Origin: a virus
Virus record (IMG/VR): IMGVR_UViG_3300046096_000411
Location: 29,363 to 93,362 of that record
Direction: 5' to 3' (one strand)
DNA: 64,000 nucleotides
This document shows, one piece after another, positions 1-64,000 of this stretch. Both the position numbers and the translations under genes were made by a program. How positions within the stretch are numbered: the first letter of the stretch is position 1; each line of letters begins with the position of its first letter. The notes beneath the pieces are model-generated. The model searched no databases. It was not told the origin of the DNA and worked only from the letters and a program-made list of their open reading frames with translations.

Positions 1-215
1 GGAATGGAGTCGTAGCCAGTGCGGCGCATGGCCAGCGTGTGGTAGTCGTTCCCGGGCAGCGCGGCCCAATCCACCCAGCGCGACCACACATCGGTCTGGA
101 GATTGAGGGCGGTCACGTCGCTATTAACGGTGATTGTGCGCGCCAGGCCGTTGAAGGCGACCTTTTTGTTTTGCGCCCACTCAGCCCCCCATGCGCCCCA
201 GACTAGAGCGGCCAT
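1..215 (-). CDS. Virion structural protein, N-terminal part (runs off window)
   Basis: ATG at 215 reads MAALVWGAWGAEWAQNKKVAFNGLARTITVN...; directly follows the 219..1580 ORF. Confidence 0.6.
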   Translation of the reverse strand, partial: MAALVWGAWGAEWAQNKKVAFNGLARTITVNSDVTALNLQTDVWSRWVDWAALPGNDYHTLAMRRTGYDSI

Positions 216-218
216 CGA

Positions 219-1580
219 TTACCAAAGCTCCTTGTAGCCCAGATTCAAGCTGGCGCTTGTGGCACTCGCCGTCAGGCGCGTAACCAGCACCGACCACACC
301 TCTGGCTGGCCGTTCGCGGCCGTCATGATGCCCTCGTCGTTCTTCTCGAAATACTGATCGAGGTCGAACGCATTAGCGCCAGCGCCGAAGTAGATCGTCT
401 TGAACCGTTGCGCTGCCGACGTATCGACCGCTCCGGTGTAGTTGACCTCGCAGGCCGACGCCAAAGCGTCCCACGTGCCGCCAGTGACCGCCGTGTTCTG
501 CCACAGCGTGACGGCCACCGGCTGGTCGCACCACGCGTTGAGCGTCTCAGGGTACACCACCACGCTGTTGTGCTTGCCGTTGTAGGTAGCCAGCGTGCGG
601 ATGCTGAAGGCGACGGTATCGGCGGTCACGCCGGTCAGCACGCGGTCCACGTCCGCGAAGCGCCAGAACGCGTAGTCCGCAAAGTCGCCCTCGGTGTAGA
701 CCGCCGAGCAAACGGACCGAAGCTCGCTCGAAGAACCAGTGGCGCCGGTGTTGATGTTTTCCAGAGCAACCGGCAGCGTCCCAGTCCGCATATACGGCAG
801 AGTGTGGGCGCCAGCATTCTGGAATGTGTGGCACGTCACGCGAGAGCCATCTGGCGCGAACACGCCAAAGCGCACGCGGCCAGCACCAAGCCACTGGTAG
901 TCGATCCAGTAGACGTTGATCCCGGTCAGGTTCACGGCGTATCCACTCAGGCCTGTGCCATCAAGACGGTCGCCGCTCCACGCTGTGCTGGGGACGCGAG
1001 TCTCCACCACAGAGCCGCTGGTGCTGTTGCGGATCACGGCATTTAAGGTCGTGCCCTGCAGCTCGAAGAACACGCCATCGTTGTCATCGAAGCCGCCCCA
1101 ACGGCGCGAGTTGCCAGCCTTTCCGGTGTCGCTCAGCGCGATTGTCTCCAAGAACAGGTTGGAGCTGCCTGGTTCGTAGTAGTGATAACGGTTGGTTGTC
1201 ATCACCACGCGGCTGCCTGCCGCGCCATTGACGCTGAGCACTTGGCTCGACTCCGATGGCGTGTAGCTCGATGCGCCGCCGTTGGCCGTCACCGTCGAGA
1301 ACAGCGCCTCGTAGGTGTCGAGGCTGCTCTCGTAAACACCCAGCGCGCGGGCGGCGCTGACCTTCAGAGAGCCGAAGCCGGACAGCGTTGGCTGCCCTTC
1401 CGCAAAACGGACTGAGGCTGAACCCTGAACGTCGACCGCCAGCATATTGCCGGGCGTCTCCCGGTCGGCCAGATGGAGAACCTGGGCCTGAACGGTGTCG
1501 GCGCCGACGACATGCTGCTGCGAAAAAAGCTTCTTGCCGGTGCTGTCAGGGGGTACCTGAACGAATGAATCCGTGCCCAT
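219..1580 (-). CDS. Putative virion structural protein (beta-rich)
   Basis: 453 aa, T/S/G-rich, in a tightly packed late operon. Confidence 0.6.
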   Translation of the reverse strand: MGTDSFVQVPPDSTGKKLFSQQHVVGADTVQAQVLHLADRETPGNMLAVDVQGSASVRFAEGQPTLSGFGSLKVSAARALGVYESSLDTYEALFSTVTANGGASSYTPSESSQVLSVNGAAGSRVVMTTNRYHYYEPGSSNLFLETIALSDTGKAGNSRRWGGFDDNDGVFFELQGTTLNAVIRNSTSGSVVETRVPSTAWSGDRLDGTGLSGYAVNLTGINVYWIDYQWLGAGRVRFGVFAPDGSRVTCHTFQNAGAHTLPYMRTGTLPVALENINTGATGSSSELRSVCSAVYTEGDFADYAFWRFADVDRVLTGVTADTVAFSIRTLATYNGKHNSVVVYPETLNAWCDQPVAVTLWQNTAVTGGTWDALASACEVNYTGAVDTSAAQRFKTIYFGAGANAFDLDQYFEKNDEGIMTAANGQPEVWSVLVTRLTASATSASLNLGYKELW

Positions 1581-1593
1581 CGGTTACTCCAAT

Positions 1594-3186
1594 TTAAGCC
1601 GCTGTGTAGGACGGGTCTGCCGTCGGACTGATGGCCACACCCATGTTAGCCGGTCCAAGCGTGAAGGCCGTATTCTCGGGCTCAATAAAGCCGGGACGGT
1701 TCCAAGTCAGGCGCAACGGGATCGGTGTGTTTGGTGGGTGGCCGCCGTTATTGTACGTTGAGTACGCGACAACAATATCCTGCGATGCAGCGATGGTGAT
1801 GTCCTTCTGGTCGGTGCCAGCCTCGTTCTTCAGGTACACCGGGGTTGCGGTGCCGAATGAGTCCTCGTGGATCAGCGAGAACGTGCCGCCGACAGCCAAA
1901 GAAGGAGCCGAAGGGGTCAACGTATAGATGGCGGGCCATGCGCGATTATTGCCAGTGGAATCCACCAGCGTCAGGTTGTTACGCTGGCTGGCCTTGTAGT
2001 CCAGCAGGTACGCCTTGACGGTGAAAGCGTCACCGGAGAACACGGTGAGCGGCCACTGCTTGTCGCCGCGCTTGGTTGAGCCTGTGCCGTCGCTGTTGAC
2101 GTTGGTCGGCTGGCGCCACAGGTAGTTGATCTTCTGGTGGACGGATTCGTTGGTCTGCAGGTCGCCGTCAACATAACCAGTGAAGTTGTACGGTGTGCCG
2201 TCCACGCTGCCGGAGTAGATGCTATCCACGTCCAGGTTGTAGGTGATGTTGGCAAATATACCGCCAGCAGCAATGGTTGCGTCCGCGACGATCAACTTGG
2301 GGTCGATTGCGTTGGCTGCTGAGATTGGGATAATCTCGGCGTAGTTCAACGCGTGCTGTTCCATGATGATGGTCTTGCCTTCGATAGCAAGACGCGTGTA
2401 CCAGGTGCCGCGCTTATCAACTGGGGCGCCGCCGTTGTAGTCGTACAACAACACCAACTGGTTGGCGTAGCCGGTCATCACGAAGTTATTGGGCGCGGTC
2501 AGCTCGGAATCCGAGCTGGGCCAGTAAGTGATCTGGTCGGATGGCGCGTGCGCGTTGCTGGTGGAGCGCAGCAGGGCATAAATCTTGGTGGCCGCAGCGG
2601 TCTTGCTGGGGCGGAGTTCCAGCGCCGTATCGCGGATCGCGTTGGTTGTGCTGGCGTCGTGCGGCTCCCAGCCGTTGATCGAGGCAATCGACTTGGCGCG
2701 AGGCTCAATAGACGTGAAGGCAGGATCGTACTTATCCAGGTCGCTGGTGTCCCACAAGTCGACCATTTTGGATGCCAGGATAATACCCTGCACGCCATCA
2801 ATGAAAGACAACCCGCCAGCCGCCAAGAACTGGTAGGTCTTCTTGATGGCCACGATGTTGATGTCGGCCCCGGCGGCTTCCGTTGCACCAGTGCCGCTGA
2901 CGATGGTTGCCGTGATGCTGGTCGCGCTCGCGGCAGACACCGTCGCGGTCAATCCCTCGTTTGCAGCACTACCTGTGTTGCTGAGTTTGATCACGTCACC
3001 GATGGCAATGGCACGGTTCACTACGCCAGCAGTCTCGCTGGAGCCCGTGAAGTTGGCAGCCGTGGTGCCAAGCGTCAGGGTTGCGCCCGACTTGGTGATC
3101 GAAATATCAGTGCCGCTTTTGTCGGCGATATGAAATTTAAGGTTGGTGCCAAGCGTTAGCCCAGCTTTGGTGGTGATTTTTGCCAT
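1594..3186 (-). CDS. Putative virion structural/fibre protein
   Basis: 530 aa, T/A/G-rich; C-terminus ...PTADPSYTAA. Confidence 0.6.
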   Translation of the reverse strand: MAKITTKAGLTLGTNLKFHIADKSGTDISITKSGATLTLGTTAANFTGSSETAGVVNRAIAIGDVIKLSNTGSAANEGLTATVSAASATSITATIVSGTGATEAAGADINIVAIKKTYQFLAAGGLSFIDGVQGIILASKMVDLWDTSDLDKYDPAFTSIEPRAKSIASINGWEPHDASTTNAIRDTALELRPSKTAAATKIYALLRSTSNAHAPSDQITYWPSSDSELTAPNNFVMTGYANQLVLLYDYNGGAPVDKRGTWYTRLAIEGKTIIMEQHALNYAEIIPISAANAIDPKLIVADATIAAGGIFANITYNLDVDSIYSGSVDGTPYNFTGYVDGDLQTNESVHQKINYLWRQPTNVNSDGTGSTKRGDKQWPLTVFSGDAFTVKAYLLDYKASQRNNLTLVDSTGNNRAWPAIYTLTPSAPSLAVGGTFSLIHEDSFGTATPVYLKNEAGTDQKDITIAASQDIVVAYSTYNNGGHPPNTPIPLRLTWNRPGFIEPENTAFTLGPANMGVAISPTADPSYTAA

Positions 3187-3198
3187 GATGGGCTCCTA

Positions 3199-4734
3199 TC
3201 AGGTTGCAGAATACGAAGGGTCCGGCGCCGATGTTACTGGCAGCTCTTGGTTGTTTGCGTTTAACGTGACGACAATGTCCTCGAACACGGTCCCGGGCAG
3301 CGTGAACTGTACCGTCACGGGCTTGTCATCGGGCGTGTAGCTGTAAATGTATGTTCCGGTGGTGACGTTGCCGTCGACCGCCAAGGTCTTGCTGCCGCGG
3401 CGCACGCGCACCTCGGTACCGACCGGTAGACCTGTAAAAGTCTTGGTGGCTGAGCTGACAACAACGACCGTCGCGCCAGCCGTGCGGTAGGTTGGCGTAC
3501 TGCCGCCGCTGATGTTGATAGTGACTGTACCGCTGGCGATGTTGACGAAAACCGCCTCATTGCCCGTGCTTCCGTTGGCGCCCGCGTAGCCTGTAAAGCC
3601 TACGTTTGTGAGCGTCAGGCTGGCCGCCGTCCCAGTGATCTCGATTGCGTACCCGGTTCCGTCGCTGACGAACTGGGTGTTGGTCACGAGCGCGCACTGG
3701 GCTGGGGTTCCGGTGACGGCGGTGGACCCGGTCGGGCGGTCGAATGTGCAGCCGTCATAGGTCGCGCCGCCCAGCGTCACGATCCCGCAGCGGCGGAAGG
3801 TGGTGTCGATCAGAAAGCTGTTGCTCAGGAAAGCGAAGGTATCCATGCCGGTGAACGAGCAGGCGTCAATGTTGACGGATGCGTTGTCCACGACTTGCAG
3901 GCGGCCCTTGGAAACGGAGCCCAGGGCGAGAAACGAAATGCCGGTCCAATCCACGCGGCTCGAAGCATTACGAATTTCGACCCGGTTGAAGTTGGCTGAA
4001 ACCTTGGTGGTGTTGTCGATCAGGATTTGCGTGTTGCTATCCCGGAAGTCCACCGCGCTGGTGTAGCCGAGCACCATCAGGCCCTTGAACTGGTACCCGC
4101 CGGGCACCGCTTCAATCAGGCCCCACCGGTTGCTTACGCTATCGTTTTGAGTCGCGTAGCCAGCGAAGGTGGCGTAGCCGTTGGCTAGGTCGCCGCCGTT
4201 GAAGCGGGACTCGCAGCGGCCATATCGCAGCGCGCCGGCGGCGAACGGGTTGCCCTTGGTCACAGGGTTGGCGTTGTTGGCGGCCCAGCCGAACGTCAGC
4301 AGCGTGGCGGTTGGAGCGCCCACGGTGTAGTCGGCCGTCAGGCTAGGGTCCACGGCCAGGTTCTGCCAGAGCTTGCCGGTGTGCACATCGGAGCCGCCAA
4401 GGTTCCATGCCTTGAATGCGGCAGTGCTGGAGCCAACGATCAGGCGAATGCCGCCGTTGGCACCAGTGGCCAGCGCGTTCTGGCAGCTGAAATACTGCCA
4501 CGCCAGAAACGCGCCATCGGTCGGGACAGTCACACCTGCACCAGCGGTGTAAACCAGTCCGCCCAAGCCGGTGGCGTTGTACGTCTTGGAAATGCAGCTG
4601 GTGCCGTTGATAAAGTAGTCGGTCTCGACCGATGGCGTCTGGCCAGCGGTCCACGTGCCCGGCTCTGTCCAACCCGTCGTGGCTTGCGCCGTGGACAGGG
4701 TGGACAGGTCGGTGGTGTAGCTGGCTGCCGCCAT
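3199..4734 (-). CDS. Putative virion fibre protein with beta-helix-like region
   Basis: 511 aa; repeated CSF/TTF/CTF turns; C-terminus ...APDPSYSAT. Confidence 0.6.
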   Translation of the reverse strand: MAAASYTTDLSTLSTAQATTGWTEPGTWTAGQTPSVETDYFINGTSCISKTYNATGLGGLVYTAGAGVTVPTDGAFLAWQYFSCQNALATGANGGIRLIVGSSTAAFKAWNLGGSDVHTGKLWQNLAVDPSLTADYTVGAPTATLLTFGWAANNANPVTKGNPFAAGALRYGRCESRFNGGDLANGYATFAGYATQNDSVSNRWGLIEAVPGGYQFKGLMVLGYTSAVDFRDSNTQILIDNTTKVSANFNRVEIRNASSRVDWTGISFLALGSVSKGRLQVVDNASVNIDACSFTGMDTFAFLSNSFLIDTTFRRCGIVTLGGATYDGCTFDRPTGSTAVTGTPAQCALVTNTQFVSDGTGYAIEITGTAASLTLTNVGFTGYAGANGSTGNEAVFVNIASGTVTINISGGSTPTYRTAGATVVVVSSATKTFTGLPVGTEVRVRRGSKTLAVDGNVTTGTYIYSYTPDDKPVTVQFTLPGTVFEDIVVTLNANNQELPVTSAPDPSYSAT

Positions 4735-7700
4735 TAAGCGGTCACCTCGGCGGCGCGCTCAGGAGCGATCAGGCCGACCTGTGCGAAGTAGGCCACCGAG
4801 TCAACGGTGAGCTGCTCCTGCAAGTTGATGTACCGGAGCACGTCGATGCGGGCCATGATGTCCTTGACCACCTGGTCGGTGCTGGCGCGGATCGCCACCA
4901 GCTCGGCCACGGTGAAGCGCGACAGGAACGCCACGCGGGTGGGAAGACTGCTCTTAAATTGGTCCAACCCGTAGTCCCACACGTTGAAGTTGAGGTCGGG
5001 TACCTGCCCGCTCATCTGGGCAATGGAATAGCCCTCGGGCCACTCGATATCGGTGGGGTCATCGGTGGTGACGCCGATCAGCTTCTCGCCGTTGCGGGTG
5101 ATGACATACCACTGCTTGTTGGGGTCGTAGGCGTCGTGCATCTGGTTCGACAGGCGGGCGTCAATCGCCGCGAAGTCGTCCAGCAGACGGGCCTGCACGG
5201 CGGCGGCAATATCGGCGGAGTCGCCAGTTTCTGCCACGGTTTCAGCCTGCACGGCCTCGTGCTGGTGCACTGGAATCAGGATGCTGCGGGCGTAAGGCAC
5301 GGTCAGCGTTTCGGTGTGGTAGCCCGCCTTGGTGATGGTGACCACGCAATCCCGCGCGGCCCGGTCTGGGTAGCTGATGGATGCCGTGGCGGTCACGCTG
5401 GAGCCCGAGAACACGGTGTCGCCGTCCAGCGCCACGGCGATGTGGCTGCCGAACTGCAGGCCGGTAAGCATGAGTGATGCATGTGGCACATCCAGCGGGT
5501 ACAGCGCGGCATTCTGGGCGACCAGAGTTGTGGAGCCGTCGATGCGAACGCTGGTGAGCTGGTTGCTGTAGTTGCTGGCCGTGCAGGTGATGCGCAGGCG
5601 TAGGCGGAAGCCGGTTGGGGTGACTTGCTCGGCTGCCAGTCGCGCCGTGGTCAGCACCTGGTAGGCGCCAGTGAAGCCAGCGCCACGGTCAATGTCGTAC
5701 TCGACGGTGTGTAGCGCGGTGTTGCTGCCAGACACGGCAAAGCCGGTCAGTCCGGTCCAGCCAAGCATGGGCGCGGGCATTTCCCACACGGCGGCGTCGC
5801 CCTGGGCCATGACGATGCCGCCTGAGCCCGTGAATTGCGGGTTGCCGGCCTGCAGGGTGTACGTGCCGTCGCTGGCCATTGGCTCGGTGAAGGCGACGAC
5901 CAGGCGCGCCGTGGTATCGCCGGTGAATGCGTCCCAGAATGGCGTGCCATAGGTGCCGGTGTAGTTGGTGGGCACAGAGCCGCCGTTGTGGCGGTTGCCG
6001 CGACTGATAGCCCGGCACTGGGTTGGCGCCTGGGTCTTGCTGGCGTCGGCGGTGTAGCAGTTTTCCTGCTTATGGCCGGTTGACGAGCTGTTGGGCAGCA
6101 CAAGGCCAGAGCGCAGCGCGGTGAGCCAGGAGCGGCGCAGCCATGCGTCAATGTTGTTGCCGCCGTCGCTGAAGAACTGGCCCATCACGTTCACGGTGCC
6201 GGCGTTGTACGGGGTGGCACCGGAGCCGACGTGCCCAGCAATCAGGTTGCGGGTGGTGCTGGCGTACACCAGTCCGCTGTACGGGTGGACGTTGGCTACG
6301 CCGGGCCAATTGCGGAAGTCCAGCACCTCGCAATCGGTGGCACCAAGCACCTCGACGGCATGGGAGGCTGACGTGGTGAGCGTGGTGCCGCGAACGTTGT
6401 CGGCGTAGGTGTGGCGCTTGATGCGAACCTTGGAGCCGTTGTTCACCAGTACGCGCTTGCCGACTGTCTCAGCCGCTTCGACCGTCACGTGCTCGCAGGC
6501 GTTGAAGAACGCAGAGCCCGCAACAGAGGTGCAGTCGCTGGCGAAGGCGCCACGCAGGCTGTCGAACGTCCACGCGCCGCCAAGGTTGCTGAAATACAGG
6601 GAGTAGTGGCTGGGCCCGGTGCACTCGGCGCGAACGCCGCCAATCCGCCCCACGATGCCACCGGCAACGCACTGCGTGATGCTGATCGGGCTAACTGCCG
6701 CAAAGCTGTTCTTGGTGGACAAGCCCACAAACAGGCCGTCAATCTCGGGGCGCGTCGCGCAGCGGCTCATGGCGAACTGGTCGCAGGTGTGCAGGTCTTT
6801 GATGGCAACGCTGTGCGGCTGGGCCAGCGTCCAGTACCACGCCCCAGTGCTGCCGCCGTGGCGCAAATTGCCGCCGAAGGCGAACGAGGTCTTGTAACGG
6901 CTTGACAGCGAATCGTTGGGGTCGCTGTTCACGGCCTTGTTGCCGCCACAGCTCTGCAGGATCAGGTTAGGCACGCGCACCAAGCAGCCAGTAGCAGGCA
7001 GATCGCCCGCATTTTGGTTGTCCGTGCCGCGCCCCAGCGTCACCAGGCCTGTGGCGCTGATATGCACGTAGCGGCTGCGGCTGTCGTCGGAGATGAGTGT
7101 GCTCTTGAACTTGGTGCCAACGTTGGCCCAGAAGGCGTACACGCCCGAGCCTGGGGCGGTCTCAATCTCAACGCCTGGGTAGTGGGTGGCGCCGTCGGCG
7201 CTGAAGTGTGGGAGCTGGATGGTCTGCCCGCGTGCACCACTGGTGACGCCAGCCGCAAACCAAATAGCCGCGCCGTTGTTGACGTTGAGCAGCCCGCGGC
7301 GGCCCATCACGATGGACTTGCCCTCGGCGCCAACGACAACCATCCAGCCGGTCTCGTCCGGGTCTGTGGCTGTGGCATTGATGCCGGTCAGGGCGCCAGC
7401 GGCGAAACCCGTGCCGCGCACCTTGAGCCAGCCGGAATTGGGCATGTTGCCGGTGTGAACATCGCCACCGGTCTTATTGGCCATCACGCACAGCAGCTCA
7501 GCCGTTGCCGCGCCCTGCGTGATGACGGAGCCAGCATCGGGCACACGCCCGGAGCCAGCAGAAAATGGGATCAAGCGCACCGCGCTGGAATCAATGAAAA
7601 GCTCGCCACCCAAGGTGCCGGAGCCTGTGATGTGCCCGAGTGGGCCACCTGTTGCCGATTGGTTCGGGCCGTAGCGGCTGTCGCAATCAATCGTGAGTTT

Positions 7701-7799
7701 TCCGCCGTTGACGCTGTAGCTGTCTGCGCCAGACTTACCCGCGAGTTCGGTGATGCGCTGCGCGCTCGTGACCGTGAAGTTAGCCATCATTCGACCCAT
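4734..7799 (-). CDS. Large virion fibre/spike-like protein
   Basis: 1021 aa, G/T-rich; C-terminal FLSRFTVAELVAI segment typical of tail-fibre-associated proteins. Confidence 0.55.
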   Translation of the reverse strand: MGRMMANFTVTSAQRITELAGKSGADSYSVNGGKLTIDCDSRYGPNQSATGGPLGHITGSGTLGGELFIDSSAVRLIPFSAGSGRVPDAGSVITQGAATAELLCVMANKTGGDVHTGNMPNSGWLKVRGTGFAAGALTGINATATDPDETGWMVVVGAEGKSIVMGRRGLLNVNNGAAIWFAAGVTSGARGQTIQLPHFSADGATHYPGVEIETAPGSGVYAFWANVGTKFKSTLISDDSRSRYVHISATGLVTLGRGTDNQNAGDLPATGCLVRVPNLILQSCGGNKAVNSDPNDSLSSRYKTSFAFGGNLRHGGSTGAWYWTLAQPHSVAIKDLHTCDQFAMSRCATRPEIDGLFVGLSTKNSFAAVSPISITQCVAGGIVGRIGGVRAECTGPSHYSLYFSNLGGAWTFDSLRGAFASDCTSVAGSAFFNACEHVTVEAAETVGKRVLVNNGSKVRIKRHTYADNVRGTTLTTSASHAVEVLGATDCEVLDFRNWPGVANVHPYSGLVYASTTRNLIAGHVGSGATPYNAGTVNVMGQFFSDGGNNIDAWLRRSWLTALRSGLVLPNSSSTGHKQENCYTADASKTQAPTQCRAISRGNRHNGGSVPTNYTGTYGTPFWDAFTGDTTARLVVAFTEPMASDGTYTLQAGNPQFTGSGGIVMAQGDAAVWEMPAPMLGWTGLTGFAVSGSNTALHTVEYDIDRGAGFTGAYQVLTTARLAAEQVTPTGFRLRLRITCTASNYSNQLTSVRIDGSTTLVAQNAALYPLDVPHASLMLTGLQFGSHIAVALDGDTVFSGSSVTATASISYPDRAARDCVVTITKAGYHTETLTVPYARSILIPVHQHEAVQAETVAETGDSADIAAAVQARLLDDFAAIDARLSNQMHDAYDPNKQWYVITRNGEKLIGVTTDDPTDIEWPEGYSIAQMSGQVPDLNFNVWDYGLDQFKSSLPTRVAFLSRFTVAELVAIRASTDQVVKDIMARIDVLRYINLQEQLTVDSVAYFAQVGLIAPERAAEVTA

Positions 7800-7969
7800 T
7801 TATTAAGGGGGCACCGAGTTTGCGGCAGCCAAGTTTTAGTAAGAATCGGGCAGGAGCAATTCCACAGCTTGCACCCCTCTACCCCCAAACCCAGCGGAAT
7901 GCGCTGGTCGCAAGACTTGCACGTAGCAAGTCGTTGCAAGCGGACAGTGGAGATACGAACCGGGTTCAT
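7787..7969 (-). CDS. Small Cys-rich (Zn-binding) protein
   Basis: CxxC...C...CxC...CP pattern; in operon. Confidence 0.55.
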   Translation of the reverse strand: MNPVRISTVRLQRLATCKSCDQRIPLGLGVEGCKLWNCSCPILTKTWLPQTRCPLNKWVE

Positions 7970-7986
7970 GCCCCTGCCCTTATGGC

Positions 7987-8877
7987 TTAGTTGCCTTGGC
8001 CGTTACCGCCAGCCAGACCGAACAAACGGCCGCGCAAAGCAGTGCGGAAGGACTGACCGTGCACCACGCAGTTCACGTTCTTGATCATGTCCACAGTAAT
8101 GAACGTGTCGTGAGCGGCGGCGTTGGATACTTCCAGAGCAGCCACAGCAGCAGCGGCACCAGCAGCAACACCAGCGGCGTTGTTTGCAGTTGCTTGGGCA
8201 GCGGCAGCGGCAGCTGCAGCGGCTGCAGCTGCAGTAGCAGCAGCGTCGGCAGCAGCTTGGGCGGCGGCGATGGAGGCAGCGCTGACGCTCAGGCCGGCAA
8301 CCGCGTCTTGCAGAGCGGTGATGCGAACGGACTGCTGTGCGTCGGAGGCTTCGAGGTTGGTGACCTTGTTGGTCAGGTCAGCAATCGAAGCGGTCAGGGC
8401 AACGCAATCGCAGTCACCACCGGTGCCGCCAGTGCCTTCCGTCTGAATGGTAACGATCTGCTGGGTCAACGTGGCGACCGTGGCCTCCAAGGTCTCCAAG
8501 TCGCTACGCAGGGCATCGTCGCCAGCAACGCGGGCAGCGGTTTCGCTGGTCAGGGCGGTCTGGATGGCTTCAACAACAGCAGCCAGGTCGGCAACAGCGG
8601 TGCTACCTTCCAGAACGTCCAAGCGGTTGTCCAATGCGGACAACTGGGCCAGGATGGACTGGGCAGTAAGCTGGTCGCCTTCAGTGTTGCTTGCCAACAA
8701 AGCATTCAGCGTGGCGATTTGCGCGCTGATAGCGTTGAGGTCAGCGCCCTGCAGGGCGAGGACTTGGTCAAATTTATCTTGGACCGCTTGGCCGATCTCA
8801 TCACCGAAGGTGGTGGAGATGCAGCTAATCAGCGTATTCAGTTCGTCGTTGTACGTGGTGGACATAAGTGTTTCCAA
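7987..8877 (-). CDS. Coiled-coil, Ala-rich fibre-like protein
   Basis: Heptad repeats and a long poly-Ala tract. Confidence 0.6.
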   Translation of the reverse strand: METLMSTTYNDELNTLISCISTTFGDEIGQAVQDKFDQVLALQGADLNAISAQIATLNALLASNTEGDQLTAQSILAQLSALDNRLDVLEGSTAVADLAAVVEAIQTALTSETAARVAGDDALRSDLETLEATVATLTQQIVTIQTEGTGGTGGDCDCVALTASIADLTNKVTNLEASDAQQSVRITALQDAVAGLSVSAASIAAAQAAADAAATAAAAAAAAAAAAQATANNAAGVAAGAAAAVAALEVSNAAAHDTFITVDMIKNVNCVVHGQSFRTALRGRLFGLAGGNGQGN

Positions 8878-8901
8878 TTAGGGATGGGGACAAACCGCCT
8901 C

Positions 8902-9102
8902 TCACGCGGGCGGCGTTGCGTTCTCCAGCGTGCTGGGGGAATCGGTGGAGCAACCTTGGCCGTTCAGGACGGCCTGCAGGTCGCTGATGCGCTGCATGTG
9001 AGACGCGATTTCGGCTTGCACCAGGCAATGCAAGAGCTCGCCAATTTGCTCGCCAATGGCCACCGCGAAACAGGACAGTTTCTCATCTAAGATGTTGCTC
9101 AT
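8902..9102 (-). CDS. Hypothetical protein
   Basis: 66 aa, co-oriented; N-terminus resembles that of the downstream ORF. Confidence 0.5.
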   Translation of the reverse strand: MSNILDEKLSCFAVAIGEQIGELLHCLVQAEIASHMQRISDLQAVLNGQGCSTDSPSTLENATPPA

Positions 9103-9137
9103 GTAGTTCCCTTGTGGATGCCAAAAGCAGCGGTAAA

Positions 9138-10142
9138 TTACGCCTGCTTCTGAACTGCTCGCGTTATGTTTCCGTCCTTGTCGCGCTCGATCTCGGTGAC
9201 CATGCGGCGAGGCTCCGGCAATTCTAGCGTCACGTTTGGAGCTGGAACCACGACCGGCTCAATATTCACGATAGGAGCCGCGACGTTGACCACGGGCGCT
9301 GGCACGACCACGGGGTCGATGTTAACGACCGGCGCCGCCACATGCACGTCTGGAGCCGCCACATTGACCACTGGCGCAGGCACCACAATCGGCTCGATAT
9401 TGACGACCGGCGCGGGCTGCTGGGGCACGTTGACGTGCACCACGGGTGGCTGAGCCTCTGGCACCGTGATGTTGACGATAGGCGCGACCTGCTCCGGCAC
9501 CTTGACGTCGATGCGCGGGTCAAAGTGGATGACGGGCTGGGCTTGCGCGAGCGCATGAATGGCCCCCACAAGCTGCGACTGCAGCTCGGCCAGACCATCC
9601 AGTCGGGCCACGATGGCGGAGGCGTCCTGGGCCCCGCTGGCGGCTACGGACGCAGCGGTCTGGTGCACAGCCACCACCATGCCGTCCAGCGACTTCGCCA
9701 GGTCGGATAACCCGTGAAGGTCAACGCGGGTCGCGGCAGGCATCAGACTGACGACTGGCGAATGAAAAGACTTGGCGAGAGACGACGGCCGGGCCTTGGG
9801 CTTGTCCAGCGCCAGGCGCTCGCCACGAGCCTCGGGCGGGATGCCGACATACCGGCGGTTGCCCGTCGAGTCTGCCACGATCATGCCGTCGGAGCCTTCC
9901 TCCAGAACCCGGTACCGCTGCACGGCCCGCTTTTTGTGTCCGGCGATGTGCTCCCACTTGACCTTATGCTGGGCGCCGCCGTGCTCCACGGTGCAGCCGT
10001 GCTGGCCGGCGCAAAGCACCTTGCCGGACACAGGGGTGCCGGCCTTGTGAAAATAAACCTCGTCGCCCGGGAACGCGTGGCACACGGCTGGCGTGGCCGC
10101 CTGCTTTTGGGTTGGCGACTTGGGGGCGTTGAAGCTGGCCAT
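9138..10142 (-). CDS. Head-associated protein with (A)PVVN(V/I) repeats
   Basis: Overlaps the portal stop; about 8 APVVNV-type repeats; two LAKS motifs. Confidence 0.65.
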   Translation of the reverse strand: MASFNAPKSPTQKQAATPAVCHAFPGDEVYFHKAGTPVSGKVLCAGQHGCTVEHGGAQHKVKWEHIAGHKKRAVQRYRVLEEGSDGMIVADSTGNRRYVGIPPEARGERLALDKPKARPSSLAKSFHSPVVSLMPAATRVDLHGLSDLAKSLDGMVVAVHQTAASVAASGAQDASAIVARLDGLAELQSQLVGAIHALAQAQPVIHFDPRIDVKVPEQVAPIVNITVPEAQPPVVHVNVPQQPAPVVNIEPIVVPAPVVNVAAPDVHVAAPVVNIDPVVVPAPVVNVAAPIVNIEPVVVPAPNVTLELPEPRRMVTEIERDKDGNITRAVQKQA

Positions 10143-11845
10143 CAGGGCTCCACGGTAAAAACAGGCAGGCCAAACGACTTCTGCATGTCTTGACCATCAT
10201 CCTGCCCGGGGTCGGGCTGGCCGCCGTCATCAAACATGCCGTCCTCGGGTGCTTCGCCCTGCTGGTCGCCGCCTTCCTCTGGTGGCTGTCCGCCACCAGG
10301 TCCGGGGGCGCCGTAATCTTCCTGCTGGGCTTGGTTTTCAGCCTGCCACGCAGACATCAGCGACGGATTCAGCGGGGCGTTGCCCCATTCGCCCTTGACC
10401 TCTTCCATGCCCTGAGCCTTGCGGGCCTCATTGAGCGTGAGGATGGTCTTGTCCTTTTCCCAGCGCATCTGGGGGTCTTCTTCATCGAGGCCCGTCCAGC
10501 GAAAGACGTACTTGTCGCCGAATTCGGACACAATGTAGTCGGAAAACAAATCCTCGAAGTGGGACAGCAACGGGCGCAAGCCCTTGTCCTTGGAGTTGAT
10601 CAGCTTTTCCTCGGTGTCCGAGCCGGACAGCGAAGACGTGCCAGAGGTGAATGACTCGAAGTTGATCTCGTCCGGCGCGATGCCGTAGATCGCGCAAATG
10701 ATGGACGTGAGGAACGTCATCCACTTGGCGAACATGATCTCGTTCACGTCCACGCCGAAGTTTTCAAACGCGGCCTTGGACTCCTGGTTCTTCGACACCA
10801 GCACAGGGAGCGTCCAGGCATTGTTGATGCCCTTGACCATGGAATTCCAGTACCGCTTGAACGCGGCCATGTCCTGGTCGCTGTACTCGCCGGTCAGGTG
10901 CAGCAAGCCCTTGGGGATAGCGTTGCTGTCGAAATACTTGGTGTTGTAGCTGAAAGCGTTAAGGAAGCCCGTGACCACACGCACCAGCAGCTCGGTCTCG
11001 GACAGGCCGTAGCCGCCCACCAGAACATCGGTGCGGGGATTGCGCGGGACGTAGATCAGGTCGTCGTGGGTGTAGGCGGCCCGGATGTTCCCATCCACCA
11101 CCTGCAGCGCGAAAATCTCATCCTCGTCGCGGTAGCCCACCTCGTTGGCAAGCCGGATGGTAGCGCCGTCCACGGCATACATGCCGTCAATACCCAGCGA
11201 CTTGTTGCGCTTGTACTCGGTTTCGATTGGCGCGCTGTCCAGCGTAAGGCTGTCGCGCACCAGTTTGGCCATGAGGTTCGAGAAGTTGTCGCGCTTCAGG
11301 CGTGCGCGCTGGCGCGGGTTGCGCTCCCAGCCGCTGTGCGTGAAGAAGTCCTGCATAAGCGCGATGGATTGCTGCTCGTCGCTGCCGAGCTTGGCATTGG
11401 GGTCTTTCAGGCGAACCTGAAACCCGGGGCCTTTGCCACCGTCTGGTACGCGGCAAAACCGCTTCACCTGGCGAATGCGGGTGAAGATTACCGCAGAAAG
11501 AATTGGGGTCTGGTCCACCATGCCGCGCAGCATGTCAAAACTCATGTTCGACCAGCGCTCACGCCACTCGCCCATGGCGTTGCCATAGGTGTCGTTCACC
11601 CACACGGACTGCATGCCGGCCTTGCCGTCGGCTATGGCCCGGCTCGGGAATGGTATGACGTTGGGTTTTGCCAGCGACTTTGCGAACTCGCTCTCTTCGT
11701 ACTGCCGCTGCATGTACTCCACGACCGGCATCATGTCGGTGACGCTTTTGGGCAGCGCCGCCTGCTGCGCCTCTTGCATGGCGTGCGAGCGCTCATCTTG
11801 CGGAGCGGCGCCATTGAAGGCGGTGGATAGTGCAGTTTCAGCCAT
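10142..11845 (-). CDS. Phage portal protein
   Basis: 567 aa; GYGLSETE, YFDSNAIPKGLL and TLNEARK motifs; downstream of terminase. Confidence 0.9.
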   Translation of the reverse strand: MAETALSTAFNGAAPQDERSHAMQEAQQAALPKSVTDMMPVVEYMQRQYEESEFAKSLAKPNVIPFPSRAIADGKAGMQSVWVNDTYGNAMGEWRERWSNMSFDMLRGMVDQTPILSAVIFTRIRQVKRFCRVPDGGKGPGFQVRLKDPNAKLGSDEQQSIALMQDFFTHSGWERNPRQRARLKRDNFSNLMAKLVRDSLTLDSAPIETEYKRNKSLGIDGMYAVDGATIRLANEVGYRDEDEIFALQVVDGNIRAAYTHDDLIYVPRNPRTDVLVGGYGLSETELLVRVVTGFLNAFSYNTKYFDSNAIPKGLLHLTGEYSDQDMAAFKRYWNSMVKGINNAWTLPVLVSKNQESKAAFENFGVDVNEIMFAKWMTFLTSIICAIYGIAPDEINFESFTSGTSSLSGSDTEEKLINSKDKGLRPLLSHFEDLFSDYIVSEFGDKYVFRWTGLDEEDPQMRWEKDKTILTLNEARKAQGMEEVKGEWGNAPLNPSLMSAWQAENQAQQEDYGAPGPGGGQPPEEGGDQQGEAPEDGMFDDGGQPDPGQDDGQDMQKSFGLPVFTVEP

Positions 11846-11860
11846 GCGGGAAGTGTGCTG

Positions 11861-11867
11861 TCACGAC
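11861..11867 (-). promoter_or_regulatory. Late promoter motif GTCGTGA-N3-NANNNT (1 of 10 copies)
   Basis: Also at 15880, 16640, 23436, 24764, 27728, 31586, 56463, 61695 and 63987, each just upstream of a minus-strand gene. Confidence 0.75.
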
Positions 11868-11895
11868 AACAAAAAAGAAGGCGCAGCGAGTTGCG

Positions 11896-11916
11896 GCAAC
11901 ATTTTTGCGGTAGAAT
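11896..11916 (+). promoter_or_regulatory. Operator palindrome GCAACATTTTTGC followed by -10 box TAGAAT
   Basis: Similar GCAA-N5-TTGC sites at 35160, 35790, 53096 and (one mismatch) 29904. Confidence 0.6.
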
Positions 11917-11938
11917 TACTACATCAACAGGAGAAACC

Positions 11939-12058
11939 ATGAACATCAACGAAATGACCCCACGCGAACGCCAAATCGAAAAGTTGAAAGACTACTTGCT
12001 GGCAGTCTCCATCGGACTCGGTCTTGCTTGGATTTTGGTGGAATCCCTGTCCAAATAA
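11939..12058 (+). CDS. Small membrane peptide
   Basis: RBS AGGAG; 39 aa with one TM helix. Confidence 0.55.
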   Translation: MNINEMTPRERQIEKLKDYLLAVSIGLGLAWILVESLSK

Positions 12059-12106
12059 CGGCCCACGGCCACTGCCGCCAAAGTGGCCGACACCCAAGGA
12101 AATTCA

Positions 12107-12322
12107 ATGTCATCCAAACGCATCTACGCAACTACCGACAACACGGGCGCGCGAAAACTCATCAGCGCCACGACATCGCACCAAGCGGTGGCCCACCACG
12201 CCAAGAGCACCATCAGCGTGCGCGTGGCTACGCCTGAAGACCTGATCGCGCTGACCAAGGCCGGTGTCGATGTCGAGGAAGTCGGAACAACATCATCCAC
12301 AGAAGGCGGGGCTGCAGAATGA
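12107..12322 (+). CDS. Hypothetical phage protein
   Basis: RBS AAGGA; overlaps the dut start. Confidence 0.6.
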   Translation: MSSKRIYATTDNTGARKLISATTSHQAVAHHAKSTISVRVATPEDLIALTKAGVDVEEVGTTSSTEGGAAE

Positions 12323-12789
12323 TGCAAATGCAAATCGTCCCCCTCAAGGTCAAAAAACTGCACCTGGACGCCATTGTCCCAGTGCACCAGACAGCAGGCG
12401 CGGCCTGCTTTGATTTGCATTCCGTGCTAGAGGACGACGTCCATCTCAACCACGGCCTAACCGTGAACCCCGGCACCAGCGAGGTCATCCGCACCGGGCT
12501 GGCTTTTGAGGTGCCCGCCGGCTACGTGATGCTGATATACAGCCGCAGCGGCCACGGCTTCAAAAACGGCGTGCGCCTGAGCAACTCCGTGGGCGTTATC
12601 GACTCGGACTACCGCGGGGAAATCAAGGTCGCGCTGCACAACGACAGCCGCGCCAAGTTCAAGGTGGCCAACGGCGACCGCATCGCCCAAGCCATGCTGA
12701 TGCCGGTACCGCGCTTGAACATAGTGGAGACTGAGCAACTCAGCGAAACAGAGCGCGGCGCCGGCGGGTTCGGGAGCACCGGTCGATGA
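12319..12789 (+). CDS. dut: Trimeric dUTPase
   Basis: AACFDL, SRSG, GVIDSDYRGEI, GDRIAQ, RGAGGFGSTG motifs. Confidence 0.97.
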   Translation: MMQMQIVPLKVKKLHLDAIVPVHQTAGAACFDLHSVLEDDVHLNHGLTVNPGTSEVIRTGLAFEVPAGYVMLIYSRSGHGFKNGVRLSNSVGVIDSDYRGEIKVALHNDSRAKFKVANGDRIAQAMLMPVPRLNIVETEQLSETERGAGGFGSTGR

Positions 12790-13247
12790 GAAAGCGCACG
12801 CGCCGAAAGATTTATGCGTTGGTTAACCCGATTGCCTACGCAATCGAGGGAGCAAGCGTAACCCCCACGGACCAGCTCGATAGCCTTCGTGTTCTAGAGC
12901 TGTCCGCCATTGATGCGGTCGCTCGTGGAATGGGGACTGTAAAAGACCTTTCGGCGCTGCGCGACATGGCTAACCTCTGTGAAATGATGGCGCTCGGAGG
13001 TGTTGGACCCGAGGCGCTGGAGCCGTCAAGGCTGGCGCAAAGAGAGATGATCGACATAGTGGAGCGCCGGAAAAGAACCGGTCGCATTGGCGCCACAGGC
13101 TCAGGCCTTGAATCATTCCGCGAGCTTTTCAGGTGGCACGACCTCCAGCGCACCAGCATCTCGCGCAGCGAGTATGAGAGATACATTGTGAAGACGACAA
13201 ACGCCGTCAAAGGTGGCAGGGCCACCGTGGTCAACTTGGACAGTTAA
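12786..13247 (+). CDS. Hypothetical phage protein
   Basis: 153 aa, coupled to dut. Confidence 0.65.
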   Translation: MRKRTRRKIYALVNPIAYAIEGASVTPTDQLDSLRVLELSAIDAVARGMGTVKDLSALRDMANLCEMMALGGVGPEALEPSRLAQREMIDIVERRKRTGRIGATGSGLESFRELFRWHDLQRTSISRSEYERYIVKTTNAVKGGRATVVNLDS

Positions 13248-15865
13248 ACCGCAATAAACAACGGGCACCCGGGGTCTGTTTCGCGCACGCGAACACCATC
13301 CCGCTCGTTGCATCGTCCGTTATCGAATGAAATACAGCGTCCGCACACGTCGCCTGACACCTGCAAAACCTCCTGAATGGCGTTGCTCAACGTCGGCGTG
13401 TACCGCTCAAGCACAACCTGCACCGACGTCTCCTTGGGCTTTTCTGGCTCCGGCAGGATAAACATATTGGTGCCATACGCGCGGGCCCATGCCACGTCCA
13501 CAAGCATGTTGGCGTAGCTGGTGTGCGGGTCGATGCCGACCTTCACCACCCGGCGTTTAAACTTTTTCTCTTCCTCGTCCTTTTCCGCGATCAGCGCTGT
13601 GCGGGTGAAGTGGAAGAACGCGTACTCCTTGCAGACGGCGGACATCCGCCATTTGCCCTTCTCCAGAACCTCCTGCACCAAGCCCTCGGGGTCAGGGAAC
13701 AGGCAGAGCTTTTTCTGGAAGCGACCCATAGACACCTGCATGCACTTGTACTGGTCGAGCGTGACGGTGAAGCGGTCCCGCAATTCCTCGTCCGTCCGGC
13801 GTTCGCTGGTGTCCAGCTTGGGGGCGTCGCCCCAGCGCAGCATGTCGCCCTCCATGTTGCCGTAGCCAGCCAGGAACACGCGGCCGTCATGGCGGCGGGC
13901 AAACGACTTGGCATTGTCGTAGTTGGGAAGCGTTTCCACCACACAGCACTGCACGCCGTAGGTCGACATCAGCTCGTCGCACCGGTCCCATGGCGAGGCC
14001 TCGGGGTCGTCTTTGGTGGGCGCTCGGAAGATGTACTCCATGTGCAGCACGGCCTGGCGGCCGTCGGGCAGCCGCTCCTTGATGATGGCCACAATGAAGG
14101 AGCCCATCTGGTCGAGCCCCATGAAGGTGCCCCTGCCATTGCGCCGCCACTGGAGCCCGTACTCCACACCCACGCGGGCGCACTCGTTGAGCATTTCCAG
14201 ATTCACCGGCACCTGTGACGGGTCGGTGTAGGGCTTGCCCAGCTTCCGGTTAAAAAAGTTCTTCATGTCGTCGGCGTTGTGGTACGCCTCGATGATGTCC
14301 CTGGGGCTGATTGTTGGCGACAGAAACTGCGGGAAGTGCACCGAGCGAATCTCGGAATCCGGCGTCTTTGCGATCCACTGGCCGATCTGCGGGTCGTCAA
14401 TCCACCCCTGGCACGACACGCACCGGTAGCGGTACTCGCCACGGGCGGCGCCGCCCTCGCGCTGCAGCAGGCGCGGAGCCTCGGGGTCGTAGCCGATGCA
14501 TTGGGGGAAATTTTCGTCCAGCACCTGTAGCATCGCGCAGTGCGGGCACTCGGTGTGGAACTGGTGCTGGGTGCCCTTTTTGTACCAGAAGTGAATGTCG
14601 GAGTCCGGCCAGTTGGCCGTGGAGCCCATGAGCGTGTACCGCAGCGACGAGGCGGACATACGCTCGCGGGTTTTCTCCATGTCCGCGATTGCCATCTCCT
14701 GCACCTCGTCAAACGAGACGACGTCCATGGGGAAGGATTCGGTCGCGGTCTTGCCGGTGGTCCACAGGAAGTGAAACCGGGACGAGCCCAAATTGCGAAT
14801 AAGGATGTTGCCCTCGCCGCCACGGCCGCCGGATGCCTGCTTCTCGGTCATCAGCGCGTACACGTCGGGTACCGTCCGCACGATGGGCATGAAGCGCTCG
14901 CTCGACTTGCCAGAGGCCAGCATCTGCGACGGCATAAACATGCCGATCTTGGCTGGCGAGAACCGCATGGCCAGGTAGATCATGGCCAACATTTCCATGA
15001 CGGTGAAGCCCACCTGGGTGCACTTCATGATCACGTCGGTACGGTTGAAGGCGTCCTCAATCGTGGCGGGGATGAGTTCGTAAATGAACCGCATCGCCGG
15101 GCGGTCGGACAGCGTGAATGGCCGGCCGTCAACCTTGAGCCCTTCGGCTTCCAGCCGCTCGCACCACTGCAGGAACGTCTCGCCGGGCTTGAGTGAGCGC
15201 TGCTCTTGGGTGAACTCGACCGCCACATCAAAGAACTCAGCACCGAACCGCTGGCGCTGCTCCAGCTCGGTGCCCAGCGACGCGGCCAGTCGCGCCTCTT
15301 CAGGTAGGTGCGGATTGCAGAAGCTGTCGAACTGCCACACCGACCAGTCGGGGTCAGTCTGTCCGAGCCGGCACAGCCGGTAGAAGTCGTTGCGCTTGCC
15401 GAAAGCCCCGGACAGGAACCATGCGTCGCCGTTGTAGACCTTCAACATGGGGCGAAGCACGTCCTCCCACAGATTGAGTAGGCCATCCACGAGCCGGGCG
15501 TCGTCCACCACGATCAGGCCGTACTGTTCGAACAGCTCCTGGGGCTTCTCGAAGCTGTAGAAGTCCACGAACCCGCCGGACACCAGCTCGATGCGTCGGG
15601 CGTTGACGCGGCGTTTGATGAGCGGGTCGATGGCGCGCATCACAAGGCGGCGAGCCTCAATCATGGCGTCGTCGGTCGGCGAGAACCAAGCAACCGGCTT
15701 CTTGCTGTTGAGCGCGCCCTTGGGGCTGGCGAGTAGCACCTCAATGCCAAGCGTTGTCTTGCCGAACTGCTCACCGGCGGCAACGGCGTTGTACCGGCTG
15801 GCGCGCGCCAAGGCCTTCTGCTGGGCCGCGTGGGGCGTTGGGAGCGATATTTTTACGGTAGCCAT
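13244..15865 (-). CDS. terL: Terminase large subunit (GpA-type) with an extra N-terminal degenerate terminase ATPase domain
   Basis: N-terminal GEQFGKT/IVVDDA; then MKCTQVGFT, VSFDEV, CPHC and GLDQ nuclease motifs. Confidence 0.88.
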   Translation of the reverse strand: MATVKISLPTPHAAQQKALARASRYNAVAAGEQFGKTTLGIEVLLASPKGALNSKKPVAWFSPTDDAMIEARRLVMRAIDPLIKRRVNARRIELVSGGFVDFYSFEKPQELFEQYGLIVVDDARLVDGLLNLWEDVLRPMLKVYNGDAWFLSGAFGKRNDFYRLCRLGQTDPDWSVWQFDSFCNPHLPEEARLAASLGTELEQRQRFGAEFFDVAVEFTQEQRSLKPGETFLQWCERLEAEGLKVDGRPFTLSDRPAMRFIYELIPATIEDAFNRTDVIMKCTQVGFTVMEMLAMIYLAMRFSPAKIGMFMPSQMLASGKSSERFMPIVRTVPDVYALMTEKQASGGRGGEGNILIRNLGSSRFHFLWTTGKTATESFPMDVVSFDEVQEMAIADMEKTRERMSASSLRYTLMGSTANWPDSDIHFWYKKGTQHQFHTECPHCAMLQVLDENFPQCIGYDPEAPRLLQREGGAARGEYRYRCVSCQGWIDDPQIGQWIAKTPDSEIRSVHFPQFLSPTISPRDIIEAYHNADDMKNFFNRKLGKPYTDPSQVPVNLEMLNECARVGVEYGLQWRRNGRGTFMGLDQMGSFIVAIIKERLPDGRQAVLHMEYIFRAPTKDDPEASPWDRCDELMSTYGVQCCVVETLPNYDNAKSFARRHDGRVFLAGYGNMEGDMLRWGDAPKLDTSERRTDEELRDRFTVTLDQYKCMQVSMGRFQKKLCLFPDPEGLVQEVLEKGKWRMSAVCKEYAFFHFTRTALIAEKDEEEKKFKRRVVKVGIDPHTSYANMLVDVAWARAYGTNMFILPEPEKPKETSVQVVLERYTPTLSNAIQEVLQVSGDVCGRCISFDNGRCNERDGVRVRETDPGCPLFIAV

Positions 15866-15907
15866 AACCCATCATTGTCTCACGACTGGATGGGGCTGGC
15901 AGGCGGG

Positions 15908-16609
15908 CTACTTGAGCAGATCAGGGCGCACCATGAGCATAGACTTTTCCATGGAGCCGCCGGGCTTTGCGTACTTGTAGCCGCCCCTAGCCATGCGCTG
16001 AGAGTCGGCGCCGCTGACTACGACGTGATGACTGTGATCCGGGTGAGACATCACAAAGGCACCACCCTTGCTGTTTGCGCTTTTGTTTGAATACGAGTGG
16101 GCGCGGTCAGCAGTGGAGAAAACAGCAACCCCCGACTTTGACTTTGCTCCAGCACTGACGGCGTGGTTTGAGACGTCGTCGGCCGACATAGGAGGCTTAG
16201 GCTTTGCAGCACCGGCTGGCGCAGCAGGCTTCGCAGCCGGAAACTTCTTCTCGTACCCGGCAACCGAGCGCGCATGGTTCAAAGTCTTGAACCCGAGGCC
16301 CTCGTGGTGGTCTGGGTGGATGTGCTCCAAGACGTGATCGCGGGCGGCTGTATCCATGCCTTTAAGGGTTCCCGACAGTGCCTTGTGATCGCCAGCCGCC
16401 ATCTGGTCGGCGGCGATCTGGTTATGCCAGTGGTCTATGTGGTCCGGCTTCGAGGACTCGCGCAAGGCCTTGGCGTGGGTACCGAGAGGCGGCGCCGCCG
16501 CCTGTCGCTTGTCGTCATGGGCCTGAACGATTGTGCCATCGGAACGGGTGTAAGAATCGACGTGGGACTTCAGCATCTCGGGGAATACGATCAGGATTGG
16601 TTTCGACAT
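15908..16609 (-). CDS. Putative internal head protein
   Basis: N-terminal MLKSHVDSYTRSDGTIVQAH, C-terminal MEKS; own late promoter. Confidence 0.6.
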   Translation of the reverse strand: MSKPILIVFPEMLKSHVDSYTRSDGTIVQAHDDKRQAAAPPLGTHAKALRESSKPDHIDHWHNQIAADQMAAGDHKALSGTLKGMDTAARDHVLEHIHPDHHEGLGFKTLNHARSVAGYEKKFPAAKPAAPAGAAKPKPPMSADDVSNHAVSAGAKSKSGVAVFSTADRAHSYSNKSANSKGGAFVMSHPDHSHHVVVSGADSQRMARGGYKYAKPGGSMEKSMLMVRPDLLK

Positions 16610-16639
16610 GGCGGCTCCAGAATTTCCGACAGTATGCGG

Positions 16640-16981
16640 TCACGACGCGCGCTGCGGGCGACCGGTGTAGGGGGCGGTTGGTTGCAGGCGGGCGTGTTCG
16701 CGCCAGAACGCGGAGTACGCGTTATGAAGATCGTCGTCACGAACCGAGTTTTTGAAGTTGTCGTATTCAATGCTGGTGACCTCGGCGGAAATTGCCTCAG
16801 CGACCACATTGCGCGGCAGCACCGCGCGAAACGCGTAGTCGGTGTTGGTCGACTTTTTCACCTTGGCACCAGGAAACACGGCCTCGATGTCACCAGGTCG
16901 GCGCGCACGGACGAGCAGCTCGTCGGGGCCGCACTCCTTGGAAACGATGGACAGAAACGAATTATTCAAACAGACCCACAT
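16640..16981 (-). CDS. Hypothetical phage protein
   Basis: RBS AGGAG; LLVRAR, DYAFRA and YDNFK motifs. Confidence 0.7.
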   Translation of the reverse strand: MWVCLNNSFLSIVSKECGPDELLVRARRPGDIEAVFPGAKVKKSTNTDYAFRAVLPRNVVAEAISAEVTSIEYDNFKNSVRDDDLHNAYSAFWREHARLQPTAPYTGRPQRAS

Positions 16982-17045
16982 AGAAACACTCCTAAAAAAT
17001 TGGTGACGCAATATTACATCAACAATTTTGCGGTGTGTCGCTAAC

Positions 17046-17807
17046 TCAAATAAATTTTAGCCATTCGAGGGGTTCGGTGAGGATGAGCCTGTTGTTCTTT
17101 GACTGATTCAAAGCCCATGGGATTACTTGGCAGTTGTTCCAAACATGCAGGCCACACGCCGAGCGCCCAGCCAGAGGGATCATGTGATCCGAAGCCCAAT
17201 CAGTCCCGGTTGATGCTCTGCGCAGGCGCACGAGATCAGCCGCCTCTACCCAAGCCAGATCATCAAGCTCGCCGTGCCAAACGGGGACGGCTCGCATTTT
17301 GTTTGCCTTCCTCTTTTGCTGCAAAGCCGTTCTTCTGTGCTGGTTTTCAGCGGACCATGCACGAACCCGAGCCCTTACGACATCGCCATTCTTCTCTCGA
17401 TAGGCTTTCGACTTTTCCGCAAGAGCATCTTTGTTGCGCTGGTAGTAGCTCGCCCATTCTTCGGCGCGTTTTAATCTTGCCGCCTCTGGGCTGCGCTTCT
17501 TGCGTGGGTGGTTTGGTGGCCCAACAAACGCGTCTGCGCGAGCTTTGTCCCGCAGCTTCCGTTTCAGCCGCCCAACCTCGGATGACGACCGCTCCCTGTC
17601 GTACCTGAGCAACTTATCCGCGTTTCTTGCCCGGTAGGCTGCGTTGTACTTGCGCGCGCGAACCGGATCATAGTCAGCCCTCTTGCACTCGATGCATTTG
17701 GCGGATGCGGAAAGGCGCTCTGAAATGTGGCCATTCACACATGGCTTTCCAGTGAAGTAGCGGGCCAGCCCTTTTTCTATTGCCTCTGATCTTCCGATTT
17801 TTTCCAT
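17046..17807 (-). CDS. HNH homing endonuclease
   Basis: YFTGKPCVNGH N-terminus; DHMIPL...CGLHVWNN...NQSKNN. Confidence 0.85.
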   Translation of the reverse strand: MEKIGRSEAIEKGLARYFTGKPCVNGHISERLSASAKCIECKRADYDPVRARKYNAAYRARNADKLLRYDRERSSSEVGRLKRKLRDKARADAFVGPPNHPRKKRSPEAARLKRAEEWASYYQRNKDALAEKSKAYREKNGDVVRARVRAWSAENQHRRTALQQKRKANKMRAVPVWHGELDDLAWVEAADLVRLRRASTGTDWASDHMIPLAGRSACGLHVWNNCQVIPWALNQSKNNRLILTEPLEWLKFI

Positions 17808-17816
17808 CGGTAGATA

Positions 17817-18611
17817 TTAGCTCTTCGGAGCGACCTTTGGTGCTTGGTGTAGCTTTTTCGGTGCAGGCCCAGCACCAACAGCCTCAGCAATTCCATGATC
17901 CGTTGGCATGTTGAGAACTTCGTACAGGTGTCCACGAGGGACGAGGCTCACGGCCTCTGATTCCCAGCCGCAGTCAGTTGGGTCGCCACCAACCCGCACC
18001 GCCCGGTAGAACCGGGCCTTGCTGGTGGTGCGCTCCACGTCCATCAGGAAGCCGGTGATCTTGATCTTCAGCCCACTTTCTTCGTGGGCCTCTTTCGCTG
18101 CATTACCTTGCAGGCTCAAGCCCTTCTCTGCGCCCCCTTTGGGGAAGCTGGCTTGGTACCCACCGAAGGCATTGGTCGGATGGATCACCCAGCACCGGCC
18201 GTCCTTTTCCTCAATCACAACGCCAGAGGCGACCGCCTTGCCGGGTGTGACATGGAACGCTGGTTCTTCAATGTCGTGATCAACGCAGTCCGAATAATCC
18301 CAACCCTCGGCCGTGGTCGGCGCATCGCGCCAGCGGCGAAACGGCACGCCGTTCAACTCGCGGGGCACGTCGCCACCAGGCACAAACGTGGCCACGGCGT
18401 CGGGGTTGTCCCAAGTGGACTCGGCCGACGGATGGTGCGGGGCCTTGACCAGCACGGCCTCGCCCTTTTCGCCCAGCTTCGGGTGATGGTGCGGTGGCAG
18501 CGGCTCGTGGCCGTTGCGGTCATACGGGCGGACGTAGTGCTCGCCGCGCATGTGGCCCTTGACGTGGGCCTTGGCGAGATCGTCGCCGAACTCCAGTACG
18601 GCATCAGTCAT
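17817..18611 (-). CDS. Nudix hydrolase with head-protein-like N-terminus
   Basis: Nudix box PKGGAEKGLSLQGNAAKEAHEESGL. Confidence 0.88.
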   Translation of the reverse strand: MTDAVLEFGDDLAKAHVKGHMRGEHYVRPYDRNGHEPLPPHHHPKLGEKGEAVLVKAPHHPSAESTWDNPDAVATFVPGGDVPRELNGVPFRRWRDAPTTAEGWDYSDCVDHDIEEPAFHVTPGKAVASGVVIEEKDGRCWVIHPTNAFGGYQASFPKGGAEKGLSLQGNAAKEAHEESGLKIKITGFLMDVERTTSKARFYRAVRVGGDPTDCGWESEAVSLVPRGHLYEVLNMPTDHGIAEAVGAGPAPKKLHQAPKVAPKS

Positions 18612-19113
18612 TGCCCACCACCCCCGTCAACGCCATAGAAATCGACCGGACGGCCGCCACCAGGGTCTGCTCTGTTTCCTCTCCTGGCGCGCCGGCGGAC
18701 GCCTCGCGCAACAGGTCGTAGACCGAATGCACGAACACGGCGAAGGCTTGGGCAACCAGCTGCACGTCGTCGTCGTCCGGCACCAGCTCCCGCTCCATGC
18801 GGTTGCGCAGGTGATCGGCCAGTGGTTTACCAGTCCAGTTGCGCACGGGCGCATAGGCGGGGTCCGCACCAGTGAACACGCTGGCGAGCTTCAGGCACTG
18901 CGCCCGGTCGGCGTCAGCGGCATCGCCGGGTGTGAGCACGCCGTGCCCAACCTCGTCAAACCGCGTGATTACTTCGGATGCGAAGCCGCGCACGATACGC
19001 TCGACCTCCCGAATGTCGCCCAAGTACACGCGGCCATCGGTGGCGGCCTTCAGGGACTCAAGAATGCCAGAGGGGTCGGTGTGGAGGTTAAGTTTTTCGG
19101 TCATTTTGGTCAC
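18604..19113 (-). CDS. Hypothetical protein (helical, acidic)
   Basis: 169 aa; overlaps both neighbouring genes. Confidence 0.65.
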   Translation of the reverse strand: MTKMTEKLNLHTDPSGILESLKAATDGRVYLGDIREVERIVRGFASEVITRFDEVGHGVLTPGDAADADRAQCLKLASVFTGADPAYAPVRNWTGKPLADHLRNRMERELVPDDDDVQLVAQAFAVFVHSVYDLLREASAGAPGEETEQTLVAAVRSISMALTGVVGND

Positions 19114-22100
19114 TCAGTTGGCAGAATAACGGCTTCGATCACGTGGCTTGACGATTTGCCAAACCCGTCCGCATCGCCGTCCTTGCCTTTTACAGACAGG
19201 ATCATAAGGCGAGTTCCAGGCGGGAGGATCATCTCATCCTCGCCGGAGTTTGAAGATAAAGCACCACCACCAGCAATCGAGTGGTACCCGACCCATAAAC
19301 CCTTCACGCCGGGGCCCACGTGTAGCTTCAGGTGCACGTTTCCACCCCAAGAAGACGGACGGATTGACGTGGACATGATCGCTGGCTCCTGAAGAATTTT
19401 CCCCGAGGACTTCAGCAGCTGATCAAGGTCACTGCCGTGCAGCGAAATCTTGCGCGACAGGACCGTGCCCGGTGCAATATCATGCCCCAGTGTTTTCAAA
19501 GCCTCGCCGGCAGCCTTTGCCGCGCCAGTCGGGTTGCCGCTCCACAGCGAGCCATTCATGGCGTGATACGAGCTGCCAGTGTAGCTCTTCACCGCCTGCT
19601 TTTGCGTGGCGGGCATTTTTGCAATCGCGGCTTGGGCCTGCTTGGCATAGGTCTGGGCGGAAAGCGCGCCGCCACCCTCTGCGTGCTTGATTTTTTCCGG
19701 CAGACCCAAATCCGCCAGATTTACCGACCCGGGCTCGCCGAGCACAATAAACTTGCCGAGCTTTTGCGCGACAGCGCTGGAAGCAGGACCAGTAAACGCG
19801 GGGTACGCAGCATTCAGCGAGTGCAGCGGGTGGCCGCCGTCAAACCTGAACTTCTTGGGCGGGTTTAGCTGGTAGTTGATCTCGTTGATGGCCTGCTGGG
19901 CGTAGCCCTTCACGTGCTGGCTGGGGTGCTCCAGCACAGGCTTGTGGCCAACAACCTGCCCGGAATCCTTGTCATAAACCGGCGCGGTCAGGCCTTTGAT
20001 GGCGTCCAAGTCGCCCGTCTTGGCGGCGGCGAAAACCGCCTGCACGGCTTCCTCGTTGGCTTTGTTGAGAAACTCCTTCGAGGAAGGGCCAGAGCTGCCG
20101 TTGCCGCCCCAGTTGAGAAAGGACGGCGGCGCGCTGATGTCTTCGGGTTTGAAGACCGGGGCCTTCTTCTTCTTGACGGCGGCAGGAAACCGCTTCGCCA
20201 GGTCGGCCTTGCGGGCAATAAGCGTCTCGGCCAACTTCGTCTTGGCTGCGGCATCGCCGGGTCCGTACTGGTTGACCATGGCGCGAATGGCCACGTCGCT
20301 GATGGCTAGCACCTTTGCCGCGCTGGCGGTCAGGTCGGCCTTGGTCATGCCCTTGAAGACAGACGCGGCCTGCGGGTTTTTGCCCGCGTCCAGCAGGGTG
20401 TCGAGCTCGTCCACCTTGGAGCCAAAAGGCTTCTTCTCGCCTTGGGCGCGGTATTCGAGCGAACCACCAGCATCCACGCGGTGGGCCTTGCCGTCGGGGC
20501 CAACCTGCAGGTTGTCGTAGCCGAGGCCGACCACGTCCCAGTTGCCCAGCCATGCATCAACCGCGAAACCGGCCTGCGCGCCATCAACCTTGGCAAGCGC
20601 GCCAGGAGTGGCGGCCTTTTTGATGTCCACCCACTTGGAGGCAATGCCGACCTTGCCACCCTTAGTGACAAGCACGGCGTCTTGGCTGGACAAGCCCGCG
20701 AGGGCGTACAGCTTGGCCGCGAGCACTTCGGACTTGGCGGTGTCGGCGTCGGCGGGGAATTTGCAGTACCACTCCTGGCCGGCGGGGTCTTTGAACTTGC
20801 CGCCGGGGTTGGAGCCGCCCTGCCCGCCGGTTTGAGCCCATCCGTCCATGGGGAGCATGCCGCCGGCGGCGGTTGGGGGCACCTGAGCTGCGGGAGCGGC
20901 GGCGGTTACGGGGGAGGGCCCGGTGCCATCGCTCCACGCAGAGGTGTCCACTCCCATGGCCTGCGCCACGGCTTTGATGTGGCTGGCAGTTTTGGGGAAG
21001 CTCATCGCGTGAGCCTTGGTGTAGGCGTTAGCCATGCCCACGCCGTCGCCTTTCTTGGCTGCGGCTGTGGCCAGCTTGCCTGCCCCGTTGTTTGAAAACT
21101 TAGACTGGCCTGGGCTGATCGTCTGGATGGCGGTACTGATGTCGATCAGGGTTGCCTTTTTGACCTTGGCCGGGGCGGCAGGCTTGTAAGTCGGGTCGAG
21201 CTTTTTCAGCGCGGCATCTGGCGGGATGGGGTATCCCATCGCCTTCATCTGGGGGAGAATTTCGGCGAGCGTTTCGCCCGGAATGGTGTCGGGCTCGGCG
21301 AACGAGTCATCCGTCACGCCAAATTCAAACCCGTCATCGCCGCCTCCGGCGAGGTAATAACCTTTCCCGTCTTTCTCAAATTCCAGCGATGGGCTGCCAT
21401 CGAGGCCGGGATTGGATGCCGAGTGGGTCCACCCACCCATGCCGTCATCCTGCTTGACCCAGTGCCCATTTTTGAACACCAGCATGCCGTCGGCGCCAGG
21501 CTTTGTGTCGCCTTCCTTGGGGCCGGGCTCCACGGCGGCTGGGGCTTCGTACTCGTGCTGAGCGGTACCGGAATAGTTGTAGCCCTTGGCCTTCTTCTCC
21601 CCCATGAGCTTGACGGCGGCATTTTTTGCGGCCTGCTCGGATGGAAATACCTTCTCGGTGACCTGCCCCTTGGTGCCGATTTTCCCGTAGTGCGTCTTCA
21701 TCACGGAGCCGAGCGTCGACACCGACCAGAACTTGCTGTGGCCGGGCTCCTTGTTTTCGTAGAGCGGGGCGTCGATTTTTAGTTTTTGCGCGGGGGTTGC
21801 AGGCGCAGCTGGGGCGGGCGCAGGGGAAGCCCGCTGAGGCTTCGTCCCAGCCAGCGCATGCCCCTGCAGCTCTTGCGCTTTCTGCTGAGCCGCCTCCAAA
21901 GCGTCATCGTAGTCTTCGTCCGTTTGCTTTTCTGCCGGCATACTCTCGTTCACGGCATCCATGAAGTATTCCATGGCGGCGTCCGGGTCGTGGTCCGTCA
22001 GCGCCTCGTAGGCATCGGCCTGCGCCTTGGTGGGGACTTTCCCAGCGGAGATTGCGGCCTTCCACTCGCTGACGACGGGGTATGGGTCGGCGGCTGGCGC

Positions 22101-23420
22101 GGGGGGTGTAGCAGTCTGCATCCCGATTGCCGCAGCATGGTGCGACAGGTCGTGCGACGCCAGTGCATCGTGCATTTCAGGCTCGCCGCCAGGATTTGCT
22201 GCCAGCCAGTCCTGAGCCGCGAGCTTGGCGGCGATAACCTTGTCGTAGGGTGACGACATTTTGTGCGCAGCCAGCGTGTGCGCGAGGTGGTCGTAGGCAG
22301 GCTTACCTTGGAGCGCAACCGGCGCAGGCTCCACAGGCACAGCCGCGGTCGCGCCATCCACACCCAGGCCGGCCAGCGCGGTCTGCGCGGTGAGAGCCTG
22401 CTTCTTGGCGTAGGTCTGCTTGGCGTCGGCCTTCGAGTTGATAAAGGCCTGCAGCCCGGCGGTGTCGCCAGCGAAGGCCATGGCCTCGATCTTCGCCATG
22501 GCGGCGTTGTGGCTCTTGGCGTTGGTGTTCTCGGGGGGCAGCTTCAGCTTGAACCATGGGATGGATTGCAGGTTCTGCAGCTGCTGGGCTGAGAGCGCAC
22601 CAGAGGCGGGCGGGGCCGATGCCGGAATCTCGGCTTCGGGAGCGGCGGGCGCGGCGGCCTGCGGAGCTGCCTGCTTTTTGGCCGTGCCCTTGGCAACAGC
22701 CTCGGCCAGCGTAGCGGCGGGGATAGTCGCGGAGTTTGTCTGGTTCGGCACCTTCGCGCCGACCTTGTGCATGTAGACATGCTGGCCGTCGGGGCTGGTG
22801 TTGTAGACCACCCACTTGCCGGCGTTCATCTTCTCGTACTGGCTGGAGAACTCGAAGACGGTGCCGGTTGCTACAGTTTCGGCAGATGCCGGAGTAATCG
22901 CGGCGGGCTCGGGCTCCTTCGGCGCCAGGTGCTCAGGCAACCCAGTCGGATGCGGGTCGGCGGGCTCAGCCACCTGGGCGGCGGCGTGGGTACCGGGTTT
23001 CTGGCCCGGGGTGACGGTGTGCGTAGAGCCGTGCAGGCCCAACAAGTGGTTGGCGATTTTCGCCAGCTTCGCGCCGTAGGTGTTCGTGCCAAAACCCGCA
23101 CCAACGATGGCCGTCACATCGCCCGCATCGGACCACGCGCGCAGCTTTTCCAGCGCCTTATTGAAAACGGGCGCGTTCACATTGGAGTCCGGCAGCTTCA
23201 GCGCGGACCATTGGTCGTCGGTAAAGTGCGCGGCGGCCTCGTGGTGCCCAGCGGATTTGGGGTGCGCAGCGACAGGTGCGCCCTTGGGGGCTGGTGCGTC
23301 TTGGGTGATCTTTCGCCACCGGGGAGGGTTGCCGTAAAGAGCGTACCCACCCTTATGGGCAATCGAGGTGCCGGTGCCGGGTCCGGATTTCAGCAGCAGG
23401 ATGAGACGCGGTGTGTTCAT
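19110..23420 (-). CDS. Polyvalent protein: WGR domain + HipA/PI3K-like kinase fold + VIP2/Alt-like ADP-ribosyltransferase
   Basis: KFWSV...YGKIG...KKAKGY (WGR); GSNPGG, WYCK, SEVLA, DAWLGNWD, DN, RVDAG (kinase); YTGSSY.AMN, R, MSTS, EDEMILPPGT (ART). Confidence 0.85.
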   Translation of the reverse strand: MNTPRLILLLKSGPGTGTSIAHKGGYALYGNPPRWRKITQDAPAPKGAPVAAHPKSAGHHEAAAHFTDDQWSALKLPDSNVNAPVFNKALEKLRAWSDAGDVTAIVGAGFGTNTYGAKLAKIANHLLGLHGSTHTVTPGQKPGTHAAAQVAEPADPHPTGLPEHLAPKEPEPAAITPASAETVATGTVFEFSSQYEKMNAGKWVVYNTSPDGQHVYMHKVGAKVPNQTNSATIPAATLAEAVAKGTAKKQAAPQAAAPAAPEAEIPASAPPASGALSAQQLQNLQSIPWFKLKLPPENTNAKSHNAAMAKIEAMAFAGDTAGLQAFINSKADAKQTYAKKQALTAQTALAGLGVDGATAAVPVEPAPVALQGKPAYDHLAHTLAAHKMSSPYDKVIAAKLAAQDWLAANPGGEPEMHDALASHDLSHHAAAIGMQTATPPAPAADPYPVVSEWKAAISAGKVPTKAQADAYEALTDHDPDAAMEYFMDAVNESMPAEKQTDEDYDDALEAAQQKAQELQGHALAGTKPQRASPAPAPAAPATPAQKLKIDAPLYENKEPGHSKFWSVSTLGSVMKTHYGKIGTKGQVTEKVFPSEQAAKNAAVKLMGEKKAKGYNYSGTAQHEYEAPAAVEPGPKEGDTKPGADGMLVFKNGHWVKQDDGMGGWTHSASNPGLDGSPSLEFEKDGKGYYLAGGGDDGFEFGVTDDSFAEPDTIPGETLAEILPQMKAMGYPIPPDAALKKLDPTYKPAAPAKVKKATLIDISTAIQTISPGQSKFSNNGAGKLATAAAKKGDGVGMANAYTKAHAMSFPKTASHIKAVAQAMGVDTSAWSDGTGPSPVTAAAPAAQVPPTAAGGMLPMDGWAQTGGQGGSNPGGKFKDPAGQEWYCKFPADADTAKSEVLAAKLYALAGLSSQDAVLVTKGGKVGIASKWVDIKKAATPGALAKVDGAQAGFAVDAWLGNWDVVGLGYDNLQVGPDGKAHRVDAGGSLEYRAQGEKKPFGSKVDELDTLLDAGKNPQAASVFKGMTKADLTASAAKVLAISDVAIRAMVNQYGPGDAAAKTKLAETLIARKADLAKRFPAAVKKKKAPVFKPEDISAPPSFLNWGGNGSSGPSSKEFLNKANEEAVQAVFAAAKTGDLDAIKGLTAPVYDKDSGQVVGHKPVLEHPSQHVKGYAQQAINEINYQLNPPKKFRFDGGHPLHSLNAAYPAFTGPASSAVAQKLGKFIVLGEPGSVNLADLGLPEKIKHAEGGGALSAQTYAKQAQAAIAKMPATQKQAVKSYTGSSYHAMNGSLWSGNPTGAAKAAGEALKTLGHDIAPGTVLSRKISLHGSDLDQLLKSSGKILQEPAIMSTSIRPSSWGGNVHLKLHVGPGVKGLWVGYHSIAGGGALSSNSGEDEMILPPGTRLMILSVKGKDGDADGFGKSSSHVIEAVILPTE

Positions 23421-23453
23421 CCGCGCATTTTGAAGTCACGACGCGCGGCAGCG

Positions 23454-23774
23454 TCACGCCACCGGCACGACCTTGCAGGTCTTCGCGCCGAACTGGACCT
23501 CCACGTCCACGGCGAAAACGCCAGACAGGCGGATCGGCGCGCGCTTGATGGACAGCGACTCGGCGTGCGTGAGCATGTCCACCGACCACTCGTACTCGGG
23601 CATTTTGCGCGCCAAGCGCTTCGCCATTTTCATAGCCATGCCCTCGGTGGGACGGATGGTGTAGATCATCCGGCGGCCGGGGTCTTGCGCGGGGAAGCCC
23701 GGGATGACAACCAGGATGGTCGGGTACTTCCGGGGCGGCTTCTTTTCCTTGGGCGGGGCGGCGGTTTCAGCCAT
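23454..23774 (-). CDS. Hypothetical protein
   Basis: RBS GGAGG before MAETAAPP. Confidence 0.55.
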   Translation of the reverse strand: MAETAAPPKEKKPPRKYPTILVVIPGFPAQDPGRRMIYTIRPTEGMAMKMAKRLARKMPEYEWSVDMLTHAESLSIKRAPIRLSGVFAVDVEVQFGAKTCKVVPVA

Positions 23775-23964
23775 GAAGCGCCTCCCGGAGCGCCCGCTGT
23801 GCGCCCTGGACGCGGACAGCCAGCCAGAAAGCCACGCCAGCCAAGGCAACGCGCAGGCAGGTCCAATGACTTAGGATCATCGGTCGGTCGCAGTCAGGTG
23901 CGGACGGGCCACCAGGAGCGCAGCCACACGCCCCGCAGTAGGTACAGGGCGAGCGGGGGCCACA

Positions 23965-24345
23965 TCAGACAACGCTCCCAGCGGCCAGCTTGCTGCGAAG
24001 CTCGTAGCCCATGAGGGGCCACACCTTGTTGATGGCGTTGGCGCGGGCAATCTTGCGGCCCACCTCGGCGTCGAAGTTTTCCGGGCTGGCGCAGGCGCTT
24101 TCACCAGTGACGGTGAAGCCGTTACGCAGCATCAGCACACAAAACGTCAGCAATCCGAGTGAGGACGGGATAGCGTTAAGTTCTTCGTCGCCTGAACCCT
24201 TCGGCAGAGTGGCAACAACTCCAGCCGCTGCGGTGAAATAGTGCTCGCTGACGATGTTCGCCTCGATGTCCGCAGGCGTCACGCGCGGGGCGGTCAACCC
24301 CTTAGCGACAATCTCGGCCTCAATGGCCTGATCGGCCGCGCTCAC
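23965..24345 (-). CDS. N4 gp49/Sf6 gp66 family protein (candidate Acb4-type nucleotide sponge)
   Basis: APRVTPADIE...LTFCVL.LRNGFTVTGESACASPENFDAEVGRKIA...VWPLMGY; GTG start. Confidence 0.8.
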   Translation of the reverse strand: MSAADQAIEAEIVAKGLTAPRVTPADIEANIVSEHYFTAAAGVVATLPKGSGDEELNAIPSSLGLLTFCVLMLRNGFTVTGESACASPENFDAEVGRKIARANAINKVWPLMGYELRSKLAAGSVV

Positions 24346-24725
24346 TGCACCACCTCGGGCGCCTTCACCATGCCAATCGACTCGCGGGCCTTGAGCACCT
24401 TGTCGGCGTCGGCCAGGCGGTTGATCATGTCCACAGCGGCAGGGTCGCCAGCAGCAGCGGCGGCCTCGACGGACTTGGACGCGCCAACCGTGTCGAACAC
24501 GAATGTGCACTTGTGCTGGGTGCCGCCAACGGGGAAGCTGGTGCCATCCCACACGACGAGCAGGTCTTCGACGTGCTGCTCAGCGGCGGCAGACACGCCC
24601 ATCAGCACCAGAGGCGGCAGGTCGGAGACGAACTCGCCGTCGCCCTTGTGAATGAAAAGCATGTTGCCGCCGGTGGGGCTGGCGACGACAAGGACGGCGT
24701 CCTTGGGAAGTGAAAACGAAAACAT
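24342..24725 (-). CDS. Hypothetical protein
   Basis: RBS AGGAG; late promoter motif upstream. Confidence 0.6.
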   Translation of the reverse strand: MFSFSLPKDAVLVVASPTGGNMLFIHKGDGEFVSDLPPLVLMGVSAAAEQHVEDLLVVWDGTSFPVGGTQHKCTFVFDTVGASKSVEAAAAAGDPAAVDMINRLADADKVLKARESIGMVKAPEVVQ

Positions 24726-24851
24726 GGCGGCTCCTGAAAAAATTGATGAGATCAACCGTCTTCTCACGACCGGCTGGTGGCAAAATGGTCGGCGTGGCAG
24801 CACTTCGACATACCGCCACGCCTATCAACCACCGCTAAAAAGGAGCGATGA

Positions 24852-25655
24852 GTGACTGCAAATAATTCTACAGTAAAAACATTTTACACCTACGCGCACT
24901 ACCGCGCGGACCAGCCGGAGCGCGGTCCGTTCTACATCGGCAAGGGCACGGGGCCACGGGCGTGGAAAACATCAGGCACGGGCAGATCAAAGTGGTGGCA
25001 GCGCATCGTTGCAAAGCACGGGCTCAAGGTCGAAATACTGGCTCCATGGCCAACGGAGGACGACGCATACAGCCACGAGCGGCTGATGATTGAGTGCTTC
25101 CGCGACCTCGGTGATCTGGTGAACCTGACATCCGGCGGCGACGGCCTACGCGACCCAGACGGGTCCATTCGGGCGCGCATCGGAAGCAAAATCCGGCGTC
25201 ACTGGGAAGACCCAGCAAGGCGCGCGCATTGGCTGGCCCAACGCAGCACACCCGAGGTTGTTGCGAAAAAGAGCAAGGCGCTGCGCGAGGCATTCGCCGC
25301 GCCTGGCAGCAAGGAGAAGCGCAGCGCGGCGGTAAAGGCATCGCACTCCAGGCCAGAAGTCCGGGAGCGCATCCTGAAGAACGCGGCAGACCCTGGATAC
25401 CGCGCCAAGCTCAGCGCTGGCGTGAAGGCGGCCCTCGCAAGACCGGAGGCCAAAAGCCGAAAGTCGGCAGCCAGCAAGGCCATGTGGAAAGACGAGAAGC
25501 ACCGCGAGCGATTCGCGGACCTGATGCGCCAGAAGGCCGAGGAACGGTGGGCAACGCTGCCGCCCGAAAAAGCCGCCAAGCTACGCCATGCGGCGGAGCT
25601 GGACCGCGCTCGCAAGGAGCGCAAGCGGTCAGAAAACGTCAACAGGATCGACTGA
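24852..25655 (+). CDS. GIY-YIG-like homing endonuclease with basic helical repeats
   Basis: FYTYAH...FYIGKG...R...E...LVNLTSGG. Confidence 0.8.
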   Translation: MTANNSTVKTFYTYAHYRADQPERGPFYIGKGTGPRAWKTSGTGRSKWWQRIVAKHGLKVEILAPWPTEDDAYSHERLMIECFRDLGDLVNLTSGGDGLRDPDGSIRARIGSKIRRHWEDPARRAHWLAQRSTPEVVAKKSKALREAFAAPGSKEKRSAAVKASHSRPEVRERILKNAADPGYRAKLSAGVKAALARPEAKSRKSAASKAMWKDEKHRERFADLMRQKAEERWATLPPEKAAKLRHAAELDRARKERKRSENVNRID

Positions 25656-27107
25656 TTGATTGGCGGCGATCTCGGCGCCCGCCTCGGACCCGATCCGCTG
25701 CTCACCATCGCGCGGGAACGTCTCGCGCGTCACCGCGTGCACAGCATGGACGCCCGTGAACATCTCCAACCGGCGCACGATGACATCGACGTACTTGGGG
25801 TCCAGCTCCATGAGGCGCGCGCGCATGCCGGCCTGGTGGGCGGCAACAGCGGTGGAGCCAGAGCCACCAAAGGCATCCAGAACCACGTCGCCGGGTCGCG
25901 CAGAGTTGCGGAGCTGGCGCAGCACCAGATTGGTCGGCTTCATGGTCGGGTGAAGATCGGACTTTGACGGGCGTGGCTCCTGGATCACGGAGCTTGGAGC
26001 GGACTCGACCGTGGCGTCACCGGACACGATGAACACCTCGTCGCCGATTACCACCTTCCAGCGCCCATCCTCCATTTTCTGGAACGGGCTACCCGAACCC
26101 ATCTCGGAGAACGTCGTCTGCTTGCGACCGCCGTACCAACGATGCGCAGCGCCCGGTTTCCAGCCGTAGAGCGCCGGCTCAGAAATTGGCTGATGATCCC
26201 AGCGCGACAGCACGAGCGAGTTCTTCTTCCACGACAACACGCTCTGGAGCTTAAAGCCCGCATCACGGAAAGCCGTCCTGAAGTTGATCCCTTCGCTGTC
26301 CGCATGGAAAACGTAGATGGCCGAGCCGGGCTTCATCTGGTCAAACACGGCGCGGTACATGGCCAGCAGGAAGTTGTAGAAATCCTTGTCACCCATCGAG
26401 TCATTCAGGATCGCGCCGGTCTTGTTTTTCCGGCCTTGGGACTTGGCGATCTGGTCGTTTTTCCCGCCGATATCAACGTTATAGGGCGGATCGGTCCAGA
26501 CCACATCGGCCAGCTCGCCAGCCATAAGCACGTCCCAATCCTTCGGCTCAAGCGACGAGCCGCACATGACGCGGTGCCCGGCGACCTCCCACACGTCACC
26601 CAGGCGCGAGTGCGGCACCACAGGAACATCCGGCACGGCATCGGGGTCGCCCCCGGCACCAGACGCATCAGGATCGACCATGCCCTCGAACAGCTTGGCC
26701 AGGTCTTCCTCGGCAAAGCCGGTGTACAGCTCGAGGTCGTAGCCAGCGGCACGCAGGTCGTCGGTTTCGAGTTTCAGAACGTCCAAGTCCCACGTGGCCA
26801 TCTCGGCCAGGCGGTTGTCGGAGATCACCAGCGCGCGGCGCTCGTCGTCGGCGAGGTGGGACAGGTCGATGCCGGGTACGCGGGACAGGCCCAGCTTTTT
26901 CGCGGCCATGATTCGGCCGTGACCGGCAAGGATGCCGCCATCAGCCACCAAGATGGGGGTGGTCCAGCCGACGCGCTGGATGGTGCCAGCGAGCGCCTCG
27001 ATTTGAGCCGGGCTGTGCTTGCGGGAATTTCGAGCGTAAGGCAGCAGCGCCTCGACCTCGAACATGCGAATCTCAGACGGCATCCGCACGCCTTCATCGG
27101 CCGCCAT
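25629..27107 (-). CDS. ParB-N domain fused to N6/N4 DNA methyltransferase
   Basis: PYARNSRKH, ILAGHGR, DNRLAE; TDPPY, HPTMKP, LDAFGGSGST. Confidence 0.93.
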   Translation of the reverse strand: MAADEGVRMPSEIRMFEVEALLPYARNSRKHSPAQIEALAGTIQRVGWTTPILVADGGILAGHGRIMAAKKLGLSRVPGIDLSHLADDERRALVISDNRLAEMATWDLDVLKLETDDLRAAGYDLELYTGFAEEDLAKLFEGMVDPDASGAGGDPDAVPDVPVVPHSRLGDVWEVAGHRVMCGSSLEPKDWDVLMAGELADVVWTDPPYNVDIGGKNDQIAKSQGRKNKTGAILNDSMGDKDFYNFLLAMYRAVFDQMKPGSAIYVFHADSEGINFRTAFRDAGFKLQSVLSWKKNSLVLSRWDHQPISEPALYGWKPGAAHRWYGGRKQTTFSEMGSGSPFQKMEDGRWKVVIGDEVFIVSGDATVESAPSSVIQEPRPSKSDLHPTMKPTNLVLRQLRNSARPGDVVLDAFGGSGSTAVAAHQAGMRARLMELDPKYVDVIVRRLEMFTGVHAVHAVTRETFPRDGEQRIGSEAGAEIAANQSVDPVDVF

Positions 27108-27712
27108 CAGAACTCACCGCCGTCGTCGGTACTGGGGGCAACGGCGGGCGCAGCAGCACCACGCTCGACCACCACGACGGTCTGGCCGTCACCGGCGCGC
27201 GCGTCGTGGTTGATGCCATACGCACGGCACTCGCCGACCTGCACCAGCGTCAGGGTCTCGGCGGTGATCTTCGCCAGCTTGGCGCGTTCGAAGCCGCCAG
27301 CGATGTCGCCCTTACCCGCCTGCTGCAGAGCCTCGTAGGCGACCTTTCGCGGAGCCGCCCATTCCTTGCGGTGGCGGTCCAGCACATCGGCGCGGACATC
27401 GGCGGCGAACTCCTGCGCAACTTCGCGCGAGGCCTCGGCGGCGGCGACTTCATCGGAGAGAGGTTTTCCTAATTCGGACATGCGAACCTTAAATTTATTG
27501 GCAAGCTCGCCAGCGCGAGCGGAAAGCCCGGCAGCAGCCCGGGTAGCGACGACCCACTTGCCCTCGGACTTCCACGAGCGCACCAGCTTCTGGTCCACGC
27601 CCACAGCGGCCGCAACGGTGTCGACGGTTGCGCCAGGCTGGCCCTCGAACAGAGCGCGGGCTGAGGCACGACGGGCGGCCATGTCCTCGACAAGTTTCTT
27701 TTTTACGGTCAT
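27107..27712 (-). CDS. Terminase small subunit candidate (N-terminal HTH)
   Basis: TVDTVAAAVGVDQKLVRSWKSEGKW HTH; late promoter; precedes the ParB-MTase. Confidence 0.6.
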   Translation of the reverse strand: MTVKKKLVEDMAARRASARALFEGQPGATVDTVAAAVGVDQKLVRSWKSEGKWVVATRAAAGLSARAGELANKFKVRMSELGKPLSDEVAAAEASREVAQEFAADVRADVLDRHRKEWAAPRKVAYEALQQAGKGDIAGGFERAKLAKITAETLTLVQVGECRAYGINHDARAGDGQTVVVVERGAAAPAVAPSTDDGGEF

Positions 27713-28208
27713 GGGCGAATCCTGCCATCACGACCGGACGGGCCCGCGTCGCGCCCTTGGGGCAGGCAGAGTGAGCGAAACCCACGCCCAGCAAGGCCGG
27801 GCGGGCACAGGCTCGGTGACTTGCAATCATTTCGACCGCGAGCGGCCAACAAAAAGGCCCAGCGGTGGGGCTGGGCCAGTGAGGGAGGAACAACGTCAGC
27901 GAGCAGAGCGACACCATCGCCAAGTGCCCCGACTGCGCCAAAGCCAGCGGACGCCCCACAAGGCAGCGTCCAGCAGCAGGAGCGCAACGACCCCACCGGA
28001 AATGAGCAACGGGCCCGCCAGCAGCGCAAACAGCCACGGGCCCTCGATGATGATTAGGTAGGCCAGCAGCGACAGCCACAGCGTGACGGCGTACAGGCAG
28101 GCAATCAGGACGTGCACCAGAGCGACTCCATCGGCGGCAACGGCCAAGGGTAGGGCGGCGTGCGGGAGCTGGCTCATGGGAAGGCGGGAAAAGCCGTGAC
28201 GGGCCGGG

Positions 28209-28442
28209 TCAACGCAGGGCCTCGCGCCAGCGGATGGGCCAGAGCACGGCGTACTCGAACGCCACGACGAGTAGCGAGACGGAAGCCACCATGGCAGCAA
28301 CCCAGAGCGGCAGGCCGGAGCGACGCGCCGCGTGAACGACGTGGTCGATTGATCGTTGGTGGCACAGCATCCGCGCCAAGGAGATACCCGACACGGAGCA
28401 GCCGGTAGCGACGTAGGCGAGAAGGAGGTCGGAGGCGGTCAT
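28209..28442 (-). CDS. Small membrane protein
   Basis: Two hydrophobic segments. Confidence 0.45.
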   Translation of the reverse strand: MTASDLLLAYVATGCSVSGISLARMLCHQRSIDHVVHAARRSGLPLWVAAMVASVSLLVVAFEYAVLWPIRWREALR

Positions 28443-28680
28443 GAGGCGGATTGTGACATCACGCCCAGGCGGTCATGGTTCCCGCAGCGCCCACAGGGCG
28501 GCCTTGCCAAGCGGGCCAGCGTGCACACTGGCGCACAGGTGCCATGCGGCCGCTGCCACGCGGGTGCGGCGGGGTGGCGAAAGTCCGTACTCCGACGCGG
28601 CGGGCAGCATCATGCGCTGGCCACGGCGGCGGCGGAACCACTCGCGGCCGTCGGGGGCCAGCCACGGGTCGGAGCGGTCA

Positions 28681-28941
28681 TTACACGGCACCCCGGGCAC
28701 GGATGGCGTCAACAATTGACGGGCCAGAGTCATCACATGGGGCAACAGCATCGCTGCAGTCTTGCGCCAGCTTCGCGCACGCCTCGCGCTCGGCGGCGGC
28801 CACCAAGGCGGCGAAGCGCTCCAGCTTTGCCGTGGAGTCGATGCCCAGCAACTCGTCAAGGCCGACGCGGGCCTGCTGTTTGCGGTCGTGAACCTCAAAC
28901 CCAGCCTCGCGCGCCAAGCGCAGCACGTCGTCGCGGGTCAT
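28681..28941 (-). CDS. Small phage protein
   Basis: MTRDDVLRLAREAGF...LERFAALVAAAEREACA pattern. Confidence 0.7.
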   Translation of the reverse strand: MTRDDVLRLAREAGFEVHDRKQQARVGLDELLGIDSTAKLERFAALVAAAEREACAKLAQDCSDAVAPCDDSGPSIVDAIRARGAV

Positions 28942-29535
28942 CGCGGCACCACAGCCCGCGCCCGCTTGGCATTGCGCGCAGCCCGGCGACGGGCGGCGGA
29001 CTCGATGCGGGCAAGGTCGTCCGCGACAGGGCGTGGGGCTGGTCGCGGCTGGGTAGGCCGGCCGGTGGCACCGAGCGCACCCGGCGAGGCCAGCACGCTC
29101 AACGCAGCCGCCAGGAACAGCGAAGCGCGACCGGACCTCACAGCCGCCCCCAGAAGTTTGACACCACCACCAGCGCGCCACCCAGCAACAGCGGAACCAG
29201 CGCGATCACGGCCAGAAAGCTAAACCCGGCGGGCTCGGGTACATCGGTGATTGACTCGGGCCGAACCTCGGGACGGTTCAGCAGCCAGCGCTCGCGGCGC
29301 AGACGCATGCGGAGTACCGGGCCCACGGGGTCGGGCCACGCGACCTCGGGCATGAACAGGTGGCAGGGCACGCGGTCACCCACCAGAGCAGGCGCATCGG
29401 GCTCCACGAGGTCGATGGGTAGGCCGTGGTGGCGCGCACGCGGCAAAGCGGGCGCCAAGCCCAGGCAAGCGCCAGAGCACTCGCCCTCGGGGTAGTTGCA
29501 GCCCGCTTGGGGGCACGGGCTCAGGGAAACGGACA

Positions 29536-29832
29536 TCAGGAACCTCCAGAAGAAGCGGCTGCAGCAGCGCGGCGGCGCTCCCACAAGCCAAGGATTGTCG
29601 CCTCAAGGCGGCGTCGGTATTCGGAGCCAAACTCGGCCTCACGCCGCGCGAGGTGAGCGACGCGGGTGGGCTTGTCGGCCATTCGGAGAATCGAACGAGC
29701 CTCGACCTCGCGGTCGCGCGTTTCGGCTAACCAGCCGGGACACCACGTACACACGGTCCTGCCGGTCAGTAGCACCACGGTGGGCGCGTCGGCGGCGCCA
29801 AGCCGTTTGCAACCATCGCAGCCGTCGCTCAC
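29536..29832 (-). CDS. Hypothetical Zn-finger protein
   Basis: CDGC...CTWC. Confidence 0.55.
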   Translation of the reverse strand: MSDGCDGCKRLGAADAPTVVLLTGRTVCTWCPGWLAETRDREVEARSILRMADKPTRVAHLARREAEFGSEYRRRLEATILGLWERRRAAAAASSGGS

Positions 29833-29934
29833 GACTTACCCCGGAGACGAGGCGAGCAGGCGGGCGGGGCAAAGGTAAGGGGCAGGGCGTAATTCATGGC
29901 GTCGCAAAATTGATGCGGGAATTTTACCATGAGA

Positions 29935-30507
29935 TCAGGCGGCGGCGTCCTCTTCGGGCCAGAGAATGCCATACGGGCAGACCTTGCGGACGCGTGAGGG
30001 CGAGCAGTCGTAGGGCGCGACCGAGAACAACCCGCACAGCTTCTCGAAGTCGCGCCAAAGCAGGCCTTCGAAGCCGTTGGTTTTCACGAAGAACGGGAGC
30101 TGGGTGGGCAGCATGTCGGAGTCGTCGTCCACGATGGCGTACCGCTCAACGCCAGGATGCCGGGACAGCCAATCCGCAATCTCGTCGCCGCGGCAACCAC
30201 CCAGCGACGGCGTGCGGTCCACCACGGGCAAGTCCAACCCAGCGGCCACGGACGCGAAGCTGTGGACGATGCGCCAGGACGAGGACAGCACCACGGAAAC
30301 GCCGCCAACCCGGCAAAGCCCGCGCACCAGGCCAAGCGCGGCGTGGTCAAACAAGGCCACGCCCTCGGCCGAAAAGTCACCCGAAAACCCACCAAGGCCA
30401 ACACAGGTCCGGTGCGAGTTCAACACGCCGTCGATGTCGAGGAAAAGCACGCGGGTCGCGGTAACCGGCACGGAAGCGGGAGCAGTGGAATCACGCATCA
30501 AAAACAC
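29935..30507 (-). CDS. HAD-superfamily phosphatase (Swiss-Army-knife RNA-repair type)
   Basis: VLFLDIDGVLN, VLSSSWR, RGDEI, AIVDDDSDM. Confidence 0.88.
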   Translation of the reverse strand: MFLMRDSTAPASVPVTATRVLFLDIDGVLNSHRTCVGLGGFSGDFSAEGVALFDHAALGLVRGLCRVGGVSVVLSSSWRIVHSFASVAAGLDLPVVDRTPSLGGCRGDEIADWLSRHPGVERYAIVDDDSDMLPTQLPFFVKTNGFEGLLWRDFEKLCGLFSVAPYDCSPSRVRKVCPYGILWPEEDAAA

Positions 30508-30572
30508 CTTTTTGCGCCCTATTTGCGCCCAGAGAAAACGGCCAACAAAGAAAACCCAACAAAATCAACGGG

Positions 30573-30965
30573 TTACGCATGGTTGCTCACTGATTTGGAA
30601 TCATTCGGCCTAGGAGATTCCCCAGCAACGGCAATGATTTGCGAGGGTAGCGTGGGCGTCGGGCTGGGGTTTGGTGCGCACCGCACACCAACATCAACCT
30701 CTCCGCCTTTGCCCTTCAGCCGAAGGCCACAGGAGCATAGCACGTCGGGCGCAGCACCCACGGCCTCAGCCCCGCAATTTGAGCACACGTAGCGCCTCGC
30801 GTCGGCTCCTGGCGCCAAGGCGGAAAGCAGGCGGCCAAAGCAGTGTCGGCACACGTGCTGCTCCAAGCGAAACCCCACGTCTGGCGCGGGCGCGCGCGTT
30901 TTTTTTGAAATTGGGGACAGATTGGAACCGCGCAGTTCCGACGCACGCACATTACTCAAAGTCAT
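30573..30965 (-). CDS. Zn-ribbon protein
   Basis: CRHC, CSNC, CSC. Confidence 0.6.
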   Translation of the reverse strand: MTLSNVRASELRGSNLSPISKKTRAPAPDVGFRLEQHVCRHCFGRLLSALAPGADARRYVCSNCGAEAVGAAPDVLCSCGLRLKGKGGEVDVGVRCAPNPSPTPTLPSQIIAVAGESPRPNDSKSVSNHA

Positions 30966-31537
30966 AAGCCAACCACTCCCAAACGTCCCAAACCCATAAC
31001 AACCCGCCGCGTCGAATCCCGCAGCAGCTCCACCACCAGCTCATCCATCCCAGCCGTCAACTCCCGCACCAGAACCCGGACCTCGCCACCCACCGCGTAC
31101 ACCAGTCGCCGTTTCGCCAGCACCGGGTGCAACTTCGGAAACTGCCCCTTGGCATTCTTCCCCTTCACCCACTCGTACTCGCGGTTTTTACACCCCACGC
31201 ACACATTCCCCCCGATTAACCGAAGGTCAGTCCGGTGGCACCGCGCGCAAATCGAAACCCCTCGCAGCCGGTGATAGCTCGCATCCCCCTCGCCCGAATG
31301 CCCAGCCCCAACCGAGCAAGTTCGACACCGAAACAACCGCTCCGGCACACGCTCCGCCGAATTCGCCTCGCTCCACATCCCCACACACGACGCCACACGA
31401 ATGCTCGCGCTCAACCGGTCACACCGAAACATCGGCTGGCCCGGCATCAGCCCGGACTCGAAGTAATGCACCCCAGCCACACGGACCGAGCCAGGCTCAG
31501 GGCAGGAAGCACGGGAAGCGGAAGCAGCAACAGGCAT
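30962..31537 (-). CDS. Multi-Cys Zn-finger protein
   Basis: CRTC, CARC, CVGC. Confidence 0.65.
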   Translation of the reverse strand: MPVAASASRASCPEPGSVRVAGVHYFESGLMPGQPMFRCDRLSASIRVASCVGMWSEANSAERVPERLFRCRTCSVGAGHSGEGDASYHRLRGVSICARCHRTDLRLIGGNVCVGCKNREYEWVKGKNAKGQFPKLHPVLAKRRLVYAVGGEVRVLVRELTAGMDELVVELLRDSTRRVVMGLGRLGVVGL

Positions 31538-31619
31538 GGCAACGACCCGGTAATTTTGATGCCCGGAATTATGCCACCCCTACGGTCACGACAGAACGAC
31601 AAGCCGTGTATTGGCGGGA

Positions 31620-32000
31620 AAACAACAAAACACAGAATGTAACGGCGTCAACAAAAGCGTAACGGCCAGCGTTGACAGATTTTCCCCAACAAAATCAAGC
31701 CTTTATATATATATGTAACGATGTAACGTAAATATATATATAGAGCCCCATTGTGATAACAACCACCCCCTACGGGCTCTCATCACCAAGGGGTACCCCC
31801 CCCACCTTTGCTTATTAGCTGTTGTCTCCGAAAATCGCGTTACAGCGTTGACAATGCCAAAAAGCCCCAACAAAATCAACGGTAACAAGCGTTGTCAGGC
31901 CTCCGTTACTGGCGTTTACAAGATTTTGTCAACGCTCGGAGGCGAAACAGCGTTACATCGCAGCGTTTACAAGGGTTTTCGAGCGTTACATTTTGTTTTT
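31620..32000. repeat. Putative replication origin: opposed GTAACG iterons around (TA)n
   Basis: GTAACG at 31639, 31659, 31715, 31723; CGTTAC at 31838, 31904, 31951, 31984; AT-rich; gene strand switches here. Confidence 0.65.
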
Positions 32001-32080
32001 GAAGTTGGTTTGCATTGAAATTGTTGTGGCACAATACAAGCATCACAACAGCAACGGACCCGGACCAACCGGGCAAGACG

Positions 32081-33125
32081 ATGAACCGAACCGACACCCT
32101 CGCAGCCCTACGCGTAGCCGGATACCACAACGACCAGCGCGCCAGGGTGCGCTTGATGGTCGAGAACCGCATCAGCCGCGAAGCCGCGGACAAGGCGTGG
32201 GTCACCGGCCAAGTCCAGAAGCGCCAGGGCATGCCCTGCGGGTGCTTCGCCTGCAAAGAAGCCTTCCACGCCAACGTGCGCAAGCAAGAGCGCCTGCTCA
32301 ACGCCGGATGCCTGACCACATGGGGCGCTGCCACCGGCCGCACCACATGGACCGTCGCCGGGCAGGTCGTCGGCCACTCGGTCGGCCAGGTCGGCGCCAC
32401 CACCGCATACATCAACCAACCAGCAGAATGAACATGACCACCGCCACCACCCCCCTCGAATGGTCCGACCTCTGGGACGCCATGGACGCAGCCCCCACAG
32501 AGTGGATCGAAACCACCCGCGACATGTACTGGCAGATGCTCGAGTGCCTGCCACCCCGAGCCCAGCGGCGCGGCGCATTTTTGGTCGGCGAGCCCAAGAC
32601 GCACAACGACCAAGGCCAGGCCGTCTACGCCTGCTTTGACGAGCGCGCCGATGGCCGATTTTTTGCCCGCCACCTGACAGTGGCTGAGTTTTTCAAGGAG
32701 ATTTCATGACCACCACCACCCTCACCACAGGCCGCGAGTACCGCGTGTCCAGCGTCCGAAAAGGCAAATTCACCGGCAAGCTGACACACGCCGACGACAC
32801 ATGGGCCACATTCGAAATCACCGCCGGCAAGGCTGACGCGATGCTGACCGAGAACGTCCGCAAGAAGGGCGAAGAAGTCACGGTGCGCCGAGAGTTGTGC
32901 GCCTTCACCGAGGTGCTCACCCACCGCGTCCGCACCTCCTGCGACAAGTTCCAAGTCAAGCACATGGGCCGCTGGTTCAACGTCGTCGCCCGCTTCCCCG
33001 ACACCGCAGCCGGCATCAAGAAATCCAACAACTACATGATTGCCAACCCGAACACGGGCTTACTGACCATCACCGACGGCTGGATCAACATCGCCGACAT
33101 GGACGACGCGGGAGTGGCGGCGTGA
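32081..33125 (+). CDS. Three coupled small early ORFs (about 32081-32431, 32428-32709, 32706-33125)
   Basis: ATGA overlaps. Confidence 0.6.
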
Positions 33126-33385
33126 TCCAACGACGCGGATTTCTTGGAGCAATGCTGGCGCTCGTGGCAGCTCCAAGTCTAGCTGGCCACCAACCAACGA
33201 AACTGGCTCGAGCCATTGCGCCTAGACGTTACTTGTCAGTTCTTGACTTTGGTGCCGACCCGACGGGACGCGATGATAGTAGTGCCGCGTTTCAGCGAGC
33301 CATAGACGCAGCTGGTTCCGGCGATGTTGTGCGTGTCCCGATTGGAACGTATCGCGTCCAGCCATCTATAGGCGGCGCAGCATGA
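33122..33385 (+). CDS. Mini-protein: Tat-like signal plus pectate-lyase-3 N-terminal motif
   Basis: QRRGFLG...; LSVLDFGADPTGRDDSSAAFQRAIDA...VPIGTYRV. Confidence 0.6.
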   Translation: MIQRRGFLGAMLALVAAPSLAGHQPTKLARAIAPRRYLSVLDFGADPTGRDDSSAAFQRAIDAAGSGDVVRVPIGTYRVQPSIGGAA

Positions 33386-34185
33386 CCACACAAAAAAGCT
33401 ATTTCCAAGAATACGAAGCCATGATCAAACACAACAAACTCAACCAGCCATGCAGCACTTTTGAACTATTCCTGAACATGGTCGGCGACTTTCTGGCGGC
33501 CCTTGGGCTTGTAGCCGCCGTTGCACTTTTCGGCCTGTACTACGGTGGGTTTTTCCACTGGGCGGCAAAGAGTTTGCCGGACAACGCGATTTTGCAATTC
33601 TTTTTTGGAGCGTGAGACATGACCATCAGAATAATCTCAGACCGTGAGGTCACTCTGCAAATGCAAATAGAGGTGCAAGGCAAGGTACTCCAAAAAACCA
33701 TGAACGAAGCGATTGCCCAAACCAAACGCATTGCGGAACTTGAGGTGGAGGTTACGTCGCTACGCTCTGAAAGCGCACACCATTTACGCGAATACAAAGC
33801 TGCGCGGGGCGAACTCCATAAAGCGCAGGCAGCTATCGAGGCCAGCCGGAAGCAGGAGCCTGTGGCGACGGTGCGCCATGAACTTCGCCCATGGGAGAAG
33901 GCCGCACTCGCCCCGCCACACCCAAGACATTTCGGAATCCCGAAGGAGCACTGTGAAGCCGCGCAGCATTACGCAAATTTCTGGCACCAGAACCGACTAG
34001 ATGCTGTCCGCGTGAAGCAAGAAGCCGCGCAGCCAGTACAAGTGCCGCTGACGGCTGAGCGGATAGTTTCAGCCTGCTACTCATTCCGCCATGACTTTGG
34101 ACTGTTGCCACAAGAAACACGCGATTCACTTACCCGAACCGCAACAGACTGGGCTCAAGCATTCGGCATCGGAGGCGGACAATGA
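33382..34185 (+). CDS. Two accessory ORFs (membrane 33382-33615; coiled-coil 33619-34185)
   Basis: Coupled ORFs in the early operon. Confidence 0.55.
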
Positions 34186-34379
34186 CCCGCCCAGACTCCC
34201 CCTGCATCGCCATCTGCGACACGCTCTACCAACCAACCCACTGCTCAGGATGCGGCCGCACCATCCAAGAGGTAGCCAACTGGGTCATCCTCAGCGAGGC
34301 CGAGAAAGACGCGGTGTGGCAGCGCATCGAGACAGAAGGCACCGCCAAGAGGTTCACCACTTACCGGGAGCGGACATGA
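34182..34379 (+). CDS. DUF1289-like Cys-rich protein
   Basis: SPCIAIC...CSGCGRTIQEVANW. Confidence 0.75.
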   Translation: MTRPDSPCIAICDTLYQPTHCSGCGRTIQEVANWVILSEAEKDAVWQRIETEGTAKRFTTYRERT

Positions 34380-34623
34380 CCACCAGCGTCCCCTACGCCG
34401 CGTTTTTCCTCGGCTTCCCCGTCGTCATCACCGCACCAGGCCAGTACGTCACCCGGTCGGGCGAGGTGGTCGAGGTGGACGACGACAGCAGCTACCACTG
34501 GAAGCGCGGCCGGTACCAGTGCGGCACAGTCGAGACATGGCACCGCAGCGGCCGCATCTTTTCTGGTACCGAGACGGCCAACGACATCGTGCAGCCGGTC
34601 GCGACGGAATCCGGGCTCGCGCC

Positions 34624-35127
34624 ATGAAACTCCACACCATTGAATCCATCCACCAGCGATGCGTCGAAGACGGCGACTGCTGGGAGTGGCAAAGCTGCAC
34701 CACCGCCACAGGCCACCCGACGGCGCGCCACGACGGCAAGACCGTACTGGTGCGCAGGATTGTGGTCTCACTGTCAGGTCGCCAGATAGGCCCCAAAGAC
34801 AAGGCGGTGACGACTTGTGAGAACATCAAGTGCGTCAACCCAGACCACGTCGTCACACGCACGCACCGCCAGGTAATGAAGCGCCAAGGCGAACTCGGGA
34901 AACTGAGTGATCCAACCCGCATCGCCAAAATCGCAGCCACCAAGCGGGCTGGCCATCAGGCCAAGCTGACCATGGAAGACGCTCGCGCCATTCGCTCCAG
35001 CAGCGATACGCACAAGAAAATCGCAGAGCAATACAGCATCCACCCCAGCAAAGTCGCATCGATACGGCAACACCGATGCTGGCGAGAACTCACGGGAAAC
35101 CCGTTTGCCGGGCTAGGCGCGCGGTGA
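34624..35127 (+). CDS. Degenerate HNH-like domain plus C-terminal HTH
   Basis: DCWEW...TCENIKCVNPDHV; KLTMEDARAIR...IAEQYSI. Confidence 0.7.
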   Translation: MKLHTIESIHQRCVEDGDCWEWQSCTTATGHPTARHDGKTVLVRRIVVSLSGRQIGPKDKAVTTCENIKCVNPDHVVTRTHRQVMKRQGELGKLSDPTRIAKIAATKRAGHQAKLTMEDARAIRSSSDTHKKIAEQYSIHPSKVASIRQHRCWRELTGNPFAGLGAR

Positions 35128-36167
35128 GTAACCCCACGCCATGGTCATGAATACACGCCGCAACAATTTTGCGGCATAATAAAAGCATCCCAACCACACC
35201 ACGCGACACCATGAACCTCCAAGCCCACATCATCAGCACGCTCGGCAAGCGCCTGCACAGCATCAAGATTGTGACCCCATCGCTGGGCCTCGACCGCGTC
35301 ACCATCTCCCTGGCTGAGCAAGAAGCCCGCGACTGGGCCCGCACCCACGGTCACAAAGTGGTCAGCGACATCGTCAGCCAGGGTGAGTACCGTGCATGGG
35401 TCGAACCCATCCCCGCTGGTCGCCTGCGCACCATGGCGCAACTCGGTCGCACGGTGGCGGCATGACGCTAGGTGCCACAGCGCCAACCCGCGATGTAACG
35501 CGCATCGATAAAGCTCGCGTCACCACGCTCCACGAGTGCAACGCCTACGTCGGCCACGCGACCGGCGTCATGCTGGCCGGTGGCGTCGAGTGCATCGTCA
35601 TCACAGCCACGCGCGAAGACGCGCAGGCCTTCATGGATAAGTTGTTCGCCACGCCGGGAGACGCCCGGTTTTCAGCCCCCGTCGCCATGGTCCAACGCAA
35701 GGACGTGGCCATCACACCAATCGAAACCTGAACGCCGCGAAGTACCGGCTAACAAAAATGCAAATTTATTAAGTAAAAACATGGATGCAGCAAAATTATT
35801 GCAGTAGAATCAAATTGTCAAAACAAGGAGCCACCATGACCGACCGAACCACCCTCGCCCTAGCCGCCTGCGCGGGGCTCACCGATACCGAGCTCGCCGA
35901 GCGCGGAGCCCAAGGCTTCAAGAAGATGCGCGACCGCAAACGCCAGTACGCCAACGCCGCCCGCATGCTGGCGAAAGGCATGGAGCTGGCCGAGGCGAAG
36001 ATCGCCGACCTCGAGAAGCAGCTGGATGCCGCGAAGAAGCACGCCGCAGCACTGGAGCAACTCGACGCACCAGTGACTGACACCACGCAAGCCGCAAGCC
36101 TGCTGGCAAACCTGAGCAAGACAACCAAGTAACGCAACCCGCCCGGAGCCAACCGGGCACCACAACC

Positions 36168-36476
36168 ATGAAACTCAAGCACCTCGCCATCATCGCAGCC
36201 ATTCTCGTCAGCGCCACGGCGCATGCGCAGAACCGAAACCTCCACGTCGAAACCCCAGAGGGGCGGCTCATTCTGCAGCCCAAGCCGTGCCAAAAGGGCG
36301 GCAAGGAGGCCACGTTTATCGAAAACCGCGACAACGGCGGCGGCGGCTACGGCTGCTGGTACCTTTGGAACGACCACGTCTACGTCGTGTGGAACACATT
36401 TATTGGCGCGAACGGCAGCATGCTCCGAACCGACGCCATCATGACGTACCCAGCGCCACCAGAGCTGCGTCGTTGA
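36168..36476 (+). CDS. Exported small protein
   Basis: Sec signal ending ATAHA. Confidence 0.6.
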   Translation: MKLKHLAIIAAILVSATAHAQNRNLHVETPEGRLILQPKPCQKGGKEATFIENRDNGGGGYGCWYLWNDHVYVVWNTFIGANGSMLRTDAIMTYPAPPELRR

Positions 36477-36494
36477 TTGAAGGCCGGTCACGAC

Positions 36495-37238
36495 ATGAAA
36501 CTCAACCTACAAGCCAGACTGGTCGCAGCGGTCGCCCAGTTCAAAGCCTCCCACGACATCCGCTACTACCTCAACGGCGTCTACGTCGAACCACGCCCCC
36601 AAGGCGGTGCCGTGATCGTCGCCACCAACGGCCACGCCATGGGCGTCTGGCTGGACGAAACCGGCGAGATCGAGCGCCCAGCCATCCTGCGCATTGGCGC
36701 GAAGCTCCAAGCCGCGTGCCGTGGGTCTGACATCAAGCGCCTGACCATTATCGACAACCGGCTGGCCGTGCTCGGGCAGAAGGTGAAGGGTGGACTCAAA
36801 GACATGGAGCTGTACGTCCAGCCCCAGCCAGGCGACTGGGAGGTGCCAGGCAAGTTCCCGGACTGGGCCAACGTCGTCCGCGTCATTGACGGCCCACCCA
36901 GCCTGCACTCAGCACTCAACCCCGAGTACATCGCCATGATGGACAGCGCCATCGGCATCGGCATCGGCGACAAGTTCAAGAACATCACCGTGCGCCAAGA
37001 GGCCCCACACTCGGGCATAGTGTTCACGACATCAGCCACGCCTAACTTTGTCGGCGTCATCATGCCCTTGCGCGACCACGACGCCCCGTTCCCCGCATGG
37101 GTCAAACCAATGCTGACCCGGCACGAAATGGAGCGCCGAGCGAAGGCTGCGCCCCTGCCCGTCCACGAGCCCAGCGACGCCGGGCCGAAGGATAGTGATG
37201 TGCGCGGGTGGGCGATGGTGACTGGGGGTGCGGCATGA
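36495..37238 (+). CDS. DNA polymerase III beta-clamp-like protein (two-domain)
   Basis: DIRYYLNGVYVE, VATNGH, GKFPDW, NPEY, GVIMPLR. Confidence 0.75.
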   Translation: MKLNLQARLVAAVAQFKASHDIRYYLNGVYVEPRPQGGAVIVATNGHAMGVWLDETGEIERPAILRIGAKLQAACRGSDIKRLTIIDNRLAVLGQKVKGGLKDMELYVQPQPGDWEVPGKFPDWANVVRVIDGPPSLHSALNPEYIAMMDSAIGIGIGDKFKNITVRQEAPHSGIVFTTSATPNFVGVIMPLRDHDAPFPAWVKPMLTRHEMERRAKAAPLPVHEPSDAGPKDSDVRGWAMVTGGAA

Positions 37239-37567
37239 AACTCACCACCAAGCCCACCACGATGCTGCTCATCGAAGACTTGATGCGGCGACCCCACAAC
37301 CTCGACCCGATCCGCGTCATCACCGAGAACTTCGAGCCCGGCAGGGGTCGCATCATCATCACCTGCTACGACGCCGCGTGGGTCGGGTACTGGACGGCCA
37401 TGGGCGGCAAGACCGTGGAGCAGTTCTTTATCGACTGCGACGCCGAATACCTTGCCGCCAACCTTGGCAGCGCGTCATCGCTTAGCCGTAGCAATAACAA
37501 CCGCACCTACCTGATCCGCGTCATCCGCGCGGTGCAGGAGGCGCTCATCGAATCCTCCAAGTCCTAA
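37235..37567 (+). CDS. Hypothetical phage protein
   Basis: LDPIRV...GRIIITCY..AW..YW pattern; coupled start. Confidence 0.65.
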   Translation: MKLTTKPTTMLLIEDLMRRPHNLDPIRVITENFEPGRGRIIITCYDAAWVGYWTAMGGKTVEQFFIDCDAEYLAANLGSASSLSRSNNNRTYLIRVIRAVQEALIESSKS

Positions 37568-37823
37568 ACCATTACCACCATGAACTTCGACAACGACGAA
37601 CACGACCGCGCCGAGCTGGCTGCCGATGACCGAGCTGTGAGACGATACAACGCCAAGCTCGGTGCAAACCCCGACTGCCGCGACCCAGACCACCCCGGGT
37701 GCGAGCATTGCGAGCCCGACGAAGACTAACAAACCCGCTGAATTCATTGCAAAAAACCACACGCAATAAAATTATTGCAGTAGAATCGAGGCTGGGAATT
37801 GCCCCGATTTACATTAAGAAACC

Positions 37824-38717
37824 ATGAAAACCAAAATGCTTAAACGAGCCCGCCAGCTCTTCTGCCACGCCCACGCACCCACCAGCACCGCCCGCCACAA
37901 CATGCGCCAGTGGGTGCGCAGCATTCGCCACCTCGGCGACCGCTGGTTGCTTGCAAAAAACATTCGCCGCTCCGCTTAACTCACCACACAACCATCATGA
38001 CCAAAGAGGAATCCATCAGAAAGCAGTCGCAAGCTCTACTGGAGCGAGCCGCCGACCTCGGCCTGAACGTCACCATCACCCGCGCACCAGACTACCCGCT
38101 GGCCATGGGTCACGTCCGCGACGTGATCGACGTGTGGCCGCTGCGCCAGCTGGCGGAGCCAATCAACCGGACCCATGACGTCCAGCACCTGCCGCCCGAT
38201 GACACGGAAGGTGGTGCAGCATGAGCTGCCCACCCTGCAACCAAAACTGCAACCAAGGCCGAAATTGCCAGAGATTGCGAACAGCCGCCCCAAGGGATCG
38301 CAGCCGCATCGCGTCGGCAATTGCTGACGCAGCGGTAGTCCTGATGGGCGTCGCCATCGCCGGCGTCCTGGGCGTCGGTGGCGGCGTTTTGCTTTGGATA
38401 ACGTCGAGGGCAGCACAATGAACCCGCCTAACCGCCCAGGCCAACGCTGCCGCGTCATCGGCGGCCGCATGGCCTTCAACGGCGAGGGCAAAGGGCCAAA
38501 CCAAGGGAAAGAGGTCATCACGGTGTTCATGCACGACGAGAAAGCTGGCGCGGAGCTGGAGAACGTCTGGCGCTGCCGGGCGGCCAGCGGGCACGTGCTC
38601 CAGACCTACTACGGGGCAGGTGATGAGGCTGACTTTTTGGAGTGCTGGCTGGAATTGGAGGAGCCACCCAAACCAGAGGCCATATCCACCGCCGCAGAGA
38701 AGGACATCACCGCATAA
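37824..38717 (+). CDS. Four small ORFs (37824-37979, 37997-38224, 38221-38421, 38418-38717)
   Basis: Own TAGAAT promoter at 37781; ATGA overlaps. Confidence 0.55.
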
Positions 38718-38740
38718 CGGGGTGACACCCGCCACAAACA

Positions 38741-38766
38741 AAACAGCCGCCCGTAGGCGGTTTTTT
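38741..38766. terminator. Rho-independent terminator between convergent operons
   Basis: GCCGCC-CGTA-GGCGGT followed by a T run. Confidence 0.75.
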
Positions 38767-38787
38767 CAATGGGCGTGAGCCCAATGG

Positions 38788-41538
38788 TCAGATCGGGAGC
38801 TCGTCGTCGCGGAGCATCGCCATGGGGATGCCAACACACCGAGCCACAACACCGGGGGCAAACCGCTTGGCCTCGAACCGCTTGGCACCTTTGATCCTCA
38901 GCAGCTGGCCGCGCACGTCATTCTCAAATTGGGTGCCAGCCACCAACTTGCGAAGCGCCGTGCTGCTGTTCTGGAACACCAAGAAGTCCCCCGAGATGTT
39001 CATCCCGTGATCGCGCAGGATGCGCAAAGCCAGCTTGTCATCCAGCACCAGGCCGTCCACCGTCTCGCCACCAGCAACGGCGATCACGGAGCCCACCGAC
39101 ATAGACTCACCCTTGTGCATCACCTTTGCCTCCAGGATGGCGCGCAGGGCCTTCTCGGGGTCGTCAACCTCTCCAGCCTCGGTGAATTCCGACCAGTCGT
39201 AGGACGCGATCATTTCCAGCGCCTGGGCGTGCGTCGCCACGTCTCCGCGCACCAGGCACCACGCACCCGCAAGCATGGTGCCGTACTGATCCCCCATGCG
39301 CTGCGTCTTGAAGTGCTTGGCGGCAGCCTCCACGAAAACAGTGATGTTCATCTGGAGCGCGGGAAGCATGTCGATCCCACGGCGCAGCATCCGACCGGGC
39401 AAGTCCTTGTCGCGCCCGATTTTGTAAAGAGCCTCCTTGATCTTGGCCCACGTTCCAGACGCCCCGGATTCCTCGTCCTGCACCTTCATCAGCGCCAGCT
39501 TTGTGAGCCGGTCTTGGTCGGCCTTGTTTTCGAGCCCAGCCTGGATGGAGGAAAGACAGAACATCGAGCGAATATGGAAGTTCATGCTGTCGCCGCTGAT
39601 GGTGCCCTTCAGGGTTTGAGCAACGGACTCGGTGGAGGCCTGACGGATCAACGCCAAGATCGGTGCCATGCGCCGCTTTTCTGCATCGTCATTCTGCTCA
39701 GTCTCATCGAACAGTACCGGGATTGCGTCGGCTTTCAGCTTCTGGCGAATGCCCGCCTCTGTCGAGTTACCTTGGGCAAACACCTTGGTGTCGCCGACGC
39801 AGGCGGCAACAAATTCATTCAGAATGGTGGACTTCCCTGAGCCGGCGCCACCAGTGAGCCAGATGTGCGGCCGCCACTTGATGGCGCCACACAGAGGGGC
39901 CAAGAACGTCCAACCCGCCAGAAGCGCGGCAGCCCCAGGCTTCGTCCACCGAAACAGCTTTGCCGTATTCAGCAGCTCCAAGCCCTCGGCATCGGACATC
40001 GCCACATCGGATGGCGCCCCGTCGGTCTTTGCCATCTCATAGACGTACCGCGACCGAATCTTGGTGACGTCCGTGGCCACGCCATCGACGTACAGCATTG
40101 AGCCTTGGTGGTAGACAACACGGCCATCGTCATCCCACGCGCCGCGACCGCGAACACGCGCGATGTTGTAGATACCCTTCGTTGCTGCAACCCGGAAAAA
40201 CCAGTTCAAGATGCGCTTGCGCGACATCCCGCCCTTGTCGCCCATGAAGTTCATCTCCCACCATTCCAGCGGGGCCATCATCAGCAGGTTCGCCTCCGAC
40301 AACTCGCTGGGCGAGAAGTGAGATATCTGGCGCTGCTCGTGGATGAACACGAAGAAAATGCCACGGTCGTAGCCCAGAATTGCGAAGTGCGCAGCAGTAT
40401 CAACGGCATCCAGACTTGCGTCGATCTCCGGTGTAGCCCTGGCCGGCTGCGCCGGTTCGTCACTTGTGAGCAGCGTCTCGTTCGATCCACCATCCCACGG
40501 CAGCACATCATCATCCGGCGGCACAGGCACAGGCGCCAAGGCAGCGCCAATGACGCTGGCCACGGCATCCAAGCCCTCGGCAAGGTGCAGGTCGTTGAAG
40601 TCGCCAGACGGCGGCACAGCCACCAAGCCACCGACGGCATCGGCAGCCTTGCGCGCAGCTGTCACGCCAGGATTGCCGGGTGTCCCGGTGTCGTTGTCGG
40701 CGGCGAACAAGATGATGGCGTCAGGCTTTGATGTGCGAACACGCTCAGCCACACGCAACAGATTGGAAGTGTCGAAGCACACCAGCACCAAGTGGCCGGT
40801 CGCAGCGTGCACGCTGGCGCACGTGGCGTAGCCTTCGCCGAGCACGTAGACCACGCGGCCTTCGTGCTGCTGTGGTTTGCCGATGGCGAAGAAGTTGCCA
40901 GCCTTGGCCGCGTCTTTGAAGTAGCGCTTCTTGCCGCCTTCTTCCGGGTCGATGCCTTGAAGGCTCCAGAGCTGGCCCTTGTTGTCCTTGATGGGGATCA
41001 GCAGTGATTGGGTGGTGACGACGAACATCTCGCCGGTATCCGGGTCAACGCGCTCCCATGGACCGATGCGCAGGCCATACGAGGCAACACCCTTGCGGAC
41101 GAGATACGGATGGGTGTCGCACGGAGTCGCTGCGTCCCAAATTTGCTTGGCGCGAACCGCGCGCTCTGCGTGAATCGCTGCATCTTCGGCTGCAGCCTGT
41201 GCCGCACGCTCGGCAGCACGAGCACGGTCGGCGTCAATTTCTGCCTTGGACCGCTTCTTGTTGGTACCAGCATCCACCCAGCCCGACGCTTTAGCGTCAA
41301 AGAACAGGCTGGCAATGGTCAGCTTGCCCGCAGACTTGATCGACCTCCAAACGGACTTGGCCGCGCCAGCGCTGTAGGTGTCGCACTGCGACCCCCACTG
41401 GTCCCAGATTTCAAAGCCGTCGCTGTCAGGAAACTCGCTCTTGATGCAGGTGGCTGCGCGCACCCAAACTTCACGGCTGGCCGGATTGAGATAACTAAGC
41501 GCTGATCGAACGCGCTCAATACTTGTGGCGTCATGCAT
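38788..41538 (-). CDS. DNA primase-helicase (PriCT-2 + Toprim + P-loop)
   Basis: WDQWG (PriCT-2), HPYL..KG, GEGYAT, AADND, DFNDL, GGAGSGKS, VLFDE. Confidence 0.9.
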   Translation of the reverse strand: MHDATSIERVRSALSYLNPASREVWVRAATCIKSEFPDSDGFEIWDQWGSQCDTYSAGAAKSVWRSIKSAGKLTIASLFFDAKASGWVDAGTNKKRSKAEIDADRARAAERAAQAAAEDAAIHAERAVRAKQIWDAATPCDTHPYLVRKGVASYGLRIGPWERVDPDTGEMFVVTTQSLLIPIKDNKGQLWSLQGIDPEEGGKKRYFKDAAKAGNFFAIGKPQQHEGRVVYVLGEGYATCASVHAATGHLVLVCFDTSNLLRVAERVRTSKPDAIILFAADNDTGTPGNPGVTAARKAADAVGGLVAVPPSGDFNDLHLAEGLDAVASVIGAALAPVPVPPDDDVLPWDGGSNETLLTSDEPAQPARATPEIDASLDAVDTAAHFAILGYDRGIFFVFIHEQRQISHFSPSELSEANLLMMAPLEWWEMNFMGDKGGMSRKRILNWFFRVAATKGIYNIARVRGRGAWDDDGRVVYHQGSMLYVDGVATDVTKIRSRYVYEMAKTDGAPSDVAMSDAEGLELLNTAKLFRWTKPGAAALLAGWTFLAPLCGAIKWRPHIWLTGGAGSGKSTILNEFVAACVGDTKVFAQGNSTEAGIRQKLKADAIPVLFDETEQNDDAEKRRMAPILALIRQASTESVAQTLKGTISGDSMNFHIRSMFCLSSIQAGLENKADQDRLTKLALMKVQDEESGASGTWAKIKEALYKIGRDKDLPGRMLRRGIDMLPALQMNITVFVEAAAKHFKTQRMGDQYGTMLAGAWCLVRGDVATHAQALEMIASYDWSEFTEAGEVDDPEKALRAILEAKVMHKGESMSVGSVIAVAGGETVDGLVLDDKLALRILRDHGMNISGDFLVFQNSSTALRKLVAGTQFENDVRGQLLRIKGAKRFEAKRFAPGVVARCVGIPMAMLRDDELPI

Positions 41539-41584
41539 AGACGCCCCTGGTGACTGATGTTGTATTCAAAACCGCACTCCCCAC
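41531..41584 (-). CDS. Putative 17-aa leader peptide overlapping the primase start
   Basis: GGGGAGGA-N4-GTG; its TGA overlaps ATGCATGA. Confidence 0.45.
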   Translation of the reverse strand: MGSAVLNTTSVTRGVYA

Positions 41585-41588
41585 GGAA

Positions 41589-41674
41589 TCCTCCCCGAAA
41601 AATAAAGGTGGGCGGCGCGCACGGGGGGAGGACCATGCGCGCCTTTTCAACCGGTAGCTAACCGGCGTAGCCCA
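41589..41674 (-). ncRNA. Structured leader RNA (three-way junction plus pseudoknot)
   Basis: GGGC/GCCC closing stem, CCGGU hairpin, 11-bp stem whose loop UCCUCCCC is complementary to downstream GGGGAGGA. Confidence 0.6.
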
Positions 41675-41742
41675 AAACAATTGTGGCTGCACGGCGACCG
41701 AGTCGCTGACGTGAAGCCGGTAATTTGTGTGAAGCCAGCATC

Positions 41743-42186
41743 TTACAGCGGATCGGGGCTACTTCCGCGCCGCCATGCTGCAATAATTTCAGACGCCTGC
41801 TCCGGCGAGCTGGCAAACCCAGCAATTCCACCAGCGCGGTGCATCTGCTGCACGAAGTTGATCTGCGCGTCGCGCTTGCGACCGCCTCCGCTGGCCTTGG
41901 TTTCAATGCCGGTGAACACAGGCACGGTGCGCCCGACCATTTCCGGCGTGATGACCACAGGGGTCCAGCCGCACAGGTCGGGCGTGCCCACCACGGGGTC
42001 GCCGTTGGGGAGCGAGAAACCGAGCGCCACGGGGCGACTGCCAGGCGGCAGGACCATGGAGCCATCAGGGAGCCGCCGGGCCTCCCCGTGGCACACCCAT
42101 GCTTTGCCGGTGTTGATGCGGAACAGGCGACTGACCGGCCCGAGGGCCAGCCAGACCTGGCGCATGACGGTGGACTCGGCGGCCAT
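41743..42186 (-). CDS. VRR-NUC (PD-(D/E)XK) nuclease
   Basis: LFRINTG, GTPDLCG, GIETK, QINF...GGIAG. Confidence 0.88.
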   Translation of the reverse strand: MAAESTVMRQVWLALGPVSRLFRINTGKAWVCHGEARRLPDGSMVLPPGSRPVALGFSLPNGDPVVGTPDLCGWTPVVITPEMVGRTVPVFTGIETKASGGGRKRDAQINFVQQMHRAGGIAGFASSPEQASEIIAAWRRGSSPDPL

Positions 42187-42470
42187 TAGCGGGGCATCAC
42201 GCTTGCCGGGGCGTGCTCGGGCGGGGGTGGGGTAGCTACGGCGTCGGCATCCGCCAGCACCTCGATCAGCTTTTGCAGGTGATGCGCGGCCTTCTTGATG
42301 TCTTGGTCGCCACCTTTGGCCCGCTCGCGCGCCAAGTAGGCGATGGCGACACCCTTCTGGTAGCCGCGATACTCTTCTGGCGTGAGCCAGTGCTTCAGGA
42401 CGTCCCATGGTTGGAAGTCGCCCATGTCTTTGTAGTGGGTTCCACCCACTTGGGTTTCAGATGCAGTCAT
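42186..42470 (-). CDS. DUF3310 protein
   Basis: QVGGTHYK...QPWD...YLAR..KGG.QDIKKA. Confidence 0.8.
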   Translation of the reverse strand: MTASETQVGGTHYKDMGDFQPWDVLKHWLTPEEYRGYQKGVAIAYLARERAKGGDQDIKKAAHHLQKLIEVLADADAVATPPPPEHAPASVMPR

Positions 42471-42475
42471 GGCGA

Positions 42476-42949
42476 TCACCACCAGATGCGGCAAGGGGCG
42501 AACGGTATGTCGTCGTCCATTGCCCCGAATCCGCCGCCTGACGGAGCAGGAGCCTGACGCTGCTGCGGTGCCTGCTGACGCTGAGCCGGAGCAGCCGGCG
42601 CGCCAGCACCATCAGGCCGCGCCCCCAGCAGCTGGAAGTCCTGCCCGCGCACCTCGGTGATGGTCTTCTCGGCGCCGTCCTTGTCGGTGTACTTGCGCAC
42701 CGAAAACTCGCCGTTGGCACGCATCTGCGAGCCCTTCTTGGCGTACTGACCAATCAGCTCGGCAGTCTTGCCAAAGAACGAGAACGGCACCCATGTGGTC
42801 TGCTCCTTCATCTCGCCTGAGTTTTTGTCTTTCCACTTCTTGCCAACCGCCAGCGAGATGTTCACCGCCGCGTCGCCGTTTGGCATGTAGCGCACCTCTG
42901 GGTCGCGCCCGAGGCGGCCAATGACCACAACCATATTCAAATCAGCCAT
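42476..42949 (-). CDS. ssb: Single-stranded DNA-binding protein
   Basis: LNMVVVIGRLGRDPEVRY...DDDIPF. Confidence 0.95.
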   Translation of the reverse strand: MADLNMVVVIGRLGRDPEVRYMPNGDAAVNISLAVGKKWKDKNSGEMKEQTTWVPFSFFGKTAELIGQYAKKGSQMRANGEFSVRKYTDKDGAEKTITEVRGQDFQLLGARPDGAGAPAAPAQRQQAPQQRQAPAPSGGGFGAMDDDIPFAPCRIWW

Positions 42950-42976
42950 AAAGAATACCCTTTCTATAACTCACGG

Positions 42977-45643
42977 TTAGAAGGCCCGTGATTTGCCTGA
43001 ATTCTTGCGCTGGCGCGCGTTCCACAAATGAGCAGCCCACCCCCTGGAGTATCCACGCTGAGCCGCGATCTTCTCCAGCTCTTCCAACGTCTTCGCTCCT
43101 GCCACCTCAAACCGCTTCTGGTTCTTCAAAGCCGCCTCCATTTCCGGGGTGATCTCGGCCAGCTCGCCGTCCACGTGCTCAGGGCCCTTGCGGATGCGAC
43201 CGGGGATGGCGTGCCCGCAATTGGGGCAGACGTGCTCCTGGCCAGCGGGCCGGTCCTTGGGGTCGAAGACCGAGTAGCACTGGGGGCACTGCGTAAGGTC
43301 GATCTTGGGCTCGTCGTCCTTCTTCTTGCCCTTCTTCTTCTTGATGCCGTCCAAGTCCCACTCGCGCTCGGCGTCGGCAAAGCCGTGCTTCTGCCAGAGC
43401 CCGCAGTGGTCGATCACAAAGCACTTGCGCCCCTTGGGGCCGGCATCGATGGCCGCGAAGCGCTGCTCCTTGGTGTCCAGCGGCATTCCGGGCGCGAAGA
43501 TGGGGCGCAGGCCGCGCCCGATGGTCTGCAGGTAGGACGACAGGCTCATGGTCAGCCGAAGCAGGATGACGGCACCGATGGCCGGGCAGTCCACGCCCTC
43601 GACCAAGAGCATGGCGAAGGTGATCAGCTTCAGGCGGCCATCAGACAGCATCTTCAAAGCCCGGTCGCGTTCCTCGCTGGTGTTTTCACCGGACAGCGCC
43701 ATGGCAGGGATACCGGCGGCGTTGAACTCGTCGGCCACGTGTCGGGCGTGAGCCACGTTGGTGCACCACGCCACGGCAGGAACACCGGGGCAGATTTTGT
43801 TGTATTCGGCGATGGCGCTGCCGGTGATGACGGGCTTGTCCATCACCTCGGCCATGGCGTCGGCGTCGTAGTCGCCGCCGATCTTCTTCACGCCAGACAA
43901 GTCAATCTGCTGCTTCGAGGCGAACACGGCGGGTTTGACGAGGTAACCTTGGTCGATCAACTCCTTGATGCTGATACCTTGCACCATGGTGTCGAAGCTG
44001 CCACCGGCATGGCGCCCCAGACCCTTGCCGTCCAATCGCACCGGGGAACCCGTCACACCCAGCACGCGAGCCTCTGGCCACGCCGCGAGCACGTCCATGT
44101 ACGACTTGGCAGCGCTGAGGTGGCACTCATCGATGACGATGAGGTCGAAGCCCACGCCCACCGCCTTCATTTTCTCGATGCGGCGCACCAGCGTCTGCAC
44201 GCTGGCCACCTGCACCAGTCGGCGGGCGTTGGGCGTGAACCCGGCCATGATGATGCCGTGCTGCACGCCGTTGTCGTCCAGCTTGCGGCTGGCCTGTTTG
44301 ATGAGCTGGTCGCGGTGCGCCAGGATGAGCACACGGGAGCCTTTCGCGGCCGCCGACTTGGCGATGTAGGAGAAAACGACGGTGTTGTGGGTGACGGTGA
44401 AGTCACCCAGCAGGAACAGTCGATCCGGGCCCGAAATCTCGAATCCGAAGTAATCGTCCACGCCAACCGGGGCCACTGTGATGCCGGTGACAAGGGGGTC
44501 TTTTTTGATCTGGCGCGGCTTGGCCTGCTTTCTCATCAGCCTGCAAGGAACTCGGTCCACGTCGCCGCTGATATTGCATGACCAGTAGGTGCCGACAGCT
44601 CCAGTCGTGGTGGCCGTTTTCTGCACCGAGCGCTTATAGCAAGCGAAACCAAGAGATCGAGCAACAAAGATGAAATCATCGAGCAATACTTCTGACTTCA
44701 GCGTCAGCTGAAAGCCCTTGCCGTCGTAGTGGCCGTCGGTGTCGATGATCCCGGCAAGAAGCTCAAGCCTCACGTTCGCTGGTGCAGTCTTGTAGGCGTG
44801 AGGAACATGCTTGTCCTTAAACACGCCAATAGCCCGCAGCGCGTTGCCAAACGGAGAGCCGCCACGGCCATACTTGTCGCCGTCACTGTTCAAGCGTGCG
44901 GTCACGGAGTTTTCTGAGTTTGGAGACAGCGACACACGCATGCCGACGCATTCGGCGTACAGGGCAAGGTCATCAATGATCTCTTGGTCGCCGCTCGTGA
45001 AGTCCAGCTTCCCAGCTGACCCATCACCAAGCCATGCCCCAAGGACGTACGCAGGAAGCGGCAGAGGAACCCCACACGGAGGGAAGTCAACTGCGGCGCG
45101 CCAACCCTTCGCGCAATGCTTGAAAGTCTTTGATGCCCCCATGTACTGGCGAACATCAATATTGAGAACATCGCCGGTCTTGACCATAGAGCCGTCTGGC
45201 GCGGTCAGGCGCTTTCCATTCATCCCGGTCATTTTCAGGCTGAGGATGTGGCTCTCATTGACCACGTATGGGTCGCCCTTGGTCGGCGTCACGCGATACA
45301 TCGCTTCCCGCCCGCGGGCTAGGGACTCCACGCGGCGTGGAGCGCTGTCCGGCCCCATGAGCAAGTCGCCGACGGCCACGTCCTCAACGGGGCGAACGGT
45401 GCCGTCAAACATCAGGACTGGCGTGCCACGGGCGAGGCATTTGCCGGCACCAGTTGCTGCCACCAGCAGCACGGCCTTGTGCCCGTTGCGGTACTCGATG
45501 CGGACTTGATCCACGAAGTCGTGCTGGTAATCGCGCAGGCTCACAGTCGGTGCAGGCGCGGCAGCCCGAGCCACCGGCGCAGGTACCGGAGCGGCTGCAT
45601 TAAGGGCTGCAGCCAGTCGCCCGGGTTGGTGAAAATCGTTCAT
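42977..45643 (-). CDS. SF2 helicase containing an intein
   Basis: LRDYQ, ATGAGK|T, DECH, TGSP, EGVD, QTIGRGLR. Confidence 0.92.
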   Translation of the reverse strand: MNDFHQPGRLAAALNAAAPVPAPVARAAAPAPTVSLRDYQHDFVDQVRIEYRNGHKAVLLVAATGAGKCLARGTPVLMFDGTVRPVEDVAVGDLLMGPDSAPRRVESLARGREAMYRVTPTKGDPYVVNESHILSLKMTGMNGKRLTAPDGSMVKTGDVLNIDVRQYMGASKTFKHCAKGWRAAVDFPPCGVPLPLPAYVLGAWLGDGSAGKLDFTSGDQEIIDDLALYAECVGMRVSLSPNSENSVTARLNSDGDKYGRGGSPFGNALRAIGVFKDKHVPHAYKTAPANVRLELLAGIIDTDGHYDGKGFQLTLKSEVLLDDFIFVARSLGFACYKRSVQKTATTTGAVGTYWSCNISGDVDRVPCRLMRKQAKPRQIKKDPLVTGITVAPVGVDDYFGFEISGPDRLFLLGDFTVTHNTVVFSYIAKSAAAKGSRVLILAHRDQLIKQASRKLDDNGVQHGIIMAGFTPNARRLVQVASVQTLVRRIEKMKAVGVGFDLIVIDECHLSAAKSYMDVLAAWPEARVLGVTGSPVRLDGKGLGRHAGGSFDTMVQGISIKELIDQGYLVKPAVFASKQQIDLSGVKKIGGDYDADAMAEVMDKPVITGSAIAEYNKICPGVPAVAWCTNVAHARHVADEFNAAGIPAMALSGENTSEERDRALKMLSDGRLKLITFAMLLVEGVDCPAIGAVILLRLTMSLSSYLQTIGRGLRPIFAPGMPLDTKEQRFAAIDAGPKGRKCFVIDHCGLWQKHGFADAEREWDLDGIKKKKGKKKDDEPKIDLTQCPQCYSVFDPKDRPAGQEHVCPNCGHAIPGRIRKGPEHVDGELAEITPEMEAALKNQKRFEVAGAKTLEELEKIAAQRGYSRGWAAHLWNARQRKNSGKSRAF
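44384..45439 (-). mobile_element. Intein (352 aa) with LAGLIDADG endonuclease
   Basis: CLARGT...VTHN|T; LGAWLGDG and LAGIIDTDG; inserted in Walker A. Confidence 0.95.
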
Positions 45644-45693
45644 GAAGTAAATCGCGGCATCAGGAAAAGTCCGCGTTCAATAAGAGTGGAAGA

Positions 45694-46002
45694 TCAGGAC
45701 GGCTGCTCAGCCTCATCAAGGACGACGACACGCATCCCCAGCTCGACGGCCACCTTGTGCTCCAGTCGTGCACCGCGCGAGGCAGTCCAGCCCGGCAGCA
45801 AAGCGATGGTGTCGCAGGTGACGAGCTGAGCCAAGGCCATACGCATGTACGCCGCCCATGTGCCGCAGTCCGGTACCGGATTCTCGGCGGGGTTCTCGAC
45901 GTGCAAACCATTTGCCCGCAGCAGCGCTGCGGCCTTGTGGAAAGCCGGGTAGTTGAAGTCTGGGAGCCCAGACATGGCTCCGGCAATATAAACTCTTTTC
46001 AT
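45694..46002 (-). CDS. DUF4406 / deoxyribosyltransferase-like protein
   Basis: VYIAGAMSGLPDFN, NPAE, LPGW.SRGARLE. Confidence 0.85.
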   Translation of the reverse strand: MKRVYIAGAMSGLPDFNYPAFHKAAALLRANGLHVENPAENPVPDCGTWAAYMRMALAQLVTCDTIALLPGWTASRGARLEHKVAVELGMRVVVLDEAEQPS

Positions 46003-46511
46003 TGTTTGCTTTTTTCAAGGTAATCGGCTGCACATCGAATAATCGCAGGGTCGTCATTGAAGCGGCCAAGACCAACATTGCATTTGAAGCAAAGCAATCC
46101 GCGCACGCATCCAGTCTTGTGGTCATGATCGACGCACAGGCGTTCAGAGCTGGATCGGTTGCACTCGCCTTTGCAGATGGCGCAAACGCCGCCCTGGGCC
46201 GATAGCATTTCATCGAACTGCTGAGGCGTGATGCCATAAGTGTTCTTCAGATGTTTGGCCCAACGCTCTAAATCCGTTAATTCCCATTTTTCGCGTCCAC
46301 TTCGATCCCACCCAGTACCTCTCGCTCTGTCATAAGCGTTGCGCTTTTCCTGATGCTCTACGCGCATGCGGGCGTTGTGCTTGGAGTAGCAGTCTTTGCA
46401 GTAAGACCTGAGACGACCGGACGGCGTCTTATAGAAATCCACAGCCTGCTTGACGGTCGCGCACCCCGAGCAGATTCGCTCGGTTTGAGTTGGCCACCTG
46501 CCGCCACTCAT
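45999..46511 (-). CDS. Endonuclease VII-like homing endonuclease
   Basis: YGIT...QGGVCAIC...VDHDHKTGCVRGLLCFKCN. Confidence 0.9.
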   Translation of the reverse strand: MSGGRWPTQTERICSGCATVKQAVDFYKTPSGRLRSYCKDCYSKHNARMRVEHQEKRNAYDRARGTGWDRSGREKWELTDLERWAKHLKNTYGITPQQFDEMLSAQGGVCAICKGECNRSSSERLCVDHDHKTGCVRGLLCFKCNVGLGRFNDDPAIIRCAADYLEKSKQ

Positions 46512-46738
46512 CAGGCACCCGCAACGGCCGCAGCCTTCTCGGCCTCCAAGCGCGCCACCTCGGCCTCCAGCTCGTCAACCTTGCTGACAGACTGGGGCGC
46601 GCGATAGCGCCAGCGCTCGACCGTGGCGCGGGCGATGCCGGTCTTCTTGCAGACTTGCGTGAAATTGCTCCCCACAGCTTTAGCGCGGGACTCGATAGAT
46701 TGCAGGCGGCTTTGCAGCTCTGCGGCGAAAGTAGACAT
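46511..46738 (-). CDS. Cro/XRE-like HTH regulator
   Basis: FTQVCKKTGIARATVERW; first gene of a divergent operon. Confidence 0.7.
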   Translation of the reverse strand: MSTFAAELQSRLQSIESRAKAVGSNFTQVCKKTGIARATVERWRYRAPQSVSKVDELEAEVARLEAEKAAAVAGA

Positions 46739-46901
46739 GGTTACTCCTAAAAAAGATGACGCAGTTTACATTAAAAACGCTGCATCCCGCAAAAATGTTT
46801 TACAATAAAGCCGTGACGCAGCGGGAAATCCCGGTAATTACAGGGTTTTTACATTGCGGACTACTGACAGATTGTTTCAAAATTTTTGAGAAAGGTGATT
46901 C

Positions 46902-47771
46902 ATGACACAAGCAGCACAGCATCTCTACCCGGACGAGGATGGAGTCCTTCAGCCACATCCCGTTGGACTGGTAGAGTGCGCGAACGACGAGTACCACCGA
47001 GGACCAGGCATCAGTAAGAGCCACCTCGACGCCATCGCCAACGCGAGCCCCAAGCACTACTGGCACAAGTACATCAATCCCGACCGCGAGCGCCAAGAGC
47101 CCACAGCGGCCATGATCATGGGCACGGCGGTGCACTCCGCAGTATTGGAGCCCGACCTCTTCACCAAAGAGGTGATCGAGTCGCCGGACTTCGACCGCCG
47201 CACCAAGGTGGGCAAGGCCGAATACGAAGCCTTCCAGCAGGCGAACAAGGGGCGGATCGTCCTCGCCCCCGAAGACTTCGCCACCTGCCTAGCCATCCGC
47301 GATGCCGTGCACATGCACCCGGTTGCTGCGGGGTTGCTCCAAGGCGGGCGCGCCGAGCAATCGTTCTACGCGGTGGACAAGGAAACCGGCGAGCTCATCA
47401 AGTGCCGCACCGACTACATGCACGACAGCGGCGCGATGATTGTCGACCTGAAAACCACCGAAGACGCCAGCCCCAACGGGTTCGGCAAGTCGGCGGCGAA
47501 CTTCAGGTACCCGATCCAGACCGCCTGGTACAACGGCGTGCTGGATGCCGCATTCGGTGAGCACCCGCAGACGTGGGTGTTCCTCGCGGTCGAGAAGAAG
47601 CCACCCTACGCGGTTGGCATTTACTTCATGGAGCCCGACACGCTGGCCCGGGCTGAGATCGCGGCGCGCCGCGACTTCCTGCGGATTGTCGAACACCGCC
47701 GGTCGGGCGACTGGCCAGATTATGGAGCCACTCCGATGCCGCTGGCCCTGCCGGGCTGGAGCAAGCTGTAA
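46902..47771 (+). CDS. RecE/exonuclease VIII-like PD-(D/E)XK nuclease
   Basis: GISKSHLD, GTAVH, KCRTD, VDLKTT, VEKKPPY. Confidence 0.9.
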   Translation: MTQAAQHLYPDEDGVLQPHPVGLVECANDEYHRGPGISKSHLDAIANASPKHYWHKYINPDRERQEPTAAMIMGTAVHSAVLEPDLFTKEVIESPDFDRRTKVGKAEYEAFQQANKGRIVLAPEDFATCLAIRDAVHMHPVAAGLLQGGRAEQSFYAVDKETGELIKCRTDYMHDSGAMIVDLKTTEDASPNGFGKSAANFRYPIQTAWYNGVLDAAFGEHPQTWVFLAVEKKPPYAVGIYFMEPDTLARAEIAARRDFLRIVEHRRSGDWPDYGATPMPLALPGWSKL

Positions 47772-47797
47772 TTCTTCCACTCACAAACTGAACCACC

Positions 47798-49117
47798 ATG
47801 AAAATCTCGCACATAAAAATCCAGAACATCCTCGGCATTGACCACCTCGAATTCAGCCCCGAGGGCTTCACGCAGATCACCGGGCCCAACGGCCAGGGCA
47901 AGACCAGCGTGCTCGAAGCCATCAAAGCCGCAACAGGGCAAGGCCACGATGGAACCCTGCTGCGCAAGGGAGCCGACAAAGGCGAGGTTGTCCTGATTCT
48001 GGACGACGGCACCGAAATCCAGCAGCGCGTCACGGCCAGCCGCACGACCCGCGACGTGGTGCGCGACGGAAAGAAGGTCACGAAGCCGGGCGACGCCATC
48101 AAAGCGCTGACCGACGCGCTGAGCGTGAACCCGGTTGAGTTCCTGACAGCGCGCCCCAAGGACCGCGTGCAGGTGCTGCTGGAGAGCATGCCCATCGAGC
48201 TGGACGCCGCCAGGCTGTCCCAAGTCTCCGGCCTGCCCGTCACGCCCACCGCCGGCGCCCACGCGCTGGCCATCATCGATCACGTGCGCCAGCAGGTCTA
48301 CGAGGACCGCACTGGTACCAACCGGGCGGTGAAGGAAAAAGACGCGACGATCAACCAGCTGCGCATCGCCATGCCCGACGCGCCGGGTGGCGTCGAGGGT
48401 GACGAAGACAGCCTGCGAGCTCAGGTGCAGGCAGCCAAGGACATGATGCACGTCGAGCACCATCGGATCGACGCGAAGCTGACCGGTGTGCGTGCCGAGA
48501 GCGCCGCACGCCTGCAAAAACTCAAGGACGACGCCCGCGCCCAGATCGACGCCATCCAAGCCGAACTGTCCACCGCCATCGAAGCCGAGCGCGCATCGCT
48601 GGCCGACATTGAAGCCAAGGCTGCCCGCGTGCGCCAGAAGGCAACCGACACGGCCACAGCTACCGCCCAGCCGCTGCAAGCCGCCGTGGCGGCCATCGCA
48701 GCCAACCGCGACGCGGCAGCGAAACGAAAAGCCACCGCCGACACCATCACCATGATGAGCACCGAGCTGGCCGACCTGCAGGCCGACGCCGCGCGCCAGA
48801 CCAAGGCGCTAGACGACATCGATGCCTACAAGGCCGAGCTGCTGGCCAACCTGCCCATCCCCGACTTGGAGGTAGTGGACGGCGAGGTCTACCGCAAAGG
48901 CGTGCCATTCGACCGGCTGAACACCGCACAGCGCGTCGGCATCGCCTTCGAGATCGCCAAGCTGCGCGCAGGCGAATTGAAAGCGGTGTGCCTCGACGGC
49001 TGCGAGCTGCTGGACGAAGAACACCTGAAAGAACTGGAGCGCAACGCCGACGAAAGCGGCATCCAAGTCTTCATCACACGGGTGACTGGAAAAGAATTTG
49101 CGGTAGAAACTAAGTAA
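47798..49117 (+). CDS. SMC/SbcC-like coiled-coil ABC ATPase
   Basis: GPNGQGKTS, coiled coil, LNTAQR, VCLDGCELLD. Confidence 0.85.
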   Translation: MKISHIKIQNILGIDHLEFSPEGFTQITGPNGQGKTSVLEAIKAATGQGHDGTLLRKGADKGEVVLILDDGTEIQQRVTASRTTRDVVRDGKKVTKPGDAIKALTDALSVNPVEFLTARPKDRVQVLLESMPIELDAARLSQVSGLPVTPTAGAHALAIIDHVRQQVYEDRTGTNRAVKEKDATINQLRIAMPDAPGGVEGDEDSLRAQVQAAKDMMHVEHHRIDAKLTGVRAESAARLQKLKDDARAQIDAIQAELSTAIEAERASLADIEAKAARVRQKATDTATATAQPLQAAVAAIAANRDAAAKRKATADTITMMSTELADLQADAARQTKALDDIDAYKAELLANLPIPDLEVVDGEVYRKGVPFDRLNTAQRVGIAFEIAKLRAGELKAVCLDGCELLDEEHLKELERNADESGIQVFITRVTGKEFAVETK

Positions 49118-49186
49118 TTGCGTGAATTTGCGTTAAAATTAGTGCGTCATAACCACCCCCCTCGGGGGCTTCAACCCGGAGAAACC

Positions 49187-49444
49187 ATGAAACCCAAATC
49201 AACCAAAGCGCCCGAAAGCGCAAAACCCACGTCAACCACAGCGCCCGCAAGCGAACCAGGCACGGTGATCCAACATTGCAGCTTCGTGAACACGAGCGCC
49301 GCCAACGAGCACACACGCTACGCAGTCGAAGCACTGGCTGCAGCAGCCAAAGCTAACGCCGATGCGATCACGGCTATCGCCAACTGCCTCAAAGGTTCAC
49401 CGGCCACGATGGGGGTGGGGACCCGCATTCACCTGCAGGGCTAG
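49187..49444 (+). CDS. Hypothetical protein
   Basis: RBS GGAG. Confidence 0.5.
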   Translation: MKPKSTKAPESAKPTSTTAPASEPGTVIQHCSFVNTSAANEHTRYAVEALAAAAKANADAITAIANCLKGSPATMGVGTRIHLQG

Positions 49445-49508
49445 CAATAACCACCGCGCCTACACCGCGCCCACGCCTGATCACACTCCCGCAACTACGA
49501 AAGAAACC

Positions 49509-50519
49509 ATGAGTCAAGAACTTGTCACACAATCACACATGCCCGCGCCATTTGCGCAGGGACGCTCACTCGCCGCCAGCGTCAACGCCGGTGCCGTCAG
49601 CGTAGAGCAGGAACGCGCAGTCGCGGAAGCCCAGGGTCAGCTCACGCTGGCTAAGCGATTCCCTCGCGACCTGACCGCCGCTCACTCCGAGCTGATGACC
49701 GCCTGCAAGTCGCACGCGTTCGCTGCCGTCGCCTTCTACTCCAAGCCCCAAGGCGGCGGAACCGTCACTGGCCCCAGCATCCGCATGGCTGAGGAAGTGG
49801 CCCGCGTCGTCGGGAACTTTCAATATGGACATCGCGAACTGAGTCGCGACGGCAAGAAGTCCGAGGTCGAGGTGTTCGCATGGGACATGGAGAAAAACAA
49901 CTACAACAAGCGCCAGCTGACGATCATGCACGTCCGCGACACCCGCGATGGCCCAAAGACGCTGCGTGACCAAGCCGATATCGACATGAAGATCAGCAAC
50001 GTCGCCAGCAAGCAGGTGCGCGGGCTCATCCTCGCCATGATGCCCAAGTGGCTGGTCGAAGACGCGGTGCAGGAGTGCAAGAAGACACTGGCCGGCACCA
50101 ATGACGAGCCGCTAGAAGTCCGCGTCCGCAAGATGACTCAGGCCTTCGCCAAGTACGGCGTGACCACCGAGCACTTGGAAAAGCGTCTGGGGCACAAGCT
50201 GGACGCGATGCTGCTGGACGAGCTGGTCGAGATGATGGGCATCTTCAACGCTCTGCGCGAAGGCGAGCCCGCATCGGACTACTTCGGCGCACAGGAAGCC
50301 GCCGATGCTGTGGCCAACACCGCCGAGGCCATCAAAGCCACGGCAGCAGCCGCGCCACGCAAGGCAGCCGCCGCGAAGCCCGCACCAGAGCCAACCCCTG
50401 CCGCAGTGCAACAAGAAAGCAAGCCAGTGACAAAACCGAGCAATCCCGTGAAAGAGAATCCACCACCCGCGCCGGTACAGGAGCAACCTGAAGACGATAA
50501 CGGGGGCGATGTTTTCTAA
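49509..50519 (+). CDS. Putative ssDNA-annealing recombinase
   Basis: AKRFPRD...GPSIRMAE; acidic tail; context with RecE-like gene. Confidence 0.55.
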   Translation: MSQELVTQSHMPAPFAQGRSLAASVNAGAVSVEQERAVAEAQGQLTLAKRFPRDLTAAHSELMTACKSHAFAAVAFYSKPQGGGTVTGPSIRMAEEVARVVGNFQYGHRELSRDGKKSEVEVFAWDMEKNNYNKRQLTIMHVRDTRDGPKTLRDQADIDMKISNVASKQVRGLILAMMPKWLVEDAVQECKKTLAGTNDEPLEVRVRKMTQAFAKYGVTTEHLEKRLGHKLDAMLLDELVEMMGIFNALREGEPASDYFGAQEAADAVANTAEAIKATAAAAPRKAAAAKPAPEPTPAAVQQESKPVTKPSNPVKENPPPAPVQEQPEDDNGGDVF

Positions 50520-50737
50520 TGACCACGGCACGGTTTTTGAGCGCGCAGGAAGTCTCAAATCGCTACGAAGGCAAGATCAGCATTAGAACGCTGGCCAACT
50601 GGCGAAACCTAGGCTCCGGCCCGCCTTATTCGAAAATTGGAGGACGCGTACTGTACCCATCAGAGAAGCTGGTGGAGTGGGAACAGCGCAACACAGTGAA
50701 ATCCACCAGCGAATACTCAAGAGGTAACAAAGCATGA
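50519..50737 (+). CDS. Excisionase-like HTH protein
   Basis: TLANWRNLGSGPPYSKIGGRVLY. Confidence 0.8.
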   Translation: MTTARFLSAQEVSNRYEGKISIRTLANWRNLGSGPPYSKIGGRVLYPSEKLVEWEQRNTVKSTSEYSRGNKA

Positions 50738-51006
50738 AAAAGTCAGAACTGGCCAAGGCCATCGCGGAAAAAGCAGGCATCACCAACGTCAAGGCGAACG
50801 AGTGCCTCGAAGCGCTGGCTACGATCACCGGTGAACAGCTGGCAGCGGGGCAGGAGATGATCCTCCCCGGCATCGGAAAGTTCAGCACCACGATGCGCGC
50901 CGAGCGCCCAGGGCGCAACGTGAGGACCGGCAAGAGCATCACCATCAAGGCGTCGACCGGGGTGAAGTTCAAAGTCGCGTCATCCCTCAAGGACGCAGTT
51001 CAATAA
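50734..51006 (+). CDS. hup: HU-like DNA-binding protein
   Basis: MKKSELAKAIA...GIGKF...GRNVRTG...LKDAV. Confidence 0.9.
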   Translation: MKKSELAKAIAEKAGITNVKANECLEALATITGEQLAAGQEMILPGIGKFSTTMRAERPGRNVRTGKSITIKASTGVKFKVASSLKDAVQ

Positions 51007-51030
51007 AAAAACGGGGCCTTCGGGCCCCGG
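51005..51030 (-). terminator. Terminator-like hairpin, oriented antisense to the operon
   Basis: A-run plus GGGGCC-TTCG-GGCCCC. Confidence 0.5.
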
Positions 51031-51048
51031 TTCATTCTCGGGAGGTGT

Positions 51049-52167
51049 ATGAGTTGGAGTCCCCAGCAAGACCAAGCCATCAAGGCGGTCAAAGATTGGC
51101 TCGCTGACAAGCGCAGCCCCCAAATTTTCCGCCTGTTCGGTTACGCCGGATCGGGCAAGACAACCCTCGCAAAGCACATGGCTGAGGATGTAGACGGTGA
51201 GGTGCTGTACATGGCCTTCACTGGCAAGGCTGCGCTGGTGTTGCGCAAGAAAGGCTGCGTCGGCGCCAGCACCATCCACAGCGCCATCTACAAGCCAGAG
51301 GAAGACCCCGTCACCGGGCACATGGAGTTTAAGCTGAACCCTGACAGCCCAGTGGCCACGGCCGGGCTGGTGGTGGTGGACGAGGTGTCGATGGTCGGCG
51401 AAGACCTCGCCCGCGACCTGCTCTCCTTTGGCTCCAAGGTGCTGGTGCTCGGCGACCCAGCCCAGCTCCCGCCGGTCAAGGGAGAGGGGTTCTTTATCAA
51501 CGCGCAGCCCGACGTGATGCTCACCGAGGTACACCGCCAGGCAGCGGAGAATCCGATTATTCGTATGAGCATGGATGTGCGCGAGGGCCGCGGGCTGGCT
51601 CCAGGAGCCTACGGCACCAGTCAGGTCATCCTGCGCGCGGAAATCGACCGCGATCAACTGCGGGACATGGTGATGGCCGCAGACCAGCTGCTGTGCGGAA
51701 TGAACAAGACGCGCCAAACCTTCAACAACCGCATCCGCGAGCTGGGTGGGCGCATCGGCAGCCCGGCGCCACAGATGCCGGTGGTGGGCGACCGGCTGGT
51801 GTGCCTGAAGAACAACCGCATCAAGGGCCTGTTCAACGGCGGACTATGGGACGTGGACAAGGTGGTCCGGCGACCAGGCCGCACCGACATGCTGGTGTCG
51901 TCGGTGGATGAGCCCGGTACCATACCGGTGGATATTGAGGTGCCCGATCAGTTCTTTCTGGGTACCGAAAAGGACATGGACTGGCGCGAGCGCAAGCGGG
52001 CGGACGAGTTCACGTATGGCTACGCGCTGACGGTGCACAAATCGCAAGGTTCACAATGGGACAACGTACTCGTGTACGACGAGTCCAGCATCTTCAGGGA
52101 TGACGCCGCGAAGCATTTGTATACCGCCGTGACCCGGGCGGCGGAAAGGGTGACGGTGATCATGTGA
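51049..52167 (+). CDS. RecD/Dda-like SF1B helicase
   Basis: GYAGSGKT, DEVSM, GDPAQLPPV, HRQA, TVHKSQGS, YTAVTRA. Confidence 0.93.
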   Translation: MSWSPQQDQAIKAVKDWLADKRSPQIFRLFGYAGSGKTTLAKHMAEDVDGEVLYMAFTGKAALVLRKKGCVGASTIHSAIYKPEEDPVTGHMEFKLNPDSPVATAGLVVVDEVSMVGEDLARDLLSFGSKVLVLGDPAQLPPVKGEGFFINAQPDVMLTEVHRQAAENPIIRMSMDVREGRGLAPGAYGTSQVILRAEIDRDQLRDMVMAADQLLCGMNKTRQTFNNRIRELGGRIGSPAPQMPVVGDRLVCLKNNRIKGLFNGGLWDVDKVVRRPGRTDMLVSSVDEPGTIPVDIEVPDQFFLGTEKDMDWRERKRADEFTYGYALTVHKSQGSQWDNVLVYDESSIFRDDAAKHLYTAVTRAAERVTVIM

Positions 52168-52720
52168 CCCACCAAGACAAAACCTACATCGCCGCAAAAC
52201 CCGGCCAGGTCTACTGGCGCCACGAGAAGTGCCCACACCGCAGCTCCAAGGTGCTCCTGCTGACCGTCGGCGGCATCTGCGTCACCGGCAGCTGGTACGG
52301 AGACGTGGGCCAATATTTCCTGGCTTGGTCACCCATGCCGAAAACGGGCGAGCCACCGCCAGACATTCGCAGCGAGTCGCTGTGGGAGCGCGTGAAGTAC
52401 GCCGTCAGGCTGGTGGCGGGGTGGGCGTGAAGCGCACCGATTGGTACCGGCCGGATCAGGTGCCAGCCAGGCGCGGCTGGTACGAGCGCGACCACCGCCG
52501 GGTGCCGTACCAGAACCGGGAAGACCAGCGAATCAGCCTCGACCTCTGGGAGCCGGTGCGCGACCGGCGAAGCATCCTGTACCCGGGCGTGTGGTACGTC
52601 CAGGGCGAGCCGTACTGGTACATGCACCCGCTCACCGGGCAGCGCGTGCTGTCGGACAACATCAACGACGCCAGCTACCAGAACCTGCCGTGGCGGGGGG
52701 TGGTGGGGCCCCGGGAGTGA
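52164..52720 (+). CDS. Two small ORFs (52164-52430, 52427-52720)
   Basis: GTGA-coupled starts. Confidence 0.5.
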
Positions 52721-52723
52721 AGT

Positions 52724-53010
<287 letters not shown>

Positions 53011-53039
53011 AACTTCACTCCTACCAGGGCCGAAGCCCT

Positions 53040-53265
53040 GCGCCCTATTAGCGCCCTTAACAGTCGACCGCAACCAAAAAACCCAGCAATCTCAAGCAAA
53101 AATTTTGCTGGACTTAGTGTTTAAGAGTGGCGAGAATCAAGCATCCCGCAAATACACGGAGATGCCAAAAAGCACGCGATTTCAACCGATTACTCGAATC
53201 CACTTATCACGCAATCACCCATACATTCCCCGCATATCCCGGCGTTTTGCGCCCTACTAGCGCCC
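53040..53265. other. Putative attP: 17-bp direct repeats flanking an anticodon-loop-like core
   Basis: GCGCCCTA(T/C)TAGCGCCC at 53040 and 53249; TTAAGAGT at 53121-53128. Confidence 0.55.
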
Positions 53266-53316
53266 CAAATTCTGGAGCGCGGCGCGAGCCGGGAAAAAAG
53301 GGCGCAAGAGGACAAC

Positions 53317-54483
53317 ATGCCAAAACTCACCAAAACCACCGTCGACAACCTCAAGCCAACCGCCACCGAACTGTGGGTCTGGTGCTCCGAACTCCCCGGC
53401 TTTGGAGTGCGCTGCCAGCCCAGCGGCAACAAAACCTACATCGCCCGCTACCGCACCCAGGACGGCACCCAGCGCAAGCAGAAGATCGCCCGCACCTGCG
53501 ACATGCCGCCGGACAAAGCCCGCGACCTGGCGCGCAAGGTCTTCGCCGCCGTAGCCGAAGGCAAAGACCCCAAGCAGGAGCAGCGCGAAGCCAAAGCCGC
53601 CCCCACGGTGACCGAGCTGTCCGAGCGCTACATGAAAGAGCACGCCGAGCCCTTCAAGAAAGACGCCAGCGTGCGCAGCGACGCCAACAACTGGCGCCTC
53701 CACATCCTGCCCGCCATGGGCAGCAAGAAAGTGCGCGCCATCACCAAGGCCGACGTGCTGGGGCTCATGGGCAAGATGACCGACAAGCCAGCAGCCGCCA
53801 ATCAGGTCGTGGCCCTGCTCAGCAAGTCCTTCAACCTCGCGGAAGACTGGGGATGGCGCGACACCAACAGCAACCCATGCCGTCGCGTCAAAAAGTACAA
53901 GATCGCCGAGAAAGAGCTGATCCTCAGCCACACCGAAATAGGCGTGCTCGACAAGGCCATGACCGACATGGTGGGCGGCGGAACCCTGCGCCCCGAGTTT
54001 GCCTCCTTCATCCGCCTGCTGATGCTCACCGGCTGCCGAAAGAGCGAAGTCATGCTGGCACGCTGCGAGTGGATCGACTTGGAACGCGGCCTCCTGCTGC
54101 TGCCCGACTCCAAGGTCGGCCAGCGCAAGATTGCCATGTCACCAGCGGCCATCCAGATCGCCAAGGCGCTCATCGCCAACGGCGGCGAATGGCTCATCCC
54201 CGGGCGGCGCGTCGGCAAGCCACTCCAGACCCCGTACAAAGTCTGGAAAGCCGTGAAGGAAGCCGCAGGCCTGCCCGTTGAACTGCGCCTCCACGACCTG
54301 CGGCACAGCGCCGGGTCACTGGCACACATGGCAGGAGCCAGCCAGAAGCAGGTGGCCACCATGCTCGGCCACAGCCAGCTCAGCACCACCGAGCGATACC
54401 TGCACGGCATGACCGGCGACGCGGCCGCTACAGCGGCCAAGATCAGCGAAGTGATTACCAAGGCGTGGGCGACGCAGGCGTGA
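53317..54483 (+). CDS. int: Tyrosine integrase with N-terminal arm-binding domain
   Basis: LPGFGVR, TGCRKSE, HDLRH, LGH, TTERY. Confidence 0.96.
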   Translation: MPKLTKTTVDNLKPTATELWVWCSELPGFGVRCQPSGNKTYIARYRTQDGTQRKQKIARTCDMPPDKARDLARKVFAAVAEGKDPKQEQREAKAAPTVTELSERYMKEHAEPFKKDASVRSDANNWRLHILPAMGSKKVRAITKADVLGLMGKMTDKPAAANQVVALLSKSFNLAEDWGWRDTNSNPCRRVKKYKIAEKELILSHTEIGVLDKAMTDMVGGGTLRPEFASFIRLLMLTGCRKSEVMLARCEWIDLERGLLLLPDSKVGQRKIAMSPAAIQIAKALIANGGEWLIPGRRVGKPLQTPYKVWKAVKEAAGLPVELRLHDLRHSAGSLAHMAGASQKQVATMLGHSQLSTTERYLHGMTGDAAATAAKISEVITKAWATQA

Positions 54484-54535
54484 CGTGACAATAACAACGG
54501 CTCCAATCCGGGGCCGTTGTTACATTGAGAAAAAA

Positions 54536-54763
54536 ATGAGTTTGGAAGACAAAGCGCAAGAATACGAAGCCAAGGAATGGGAGGCGAGAAACGCGCCTCG
54601 GCCGCAGCTTCCTACATACGCACCAGGCGACCCGGGGTACGGGCCAAAGGAATGCTACCAGTGCGACGGAGTCGTGCACCCCGTGCGCCGCGCCAATGGC
54701 TGGCGGCTGTGCACATCCTGCCAGTCCGCCCGCGAAATCGTCACCGCCCGGCTGGCGCGCTGA
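54536..54763 (+). CDS. TraR/DksA-like C4 zinc-finger protein
   Basis: EDKAQEYE...CYQC...RR...LCTSCQ. Confidence 0.75.
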   Translation: MSLEDKAQEYEAKEWEARNAPRPQLPTYAPGDPGYGPKECYQCDGVVHPVRRANGWRLCTSCQSAREIVTARLAR

Positions 54764-55055
54764 CGGCATCCACCGCCTGCCGGTGGCGGTCTTGGCACTC
54801 GCGGTACATCCGCGCCGTATTCACGCCCCAGCGCAGCACAGAACCAGCGGTCCCGTCCACGGGGTCGCTCAGATCAGGGCACGGCTGTCGCAGGTTTGCC
54901 GGTATCGCCGGCACCGCCGTGGATGGCGTCCGAAAGGACGCGCAGCCCTGAAGCGTCAAGGCAAATATTGCGGTACACAGGCCGCTCCACAATCCGGTCC
55001 ACCGTTTCGGTGATAGTCTGATACACGACACGCTCGCGCTCCTTAAAAACTTCAT
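54741..55055 (-). CDS. Outer-membrane spanin (Rz1-like); start uncertain
   Basis: Lipobox LQGC, Pro-rich, overlaps Rz in another frame. Confidence 0.7.
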   Translation of the reverse strand: MKFLRSASVSCIRLSPKRWTGLWSGLCTAIFALTLQGCASFRTPSTAVPAIPANLRQPCPDLSDPVDGTAGSVLRWGVNTARMYRECQDRHRQAVDAVSAPAGR

Positions 55056-55230
55056 GCGTGGCAGCGGCCGTGTCGGCCTTGCGGGCGCGCAGACGCACCA
55101 ACTCGGCGGCATCCTCTATCCGCTCCAGCTCGGCAGAATCTCGTCGCCAGCCCTGCGCAGTCCAGCCCGAGCCGAAGGCCACGGCAGCAGCCACAGCGCC
55201 GACAATCAAGTGCGACTGGAACGGGATCAT
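54874..55230 (-). CDS. Inner-membrane spanin (Rz-like)
   Basis: N-terminal TM, GWTAQGWR, coiled coil. Confidence 0.8.
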   Translation of the reverse strand: MIPFQSHLIVGAVAAAVAFGSGWTAQGWRRDSAELERIEDAAELVRLRARKADTAAATHEVFKERERVVYQTITETVDRIVERPVYRNICLDASGLRVLSDAIHGGAGDTGKPATAVP

Positions 55231-55859
55231 CCCAGCGCCTCGTCGGCTCGCGCAGCAAGCGCCAGCGTGTCAGCGAGGCCGATGGTGCCGCCGTTCACCC
55301 GCCTGCGCACCAGCTTGCCGTTGCCCATGATGGCGTCGGGAATGTTGCCCTCCCACCATGCAATGCAGACACGCAAGGCTTCCGCCGTTGGCTGGCGCAG
55401 CAGTTCTGGATTGTGGAAAACCTGAACACCAGTCGCAGCCTGAACGGCGCGCATGTTGTCGGCACCAGTGATCTGAATGAGGCCGGAGCCACGATACCGC
55501 CAGCCGTCGCCGGGGTTCACGTTACCCATGCGGCCACCATACACGCGGTTAGCCAGCGCCTCGGGGTTACGCAGGTACGGAGCCTCGTCGATAAGGGATT
55601 TGAACCGCGTCGGCCACGTTGCCATAAGCCGGCCAGGCGTGCGGTAGTACAAGTCCTCCTCCAGCTTATCGAAGCGGGCGGACTCGTGGAGCACCTGGGC
55701 GAGAAAGTCGTCAATCTCAGCATCGCCGAGGCTGAATGTTCCCGGCTGAATGACCTCTGCAAAGACCGTCGACCACTTTGCTGCGTTGATCGGTTTCACA
55801 CCGAGCTGAATAAAAATTCCATTCCAATCCGGTGCTGTGCGATTCATCCCCGTCTCCAT
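55227..55859 (-). CDS. Endolysin, glycoside hydrolase family 19
   Basis: FLAQVLHES, ANRVYGGRMGN, GDGWRYRGSGLIQITG, VNGG. Confidence 0.92.
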   Translation of the reverse strand: METGMNRTAPDWNGIFIQLGVKPINAAKWSTVFAEVIQPGTFSLGDAEIDDFLAQVLHESARFDKLEEDLYYRTPGRLMATWPTRFKSLIDEAPYLRNPEALANRVYGGRMGNVNPGDGWRYRGSGLIQITGADNMRAVQAATGVQVFHNPELLRQPTAEALRVCIAWWEGNIPDAIMGNGKLVRRRVNGGTIGLADTLALAARADEALG

Positions 55860-56098
55860 TTGCGGAACTTAATTACTGTTCCAACTGCGTAGATGGCTAC
55901 CCCGTAGGCAAGTACCGTACAGGATTCATTGGCTGTGCCCGGTGACTGCAACATCGTCGCCATCTTGAGAACAGCGCCAATACACACTCCGGATAGACCT
56001 ATGCGCTGAACCAGATTGTCCTCAAACCCATGGTAGAGGACTGCGGCCGCCGAGATTGAGGCCACCAGGAAATACGGCAGCAGCGATAGCATGATCAT
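55844..56098 (-). CDS. Holin/antiholin-like membrane protein
   Basis: Three TM helices; upstream of endolysin. Confidence 0.6.
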   Translation of the reverse strand: MIMLSLLPYFLVASISAAAVLYHGFEDNLVQRIGLSGVCIGAVLKMATMLQSPGTANESCTVLAYGVAIYAVGTVIKFRKWRRG

Positions 56099-56415
56099 GC
56101 CCCCAGTTTGCGCTTTAATGCAGACCAGGCGTCAGCGGATATTTGCTTGGCGTCTGTAACGAGGATCACCTCGTAAATCTTCGCCATGATGGCCATGCCA
56201 AACAGGCCAATCAAGAAGCCCACTAAGCCCTCAGCGTCTTTGACGCCGACCCACTGAGCGGCTGGCGTTGTTGCGTAATAACTCAGCGAAGCGCCGCCAA
56301 TACCCATGAAAATACGTTCGGCGACAGTGCCTTGAACAAAGCGCAACGACACGACCGAACCGGCCAGCCCCGCAAGTAATTTGGCGACTGAGAAGTCCGG
56401 CGTTTGATCAACCAT
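56095..56415 (-). CDS. Holin
   Basis: TM helices, GFLIGLFG; first lysis gene. Confidence 0.7.
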   Translation of the reverse strand: MVDQTPDFSVAKLLAGLAGSVVSLRFVQGTVAERIFMGIGGASLSYYATTPAAQWVGVKDAEGLVGFLIGLFGMAIMAKIYEVILVTDAKQISADAWSALKRKLGA

Positions 56416-56478
56416 GGTGATGCGTTGAGATGTTAGATTCGGGCATGAAGCAGATTCTTGCATCACGACGACTGGGCG

Positions 56479-57288
56479 TCAGGCCTTGATGATGTAGTTC
56501 AGGATGATGGTGGGCTGCAGGTTCGTGTGCGACTGCCCACCACCGGTGTTGTCGATGGTCAACGAGTGGCTGTGCGAGCCCTGAGAGTCGGTGGCGACGC
56601 CCGCAGAGTTGGTGATACCAGTCTGCGCCACGTCCGTCGTTTTGATCGATCCGACGGACTGGTTGCCCGTGAAGTTCACACCAGTCGAGTGGGTGTGTGC
56701 ACCACCGCTGGCTGCGGTACCGGTGTGGCTGTGCGCTGGAACGTGGTTCGTGCCAAGGGCCACCACATGGTTGCCGCTCTTGTCGCCCAGGGTCGCGCCG
56801 TCCACCACGCCAAAGCGGATCGACGTGCTGCCGGTGCTGGTGCTGTTTACGGACAGAGTAACTTGCGTGGCGCTGTCGATGCTGTTGATGACAGCGCTGG
56901 CCCCGATGCCGGTGCCAAATGCCTTCATGCCGACGGCTAGGCCGGAGGTCGAAGACAGCCCGGTAATAACGCCCGAGCTGGTGGACGCCTTGGTCCCGGT
57001 TAGCGTGACGTTGAGCACGCCGGCACCAGAGCCGCCCATGTCGTCTTTGCCGCCAACAACGCGACCGCGCATGTCTGGCAGAGTGAACGTGGTGCTGCCA
57101 TCGCCCACCCCGTAGTTCGTGCCAATCACGCCAAACAGGGTGGCGTATGTGGTCCGGCTGACGGTCTGGCCAGCGCACAACAACCAATCAGTGGGTGCAG
57201 TCTCCCCAGCGAACGGGAGAATGGAACCAGCGGGCGCAAGGCCGCCGGCGACTGAGGCAATTAGTGATAAGTTTCTGGCAAAGCTCAT
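56479..57288 (-). CDS. Tail collar domain protein
   Basis: PAGSILPFAG...WLLCAGQ...TTFTLPDMRGR...NLQPTIILNYIIK. Confidence 0.9.
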   Translation of the reverse strand: MSFARNLSLIASVAGGLAPAGSILPFAGETAPTDWLLCAGQTVSRTTYATLFGVIGTNYGVGDGSTTFTLPDMRGRVVGGKDDMGGSGAGVLNVTLTGTKASTSSGVITGLSSTSGLAVGMKAFGTGIGASAVINSIDSATQVTLSVNSTSTGSTSIRFGVVDGATLGDKSGNHVVALGTNHVPAHSHTGTAASGGAHTHSTGVNFTGNQSVGSIKTTDVAQTGITNSAGVATDSQGSHSHSLTIDNTGGGQSHTNLQPTIILNYIIKA

Positions 57289-57323
57289 AAAACTCCAGTG
57301 ATGCGGTTAAACACCGCGCAAAA

Positions 57324-57953
57324 TCAGTACAACCAGCGCCGAAAGCGCAGCTTGTCCGTGGTCGTGGCTCCAACTGTCAAGACAACCGAGACGCCGCTGC
57401 TTGCAGTGAAGTCATCGCCATCGCCGAAAAGCATGGAGCCATTCAGGTACACATCAATCTTGCCCACGGTGTACCCGCCGGTGATCGTGAAAAGCGTTTG
57501 CCCGTTACTGCCCGGCACCACGACCTCATCGGAGAACAGCGCACCGACAGCAGCCTTGGCGCGAGCCGTCGTGAAGTAGAGGTTCGTCGAGCCCTCGGTG
57601 ACCTCGTCCGTTGAACCGGGCGAGCCGACGATTTCCACGTAGGCCGAGCCGCCCCAGCGATACTGGGCGTTGTCGTTCAGCGTGATGTAAACCTTGCCGG
57701 ACTCGCCGGTTACAGGGAGGGCGGCAAAGTTGGCGGCCTCCAGGACGTCGTCGACAAACGACGGCAGCTGCGCCGATGGCACCTTGCCACCAACCAAGTC
57801 AGCCTTAAGCGGCAACGCCTGGTCTTGGGCGTTCAGGGCTGCATCCACGCTCGTCAGAGCCTCGCGCAGCCGCGCCACGTCATCCTGCAGGACGTTATTC
57901 TGGTTTGGCAGTGCCAGGTTGTAGTGCGTGGTTCTGTCGTTGATTATTGGCAT
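57324..57953 (-). CDS. Tail fibre-associated protein
   Basis: GKVPSAQLPSFVDDV, TEGSTNLYFT. Confidence 0.7.
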   Translation of the reverse strand: MPIINDRTTHYNLALPNQNNVLQDDVARLREALTSVDAALNAQDQALPLKADLVGGKVPSAQLPSFVDDVLEAANFAALPVTGESGKVYITLNDNAQYRWGGSAYVEIVGSPGSTDEVTEGSTNLYFTTARAKAAVGALFSDEVVVPGSNGQTLFTITGGYTVGKIDVYLNGSMLFGDGDDFTASSGVSVVLTVGATTTDKLRFRRWLY

Positions 57954-57966
57954 TTACAGCTCCGGG

Positions 57967-60900
57967 TTACAGTGCAAACACCCGCAGGTCGCGCACAACA
58001 GGACGGAAGGCCGTGCCACCAGACAGCACCAGCTTGATCTGTACTGCCGTCTCGTTGATGCCGGTGGCAGAGTGCACAAACTCAACAAAGCCATCGTCCA
58101 CGTTGCGGGTCGTGGGTGCGGTGATCTCCGCCCAGACGTCGCCGCCGTCGATGCCCTTCCAGTAGGCCTGCACAGTGGCGCCGCTTGGGATGATGGCTTC
58201 GTAAATGATCTTCACGGCCACGCTGGCGCCACCAGGGATGGCGCGAGTCACGTAGTCGCCGGTGGCAGCGATACTGCCAGCAACAAGCTGCGTGCCGGGG
58301 TACAGGACAGCCGACCAATCCGCAGAGCCGTTGATCTTTGCAGACACGGCCACGGAACCAGTGATCGCGGCAGGCAGTCGGATTGACTGACCATCCGACA
58401 CCGTCACAGTGGACGCATCGGGGAGCGTTAACAGGTACTCCACACCAGTCGCGCTGGCGGGTGTCTCTGCGTAAGACATGAGCATCAGGTCGGTCGCGGC
58501 CGTGACGTTTGCCGATCCCAGAGCCACGGTGCGGGTGGTCTGGGTAAAGGCCGCCGACAACAGGCGGAACGCCAGGTCACGGTCTTGGTGCGGGGTCCAC
58601 GTACTAGCATTGCTTGAAGACAGCAGCACACCCACGGTGTAGGGCTGGCTGGTGATCCAGCGCTGAGCGTTGCTGTCAAACTTGCCCAGCTCGGCCACAG
58701 ACAAGGCGCCAACGCTGTCGTCACACAGCACAACAAGCGCGTACTCGACGCCGCCAAGCAGAGTGACAGGCGAAGGGAGCGCCACACGAGTGTGGCTGCC
58801 GCCAATTACGATGGAACCGCTGGGGATTACCACGTTGGCAATGATTGTCTGGTTAGGCAGGCCGGTATCCGTAGCCCGGATTTGAAGCCGAACCGGTGTG
58901 GTTGGCGCGGCCGTGAACCAGAGGTCAACCGCCGTCGCCTGAACCCCAGAAACCAGCGTGAAGGTCTGCGCCAGCGGGTCGCTTCCGCCGCCATCACCGC
59001 CGCCGAAATCAAAAGCCGTAGGAACGGCTGGAGGTGGTGGGGGTGACTGCCAGCGGCGCTCGTTGAGCGTTGTCTGGCTTTGCCAGGTTTGACGCTCCAG
59101 CGTGCCCTGTCCAGAATAAACCGCGCCTCCAGAGCTTCCGCCGGCTCCCGTAAAGACAACCCGCTTGCTGCCGGAGGGCACGCCACTGGGCACGGTAAAC
59201 GTGCCGGTGACCACACCGCTGCCGTTGGCAACAGCGCCGCCGGTGGCCAGGCTCAAGCCGTCGAACGTCAGCGCCTGGAGCGCCTCGCCGCTACCGAAGC
59301 CGGTGACGCTGTACGACACCGTAGTCTGGCGCAGCGTCTCGATTGCGCTCAGCGACGTGTTGATCAGCGCGGTGCGCGTGCTGGATGACGTGTCGGACTG
59401 GTCGCCCCACCCGAAAGTGAATCGCTGAGTAAGCGGACCCGCCCAGTCGGACTCCACCACCGTCCAGCGATCCACTGACGGCGTCAGCGTGACCTGTGCG
59501 GGCACCGGGGCAAAGGATAGGTACGGGTTGATCTGCATGGAGGTAGTCCGCAGGGACTGCTCCAAGGTGATCACGTTGTTGTACGTCAGCGTCGCGGGTG
59601 TCGCCACATCGGCGGACATCTGCAGCACCACGCCAGTGATGGGCAGCATGAGCAAGCCGCTGACGATGGCGGCCGACTGGACCGTCCCGGCGTCGCGCTG
59701 GCTGTCATCAAGGAACGGGTCAACAAACAACCCCTTCTTGGTGCCTCCCTCACGGGTGTGAATACTCGACTCCAGACGCTGCTGGGCGATCAGCTGCGCC
59801 AGCAGGTCCATGCGGCCGTCAATCGCGGCCAGCGTTGGCATGGGCACCACGCGCACGCCGTCATTGATGACGCGCCGCGCAGAGGTCCAAGTCTGGTAGA
59901 CCGTGGCAAGCGACAGCAGGTCACCTGGCACAGTGGGGAATTGGGGGTTGGTGTCTGACGACACGCCGTGCAGCCACACAATCGCGCCGGACTGGTCCAA
60001 GCACAGCTTGTCGTAGCGCGGCAGCATCTGGCTGTAGGTCAACAGGATCAGGGTGCCGGTGACGGCGCCCGTGACCGTAAGGCCAGTCTCATCCACCAAG
60101 GTGGGTGTCACCAGCGTGATATAACGGTACGTGACAGAGTACGTGCTGCCGGGAGCTGGCTCGGCGCCAGCCGGCGTCCAGTCAACCTTGCCAGCGGTAA
60201 GCACGTAGTCGGTGGTGGCCGTGTAAATGGTGGCGCCCTGAGACACCTCCATGATCTGGAGTACCGACGTGTCGGGGAGCTGGTCCTGAGCACCAGTGAA
60301 CACGCCGTGCGTGAGTGTCACCGTCTTCTCGGCGGTGATGGACACAGCGGTAACAGCCGTGCCAGGCGAGCGGTCGAAGTTGACGCGCTGCGCAGCGGGG
60401 CCCGTGGACAGGTGCGGCTCGTTGGTGATCAGCTTGAGGTCTGGGTCGGATGCCAGAGTCAGGCGTCGCCCGGTTTGGTTTTCTACACTGAAGCCAAACA
60501 CGCGCGCTCGGCCCTCAGACAGCGAGTACACCTGGTTGCCGCCAACATCTGCCAAGGCCTTCAGGTTGAAGCCGGACACCACGTAGCTACCGCCCGCGCT
60601 GTCGCGGTCGTAGCGGGCCAGTGCCTGGTTCACGCCGTCGAGATTGGGTGGCGGCTCTTTGGACTGAGCGAAGCCGTTGGAAACCTCGTAGACGGGGTAA
60701 AACTCCCCCGTGGTCACGCCGTCGCCAGACCAGCCCCACGCAGCATCCACGCGCAGGCGCTCGGCGCCAGGCGAGTTGTAGTTGCGAGTCCCGGTCGCGG
60801 GGTCGCGCAGGTCGGGGTCTTGAAGCGATGTGACCACGCTCTCGGTGAGGCGGACACCAATCGCAATCGTGCCCGTGGTGGGCACGGTGAAAGTGGCAGG

Positions 60901-61176
60901 CGGAACGCCGCGCACTGAACCGCGGATGTAGACGGCACCAGAGGCGCACTGCACGGCACCAGTGATCTCATTCACCACAACGACGGCATCACGGATGATG
61001 TCGCCGTCCTTGAAGATGGCATCGGCCAGCCCCTTGGTGCGGTAAGCAGCAGTCTTCTGCACCTCATTCAACTCGGCGGACTGAAGCGCCCGGCCAGCAA
61101 TGAACAGGTGCTCATCGTAATTGTCCACCGGATCAAACCGGCTGTAATACTGGCTCGGCATCGTGGCCATAGTCAT
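57967..61176 (-). CDS. DUF4815-type baseplate/tail protein
   Basis: YYSRFD, LQSAELNEVQ, ALARYDRDS, KKGLFVDPF, DPLAQTF. Confidence 0.8.
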   Translation of the reverse strand: MTMATMPSQYYSRFDPVDNYDEHLFIAGRALQSAELNEVQKTAAYRTKGLADAIFKDGDIIRDAVVVVNEITGAVQCASGAVYIRGSVRGVPPATFTVPTTGTIAIGVRLTESVVTSLQDPDLRDPATGTRNYNSPGAERLRVDAAWGWSGDGVTTGEFYPVYEVSNGFAQSKEPPPNLDGVNQALARYDRDSAGGSYVVSGFNLKALADVGGNQVYSLSEGRARVFGFSVENQTGRRLTLASDPDLKLITNEPHLSTGPAAQRVNFDRSPGTAVTAVSITAEKTVTLTHGVFTGAQDQLPDTSVLQIMEVSQGATIYTATTDYVLTAGKVDWTPAGAEPAPGSTYSVTYRYITLVTPTLVDETGLTVTGAVTGTLILLTYSQMLPRYDKLCLDQSGAIVWLHGVSSDTNPQFPTVPGDLLSLATVYQTWTSARRVINDGVRVVPMPTLAAIDGRMDLLAQLIAQQRLESSIHTREGGTKKGLFVDPFLDDSQRDAGTVQSAAIVSGLLMLPITGVVLQMSADVATPATLTYNNVITLEQSLRTTSMQINPYLSFAPVPAQVTLTPSVDRWTVVESDWAGPLTQRFTFGWGDQSDTSSSTRTALINTSLSAIETLRQTTVSYSVTGFGSGEALQALTFDGLSLATGGAVANGSGVVTGTFTVPSGVPSGSKRVVFTGAGGSSGGAVYSGQGTLERQTWQSQTTLNERRWQSPPPPPAVPTAFDFGGGDGGGSDPLAQTFTLVSGVQATAVDLWFTAAPTTPVRLQIRATDTGLPNQTIIANVVIPSGSIVIGGSHTRVALPSPVTLLGGVEYALVVLCDDSVGALSVAELGKFDSNAQRWITSQPYTVGVLLSSSNASTWTPHQDRDLAFRLLSAAFTQTTRTVALGSANVTAATDLMLMSYAETPASATGVEYLLTLPDASTVTVSDGQSIRLPAAITGSVAVSAKINGSADWSAVLYPGTQLVAGSIAATGDYVTRAIPGGASVAVKIIYEAIIPSGATVQAYWKGIDGGDVWAEITAPTTRNVDDGFVEFVHSATGINETAVQIKLVLSGGTAFRPVVRDLRVFAL

Positions 61177-61178
61177 CC

Positions 61179-61661
61179 TCAGAAAGTGATTACAACTTCA
61201 AAGCTCTCGCGGATGGCCGGTGAGCGGTAGATTGGCCCGATGTTTTCCAGGGACAGCATGCGGCCCGGGTTGGTCACCTGAGCGGGGGCGAAATACTCCT
61301 GCCCCGGCGGCAGTCCGCCAACAGTGACGGTACCCACGAACACCGCGATCTCGCGGATGACGTCGGAGATGCCATCCTCAAAATCGAAGGCCGTGCGGAT
61401 GTAAATGTGGTTTGTCGGAGTCACCGACCGGCTGAACACGGCGTCGTTTGGCAGCACGATGTTGCCACCGGCGTCGGGCACCACGAACGCCACCTCGGTG
61501 GCAACCCGTCGACCGATCTCAGTCAGCAGGGCTGTGGCAGTCAGGGACTCTGCGGGCGGCGTAACCCATGATCCGTCGCCGCTACCCCAAGCGAGATGGA
61601 TGGGGCGCAAAGCGATGGACTCGGCAATTGATACGCGGCCAGCGTCAACAAGGATAGACAT
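61179..61661 (-). CDS. Baseplate wedge-type protein
   Basis: HLAWGSG, EIGRR, IREIAVF. Confidence 0.7.
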   Translation of the reverse strand: MSILVDAGRVSIAESIALRPIHLAWGSGDGSWVTPPAESLTATALLTEIGRRVATEVAFVVPDAGGNIVLPNDAVFSRSVTPTNHIYIRTAFDFEDGISDVIREIAVFVGTVTVGGLPPGQEYFAPAQVTNPGRMLSLENIGPIYRSPAIRESFEVVITF

Positions 61662-61755
61662 CGGTGCTCCAAATTTCTTGAAGTCATTGTTGCGTCACGA
61701 CACGCAGCCGTTCACGCGGGCCTGGCCGTGGTCACTTCGCGCGTCGGTGAGGCTT

Positions 61756-62172
61756 CTAACTACGGCTCAAAACTTTGAGTGCTTCCTCGGGCGTAATTTT
61801 CAGATCGTAGTATTCAGCAATGAACTGAGCAAAAAAGGGCTTCCGGTCGTCAGGATAGAATCGCGCCTGCTCTTTATACGCTGAGACTTCGCACCATAAA
61901 CGATAGCTAGATATGAATTTGTACAGTACAGCGTGAAACGTCAATGGGATAACGGCCAAACTTACTAGGTCTATACGTCCAAAGTGATTTAGCATGTACG
62001 CAACTGGAATAGCCAGCAAAGACATGGCCGCCCATTGCTTGACGTGAACCAATTCATGACGGTAGATTCCTTCGTCGTTACGGTACTTTACTGCAATGCG
62101 TATGATTGGCCCACGTGCCTCTCCGCCTACGTGAGGCGGGAGGGCTTTGACGAAAAATGTGAAAGGGTACAT
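61756..62172 (-). CDS. HExxH-containing membrane protein
   Basis: HELVHVKQW, RLWCEVSAY. Confidence 0.6.
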   Translation of the reverse strand: MYPFTFFVKALPPHVGGEARGPIIRIAVKYRNDEGIYRHELVHVKQWAAMSLLAIPVAYMLNHFGRIDLVSLAVIPLTFHAVLYKFISSYRLWCEVSAYKEQARFYPDDRKPFFAQFIAEYYDLKITPEEALKVLSRS

Positions 62173-62192
62173 GAGGTATTGGTGTAGTTGGA

Positions 62193-63971
62193 TTAAGACT
62201 TTGCGCGGTAGATGAACATAAAAGCAAAAATGCCATCGCTACAGTCGGCGTTTGTAGCCGCAGAAGCAGCGGAAGTCAAAAATGGTGCATTCGTCGTGTT
62301 TTGCTCTGGGTACAACTGAGTCACTGTTGATTTAGTCGTAACCGTCACAATGCCAGTCGCTCTATTCTGACCGGAGTTTTCAATAGTGAATGGCAGGCCA
62401 CCTATCTTTGCACTGGATGCGTTTGCCGTTGTAGGGTAGGTCGCAGTCCCATACGCGACCACCATCTCGCCAACCCTAAACCAATCACCGGAAGTGCCTG
62501 TGAACGACAGACCCGCCCCGCTACCATCAATAGGAGTCCACACGCCGTTTGCAACTGCGGGCGACTTCTGCCCAAGCGCACCAGCCGATGTAAGCAGGTT
62601 GCCCATTGCAGCCAGACGGCTGAACGTGCGAAGGCCTGTGCTGGCGAACCCGTTGTCTCTGTCAATTACCTCAAGCAGTGCGCCCGTGTACGCCTGCGCG
62701 GGGGAATCCAATAGACCCGCCAATGTTGCCGCCGTCGATCCAATCTCAATACCTTCTAGGCGACAGGGGCCGATACGACTTGCTCCGGTAGGAGCCTTCA
62801 CCACATAGTCCAGATTGCCATAGTGCCGAACATTGTTTGCCAATACGTACATTCCAGTCTGAGCTGAGTTCGCTGATTGGAAATTTGAGCTGTTGAAGTC
62901 AAACAGCGCCGTGCAGTCAGCGTCTAACAACACATCATCAAGGATTAACCCTTTCCAAGAACCACGAGTCAGTCCACCAATTCCGCCGTATGCAGTGGAT
63001 CCGTAAGTGCCTCGGTCGTTGACCACTTGAACATTCCTAGCGGTCAGCTTATACCCGCGATCGGCTACAAATATTGCACCCTCCGTTGAAGTCGCGGTCG
63101 GGTACGTCAATTTCCCGCAGTTACGGCAATGCAGACCATCAACAAACACCTCGATGATGTCATAGTTGTCTGGGGCAGTTAGTGTGTTGGTGTCATTTAC
63201 ATAGACGGGAATGTCCACGTTTTTCATAGACACATTGGATATGCTGATGTGGACCGTTTGTCCGACGTTGCCGGGGTAGTGAGCGCCAATGTCGATTCCG
63301 ACAGAGCAGTTTTCAGCATTAAAACCAAGCACCTGCACATTCAATGCGTTTGCCCCTTCAAACTGTAGAGCCTTGCCACCGAACCACGGCTGAATAACAT
63401 CGTGCTTGCAGTTCTTGACCGTCAGGTTTATGAGCTTTGCCCCAATGATGTGACCAAAACCGATTCCGTTTTCACCGGGGAAGTTGTTGCAGTCAATCGT
63501 AAGATTGTGGACTTCAATGGGCTTTGTCTGTGTAGGGTAGGGGCCTGAAACTGCGCCGCCGCTTGCGGTATTAGCCAACAGTTTCAAAGACGCTCCCGGC
63601 GCAAAGAATGCATTGCCACCATCCGCAAACATGAAGCGATCTGAGATTCCATAAACACCGTCAGGAAAAAACAAAGTCTTACCGAGCGCTGCAGCAGCGT
63701 CCCTTGCTGTTTCCAGCTTTACCAAGTCATCAGCAACACCATCACCAACGGCACCAAAGTCCTTAACGCTCACACTCTCCCGCAGCTTCCCCTGCACCGT
63801 AGTAGCAACCGCACCAGTGCCAGCGGGCAAATACCCCTGGTACGTCTTCAACACCCAATCAGCCAACGCCGACAGCGGCGAGCGCCGCGTCACCACGTTT
63901 TGCACCAGGGGGAGCACCTCCGCGCCAGTGAGGGGGAGCGCGGGGTCGAGGTCGGTGATTTTCTTGGTCAT
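62193..63971 (-). CDS. Tailspike/depolymerase (pectate-lyase-like beta-helix)
   Basis: KLRESVSVKDFGAVGDGVADD, FFPDGVY. Confidence 0.8.
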   Translation of the reverse strand: MTKKITDLDPALPLTGAEVLPLVQNVVTRRSPLSALADWVLKTYQGYLPAGTGAVATTVQGKLRESVSVKDFGAVGDGVADDLVKLETARDAAAALGKTLFFPDGVYGISDRFMFADGGNAFFAPGASLKLLANTASGGAVSGPYPTQTKPIEVHNLTIDCNNFPGENGIGFGHIIGAKLINLTVKNCKHDVIQPWFGGKALQFEGANALNVQVLGFNAENCSVGIDIGAHYPGNVGQTVHISISNVSMKNVDIPVYVNDTNTLTAPDNYDIIEVFVDGLHCRNCGKLTYPTATSTEGAIFVADRGYKLTARNVQVVNDRGTYGSTAYGGIGGLTRGSWKGLILDDVLLDADCTALFDFNSSNFQSANSAQTGMYVLANNVRHYGNLDYVVKAPTGASRIGPCRLEGIEIGSTAATLAGLLDSPAQAYTGALLEVIDRDNGFASTGLRTFSRLAAMGNLLTSAGALGQKSPAVANGVWTPIDGSGAGLSFTGTSGDWFRVGEMVVAYGTATYPTTANASSAKIGGLPFTIENSGQNRATGIVTVTTKSTVTQLYPEQNTTNAPFLTSAASAATNADCSDGIFAFMFIYRAKS

Positions 63972-64000
63972 GGTTTTAGTGTTGCGTCACGACGATGCGG

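Follow-up and report, generated by a model that had tools for sequence, protein, structure and literature searches.

A single gene of a tailed phage with a genome of 93,362 bp encodes a 1436-residue protein that combines a WGR domain, an atypical HipA/CtkA-like kinase and a toxin-type ADP-ribosyltransferase (ART), the last predicted to be of the arginine-modifying type. The open reading frame occupies positions 19110..23420 on the minus strand of the window, the whole stretch of 64,000 nucleotides that was analysed, and consists of a mosaic N-terminal half followed by a conserved C-terminal block of kinase, mid domain and ART. We hold it to be probable, at roughly 60%, that this protein is a polyvalent virion cargo, which would be packed with a small acidic protein and a Nudix hydrolase from the neighbouring genes and injected, whereupon its kinase and ART would modify the host.

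A predicted kinase joined to an Alt/VIP2-type ART

Searched as a whole against Pfam, PHROGs, NCBIfam and PADLOC, the protein matches WGR and ART families only, while the kinase, the mid domain and the repeats are without a match. The kinase domain (20163..20861, minus strand; residues 854-1086) was recognised from a fold match and conserved residues, in agreement with the initial annotation, which had placed a HipA/PI3K-like fold at about 20200-20830. The best match in VIA-align is CtkA of Helicobacter pylori (PDB 3akj; Z 15.9, rmsd 3.4, 209 residues aligned, 18% identity), followed by CotH (Z 13.4), MavQ (13.0), PI4KIIalpha (12.6), HipA (11.6) and actin-fragmin kinase (11.0). All of these matches cover residues 1-237 of the model, where pLDDT is 75-94, and a two-lobed kinase fold is predicted for residues 854-1086. 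The closest folds come from protein kinases (CtkA, CotH, HipA) as well as from lipid kinases (MavQ, PI4KII). A candidate catalytic set (K887, E898, D955, N960, D962, N970 and D983) is invariant or nearly so in alignments A1 and A2, and the predicted model puts these residues on the strands and helices where they would be looked for. Kinases of the HipA/CtkA/PI3-PI4 type have an ATP-binding Lys, a helix-C Glu, a catalytic D..N loop and a metal-binding Asp, to which the conserved Lys, Glu, D-x-x-x-x-N-x-D, N and D of the phage domain may correspond. Unlike CtkA and HipA, the phage kinase is embedded in a multi-domain phage protein, and it has no counterpart of HipA's N-terminal domain.

No Pfam kinase family matches the 1436-residue protein at E <= 1, and among PDB sequences neither phmmer with the whole protein nor hmmsearch with the kinase-domain alignment reached a kinase, the only matches being to WGR domains and ARTs. 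Because there is no Pfam kinase match and the family profile reaches no solved kinase, the domain is classed as a fold-level relative of the HipA/CtkA/PI3-PI4 kinases, outside Pfam HipA_C and HipA_2. Distant members of the kinase domain do match Pfam HipA_C, HipA_2 and APH, and these proteins often bear ART or DRAT domains.

The ART forms the C-terminus (19113..19673, minus strand; residues 1250-1436), where a VIP2/T4-Alt-like domain of the R-S-ExE type had been expected at about 19115-19620. It matches Pfam ADPrib_exo_Tox (PF03496) with an E-value of 2.3e-7 (30.8 bits against a cut-off of 23.4) and phrog_802, 'Alt-like RNA polymerase ADP-ribosyltransferase', at E 3.3e-7. Fold comparison with C3bot2, Certhrax, C3stau2 and VIP2 gives Z 15.9-16.6 with rmsd 2.6-2.9 over 172-178 aligned residues, and Foldseek returns E ~1e-8. 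The domain belongs to the R-S-E (C3/VIP2/iota/Alt) clade, including the N-terminal helices of that family. Its motif residues are R1323, S1350-T-S1352 and E1394-D-E1396, and the Arg, the S-T and both Glu are invariant across 28 sequences. That an E-x-E motif goes with arginine specificity is a rule established for the C3-like, iota-like and Alt ARTs, and because of this rule the phage ART is predicted to modify arginine. Taken together, the K/E/D/N/D set of the kinase (invariant or nearly so) and the R/ST/ExE set of the ART are kept across relatives of 35-98% identity.

Between the two domains lies a mid domain (19686..20153, minus strand; residues 1090-1245) with pLDDT 70-91, present in 223 of the 253 sampled relatives over which domain architectures were counted. 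Residues ~1113-1145 of this domain were suspected by eye to be a divergent third copy of the N-terminal repeat, a reading that was dropped because BLASTP found no match. The linkers between domains are low-pLDDT stretches of the structure model and are rich in Pro and Ala, as had been noted from the sequence.

A mosaic N-terminal half

Foldseek and VIA-align searches with the N-terminal 850 residues taken as one piece single out the WGR domain alone and find no enzyme domain. Supposed at about 21570-21780, the WGR is confirmed by Pfam and by fold at 21546..21779 (minus strand; residues 548-625). The Pfam PF05406 match covers residues 558-617 (E 2.6e-11, 43.9 bits against a cut-off of 22). The Bacteroides protein 2ra8 is reached by phmmer at E 7.8e-6 and superposes with Z 11.9 and rmsd 0.9 over 70 residues, and the WGR domains of PARP1 and PARP3 give Z 7.4-7.8. 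Instead of W-G-R-x-G the motif here reads Y-G-K-I-G, as it does in 2ra8. This domain is found in 70 of the 253 sampled relatives (~28%) and is missing from the other 183 (~72%). It is followed, in the relatives as here, by a conserved beta-hairpin motif (21450..21524, minus strand; residues 633-657) that runs from a GDTK to an NGHW motif, forms three short strands in the structure model, and is present in 214 of the 253 relatives, with multiple copies in 83.

The internal repeat that the initial annotation had described in two copies was recovered as such. Copy 1 (23016..23210, minus strand; residues 71-135) begins at W71 and copy 2 (22365..22556, minus strand; residues 289-352) at W289; both are helical, with pLDDT of ~94 and ~95, respectively, and BLASTP aligns one with the other at E 1e-7. 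Many relatives carry the repeat in multiple copies. In the VIA-align and Foldseek searches, the repeats show a weak similarity to helical-hairpin folds (Z ~7.5), and residues 184-252 give a weak SH3-like match (Z ~5.5).

The first 60 residues (23241..23420, minus strand) form a conserved segment with the motifs LLLKS and G-Y-x-L...R-W-x-K. It is present in 146 of the 253 sampled relatives and also in the consensus of alignments A1 and A3, and it is a candidate tag for capsid targeting or processing. A second giant protein of the same phage, which carries an SNF2 helicase, begins with a similar motif, PRLLIKA. The pattern h-x-K-[S/A] occurs within the first 35 residues of 5 of 80 crude open reading frames, against 1.6% of internal windows, and is at most suggestive of such a tag.

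Relatives, neighbouring genes and particle association

The protein belongs to an abundant family. It has hundreds of close members (more than 656), and the kinase domain extends across thousands of sequence clusters, with 4695 representative ones matching. The phages of the family have genomes of ~90-100 kb, Dolphis, Jeremy, Touem01, ST4 and fHe-Yen8-01 among them, and infect Pseudomonas, Aeromonas, Yersinia, Escherichia and Morganella, with many members from uncultured hosts. The kinase is retained in all 253 sampled relatives and the ART in most of them, and the N-terminal half is mosaic.

Downstream of the ART is a gene for a small acidic protein (18604..19113, minus strand) of 169 residues, or 166 from the first ATG, whose start overlaps the stop of the ART by 4 nt. 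This protein has no family match in Pfam, PHROGs, NCBIfam or PADLOC and no usable match in the ESM Atlas; it is 35% identical to gp130 of Yersinia phage fHe-Yen8-01. Overlapping it in turn is the gene for a Nudix hydrolase of 264 residues (17817..18611, minus strand; Pfam NUDIX, E 6.6e-9), which is 45% identical to gp131 of the same phage and whose Nudix box has another residue in place of its first Glu. The order and the overlap of kinase-ART, small protein and Nudix are kept in Jeremy, in fHe-Yen8-01 and here. In the GenBank record of fHe-Yen8-01, the orthologue of the 1436-residue protein, gp130 and gp131 are all marked 'particle associated'. The particle association of these three orthologues is taken from the database record, and a literature search found no paper on fHe-Yen8-01 behind it. 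Nor was a paper found that joins a HipA-like kinase, an ART and the virion, and the Mecenats66 paper contains neither proteomics nor a mention of this protein.

The kinase domain also recurs beside head proteins. In a 1349-residue Endozoicomonas protein it is fused to Phage_Mu_F (MuF), and in Gordonia phage Phendrix it lies in a giant protein encoded directly after the portal and minor-head-protein genes. The same position is occupied by a giant protein on the Pseudomonas juntendi record p2463-1, which is filed as a plasmid and bears phage head genes. The 1436-residue protein itself showed no MuF, portal domain, zincin peptidase or any other domain typical of polyvalent proteins.

The initial annotation set the gene among packaging genes and gave it a late promoter. 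TerL and portal do lie downstream, at 3 kb and 7 kb, with the Nudix and endonuclease VII-like genes in between. The gene itself stands at the edge of a block of DNA-metabolism genes (gp49/66, ParB-methylase, endonuclease VII-like), outside the head-gene block. As for the promoter, the motif GTCGTGA (23436..23442, minus strand) is located 15 nt upstream of the ATG and precedes the portal, TerL and other genes with the same spacing; this shared motif is all that was found of the putative late promoter.

A probable virion cargo and competing readings

Proteins with several effector domains have been described from phages and conjugative elements as polyvalent proteins (Iyer, Burroughs, Anand, de Souza and Aravind, 2017; PMC5512222), a survey later extended (PMC9503650). 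With at least two effector domains in one phage polypeptide, the protein described here is akin to them. It likewise strings its domains and linkers along one long chain with a mosaic, fast-changing content, and it would resemble them in a tie to head-packaging genes and in the delivery at invasion that is predicted for both. The domains themselves differ. Where the ART of polyvalent proteins is Tox-ART-HYD2, the phage protein carries one of the Alt/VIP2 R-S-E type; the kinase in the survey belongs to a truncated Ser/Thr/Tyr-kinase clade, whereas the phage kinase is HipA/CtkA/PI4K-like; and WGR is unmentioned in either survey, with 0 occurrences (PMC5512222; PMC9503650). Both surveys make the case that ARTs and Nudix proteins go into the particle when a phage encodes them amid its head genes (PMC9503650; PMC5512222).

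The second comparison is with the T4 Alt/VIP2 clade, with which the phage protein has in common an R-S-ExE ART, a gene near head and packaging genes, and an orthologue recorded as particle-associated. T4 Alt is packaged into the head, processed by the prohead protease and injected, and it modifies the alpha subunit of RNA polymerase. By analogy, the same mode would be expected here, with injection along with the DNA and arginine ADP-ribosylation of host proteins. A functional equivalence with T4 Alt would have indirect support in the note of the fHe-Yen8-01 record and in the conserved N-terminal LLLKS motif. The phage protein is twice the size of T4 Alt and adds the kinase, the WGR, the repeats and the conserved mid domain. 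Its sequence similarity to T4 Alt itself is marginal, and nothing points to RNA polymerase as the target.

Packaging is supported by the three marked orthologues of fHe-Yen8-01, by kinase relatives that are fused to MuF or adjacent to portal genes, and by the GTCGTGA motif that the gene has in common with the portal and terminase genes; the conserved N-terminal tag and the argument of the surveys for packaged ARTs and Nudix proteins add to this. The cargo reading is weakened by a protein without a MuF or portal fusion, a gene outside the head-gene block and the lack of a paper found behind the fHe-Yen8-01 marks; the missing Pfam match of the kinase, a profile that reaches no solved kinase, and fold neighbours among protein and lipid kinases alike also count against it. 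As to injection, enzymatic activity, arginine specificity and targets, we infer the following course. The protein would be expressed alongside the head and packaging genes, enter the capsid in company with the Nudix and the small acidic protein, and be carried into the host cell with the DNA as infection starts. Inside, the two catalytic modules would act independently: the HipA/CtkA-like kinase may use ATP to phosphorylate hydroxyls on host proteins, or possibly another substrate, and the C3/VIP2/Alt-type ART with its E-x-E motif would use NAD+ to ADP-ribosylate arginine residues. The outcome would be takeover of the host or a disabled defence. The variable N-terminal half, with its repeats, beta-hairpins, WGR and small domains, may serve for targeting, docking or spacing, and the WGR would be an optional module for nucleic-acid binding or tethering rather than an allosteric switch. 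Of the virion-delivered effector writing two modifications that the initial annotation had proposed, delivery and two chemistries remain a probable reading, given the fHe-Yen8-01 marks, the MuF fusion, the portal adjacency and the predicted catalytic residues; its PARP-like activation is unlikely.

It is conceivable, although we consider it rather doubtful, that the ART, kinase and Nudix form a single pathway on one substrate in place of independent enzymes. Trimming by the Nudix could leave a phosphoribosyl mark on an ADP-ribosylated target, a molecule derived from ADP-ribose could be what the kinase phosphorylates, or all three enzymes could destroy or convert immune signals derived from NAD+ or ADPR. 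The recurring company of these enzymes favours such a pathway: besides the gene order and overlap kept in three phages and the ART or DRAT domains on distant kinase proteins, kinase and Nudix are found in one chain in the P. juntendi p2463-1 giant protein and, fused, in a 715-residue protein of P. cerasi and P. fragariae (Pseudomonas syringae group). In the latter, the kinase domain is 35% identical to that of the phage (E 3e-37) and the Nudix 44% (E 4e-39), and the gene adjoins one of the GH5 cellulase family. This protein fits HopAG1, a P. syringae type III effector with a published layout of an N-terminal ART and a C-terminal Nudix (PMC9963460), by its length, its N- and C-terminal layout and its neighbourhood, not by an annotated record. 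Since it resembles HopAG1 and bears a like kinase and Nudix, a delivered effector appears to use the same enzyme set. The two systems differ in that the HopAG1-type protein has another domain order with all enzymes in one chain, whereas the Nudix is a separate gene in the phage, and in that HopAG1 travels by type III secretion into plant cells. Against a common pathway, fusion and co-occurrence indicate a functional link, not a common chemistry, and the nearest kinase folds target hydroxyls of proteins or lipids. Moreover, BLASTP finds no similarity between the N-terminal region of the P. cerasi protein and the phage ART, the identification with HopAG1 goes by layout, and the phage Nudix box has its first Glu replaced. 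Because a single pathway is compatible with virion delivery, it would refine the cargo explanation and not replace it.

A broader conjecture, which we put forward as speculative, is that this kinase, the R-S-E ART and this type of Nudix constitute one conserved three-enzyme chemistry, used as virion cargo of ~90-kb phages against bacteria and as a HopAG1-type type III effector against plants, with the optional WGR directing it to nucleic acid. The ART may add an ADP-ribose adduct that the Nudix then trims and/or the kinase phosphorylates, or the chemistry may convert or destroy immune nucleotides derived from NAD+ or ADPR.

We find it improbable that the protein is an unpackaged late or middle enzyme that modifies host or phage proteins in the producing cell, like T4 ModA/ModB. 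On this reading, contamination or a peculiarity of that lineage would account for the 'particle associated' note of fHe-Yen8-01. In favour of an unpackaged enzyme, one could adduce the lack of a publication found behind the note, the lack of a MuF or portal domain and the DNA-metabolism genes as upstream neighbours. Yet the orthologues so marked are three and adjacent, the kinase domain turns up again fused to MuF and in giant proteins beside portal genes, and the gene has its upstream motif in common with the portal and terminase genes.

A PARP-like switch, in which the WGR would sense DNA or RNA ends and allosterically activate the ART and/or the kinase, can claim a genuine WGR structurally near those of PARP1 and PARP3 and a union of WGR fold and ART in one polypeptide that is otherwise typical of PARPs (PARP1-3), but it is very improbable because the phage ART has the R-S-E triad on a C3/VIP2 fold in place of the H-Y-E of PARPs, no PARP helical regulatory domain was found beside it, a stretch of ~630 residues that takes in three further domains and low-pLDDT linkers lies between it and the WGR, whose motif is Y-G-K and not W-G-R, and ~72% of relatives are without a WGR even though all keep the kinase and most the ART.

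Modifying enzymes that arrive packaged in the phage head, T4 Alt being one, belong to the earliest phage proteins at work in the infected cell and are foremost among the candidates for host takeover and counter-defence. The kinase type that is joined here to an Alt/VIP2-type ART is unnamed in current domain libraries, and polyvalent proteins are explicitly stated to lack the combination of the two. That kinase and Nudix recur together, in separate genes here and fused elsewhere, points to a common biochemical module that can be tested, and the mosaic N-terminal half provides a natural experiment on what accessory modules, including the WGR, contribute. Among the relatives of the kinase domain there are also giant proteins with multiple kinases (P0144 and others).

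Two predicted enzymes in a modular protein

The window comes from a single 93,362-bp contig whose phage genes include those for the portal and the large terminase. Its ORF at 19110-23420 on the minus strand encodes 1436 residues in the longest reading from an ATG, with a start that aligns with Met1 of its relatives. The initial annotation interpreted the product as an injected effector writing two modifications, and the two enzymatic folds it named, a VIP2/T4-Alt-like ADP-ribosyltransferase (ART) with R-S-ExE residues and a HipA/PI3K-like domain, are both recovered. At the C-terminus, Pfam ADPrib_exo_Tox is matched with E 2.3e-7 (30.8 bits against a cut-off of 23.4), and PHROGs matches are to "ADP-ribosyltransferase exoenzyme toxin" and "Alt-like RNA polymerase ADP-ribosyltransferase". 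In an AlphaFold2 model of residues 850-1436 (built from 28 sequences; mean pLDDT 85), model residues 392-585 resemble C3bot2, Certhrax, C3stau2 and VIP2 with Z 15.9-16.6, and Foldseek gives E ~1e-8. The catalytic residues are R1323, S1350-T-S1352 and E1394-D-E1396; among these, no variation is seen in the R, the S-T or either Glu across 28 relatives. An E-x-E motif in this ART clade goes with an arginine acceptor, and arginine is the acceptor predicted from it here.

Preceding the ART is a kinase domain (model residues 5-237, protein residues 854-1086) whose best fold match is H. pylori CtkA (Z 15.9, rmsd 3.4, 209 aligned), followed by CotH (13.4), MavQ (13.0), PI4KIIalpha (12.6), HipA (11.6) and actin-fragmin kinase (11.0). 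Pfam has no match to this domain, and its family profile reached no solved kinase among solved-structure sequences; HipA_C, HipA_2 and APH are matched by distant members only. Its relation to the HipA/CtkA/PI4K group is at the level of the fold, and it lies outside any named family. The candidate catalytic set comprises K887 in the third strand, E898 in the next helix, the loop D955-x4-N960-x-D962, N970 and D983. All are invariant in close relatives, and down to 35% identity the only one to vary is K887, at 90% conservation or more. With their catalytic residues thus conserved, both the kinase and the ART look catalytically competent.

The N-terminal half is of a different nature. Its model (residues 1-850, mean pLDDT 79) consists of confident small domains between disordered Pro/Ala-rich stretches, in agreement with the linkers proposed earlier. 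Only one module has a clear solved relative, the expected WGR domain (Pfam, residues 558-617, E 2.6e-11, 43.9 bits against a cut-off of 22). Its fold matches the Bacteroides protein 2ra8 with Z 11.9 and rmsd 0.9 over 70 residues, and the WGR domains of PARP1 and PARP3 with Z 7.4-7.8. A fold search with residues 1-850 modelled as one piece detected no other enzymes. The internal repeat is also real: its two copies, beginning at W71 and W289, are related with a BLASTP E of 1e-7 and are both confidently helical, and 121 of 253 sampled relatives carry it in multiple copies. A third copy suspected in the mid domain (residues 1090-1245) was rejected as BLASTP gave it no support.

A fixed C-terminal block and a shuffled N-terminal half

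Residues 850-1436, used as a query, retrieved over 656 relatives, which range from 1084 to 2253 residues in length and share 57-98% identity in the C-terminal block; most come from contigs of ~90-100 kb. Cultured members include the Pseudomonas phages Dolphis, Jeremy and Touem01, together with Aeromonas phage ST4, Morganella phage Mecenats66, Yersinia phage fHe-Yen8-01 and Escherichia phage ECML-606-1, where the protein is annotated as "ADP-ribosyltransferase (toxin)" or "hypothetical". One 70%-identical relative (P0071) lies on the 5.35-Mb chromosome of Kaistia sp. 32K and others on ~101-kb Salmonella enterica contigs; therefore, some members of the phage group may be integrated or kept as episomes. 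Among 253 collected proteins, all of which have the kinase by construction, 223 contain the mid domain and 160 the ART. The N-terminal tag occurs in 146, the repeat in 183, a GDTK...NGHW hairpin in 214, the WGR in only 70, and each remaining N-terminal module in 12-35. Domain maps show the kinase-mid-ART block as fixed and the N-terminal half as shuffled, with a GNAT or ART-PolyVal domain added in some relatives. On its own, the kinase domain has matches in 4695 representative clusters, 1067 of them at E <= 1e-30; the proteins concerned are as long as 7004 residues, at times carry several copies of it and often also have an ART or DRAT domain. Several Endozoicomonas genomes hold multiple kinase-domain copies on different contigs.

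The reading as an effector with two predicted writers is supported, while the PARP-like activation by nucleic acid that was proposed with it is unlikely. The ART here is of the R-S-E type rather than the H-Y-E type of PARPs, no PARP-type helical regulatory domain was found in the protein, the WGR is separated from the ART by ~630 residues and several flexible linkers, and most family members lack it. A putative role of the WGR in nucleic-acid tethering or targeting is more plausible than such a switch.

Among known systems, the nearest are T4 Alt with the head-packaged ARTs of the Alt/VIP2 clade, and the polyvalent proteins described by Iyer et al. In contrast to these, an Alt/VIP2-type ART here stands in a polyvalent context, which was said not to occur (PMC5512222), the kinase type is absent from domain libraries, and a subset of the family carries a WGR, a domain mentioned in neither survey (PMC9503650; PMC5512222).

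Gene neighbourhood and probable delivery in the particle

ARTs and Nudix proteins whose genes lie with the head genes of phages have been argued to be packaged and injected (PMC9503650; PMC5512222). Evidence in relatives makes delivery in the virion likely for this protein as well. Its gene overlaps in series with those of a 169-aa acidic protein (18604-19113, minus) and a Nudix protein (17817-18611, minus), and the same succession is found in Jeremy and fHe-Yen8-01, the latter having orthologues of the two small proteins at 35% and 45% identity, respectively. The GenBank record of fHe-Yen8-01 notes all three products as "particle associated", a note for which a literature search found no underlying paper. 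In a 1349-aa Endozoicomonas protein (L028:4285-8334, plus), Phage_Mu_F at residues 71-198 is followed further on by the kinase domain. The kinase is also part of a 1479-aa protein encoded immediately after the portal gene in Gordonia phage Phendrix, and of a 1466-aa "NUDIX domain-containing protein" encoded immediately after the portal (DUF935) and minor-head-protein genes in a P. juntendi record.

The motif GTCGTGA precedes the ATG of the ART gene, portal, TerL and several other minus-strand genes by 14-15 nt (11861-11867, 15880-15886, 23436-23442, 27728-27734, 56463-56469 and 63987-63993), with no recognisable Shine-Dalgarno in between. At 16640, 24764 and 61695 it is further upstream, with a GGAGC ribosome-binding site after it. 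In all, 17 copies occur in the window, where 9.1 would be expected. GTCGTGA may serve as a phage promoter or as some other control element close to the start, and its sharing fits co-regulation of the ART gene with packaging genes. Just upstream of the ART gene are a gp49/gp66-family protein (23965-24552, minus; PF13876, E 2e-33) and a fusion of ParB-N with an N6/N4 DNA methylase (25629-27107, minus). The large terminase (13244-15865, minus; 873 aa) matches a gpA-type ATPase/terminase over residues 230-796 and, separately, a terminase-like family (phrog_2) over 9-213, and therefore has an extra N-terminal terminase-related module.

A second giant protein of 1516 aa, encoded just upstream of the window (L085:2802-7352, minus; genome 21801-26351), ends in SNF2/DEAD helicase domains. 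Its N-terminal PRLLIKA is similar to PRLILLLKS of the ART protein, in which LLLKS is conserved, and motifs of this kind show a modest N-terminal enrichment (5/80 ORFs against a 1.6% background). Judged by sequence, they may form a packaging or processing tag shared by two polyvalent-type proteins of one phage.

The kinase and Nudix domains

Most worth pursuing is the recurrence of ART, kinase and Nudix as a triad. A 715-aa ORF next to a GH5 cellulase-family gene in P. cerasi (L044:5179-7326, plus) and P. fragariae (L045) has a kinase domain 35% identical to that of the phage (E 3e-37) and a C-terminal Nudix 44% identical to its separate Nudix protein (E 4e-39). The ORF fits the published layout of HopAG1, a type III effector with an N-terminal ART and a C-terminal Nudix (PMC9963460); the passages on HopAG1 consulted in that paper leave a middle kinase domain unmentioned. 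BLASTP found no similarity between the N-terminal region of the P. cerasi protein and the phage ART. The kinase and Nudix are also fused in the 1466-aa protein of P. juntendi p2463-1 (L003, 4555-8955). Together, these two proteins provide fusion-type evidence suggesting that this kinase type and this Nudix type work together. Although filed as a plasmid, p2463-1 (65.6 kb) has portal (DUF935), minor head protein, protease and capsid genes beside the kinase-Nudix protein, and is therefore probably a phage-plasmid. In the phage Nudix protein, the Nudix box reads G-x5-L-x7-K-E-A-H-E-E-S-G-L, which keeps the E-x2-E-E core but has other residues in place of the canonical first Glu and Arg, and the N-terminal extension of ~120 residues is conserved in fHe-Yen8-01.
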